Shown: one piece after another, positions 1 to 12,746 of the stretch
How positions within the stretch are numbered: position 1 is the first letter of the stretch
Layout: every line of letters begins with the position of its first letter
Assembly (NCBI GenBank): GCA_002763225.1
Contig: PFAI01000026.1
Span: forward strand, 426-13,171
Origin: Candidatus Diapherotrites archaeon CG10_big_fil_rev_8_21_14_0_10_31_34
GTDB lineage: Archaea; Iainarchaeota; Iainarchaeia; Iainarchaeales; 1-14-0-10-31-34
DNA: 12,746 bases
Direction: 5' to 3'
Translations under genes and position numbers: made by a program
Notes under the pieces: model-generated
Databases searched by the model: none
The model's input: the letters and a program-made list of their open reading frames with translations, nothing else
Told to the model about the DNA's origin: nothing

Positions 1-40
1 TTGCACAAGAAATCAAAAAAAAGAAACTGATTTTACTTTT

Positions 41-475
41 TTATTTAACTTCAATCCAGAACCAGACTGAATAAGGTTCTTCCATTTCAGGCTTGGAAAC
101 TTCAATAACAAATTTTTGTTTTCCATCAGTTGGCTCAGTAAAAGAAATTTCTTCAGTAATTCTCTTTTTTTCTCCGTTTTCAACTGAAACAGTTCTTTCA
201 AAAAAATTCACTTGTTCGCCTTCAAAAAACATTTTGTATTCATATTCAACTGTTTTGTCTTCTCTGTTATCTATTTCAAATACAACCTGAATTTTTTCAT
301 CAACTTGAGCTGAATTCACAATTTTATCTGGAATCAAATAAACCTGGGTAAAAGTTTCCGGCTTGACATTCAAATAAGAGTAAATCATTAAGAAACCCAA
401 AACTATAATTAAAACCACTACAAGGCCTTTAAACAAAAAATCATCTGTTTTATCATCAGTTTTATCTGAATCCAT
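41..475 (-). CDS. Single-pass membrane protein with DUF1616-like (Ig/CARDB-like) extracellular domain
   Basis: 144-aa ORF with an N-terminal hydrophobic helix (FLFKGLVVVLIIVLGFLMIYSYL). It is followed by ETFTQVYL...VVFEIDNRE..TVEYEY and ends in VWFWIEVK, resembling from memory the C-terminal part of archaeal DUF1616 proteins. A TATA box lies 23 nt upstream. Confidence 0.7.
   Translation of the reverse strand: MDSDKTDDKTDDFLFKGLVVVLIIVLGFLMIYSYLNVKPETFTQVYLIPDKIVNSAQVDEKIQVVFEIDNREDKTVEYEYKMFFEGEQVNFFERTVSVENGEKKRITEEISFTEPTDGKQKFVIEVSKPEMEEPYSVWFWIEVK
441..466. repeat. 12-bp imperfect tandem duplication encoding DKTD-DKTD
   Basis: tcatctgtttta followed by tcatcagtttta (one mismatch) at the 5' end of the 41..475 gene. 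Confidence 0.7.
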
Positions 476-490
476 GTATAATAAAATAAA

Positions 491-514
491 GGAAATAGTA
501 TTTAATGCTTTTCA
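491..514. promoter_or_regulatory. Bidirectional archaeal BRE/TATA promoter
   Basis: tatttaat at 499-506 lies 23 nt from the minus-strand ATG at 475 and 23 nt from the plus-strand ATG at 530. Purine-rich BRE-like runs flank it on both strands (ggaaa on +, gaaaag on -). Confidence 0.55.
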
Positions 515-529
515 GGGAAAATGATTAAT

Positions 530-1069
530 ATGGCAAAAGAACAGGCAAGAATTTTATTTGAAGACCTTAATCCTGAACTAAAAAAAACAGTGAAAGAAAT
601 AAAGTCATTCAGAAGAATCAGGAGTGCAATGGAAATCGCGTTCTTTATCGGATCAACTTCTGCAGGATACTTTATTTTAGCTCCAGCCTCTGCTTTGCTC
701 AGAAAAGAAGCAGTAAAAGAAATAAAAAAAGAATACGAAAAACTGGCTGAACTAACTCAGGAAAAAGGCTTTTTTAAATCAGGCGAAAAAAAAGGAAAAT
801 ATCCAGGAGAATGGAATTTCAATCACGAAAAAGTAATAGAAAAATTTCCTGTAATGCATGTTAACAGAAGAGGAGACTTAATTTTCAGGAAACCCACAAA
901 AACAGAATGGATTAAAATGAAACTGCATGTGGGAAGATACAGAAAGCTTTTTAAAAAACCAAAAACCCCTGAAGAACTTTTTTTAGAGCGAATCAAGAAA
1001 GGAGAGACAAAAAAAGAAAAAAAATTTAATTCAATCAGGGAAAGGCTGAAAAAAATTATGAGAAAATAA
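530..1069 (+). CDS. Hypothetical lysine-rich protein with one weakly hydrophobic segment
   Basis: ORF track gives 521..1069 (182 aa). The ATG at 530 is preferred on TATA spacing. No recognisable motif; a T-tract follows the stop (1077-1088). Confidence 0.65.
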   Translation: MAKEQARILFEDLNPELKKTVKEIKSFRRIRSAMEIAFFIGSTSAGYFILAPASALLRKEAVKEIKKEYEKLAELTQEKGFFKSGEKKGKYPGEWNFNHEKVIEKFPVMHVNRRGDLIFRKPTKTEWIKMKLHVGRYRKLFKKPKTPEELFLERIKKGETKKEKKFNSIRERLKKIMRK

Positions 1070-1096
1070 TTAATTATTTTATTTTTTTGGTTCAGT

Positions 1097-1822
1097 TCAG
1101 GCAGTCTTTAAATTAAGTTTTTCAATTCCTTTTTCTTTTAATTCCGAATAAAACTCTTTTATTGTTGAAAAAGTTTTCCAGTTGTTTTTTTCAGCAATTT
1201 TTTTTAGTTCTTTATCAGGCTGAACGCAGACAGGAAACTCAACTTCTTGCATCATAAAAGAATCCTGGTCTGAATCCCCAAAAGCAAAAGACTTTTTTGT
1301 ATCAAGATTTTTTTCTTTAATTAAATCCAGTAAAATCTCTTTTTTTGTTTCATGCCCCCACATTTGATTCAACAGGTTTCCGGTGTAAACTCCTTTTTTT
1401 ACTTCAAATTTTGTTCCAATAACCAGATCAAAAGGCAGTTTAGTTTTTAATTCCTCTAAGATTTCTTCAAATGACCTGGAAATTGCAATCAAATAATAAT
1501 CTTTGTTTTTCAGGTAATTCATTACTTCAATTGAACCGGGAAAAATCTTGTCGTATTCTTTCATGAATTCTTTTGCCTGTTCTTCAATTTCTTTTTTGTT
1601 TTTTCCTTTAAAGCCTTCAGCCCATGCATTTAAAATATAATTTCCTCTTTCACTCCAAGAAATCTTTCCTGACCCATGATGCCTGATTGTAGTTTGAATT
1701 TCATTTAAAACCTTTTTTGGAAACTTTTTTCTTTTCACAAGCCATTCAATAAAGTCAGTCGGAATAGCCATTTCCAGTAAAGTTCCATCAACATCAAAAA
1801 CCGCAAACTTCATAAACATCAT
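1097..1822 (-). CDS. HAD-superfamily subfamily IB phosphatase (SerB/PSPase-like)
   Basis: HAD motif I FDVDGTL, motif II ISRS, motif III Lys (TKK) and motif IV GDSDQD, plus the family-typical G.YTG segment. The track start at 1858 overlaps the upstream gene; the ATGs at 1822/1819/1813, just after the upstream stop, are more likely. Confidence 0.88.
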   Translation of the reverse strand: MMFMKFAVFDVDGTLLEMAIPTDFIEWLVKRKKFPKKVLNEIQTTIRHHGSGKISWSERGNYILNAWAEGFKGKNKKEIEEQAKEFMKEYDKIFPGSIEVMNYLKNKDYYLIAISRSFEEILEELKTKLPFDLVIGTKFEVKKGVYTGNLLNQMWGHETKKEILLDLIKEKNLDTKKSFAFGDSDQDSFMMQEVEFPVCVQPDKELKKIAEKNNWKTFSTIKEFYSELKEKGIEKLNLKTA

Positions 1823-1826
1823 TTTT

Positions 1827-4205
1827 TTATTTTTGTTTTTTGATTGAATGGCCTCCAAACTGTTCTCTTAAAGCAGAAAGAATTTTTCCGGTATAACTGG
1901 GGTTTTTTTCAGATAAAATTCTGAACTTTAATGCATCTTCAATTACCTGAGTTTTAACTTTTAATTCTTTTGCTGTTTTAACAGTCCATTCGCCTTCACC
2001 TGTATGCGAAACTACGCCAGAAACTTTTTCAAGATTTTTTCCATGCAATTCAAAAGCTTTTTTCAGCCAGTCAATTAATCTTGATTCAATTACACTTCCA
2101 TTATTGTATATTTCTGCTACATTCTGCAAATTCAGATTAAAATCTGATTTTTTCATTACCTCAAATCCTTCTGCAATAGACTGCATCATCCCATATTCAA
2201 TTCCATTATGAATCATTTTAACAAAATGCCCTGCTCCTGCTCCATCAAAAAACTTGTAACCGTTTTTTTGAGCTAAATCAGAAAACAAAAATTCCAGTTT
2301 ATCAAATAATTGTTTTTTTCCTCCAATCATAATACAAGAACCATATAATGCTCCATAAGGCCCTCCGGAAACTCCTGCATCAATAAAATTAATTTTTTGT
2401 TTTTCCAGTTTCTTAAATCTTTTAACTGAATCCTTGTAAAAAGAGTTTCCACCGTCAATTATAATGTCATCTTTTTTAAGATAATTAATTAAGCCTTTTT
2501 CTCCAAACAAAACTTCTTCAACTGGTTTTCCTGCAGGCACCATAACCCAAACAAGTTTTGGACTTGAAAGAGAATCAGTTAATTCTTTAATTGAATTAAA
2601 TGCATTTAATCCTTCTTTTTCTAATTCTTTTGTTTCTTTTAAATCCTTGTTATACCCTGAAACCTTCCAGCCTTTTTTCATTAATCTTCGAGCAATATTG
2701 CCTCCCATTTTCCCCAAGCCAATTACCCCAATTTCTTTTTTCAATATTTCTTTTGGCGGTTCTTCAGAGTTATTAATAAACATTGATTCAAGAATTGGCT
2801 TGTCTGTTCCGGAAGAATACTTTTTCAGCGGAACAAGATTTTTGTCCCAAGAATTAATTATCGGGTCAGTGTAACGCCACATTTCTTTTATTTCTTCAAC
2901 TGAAACAAATAAAGTCTGGTCTCCTGCAATACAATCCAGCAGTAATTGTTCATACTCCTCAATATACTGAATTCTGTTTTCCTGGTCTCTTAAAAGAAAA
3001 CTAAAAACCCTGTTTTCTATTTCAAAATCAAATCCGGGTTTTTTAGAAGAAAAATTCAAAGTAATTTCTTCTTTTGGCTCCAAAGTAAACACGATTTTAT
3101 TTTTATAGTGTTTTCCTTCAGGGCAAAGACAGGGAACAGGATGCCTGAAAGTAACAATAATTTCTTTTCTTTGTTCTTTCAAATTTTTTCCGCTTTCCAG
3201 AATTATTGGTGTCCCATGCCATCTGGGCGAATCCAAGAAAGCTCTTGTTTTGAAATAAGTTTCAATATTAGAGTTTTTTTTAACTCCCGGAATTGAAGTG
3301 TAATCATCAAACTGGGCTCTAAAAGAAAAATTTTTTATTTCTTTTTCTGTTGGAGTAATTAATAATTTTAATATTTCAGCTCTTTTAGCTCTGATTGATT
3401 CAGCCTTAAATTCAGTTGGATGCTCCATTGTAGCTAAAGCAAGCATTTGAAGCAAATGATTTTGTCCTACGTCTCTTAAAGCACCAAAATTATCATAAAA
3501 TTCTCCTCTCTGCTTTACTCCTATCTTCTCCCATAACTTAATTTCAATTTTTTCAATAAAACCTGAATGCCAGCTTTTTTCAAAAATATTATTAGAGAAA
3601 CGAAAACTCAAAATGTTTTGAAGCATTTCTTTTCCTAAATAATGGTCAATAATGTAAATTTGTTTTTCTTTAAACAATTTTCCTAATAAAGCATCAAGTT
3701 CTTTTGAAGTCTTTAAATTTTCTCCAAAAGGCTTTTCAACAATAACTCTTGTCCAGCCTTCTTTTGGACCGCAAAGCTGAGTTAAACCTGAATCAGATAA
3801 ATTATTGAAAATTGATTCATAAAATTTCGGTGAAGCAGCAACATAAAAAAGCTTGTTAGAACAAATCCCCCATGAATCATCTAATTGCTTAATGATTTTA
3901 GAAATTTTTTCATAATCTTTTTTGTTTTCAAATAATCCCTGAGTATAAGAAAGATGTTCAAGAAACTCTTTAAGAATTTTTTCATCTAATTTTTCGCCTT
4001 TATGTTTTTTGATTATATTAGAAACATATTTTTGAAATTCATTTTTAGGGCAAGGGTCTTTAGCAAATCCTACTAATTTAAAATATTCAGGCAGTTCCTG
4101 TTTTTCAAATAAATGAAACAAAGCAGGAATAATTTTTCTTTTCATTAAGTCTCCGGTTGCACCTAAAGCAATCAAAATAGTCGGAATATTATTATTAGCT
4201 TTCAT
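1827..4205 (-). CDS. zwf-gnd: Fused glucose-6-phosphate dehydrogenase (N-terminal, about aa 1-470) and short-type 6-phosphogluconate dehydrogenase (C-terminal, about aa 489-792)
   Basis: Zwf motifs GATGDL, EKPFG, IDHYLGKE and RDVGQNHLLQ. Gnd motifs IGLGKMG, IDGGNS, DAGVSGG, GAGHFVKMIHNGIEYG and ALREQFGGH. One uninterrupted frame with linker INNSEEPPKEI. Confidence 0.95.
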   Translation of the reverse strand: MKANNNIPTILIALGATGDLMKRKIIPALFHLFEKQELPEYFKLVGFAKDPCPKNEFQKYVSNIIKKHKGEKLDEKILKEFLEHLSYTQGLFENKKDYEKISKIIKQLDDSWGICSNKLFYVAASPKFYESIFNNLSDSGLTQLCGPKEGWTRVIVEKPFGENLKTSKELDALLGKLFKEKQIYIIDHYLGKEMLQNILSFRFSNNIFEKSWHSGFIEKIEIKLWEKIGVKQRGEFYDNFGALRDVGQNHLLQMLALATMEHPTEFKAESIRAKRAEILKLLITPTEKEIKNFSFRAQFDDYTSIPGVKKNSNIETYFKTRAFLDSPRWHGTPIILESGKNLKEQRKEIIVTFRHPVPCLCPEGKHYKNKIVFTLEPKEEITLNFSSKKPGFDFEIENRVFSFLLRDQENRIQYIEEYEQLLLDCIAGDQTLFVSVEEIKEMWRYTDPIINSWDKNLVPLKKYSSGTDKPILESMFINNSEEPPKEILKKEIGVIGLGKMGGNIARRLMKKGWKVSGYNKDLKETKELEKEGLNAFNSIKELTDSLSSPKLVWVMVPAGKPVEEVLFGEKGLINYLKKDDIIIDGGNSFYKDSVKRFKKLEKQKINFIDAGVSGGPYGALYGSCIMIGGKKQLFDKLEFLFSDLAQKNGYKFFDGAGAGHFVKMIHNGIEYGMMQSIAEGFEVMKKSDFNLNLQNVAEIYNNGSVIESRLIDWLKKAFELHGKNLEKVSGVVSHTGEGEWTVKTAKELKVKTQVIEDALKFRILSEKNPSYTGKILSALREQFGGHSIKKQK

Positions 4206-4357
4206 AACAAAAAAAAGAAGCGAAAAAGTTAAATTTGGATAAACTCAGCCAAAAAAAACAATTAAAAAAGAATCAAATTCAAATAAACATGAAAATGCTA
4301 AAATAACAAAAAAAACCTGATTTTCATTCTGTAAAATAAATCCAAACCAAAAAAAAA

Positions 4358-4558
4358 TCAGATTTTTCTTATTCCGTCGCACATCGGGAAAGCCTTGCAG
4401 CCCCAAAAAGCACCGAATTTTCCTTTTCTAATAGTCATTTCCAGTTTGCAGTTAGGACACAAAGGAAACTTAATTGAAGATTTTGCATGCCTTGAACACA
4501 CAGGAATTCCTTTTGAATTTAATTTTGTTGCAGTATTACCGCATTCAGCGCAATTCAT
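4358..4558 (-). CDS. Small double zinc-finger protein with C-terminal topoisomerase I-type C4 zinc ribbon
   Basis: 66 aa: CAEC...CSRH, then CPNC..EMTIRKGKFGAFWGCKAFPMC, which matches the zf-C4_Topoisom pattern. A T-tract follows the stop on the minus strand. Confidence 0.85.
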   Translation of the reverse strand: MNCAECGNTATKLNSKGIPVCSRHAKSSIKFPLCPNCKLEMTIRKGKFGAFWGCKAFPMCDGIRKI

Positions 4559-4606
4559 TTAAACCAGAAAAAGAAAAAAAGAAAGAAAAGAATTTAAAGG
4601 CATTGG

Positions 4607-4613
4607 AAAAAAA
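4607..4613 (-). terminator. Oligo-T terminator after tRNA-Thr
   Basis: Run of T on the minus strand directly after the discriminator base. Confidence 0.55.
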
Positions 4614-4685
4614 AGCTGGCGAAGGGACTTGCACCCCCAACCTTTGCTTTACGAAAGCAATGCACTGCTATTGTGCTACGCCAGC
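4614..4685 (-). tRNA. tRNA-Thr(CGU), intronless, CCA not encoded
   Basis: Minus strand folds as GCTGGCG TA GCAC AATAGCA GTGC A TTGCT TTCGTAA AGCAA AGGTT GGGGG TGCAAGT CCCTT CGCCAGC T. It has a perfect 7-bp acceptor stem, a 4-bp D stem, a 5-bp anticodon stem with CGT, C2-G71 and a U73 discriminator. Confidence 0.92.
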
Positions 4686-4774
4686 AAAACTGTTCTGCCA
4701 GTTCACATACATTCATTATTTTCGCTTTTCAGCTAAATAGCGCTGCACTAAAAAATTATGTTAAAAACAGTTTA

Positions 4775-6271
4775 TTAAATTTCTTTAAACGTTGTTTTGC
4801 CTGTTGAAAGCTTCCACAATAGTTCAGGCAGAGAATTAATTGAAACTCTTTTTTGTTCAGTTGAATCCCTTTCACGCAAAGTAACAGTCTGGTCTTTCAA
4901 AGAATCAAAATCAAAAGTAATTGCAAAAGAAACACCAATTTCATCTATTCTGGCATAACGTTTTCCTATAGAACCTTTTGAATCAAAAAAAACAGAAATC
5001 TTGTATTCCAGCAAATTATCATATAATTCTTTTGCTTTTTCATACAAACCGTCTTTGCTGACTAAAGGAAATATTCCAGCAACAAAAGGAGCCACTTTAG
5101 GGCTCAAAGAAAGATACAAACGTTTTTCTCCTTTTTTTTCTTCTTCTTTCAAAGCTAATTCAAGCAAAACATAAAGGGTTCTGTCTACTCCGGCAGACAT
5201 TTCATATACATGAGGAAAAAATTCTTGGTCTTCTTCTTTTATTTTCAGATTAGCTGAAGAAACTTTTGAATGACCTTTTAAATCATAATCAGTTCGATAA
5301 TTGTTTGCAACTAATTCAATCCATCCAAGAGAAGTTTCAACTTCAAAATCCCAGCCTTCTTTAGCATAAAAAGCTCTTTCCTCTGAATCAACTTCCCTGA
5401 ACCTTAATTTTTCTTTTGGAATTCCTAATCCTTCATAAAATTTTTGAATTTTTGAAAGATAATAAGCAATTAATTTTCCTGAAACAATTTTTTTTGAAAC
5501 TAAATCTTTTGCTTTAATTAATTCTTCTTTCTTTTTTCCTTCCAACAAAACTCTTACCTCAAAATTTTCTATTTCCTTAAAATTTTCTGTTTCATTTATT
5601 TTAAATGGATTAAAAAACACTTCAATTTCCATTTGATTAATTTCTCTGATACGGAGAATTGAATTTCTTGGGGCAATTTCGTTTCTAAAACATTTTCCTG
5701 TCTGGGCAATTCCAAATGGAAGATTTTTTCTCATTGTTTTTTGGATTCGACTGAAATTCAAAAAAATGTTCTGGCAAGTCTCAGGCCTTAAGTAACCTTT
5801 GAGTTTTCCTGTTGCACCAATATCTAATCCCATCATTAAATTAAATTTTCTTGTTTTACCTAATTCGCCTTTACAAGAAGGACATTTTATTTTTTGTTTT
5901 TGAATTAATTCATCAAATCTTTCAACAGGAGTTCCTTCAGTTAACTCAAATTCTTCTCCAAGCAAAGAATCCGCACGATGAAGTGCATGACATTTTAAAC
6001 ACTGGACAAGAGGATCATTAAAATTATCTAAATGCCCTGAAGCCTTAAACACTTTTTCTGGAAGGATTTGACAGCCATCAATTTCAACAAAACCTTCTTT
6101 TTCAACCAAATCTTTTCTCCACGCATCAAGAATTCGGTTTTTTATTGCTGTTCCATAAAAGCCATAATCCCAGAAACCACTAAATGAGTCTCCGTAAATC
6201 TCGGCTGAAGGAAAAAAAATACTTTTCCTTAAAGCCAAATCCATTAAAACTTCAGACTTTTTTTGTGCCAT
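4775..6271 (-). CDS. glyS: Glycine--tRNA ligase, alpha2 (archaeal/eukaryotic) type
   Basis: Motifs FWDYG, ASGHLDNFNDP, LRPETCQ, FRNEIAPR, RIREINQMEIE and EMSAGVDR, with a C-terminal anticodon-binding domain (GSIGKRYARIDEIG...TVTLRERDS). Confidence 0.97.
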   Translation of the reverse strand: MAQKKSEVLMDLALRKSIFFPSAEIYGDSFSGFWDYGFYGTAIKNRILDAWRKDLVEKEGFVEIDGCQILPEKVFKASGHLDNFNDPLVQCLKCHALHRADSLLGEEFELTEGTPVERFDELIQKQKIKCPSCKGELGKTRKFNLMMGLDIGATGKLKGYLRPETCQNIFLNFSRIQKTMRKNLPFGIAQTGKCFRNEIAPRNSILRIREINQMEIEVFFNPFKINETENFKEIENFEVRVLLEGKKKEELIKAKDLVSKKIVSGKLIAYYLSKIQKFYEGLGIPKEKLRFREVDSEERAFYAKEGWDFEVETSLGWIELVANNYRTDYDLKGHSKVSSANLKIKEEDQEFFPHVYEMSAGVDRTLYVLLELALKEEEKKGEKRLYLSLSPKVAPFVAGIFPLVSKDGLYEKAKELYDNLLEYKISVFFDSKGSIGKRYARIDEIGVSFAITFDFDSLKDQTVTLRERDSTEQKRVSINSLPELLWKLSTGKTTFKEI

Positions 6272-6289
6272 AATATCAATTAACTTAGA

Positions 6290-6330
6290 ATTCTTTATAA
6301 ATAATTTGCGATAAAAAGCTTATAAGTGCA
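6290..6330. promoter_or_regulatory. Back-to-back promoters for glyS (-) and nop5 (+)
   Basis: Minus strand: cgcaaatta-tttataaa (TATA at 6294-6301), 22 nt from the glyS ATG. Plus strand: gataaaaag-cttataag (6319-6326). An SD-like aagtga precedes the nop5 ATG. Confidence 0.55.
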
Positions 6331-6386
6331 TCAAATAAATAAGGGATTAAAAGAAAATGCAATAAATAAAAAATTAAGTGATTTAA

Positions 6387-7205
6387 ATGAATAAAGAATT
6401 AAAAGCAAAATTAACCAAAAAAACCAAAGAAAGAGTTGCAGAAACATTTACAGCAAAAGACGTTCATGTAATCAAAGCAGTTTCTTTAATTGAAGAATTA
6501 GATAAAATGACTAACCTGATTTCAGAGAACACAAGAGAATGGTATTCAACTCATTTCCCTGAACTAAATTCTTTAGTTGAAGACAATGACATTTATTTAA
6601 ATCTTGTATTGCTTGGAAACCGAAAAAACTTCAATGAAAAAAATGTTTTAGAAGCATATAATAACAGAGAAAAAACAAAAAAAATTCTTGAAAAAGCAAA
6701 TCAATCAATGGGAGCAGAATTAAGCCAAGAAACTTTAACTCAAATCAAAGGACTGGCAGAAAAAGGATTAGAAATAAAAAAACAAAGAAATGAATTAACA
6801 AAATTCATTGAAAAAGAAATGAAAGAACTGCTTCCAAACTTTTCTGAATTAGCTGAACCATTAATTGGGGCAAGAATGCTTTTAAAAGCCGGTTCAATAA
6901 AAAAACTTGCTTTAATGCCTTCATCAACAATCCAATTGCTTGGAGCAGAAAAAGCATTATTTAATCACATTAAGTCAGGAGCAAAGCCTCCAAAATACGG
7001 TTATCTTTTTGGTCATCCAATGCTGAAACAAGTTAAAAGAAGCGAACAAGGAAAGTTTGCAAGGACTATGGCAGGAAAACTAAGCATTGCAATTAGAACA
7101 GATTTTTTTGGCGGAAAAGCAAATGCTGAAGAACTAAAAAAAGGATTAGAAAAAAGGATAACAGAATTAAACACAGAAAAAAAGAAAACAAATGAAACAA
7201 AATAA
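6387..7205 (+). CDS. nop5: Box C/D sRNP core protein Nop5 (Nop56/58 family), lacking most of the N-terminal domain
   Basis: Motifs REWYSTHFPEL, PSSTIQLLGAEKALF, PPKYG and GKFARTMAGKLSIAIRTD; adjacent to fibrillarin as is usual in archaea. Confidence 0.95.
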   Translation: MNKELKAKLTKKTKERVAETFTAKDVHVIKAVSLIEELDKMTNLISENTREWYSTHFPELNSLVEDNDIYLNLVLLGNRKNFNEKNVLEAYNNREKTKKILEKANQSMGAELSQETLTQIKGLAEKGLEIKKQRNELTKFIEKEMKELLPNFSELAEPLIGARMLLKAGSIKKLALMPSSTIQLLGAEKALFNHIKSGAKPPKYGYLFGHPMLKQVKRSEQGKFARTMAGKLSIAIRTDFFGGKANAEELKKGLEKRITELNTEKKKTNETK

Positions 7206-7340
7206 CTTAAAAAAATTAAAACGAAAATAAAAAAAGGAAAAAAATTACTAAAATTGAAAAAAACAAAATAAACAAATAAAGGAAAAAATAAATTAAAAAA
7301 TAATTGAAAAAATATGAGTTAAATTATCAAATGAATTTTT

Positions 7341-8003
7341 ATGAAATTAAAACAAATTTTTGACGGAATCTATTCTGATGGAAGAAAAAACTATACTGAA
7401 AACTTAGTTAAAGGAAAAAAAGTTTACGGAGAAAAACTTTTGACTTTCAAAGGAAAAGAATTTAGGGAATGGAATCCTTTTCGTTCAAAATTCGGAGCAG
7501 GACTAAAAAAAGGAATTCCTTCTCCAATCAAACAAGGCCAAAACATTCTCTATTTAGGTGCAGCAGAAGGAACAACAATTTCTCATATCTCTGATATAGT
7601 GAAAGAAAAAGGAATGATTATTGGAATTGACATTAGTGCCAGAGTAATGCAAAAACTAGTTGAATTAAGCGAAGAAAGAGAAAACTTAATTCCTTATTTA
7701 GTTGATGCAAATAAAACAGACGAAACAAAAAAAGAATTAAATAACGTGGAATTTGATTTTATGTTTCAGGATATCTCCCAAAAAAACCAGACAGACATTT
7801 TTTTGAATAACGCTAAAGTTTTTCTGAAAAAAGGCAAGCCTGCAATGATTTCAATTAAAGCAAGAAGCATTTCGCAAAAAAGCTCAGCTAAAATTTTGCA
7901 AGAAGAAAAACAAAAACTGGAAAAAGAATTCATTGTAAAACAATCTGCTTTTTTAGAGCCATTCCAAAAAGATCATCTACTTGTTTACTGCGAAAAAAAA
8001 TAA
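7341..8003 (+). CDS. flpA: Fibrillarin-like rRNA/tRNA 2'-O-methyltransferase
   Basis: Motifs VYGEK, FREWNPFRSK, LYLGAAEGTTISHISD, QDISQ, IKARSI and LEPFQKDH. Confidence 0.97.
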   Translation: MKLKQIFDGIYSDGRKNYTENLVKGKKVYGEKLLTFKGKEFREWNPFRSKFGAGLKKGIPSPIKQGQNILYLGAAEGTTISHISDIVKEKGMIIGIDISARVMQKLVELSEERENLIPYLVDANKTDETKKELNNVEFDFMFQDISQKNQTDIFLNNAKVFLKKGKPAMISIKARSISQKSSAKILQEEKQKLEKEFIVKQSAFLEPFQKDHLLVYCEKK

Positions 8004-8020
8004 GGGAAAAAGCTAATCTT

Positions 8021-8037
8021 AAAGGCAAATTTAAATA
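8021..8037 (+). promoter_or_regulatory. TATA box of serpin gene
   Basis: tttaaata at 8030-8037, 22 nt before the ATG at 8060. Confidence 0.55.
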
Positions 8038-8059
8038 AACTAAAGAACAATAGTTTTGC

Positions 8060-9319
8060 ATGAACTCAAAAAATTTATTTGGATTATTAATTATAACAAT
8101 TTTATTTTTTGGATGTATTGATCCAACCCCAATAGAAAAACAAGTTTTAGATGACTCAAAATCAACTGCTGTTGGAGTAAACGAAACAGTTAAAGGAAAC
8201 AACGAATTTGCATTAGAAATGTATTCAGAATTAAACAAGGAAAGCGAAAATTTATTTTTTTCTCCTTGGAGCATTTCAAGCGCATTAGCAATGACTTTTG
8301 AAGGAGCAAAAGGGCAGACAAAAGAAGAAATGAAAAATGTATTGCATTTACAGGAAAACGATTTGGAAAGAAGAAGCGGTTTTGCAAAAATATATAATCT
8401 GCTGAACAAAAATAATTCAGAGTACGAGCTTTCAACTGCAAACGCTTTATGGGCACAAAAAAATTACCCTTTTTTAGAAGACTATGTTAATACAACAAAA
8501 AAATATTATTCAGCTGAATTCACTAACATGGATTTTATAGGAAAAACAGAAGAATCAAGAAAAACAATTAATTCCTGGGTTGAAAAACAAACAAACGACA
8601 AAATAAAAAACTTGATTCCAGAAGGAATACTTAATCCATTAACAAGACTTGTGCTGACTAACGCAATTTACTTTAAAGGAGACTGGGAAATCCAGTTTGA
8701 CAAAACAAAAACAAAAAAACAAGACTTTAAAGTAAACGAAAACACTACAGTTCAGGTTGACATGATGTCATTAAAAAAAGGTTCAGAAGAATTTAATTAC
8801 GCTGAAACAAATGAACTACAGGTTCTGCAGATGAATTACAAAGGAAACGAGCTTTCAATGATTGTACTGCTTCCAAAAAACAGTATTTCAGAAGTAGAGT
8901 CAATGCTTTCAGCAGAAAAACTGGAAGAATGGAAGAAATCAATGCATGAAAGAGATGTATATGTTTATTTTCCTAAATTCGTGTTTGAAACAAAATATCT
9001 TATTGCAGACAACTTAAAAGAAATGGGAATGCCGACTGCTTTCTCTGACACTCAAACAGATTTCACTGGAATGTATGATGCAAACAAAACAATGGAAAAC
9101 ATTTTTATCAGTCATGTAATCCATCAGGCTTTTGTTCAGGTAGATGAAGAAGGAACCGAAGCTGCAGCAGCAACAGCAGTAGTAATGAAAGCAATGTCTG
9201 CAGGACCAATGGATATTCCTGAATTCAAAGCAGATCATCCATTTATTTTCTTAATACAAGAAAATTCAACCGGAAGCATTTTATTCATAGGAAAAGTAGT
9301 TGACCCGACAGCAGGATAA
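8060..9319 (+). CDS. Serpin (serine protease inhibitor), predicted lipoprotein
   Basis: Motifs NLFFSPWSI, LVLTNAIYFKGDW, hinge EEGTEAAAAT and C-terminal signature FKADHPFIFLI...ILFIGKVVDP. The N-terminal signal peptide ends in LFFG-C19. Confidence 0.96.
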   Translation: MNSKNLFGLLIITILFFGCIDPTPIEKQVLDDSKSTAVGVNETVKGNNEFALEMYSELNKESENLFFSPWSISSALAMTFEGAKGQTKEEMKNVLHLQENDLERRSGFAKIYNLLNKNNSEYELSTANALWAQKNYPFLEDYVNTTKKYYSAEFTNMDFIGKTEESRKTINSWVEKQTNDKIKNLIPEGILNPLTRLVLTNAIYFKGDWEIQFDKTKTKKQDFKVNENTTVQVDMMSLKKGSEEFNYAETNELQVLQMNYKGNELSMIVLLPKNSISEVESMLSAEKLEEWKKSMHERDVYVYFPKFVFETKYLIADNLKEMGMPTAFSDTQTDFTGMYDANKTMENIFISHVIHQAFVQVDEEGTEAAAATAVVMKAMSAGPMDIPEFKADHPFIFLIQENSTGSILFIGKVVDPTAG

Positions 9320-9346
9320 TCTCTGAAACATTTAAATAGTCAGAGA
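9320..9346. promoter_or_regulatory. Inverted repeat TCTCTGA-N13-TCAGAGA enclosing a TATA box
   Basis: Perfect 7-bp arms at 9320-9326 and 9340-9346. The spacer contains tttaaata (9331-9338), 23 nt before the ATG at 9362. Confidence 0.5.
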
Positions 9347-9361
9347 GTTTAATAATGTTGA

Positions 9362-10063
9362 ATGGTTGAAAAAATCTTCAAACATAATTGGGTTAAAGGA
9401 GAAGACAGTCCTTTTTGCGGTAAATGCAATAAAATGGTTAAAGAAGATTCAACTGAATGCGAATTCTGTGGAAGCAAATTCACTGGAAAAAAAACAGAAA
9501 AAAAAACTACTGGAAAAAAAGCTTTGGTTGCTGCATCAAAACCTCTTATTTGGCATCATGATTTCAGAAAGTTTTGTATAGTAATTGGCAGTGCTCTAAT
9601 GACATTATATGTGATTATAGTAGTCCTTCCTATTCTGATAGGTGAAATGCTTGAGCCTACAGAAATAACTATTAAATCAATTGAAGTGAATGGAAGCATG
9701 ACTTTTCTTTACTTGCATTCAACAAAAGAAATTCCAAGAGTTTACTTTCTTAATTCACCATCATATCCAACAGTAAAAATTCGTTATGAAAACTATGTGT
9801 GCGAATATGCCCTTCCTGATTCAATTTGGGGAGATTTATATAATGATCCGTCAGTTTATTGGGGTTTAACCGAACCGAAATTCAGGCACATGAAAAAGAG
9901 CACAATGATAACTGAAGGAGATAATAAAATCTATCTTTCTCCTTGTTATTTAAGTAGCCAAAAACCAGAAAATGTTGACCTAAATTTTTCATATTATGAT
10001 ATGATAGGGAATAAAAAAATAATCTCTGAAGAAAATCTTGAAGTAATCTATAAGGCTTCTTAA
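9362..10063 (+). CDS. Zinc-ribbon, single-pass membrane protein of unknown function
   Basis: 233 aa: N-terminal CGKC-x10-CEFCG, a Lys-rich linker, a hydrophobic helix (FCIVIGSALMTLYVIIVVLPILIG) and a beta-rich C-terminal domain. Confidence 0.78.
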   Translation: MVEKIFKHNWVKGEDSPFCGKCNKMVKEDSTECEFCGSKFTGKKTEKKTTGKKALVAASKPLIWHHDFRKFCIVIGSALMTLYVIIVVLPILIGEMLEPTEITIKSIEVNGSMTFLYLHSTKEIPRVYFLNSPSYPTVKIRYENYVCEYALPDSIWGDLYNDPSVYWGLTEPKFRHMKKSTMITEGDNKIYLSPCYLSSQKPENVDLNFSYYDMIGNKKIISEENLEVIYKAS

Positions 10064-10653
10064 GCCAAACTAAATGCTTTAAGGATTCTCTGGAAAGCGC
10101 TTAAATTAGTTAGAACTGCAAACAATGCAATCAAATAAACAGTGTACTGCAAATTAAAGATTGCTGAAAGCAAAACTAAAAACAACAAAATTAATCTTTC
10201 AGGTCTTTCCATTAAACCGCCTTTTAATTCGCTTTCTAAAAGCAGTTTTTCTTTTGCTGCTGCCTTTGAATAAGTTGTCATAATGCTTCCAAACAAAGCC
10301 AAAAAAATCCAAAACTGAGAAGAAAAATAAAATAAAGGCAATTGAGTTAAAAATAATCCAAGAAAAACAATTAATTCAACATACCTGTCTGTAATAGTAT
10401 CAAGATAAGCTCCTTTTTTTGTGGTTTTTCCTTGTACTCTTGCAACTGCCCCATCAATTACATCAATGAACGCAGCCAAAGCAAAAAAGATTACTGCAAA
10501 AACAAAGTTTGCTTTCAACAAAAAATAAAAACAAAGCAAGGCAGGAATTAAAGAAAATAAAGTCCACTGGTTTGGAGTCAAAGGAAGTTTTCCAAAAATT
10601 AATCCTGTTTTAATTGAAACTGCTTTGAATTTTTCTCTGTTCTGGGAAATCAT
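10060..10653 (-). CDS. CDP-alcohol phosphotransferase, probable archaetidylinositol-phosphate synthase
   Basis: Signature [10 protein letters not shown]7-GAYLDTITD, with TPNQ and GLMERPER and multiple transmembrane helices. The start overlaps the ino1 stop (ATGA at 10650-10653). Substrate specificity is inferred from context. Confidence 0.9.
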
Positions 10654-11753
10654 CTATCTCTTTCTCCTTTAATAAATTCTTCAACCATTGTGTTGCAAAC
10701 TGAATCAGGGAACTGATGCATTGGATGCTTCATAAAATAAGAAGAACAAGAAGTTAATTCGCCCCCAATTCCTCTGTCTTTAGCTACTTTGATTGCACGA
10801 AGAGCATCAATTGTTATTCCCGCTGAATTAGGAGAATCAATTACACTTAATCTCAGTTCTAATTCAAGAGGAATGTCTCCAAACTTTCTTCCTTCCATTC
10901 TGATAAAACAAACTTTATTGTCTTTCTGCCAAGGAACATAATCTGAAGGGCCAATATGAATATTATCTGCATCCATTCTTTGAGGTAATTGAGACTGAAC
11001 TGACTCAGTTTTAGAAATTTTCTTGCTTTTCAGTCTTTTTCTTTCAAGCATATTTAGAAAGTCAGTGTTTCCTCCTGTGTTTAACTGATAAGTTCTGTCT
11101 AATTTAACTCCTCTGTCAGAAAACAGTTTGGTTAGCACTCTATGAGTAATTGTTGCGCCAACCTGAGACTTAATATCATCTCCAACAATAGGAATTCCTT
11201 TATCCCTAAATTTTTTTTCCCATTCAGGATGAGAAGCAATAAACACAGGCATGCAATTAACCATTCCTGTGCCTGAATCCAAGCAGGATGTCGCATAGTA
11301 TTGAGTTGCTTCTTCTGAGCCGACAGGCATAAAATTTAGAAGAACATCTGCTTTAACTTCTTTCAAAACTTTTGTTACATCAACTGCTTTTTCATCTGAA
11401 ACAACAATTCTTTTGTCTTCAGGATAATCCTCTAAATGAGCTGCAACCCCATCTAACACAGGTCCTTTCTGGACAACAACATTTTGTTGAGGGACATCTT
11501 TCTGGAAAATTACTGTACAATTAGGTTTCTCAAATATTGCCTGACTTAAATCTTTTCCGACTTTTCTTTTATCAATATCAAAAGCAGCAACAAACTTTAT
11601 ATCAGAAATCTTGTAACCGGAAAACACATTATGCATTAAACCAGAAACAGATTCATCTGATTCAGAAACTTTATTATAATAATAAACTCCCTGCACTAAA
11701 GAAGACGCACAGTTTCCTATACCTGAAATAGCAACTCTAATTTCTTTACCCAA
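10650..11753 (-). CDS. ino1: myo-inositol-1-phosphate synthase
   Basis: Motifs [58 protein letters not shown] and YFMKHP. The track start is GTG 11762, but TTG at 11753 has an SD (AGGTGG) 5 nt upstream and gives MGKEIRVAI. Confidence 0.96.
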
Positions 11754-11769
11754 AAAAACCACCTATTTT

Positions 11770-11821
11770 ACATTTGTGAATGTTTTACCACTATAAAATA
11801 TATGCTTTTTATATTTAAAAC
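11770..11821. promoter_or_regulatory. Divergent ino1/padR promoter region with two inverted repeats
   Basis: ACATT-N4-AATGT at 11770-11783; TATAAAA-N8-TTTTATA at 11792-11813; tttaaaac at 11814-11821, 23 nt before the padR ATG. Confidence 0.45.
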
Positions 11822-11844
11822 CTTTTGCTTTCTTTTTTTAGTGA

Positions 11845-12156
11845 ATGGAACCTGAAATAAAAAGATTAAAAGACAAAATCGGAATAGAATTGCTTTGGAT
11901 TTATATTCTGGCTTTACTAAAAAAAAAATCTTCTCATTCTTATTTGCTTAGAAAAAAAATTGAAAAAGAATTTGGTTTTCTTCCTGGAGAAGTAACTGTT
12001 TATGTTGTAATGTATAAACTTAAATCAAGAGGGTATGTTAGTTCAAAAAAAGATGAAAACAAGATTGTTTATTCAATTACAAAAAAAGGGAATGAATTAT
12101 TAAAAACAGCAGAAAAAATCTTTAATGAAAAAACAAAAAAAATATTCAAACAATAA
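11845..12156 (+). CDS. PadR-family winged-helix transcriptional regulator
   Basis: 103 aa: ILALLKKKSSHSYLLRKKI...PGEVTVYVVMYKLKSRGYV...YSITKKGNELL, the PadR pattern. Confidence 0.9.
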   Translation: MEPEIKRLKDKIGIELLWIYILALLKKKSSHSYLLRKKIEKEFGFLPGEVTVYVVMYKLKSRGYVSSKKDENKIVYSITKKGNELLKTAEKIFNEKTKKIFKQ

Positions 12157-12359
12157 AACCTTTTTAAAAAAAAGCTTTACCAGTCAGAACCTTCGGTTCC
12201 GATGCCTTCCTCTATAAAAAAAACAATAAAAAATAAAACAATAAAAATAATTAAAAGAATAAAAACAGCCATCAAAATTAATTCTTTTTTTGTTTAATCA
12301 ACTTTTTAGTTGGTTTTATTTCAACCTCAGCTATATTAAAACTCAAAAGAAGTTTATTG

Positions 12360-12423
12360 CAGACAAATGGAAAGTCTGGGGAGGCTCGTTTTCTTTGAAT
12401 TCGAGCCCTCTCTTATCCGAGAG
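12360..12423 (+). other. GC-rich three-hairpin cluster, candidate cis-regulatory RNA
   Basis: Stems CAGAC/GTCTG, GGCTCG/CGAGCC and CTCTC/GAGAG lie in tandem within otherwise very AT-rich DNA. Confidence 0.4.
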
Positions 12424-12696
12424 ATTAAAATGAATATGGTTGAATTAGCCTGCATTAAATCAAAGCAAAAGAAAAAATTTTATTCTGAAAACCATTCAAA
12501 AGTTTTTTCTGCTGTACTGCGTTTTGAAGAAATTTATTTTGATGAGTTAAGTGAATTACTTGATATAAATGAAAAAGAATTAAAAGAAATACTGGATTAT
12601 TTAATTGAAAGAAAACTAATTTCAAAAAAAAATTTTCAGTATTGTTCTTTTGAACCATTTGAATCAGCTAATTCTTTTCTTTTCAGCAAAAAATAG
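12367..12696 (+). CDS. Small winged helix-turn-helix protein (start uncertain: 12367, 12430 or 12436)
   Basis: HSKVFSAVLRFEEIYFDELSELLDINEKELKEILDYLIERKLISKK fits a TrmB/MarR-like wHTH pattern. A T-tract follows the stop. Confidence 0.65.
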   Translation: MESLGRLVFFEFEPSLIREIKMNMVELACIKSKQKKKFYSENHSKVFSAVLRFEEIYFDELSELLDINEKELKEILDYLIERKLISKKNFQYCSFEPFESANSFLFSKK

Positions 12697-12746
12697 CTTT
12701 TTTTGTGCCAGTTTTTTAACCAAAAATAATAAATAGAATTAACACC

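Follow-up and report, generated by a model that had tools for sequence, protein, structure and literature searches.

How did an archaeon of the DPANN group come by both dehydrogenases of the oxidative pentose phosphate branch in a single protein chain, and where were the two joined? The question is raised by a stretch of 12,746 nucleotides from Candidatus Diapherotrites archaeon CG10_big_fil_rev_8_21_14_0_10_31_34 (contig PFAI01000026.1, positions 426 to 13,171), hereafter the window, which carries one gene for G6PDH (Zwf) and 6PGDH (Gnd). The G6PDH of haloarchaea is of the SDR type. A sequence-only reading of the window had described a bacterial-type Zwf and 6PGDH in a single chain in an archaeal genome, acquired horizontally and fused independently. 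The archaeal setting and the acquisition are borne out below; the independent fusion is not. The window's own genome is designated G000, its five congeners G001 to G005, and its fused protein P0001.

The fused gene and its reading frame

The fused gene and its parts are the following.

1827..4205, minus strand: fused zwf-gnd coding sequence, 792 codons plus TAA (1827-1829)
2766..4205, minus strand: Zwf module, residues 1-480 (G6PD_N plus G6PD_C)
3627..3647, minus strand: DHYLGKE, residues 187-193
3456..3464, minus strand: QNH, residues 248-250
2736..2765, minus strand: inter-domain tether, residues 481-490
1830..2735, minus strand: short-form 6-phosphogluconate dehydrogenase module, residues 491-792
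2193..2219, minus strand: KMIHNGIEY, residues 663-671

The ORF listing and the translation give one uninterrupted frame of 792 amino acids from ATG to TAA on the minus strand, while the plus strand over the same span has many stops. Pfam domains follow one another along the protein: G6PD_N at residues 13-197 (E 2e-55), G6PD_C at 200-479 (3.3e-79), NAD_binding_2 at 491-647 (1.7e-46) and 6PGD at 659-768 (4e-21). Both dehydrogenases do share one frame, as first read. The identical protein is present on 6 contigs, and congener G004 has a single-frame counterpart, 85% identical, in the same position as in G000. The material for the junction check, which the sequence-only reading had proposed, was assembled contigs rather than raw reads. 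In three more groundwater runs such contigs run without any indel across the junction codons (2732-2765) and the two ends of the gene: X3 covers 1725-2834; X4 covers 1500-2504, 2526-4081 and 4082-4700; X5 covers 2583-4035. The zwf-gnd junction is genuine and no assembly artefact. In run X1 one shallow contig (223 nt, depth 2) links position 2645 with 3541, but only 21 of its letters fall on one side of the join, and it was taken as noise. No RNA run containing the stretch was found among the sequencing runs listed.

AlphaFold2, run with 50 sequences, models the fused protein with a mean pLDDT of 85.3 and a pTM of 0.62; residues 1-3 and 481-486 are the only ones with a pLDDT under 50. At 144 columns (81 in the Zwf half, 63 in the Gnd half and none in the tether) no fewer than 118 of 120 fused homologues have the same residue. 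The tether, with letters NNSEEPPKEILKKE at about residues 479-490, lies in a stretch (aligned to residues 475-491) that ranges from 7 to 41 residues among the 120 homologues, with a mode of 16-17. It is variable and disordered and has no conserved sequence. Between G000 and G004, dN/dS is 0.140 for Zwf and 0.183 for Gnd; both halves are under purifying selection. GC content is 0.307 for the fused gene and 0.308 for the genome, so composition shows no foreign sign.

The Zwf half

Model TIGR00871 (zwf) scores 455.4 bits against a cut-off of 400.6, with residues 9-480 on profile positions 3-479 of 486, and PF00479 and PF02781 are matched almost end to end. The best solved relatives are 9emm (1.2e-85), 6d23, human G6PD and 1dpg. 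The window has G15, T17, G18 and L20 and also E157, K158, P159 and G161, which line up with 9emm and are the same in at least 118 of the 120 homologues; we take the corresponding motifs, GxxGDL and EKPxG, to be the coenzyme fingerprint of G6PDH. The blocks DHYLGKE, presumably the substrate and catalytic motif, and QNH, which we also assume to be catalytic, are intact as the sequence-only reading had it, with D187, H188, Y189, L190 and K192 and all three residues of QNH again conserved in at least 118 of 120. H188 and H250 occur in 71 of 71 Zwf rows of the tree described below.

Four cysteines (C115, C145, C359, C361) mark this half. All four are found together in 116 of 120 fused homologues, and each occurs in 42-44 of the 45 members of a CPR-type (Candidate Phyla Radiation) clade, against 0-1 of 26 other Zwf sequences. 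The window thus carries the clade-specific four-cysteine signature of the CPR-type fused Zwf-Gnd lineage.

The Gnd half

The C-terminal half belongs to the short form of the enzyme. NF007161 scores 362.7 bits (cut-off 271) over profile positions 2-301 of 302, and TIGR00872 (gnd_rel) 343.6 bits (cut-off 297.2). Only positions 1-116 of 290 of PF00393 (6PGD) are matched, and long-form models stay far under their cut-offs (TIGR00873, 216 vs 427; NF006765, 235 vs 413). The best solved relatives, 6vpb (1.1e-61), 8ihe/9ijb ("Gnd2, NAD+-dependent" in the depositors' naming), 4e21 and 6xeq, align with this half end to end at E 1e-57 to 1e-61; they are stand-alone short forms of 332-358 amino acids, free proteins where the Gnd half is fused. 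The block KMIHNGIEY, which we take to be the catalytic Lys/Glu motif of 6PGDH, aligns with KMVHNGIEY of 6vpb and 8ihe, and its K663, M664, H666, N667, G668, I669, E670 and Y671 are each shared by 118 or more of the 120 homologues. G496, L497, G498 and G501 are conserved as well, in a GxGxxG presumed to be the Rossmann motif.

Coenzyme use is harder to read, since both "NADP-dependent" and "NAD+-dependent" NCBIfam profiles pass for the Gnd half. The beta2-loop starts with Asp in 8ihe (YDHD) and 6vpb (FDRD), while the window has Asn-Lys-Asp (GYNKD). At position 520, 69 of 120 homologues have Arg and 29 have Lys, and the window's Lys520-Asp521 loop departs from that Arg consensus; in the Zwf half the window loop is Lys49-Asp50, against Arg at 49 in 102 of 120. 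A coenzyme switch after transfer was considered and dropped: Arg49 is still present in G004, and loops of the same Lys-Asp/Glu type occur in P0033 and P0040, the closest relatives from CPR.

The locus and its empty site

Four features flank the gene.

4206..4357, minus strand: AT-rich intergenic region upstream of the fused gene
4358..4560, minus strand: small Zn-ribbon ORF, upstream flank (start not fixed; stop TGA 4358-4360)
1097..1813, minus strand: HAD-family hydrolase, downstream flank (conserved ATG 1813-1811, 13 nt past the TAA of the fusion)
41..475, minus strand: DUF1616-like membrane protein, far flank (Pfam E 4.2e-07; 29.9 bits, under the 31.6-bit cut-off)

The same contig encodes Nop5, fibrillarin and a TFIIE-alpha-like protein. 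Named homologues of the adjoining GlyRS comprise 14 from Diapherotrites, 2 from Iainarchaeum, 4 labeled "archaeon", 1 from Micrarchaeota and none from bacteria. The host belongs to the DPANN archaea (Iainarchaeota/Diapherotrites).

The last ~45 nt of the upstream intergenic region, which include an AATTTAA block, are common to the window and G004 and may be an archaeal promoter; window positions 4349-4598 share 84% DNA identity with G004. By tblastn the Zn-ribbon ORF is found at 77-90% identity in 5 of 5 congeners, and its G004 orthologue matches PF01396 (Zn_ribbon_Top1). The DUF1616-like flank is common to all six genomes of the genus, and the one downstream in G004 is 58% identical to the window's.

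Four of the five congeners (G001, G002, G003, G005) lack the fused gene. The HAD gene adjoins the Zn-ribbon ORF in G001, G002 and G003 and is absent from G004 and G005. It follows directly in G001 and G003, with about 160 and 70 nt in between. G000 and G004 therefore carry the fused gene at a site that is empty in G001 and G003. An overlap of 32 nt between the fusion and the HAD gene was considered as a sign of coupling and rejected: it results from an over-extended TTG start at 1858, and the conserved ATG lies past the stop of the fusion. The HAD gene moreover keeps its place in congeners without the fusion, and G004, which has the fusion, lacks it, so the overlap is no sign of coupling.

Host pathway

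The non-oxidative branch in G000 comprises two RpiA proteins, Rpe, Tkt and Tal, and a ROK kinase is present in 6 of 6 congeneric genomes. The fused protein itself has no match to PF01182 at E <= 0.01. Searches for a lactonase in G000 and G004 returned no PF01182, no TIGR01198, no PF10282 over cut-off and no PF04199, and across the six genomes of the genus the counts are 0/6 for PF01182, 0/6 over cut-off for PF10282 and 0/6 for PF04199. As candidates for the missing lactonase, the HAD hydrolase, a PF04199 "cyclase", a YbhE-type and a DevB-type protein found no support from profile searches. Completeness is 81.5% for G000 and 92% for G004; because of the former figure, a lactonase of G000 could be unassembled. 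For a reverse RuMP route, the only TIGR03128 matches lay on the Rpe frame and fell short of the cut-off.

Fused homologues and trees

The best 120 database matches are all fusions of ~790 amino acids (764-839) with all four Pfam domains, at 55-85% full-length identity. Among those of the 120 that bear an organism name (19, the names being depositors' labels of metagenome bins), 15 are CPR/Patescibacteria, 1 is "bacterium" and 3 are archaeal. Among 401 sampled CPR genomes there were 21 matches that extend over both halves. In 12 of 34 CPR loci (L002-L035) zwf and gnd stand next to each other as unfused genes (zwf->gnd), with the frames only 3 nt apart in L004. Neighbors of the fused or adjacent gene in CPR include sugar catabolism genes, namely GH57, GH15 and ROK in L018 and PGI and ROK in L029.

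Trees of each half, as the sequence-only reading had suggested, both place the window in a CPR clade; all trees are unrooted and come from quick searches with SH-aLRT support only. The Zwf-half tree has 71 rows, 45 of which form a CPR-type clade with SH-aLRT 100 and a branch of 1.04. The window lies within nested clades of 39 (98), 34 (99) and 32 (95) rows, and the split zwf genes of Iainarchaeota lie across the tree (97). In the Gnd-half tree (77 rows) the window falls in a 48-row CPR-type clade (96), with split archaeal gnd opposite. That clade also includes Nitrospirota gnd genes, so the Gnd half has moved from phylum to phylum. In the full-length tree the window and G004 (100) group with P0006 and two Nealsonbacteria proteins (96).

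The fused form is found in 3 of 215 genomes of the phylum: G000, G004 and G027. In another family of Iainarchaeota, f23, 17 of 23 genomes have the genes split; identity is 33-38% for zwf and 43-49% for gnd, and the order is gnd-pgl-zwf or pgl-zwf-gnd; adjacent zwf->gnd pairs occur there at L090, with one TAA between, and L097. These clusters belong to the same pathway and phylum as the window gene but consist of three genes including the lactonase, in another order, and lie on the opposite side of both trees. The G027 copy is on a 5,142-nt contig of 45% GC, at a different locus from that of G000 and G004, next to a P-type ATPase gene whose product shares 62% identity with one in G000. An AU test did not discriminate between a single acquisition and two in Iainarchaeota (p 0.73). 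Between G000 and G004 the fused gene (dS 0.62, dN 0.095) has diverged to a similar extent as GlyRS (dS 0.79, dN 0.114). The two genomes were considered as sister species, but the GlyRS tree, a single gene, groups G000 with G002 (98) and G004 with G001 (93). For the pattern of presence in the genus, one gain is therefore not enough, and losses or recombination within the genus are needed too.

Relation to known fusions

The component enzymes are ordinary, and the fusion has been noted in print. The sequence-only reading had left open whether it was undescribed; it is not. A study of fusion and fission protein families in Archaea ("Fusion/fission protein family identification in Archaea", mSystems 2024, PMC11237513) mentions, in the text available, a fused G6pd-Pgd in one Diapherotrites assembly and in 60 candidate-phyla (CPR/Patescibacteria) assemblies, as singleton cluster 1367. 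Architecture and archaeal phylum are the same as for the window protein, whose full-length identity to CPR members is 55-63%. The mention takes one sentence and, in that text, comes with no tree, locus or biochemistry, while the present analysis adds trees, an empty site, selection, pathway context and three carriers. Our targeted literature searches for a G6PDH-6PGDH fusion in Candidate Phyla Radiation, Patescibacteria or Parcubacteria gave nothing relevant. The possibility that the architecture is common and already characterised in prokaryotes, raised at the outset, thus holds in its first part, given its frequency in CPR genomes; for the second part, no biochemical characterisation of the fusion was found in the literature. 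In Woesearchaeota bins, zwf, devB and gnd are listed (PMC11606122), with no mention of a fusion in the portion available.

The diatom comparator named in the sequence-only reading is matched in the literature by protein 54663 of Phaeodactylum tricornutum, a G6PDH/6PGDH fusion (Kroth et al. 2008, PMC2173943; Stover et al. 2011, PMC3148214). By the published descriptions, its single predicted chain likewise has G6PDH first and 6PGDH second with a short spacer and skips the lactonase step, like the window protein, but it is eukaryotic, limited to one species and based on a disputed gene model. Its possible post-translational cleavage is raised in PMC2173943, and PMC3148214 reports no other such fusion in nr as of 2011. 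Also known are G6PD::6PGL fusions in Plasmodium, Giardia and Trichomonas, and H6PD in animals (PMC3148214). These likewise join G6PDH to another enzyme of the oxidative branch; their partner is the lactonase (the consecutive steps 1 and 2), whereas the window protein combines steps 1 and 3.

Discussion

The fused gene probably encodes a bifunctional oxidative-branch enzyme from a CPR lineage of fused or adjacent zwf-gnd genes, one that would have entered Iainarchaeota already fused and been kept by purifying selection. The N-terminal Zwf module is predicted to convert glucose-6-phosphate to 6-phosphoglucono-delta-lactone, and the C-terminal short-form Gnd module to convert 6-phosphogluconate by oxidative decarboxylation to ribulose-5-phosphate and CO2, with each of the two steps reducing one NAD(P)+. 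The modules would fold independently of each other, linked by a flexible tether of ~10 residues. A ROK-family kinase of the host may supply the substrate, and the host's RpiA, Rpe, transketolase and transaldolase could take up the product. Hydrolysis of the lactone between the two steps appears to be absent from the fused protein; because the searches turned up no recognisable lactonase in the host, it may be spontaneous or due to an unrecognised enzyme. With the lactone step outside the protein, the fusion most likely serves equal co-expression of both redox steps and their joint inheritance or transfer as one gene, and direct channelling between the modules is less likely.

Since the best 120 matches share the architecture and both halves fall in one CPR clade, the gene appears to have arrived already fused. 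It looks foreign to its Iainarchaeota host, and the fusion evidently did not arise there. We infer passage from CPR/Patescibacteria to the archaeon by inter-domain transfer, a direction that rests, the trees being unrooted, on nesting and on CPR diversity. In the G000/G004 lineage the gene would have landed in the short gap from the Zn-ribbon ORF to the HAD hydrolase gene. The trees of each half, the patchiness in the phylum and the empty site in congeners support horizontal acquisition.

Adjacent unfused pairs in CPR and in family f23 suggest that fusion from adjacency is easy and perhaps repeated in the family, and zwf and gnd could then have reached the archaeal lineage separately or as an operon and been fused there. 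We consider this highly improbable: 118 fused proteins from other organisms are 55-63% identical to the window protein over the full length, with domain order and tether position the same, both halves fall in one CPR clade, and the adjacent f23 genes are distant in identity and lie across both trees. Ancient vertical inheritance in Iainarchaeota or DPANN, or passage from DPANN to CPR, followed by loss in most lineages, would accord with the AU test, which does not reject monophyly of the three Iainarchaeota copies, with the host-like G000-G004 divergence of the fused gene and with its host-like composition. It is nonetheless quite unlikely in view of the scarcity of the fusion in the phylum compared with its 21 full-span matches in CPR, the position of the archaeal copies several supported nodes deep within CPR diversity on the Zwf tree, the different locus in G027, and the empty sites of G001 and G003, which are short, intact intergenic gaps.

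CPR and DPANN share groundwater samples (the runs are groundwater or aquifer metagenomes), and the G027 copy sits on a short contig of deviating GC, so one might suspect a CPR fragment mis-assembled or mis-binned into an archaeal genome. Such an artefact is scarcely credible where archaeal host genes flank the gene on both sides of one contig, the separately assembled G004 shows the same placement with conserved DNA upstream and a related DUF1616-like ORF downstream, congeners carry the flanks without the gene, and X3 and X4 contigs cross both gene boundaries; the GC of the gene equals that of the genome, and even the G027 copy has a neighbor resembling one in G000. The C-terminal half might instead be another beta-hydroxyacid dehydrogenase, in which case steps 1 and 3 would not be joined. 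3-hydroxyisobutyrate and tartronate-semialdehyde reductases share the fold family and give weak matches of 83-93 bits, and less work has been done on short-form Gnd-like proteins than on the long form. This is very unlikely, given that two 6PGDH models pass their cut-offs while the reductase models fall far under theirs (93 vs 397, 83 vs 292), that the best solved relatives are named 6PGDH, that the KMxHNGIEY block is kept, and that linkage to zwf, and to pgl in other lineages, is recurrent.

Transfer of a pre-fused CPR gene provides a clear case of exchange between domains, among the ultra-small CPR and DPANN microbes of groundwater, with a fusion not newly invented in the archaeon; an occupied and an empty site within one genus support it. 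It illustrates how an archaeon with only the non-oxidative branch could gain an NAD(P)H-yielding oxidative branch by a single gene. Databases name the fused family after one half only. The lactonase dependence and the coenzyme of the enzyme bear on metabolic reconstructions of both CPR and DPANN. A bolder view, which we regard as doubtful, is that of a self-contained, lactonase-independent cassette crossing between co-resident CPR bacteria and DPANN archaea, with the four cysteines forming a regulatory metal site or thiol switch. If true, one gene would carry both NAD(P)H steps, usable at once in a new host that has the non-oxidative branch only, and C115, C145, C359 and C361, absent from other Zwf, would regulate the enzyme.

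Fused reading frame and its host

Both oxidative pentose phosphate dehydrogenases, with every motif quoted in the sequence-only reading, were found in the translation of one 792-codon frame. The opposite (plus) strand of the same interval contains many stops. The gene and its Pfam domains are as follows.

1827..4205, minus strand: fused zwf-gnd coding sequence, 792 codons, ATG to TAA (ORF listing and translation)
Residues 13-197 of the fused protein: G6PD_N
Residues 200-479: G6PD_C
Residues 491-647: NAD_binding_2
Residues 659-768: 6PGD domain, positions 1-116 of 290 only

By NCBIfam, residues 9-480 score 455 bits with TIGR00871 (zwf; cut-off 401), and residues 491-791 match short-form 6PGDH models (NF007161, 363 bits, cut-off 271; TIGR00872, 344 bits, cut-off 297). 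The fusion in one archaeal chain is a real observation. Mis-assembly does not account for the frame: the exact protein occurs on six contigs, the congener G004 has a single-frame counterpart 85% identical to it, and contigs from three other groundwater runs (assembled contigs, not raw reads) span the start and end of the gene as well as the junction codons with no indel. A stop or frameshift at the junction was looked for, and none occurs in those contigs; their single within-gene difference is a synonymous change at 1842.

The contig itself is archaeal. It encodes, by Pfam, Nop5, fibrillarin, a TFIIE-alpha-like protein, CDP-alcohol phosphatidyltransferase and myo-inositol-1-phosphate synthase, plus a DUF1616-like protein that matches weakly, under the Pfam cut-off. 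The 21 organism-named homologues of the adjoining GlyRS comprise 14 Diapherotrites, 2 Iainarchaeum, 4 "archaeon", 1 Micrarchaeota and no bacterial sequence. The host genome, G000, is 1.04 Mb (completeness 81.5%, contamination 0.55%), and the sequencing runs that contain the stretch are groundwater/aquifer metagenomes. Directly downstream of the Nop5-fibrillarin pair lies a full-length serpin with an N-terminal hydrophobic segment (8060-9319, plus strand; PF00079, E 1e-125).

Insertion site within the genus

A block running from Nop5 and GlyRS to a Zn-ribbon ORF, a HAD gene where present, and the DUF1616-like ORF is common to all six congeners. Two of those without the fused gene, G003 and G001, have the Zn-ribbon ORF and then the HAD gene, with gaps of about 70 and 160 nt; at the empty site G002 has two HAD genes and G005 none. 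The gap is occupied in G000 by the 2.4-kb fused gene, which ends 13 nt ahead of the HAD gene's conserved ATG; in G004 the fused gene follows the same Zn-ribbon ORF and precedes the DUF1616-like ORF. Because two separately assembled genomes share these flanks and four congeners have empty sites, a chimeric contig, which the earlier reading had named as a way to be wrong, is excluded, and an insertion/deletion polymorphism is shown. G004 also carries about 3.3 kb extra between the Zn-ribbon ORF and GlyRS (L129:8686-11542, versus 4206-4775 in the window), holding a nucleotidyltransferase (PF18765/PF01909) and a Fic/DOC-family protein, a second variable spot of the same syntenic block.

Divergence between G000 and G004 is close for the fused gene (dS 0.62, dN 0.095) and neighbouring GlyRS (dS 0.79, dN 0.114), and GC is 0.307 in the gene and 0.308 in the genome; judged from these sequence comparisons, the gene is therefore no very recent arrival. 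G000 and G004 are not sisters on the GlyRS tree, which is of one gene, so losses or recombination between congeners are needed besides one gain. The copy in G027, a further Iainarchaeota genome, is at a different locus, on a contig of 5.1 kb where its neighbour is a P-type ATPase. Neither one nor two acquisitions in the phylum is favoured (AU p 0.73).

Distribution and origin of the fusion

Within the host phylum, 26 of 215 genomes have any match at E <= 1e-20, and only three have a high-identity single frame: G000, G004 and G027 (59%). In one Iainarchaeota family, f23, 17 of 23 genomes have split genes at 33-38% (zwf) and 43-49% (gnd) identity, ordered gnd-pgl-zwf or pgl-zwf-gnd, with the PF01182 lactonase inside the cluster. 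An even sample of 401 CPR genomes gave matches at E <= 1e-30 in 111; 21 matches cover both halves, 16 of them stop-free, and one of the remaining five, G215, was confirmed as a single frame. Among 34 compared loci, mostly CPR-labelled (L002-L035), there are 14 single frames, 12 adjacent zwf->gnd pairs of the same sequence type, six with the Gnd part alone seen, and two (Nitrospirota) with gnd and a more distant zwf further downstream. Other bacteria, at 30-37% identity, have gnd->zwf (Chloroflexi, Nitrospirota) or zwf->gnd (Bacillota).

Some fused-type pairs are split by a single stop or 3 nt: L004:3459-5868 (CPR), L090 (G110, family f23, one TAA between zwf and gnd) and pairs in G221, G405, G423 and G509 of the CPR sample. 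These could be recent fissions, nascent fusions, read-through sites or sequencing errors.

The best 120 database matches are all 764-839 aa with all four domains; organism names in 19 of them give 15 CPR/Patescibacteria, one "bacterium" and three archaea. For each half a separate tree was built, with fused, adjacent and split genes as input (quick IQ-TREE, LG+C20, SH-aLRT support). In the Zwf-half tree (71 rows) a CPR-type clade of 45 rows has support 100 and a stem of 1.04, and the window and G004 are nested in this clade, several supported nodes deep (98, 99, 95); the matching clade of the Gnd-half tree (77 rows) has 48 rows and support 96. Split zwf and gnd of other Iainarchaeota fall on the far side of both trees. 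In a full-length tree of 38 fused proteins, the homologue P0006 and two Nealsonbacteria proteins are nearest to the window (96). Horizontal acquisition, as first proposed, agrees with this nesting; independent fusion in the archaeon, proposed with it, is unsupported, since the two halves are placed congruently and the gene was thus already fused on arrival. The gene belongs to an enzyme lineage that recurs in CPR bacteria, and this DPANN archaeon acquired it laterally in its fused form. For Nitrospirota L017, L027 and L079, gnd falls inside the CPR-type clade and zwf outside, so the halves have different histories in that phylum.

Conservation and predicted structure

Both halves look active, given their conserved columns, low dN/dS and AlphaFold2 model. 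In 144 alignment columns (81 Zwf, 63 Gnd, none in the tether) 118 or more of the 120 fused homologues have the same residue, and the coenzyme and catalytic blocks of the two enzymes are among these columns; the G000-G004 comparison gives a dN/dS of 0.14 (Zwf) and 0.18 (Gnd). The model (50-sequence alignment; mean pLDDT 85.3, pTM 0.62) falls below pLDDT 50 only at residues 1-3 and 481-486, which suggests two rigid bodies joined by a flexible tether. The tether region is 7 to 41 residues long across the family.

The Arg of the coenzyme 2'-phosphate loop is residue 49 in Zwf (4059-4061, minus strand) and residue 520 in Gnd (2646-2648, minus strand). The Gnd Arg occurs in 68 of the 102 homologues with the Zwf Arg and in 1 of the 18 without it; these raw counts, uncorrected for shared ancestry, hint at coordinated shifts of coenzyme preference. 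Four cysteines, C115, C145, C359 and C361 (3861-3863, 3771-3773, 3129-3131 and 3123-3125, minus strand), form a signature that sets the CPR-type Zwf clade apart: each occurs in 42-44 of its 45 members versus 0-1 of 26 other Zwf sequences; C145 lies within a clade-specific insertion. All four occur together in 116 of 120 fused homologues; L007 lacks all four and L006 exactly the first two. A metal site or thiol switch is possible.

Prior reports and pathway context

The relevant passage of PMC11237513 (mSystems 2024) mentions "a single fusion event" of G6pd and Pgd in Diapherotrites, a singleton cluster. The diatom fusion mentioned in the sequence-only reading is borne out for Phaeodactylum in the pertinent sections of Kroth 2008 (PMC2173943) and Stover 2011 (PMC3148214), the latter stating there that nr held no other G6PDH/6PGDH fusion as of 2011. 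Our literature search found no further description in CPR and no assay of any fused member. New here are the two-half phylogeny, occupied and empty sites in one genus, evidence of selection, the lactonase missing from the host and the clade-specific four-cysteine signature.

The fusion joins steps 1 and 3 of the pathway, so the first module's product is not the second module's substrate. Because no DevB-type lactonase, YbhE-type lactonase or PF04199 protein was found in the G000 or G004 genomes, lactone hydrolysis would be spontaneous or the work of an unrecognised enzyme, and in that case the gain from fusing the two enzymes would be a fixed 1:1 ratio of expression and inheritance as one gene, rather than channelling. 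Elsewhere, genes for PF04199 "putative cyclase", a metal-dependent hydrolase family, lie directly after a CPR zwf/gnd pair (L018:6358-6993), about 1.8 kb past an Actinomycetes-labelled fused gene (L003:8118-8792), and between zwf and gnd in Iainarchaeota G015 (L085:2735-3610), where f23 has its lactonase gene. The protein may be a non-orthologous 6-phosphogluconolactonase; its gene is absent from the window's genus.

A host ROK-family kinase, which could supply glucose 6-phosphate, is encoded some 200 nt upstream of one of the two RpiA genes (G000:C31:11950-13543), suggesting a small sugar-to-pentose gene pair. No hexulose-phosphate synthase scored over the cut-off in the host. Both RpiA copies, with Rpe, transketolase and transaldolase, also present, would use the ribulose-5-phosphate. 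Since congeners without the fused gene have the same kinase, the fusion would have supplemented a non-oxidative branch already in place with a decarboxylating route that yields NAD(P)H.
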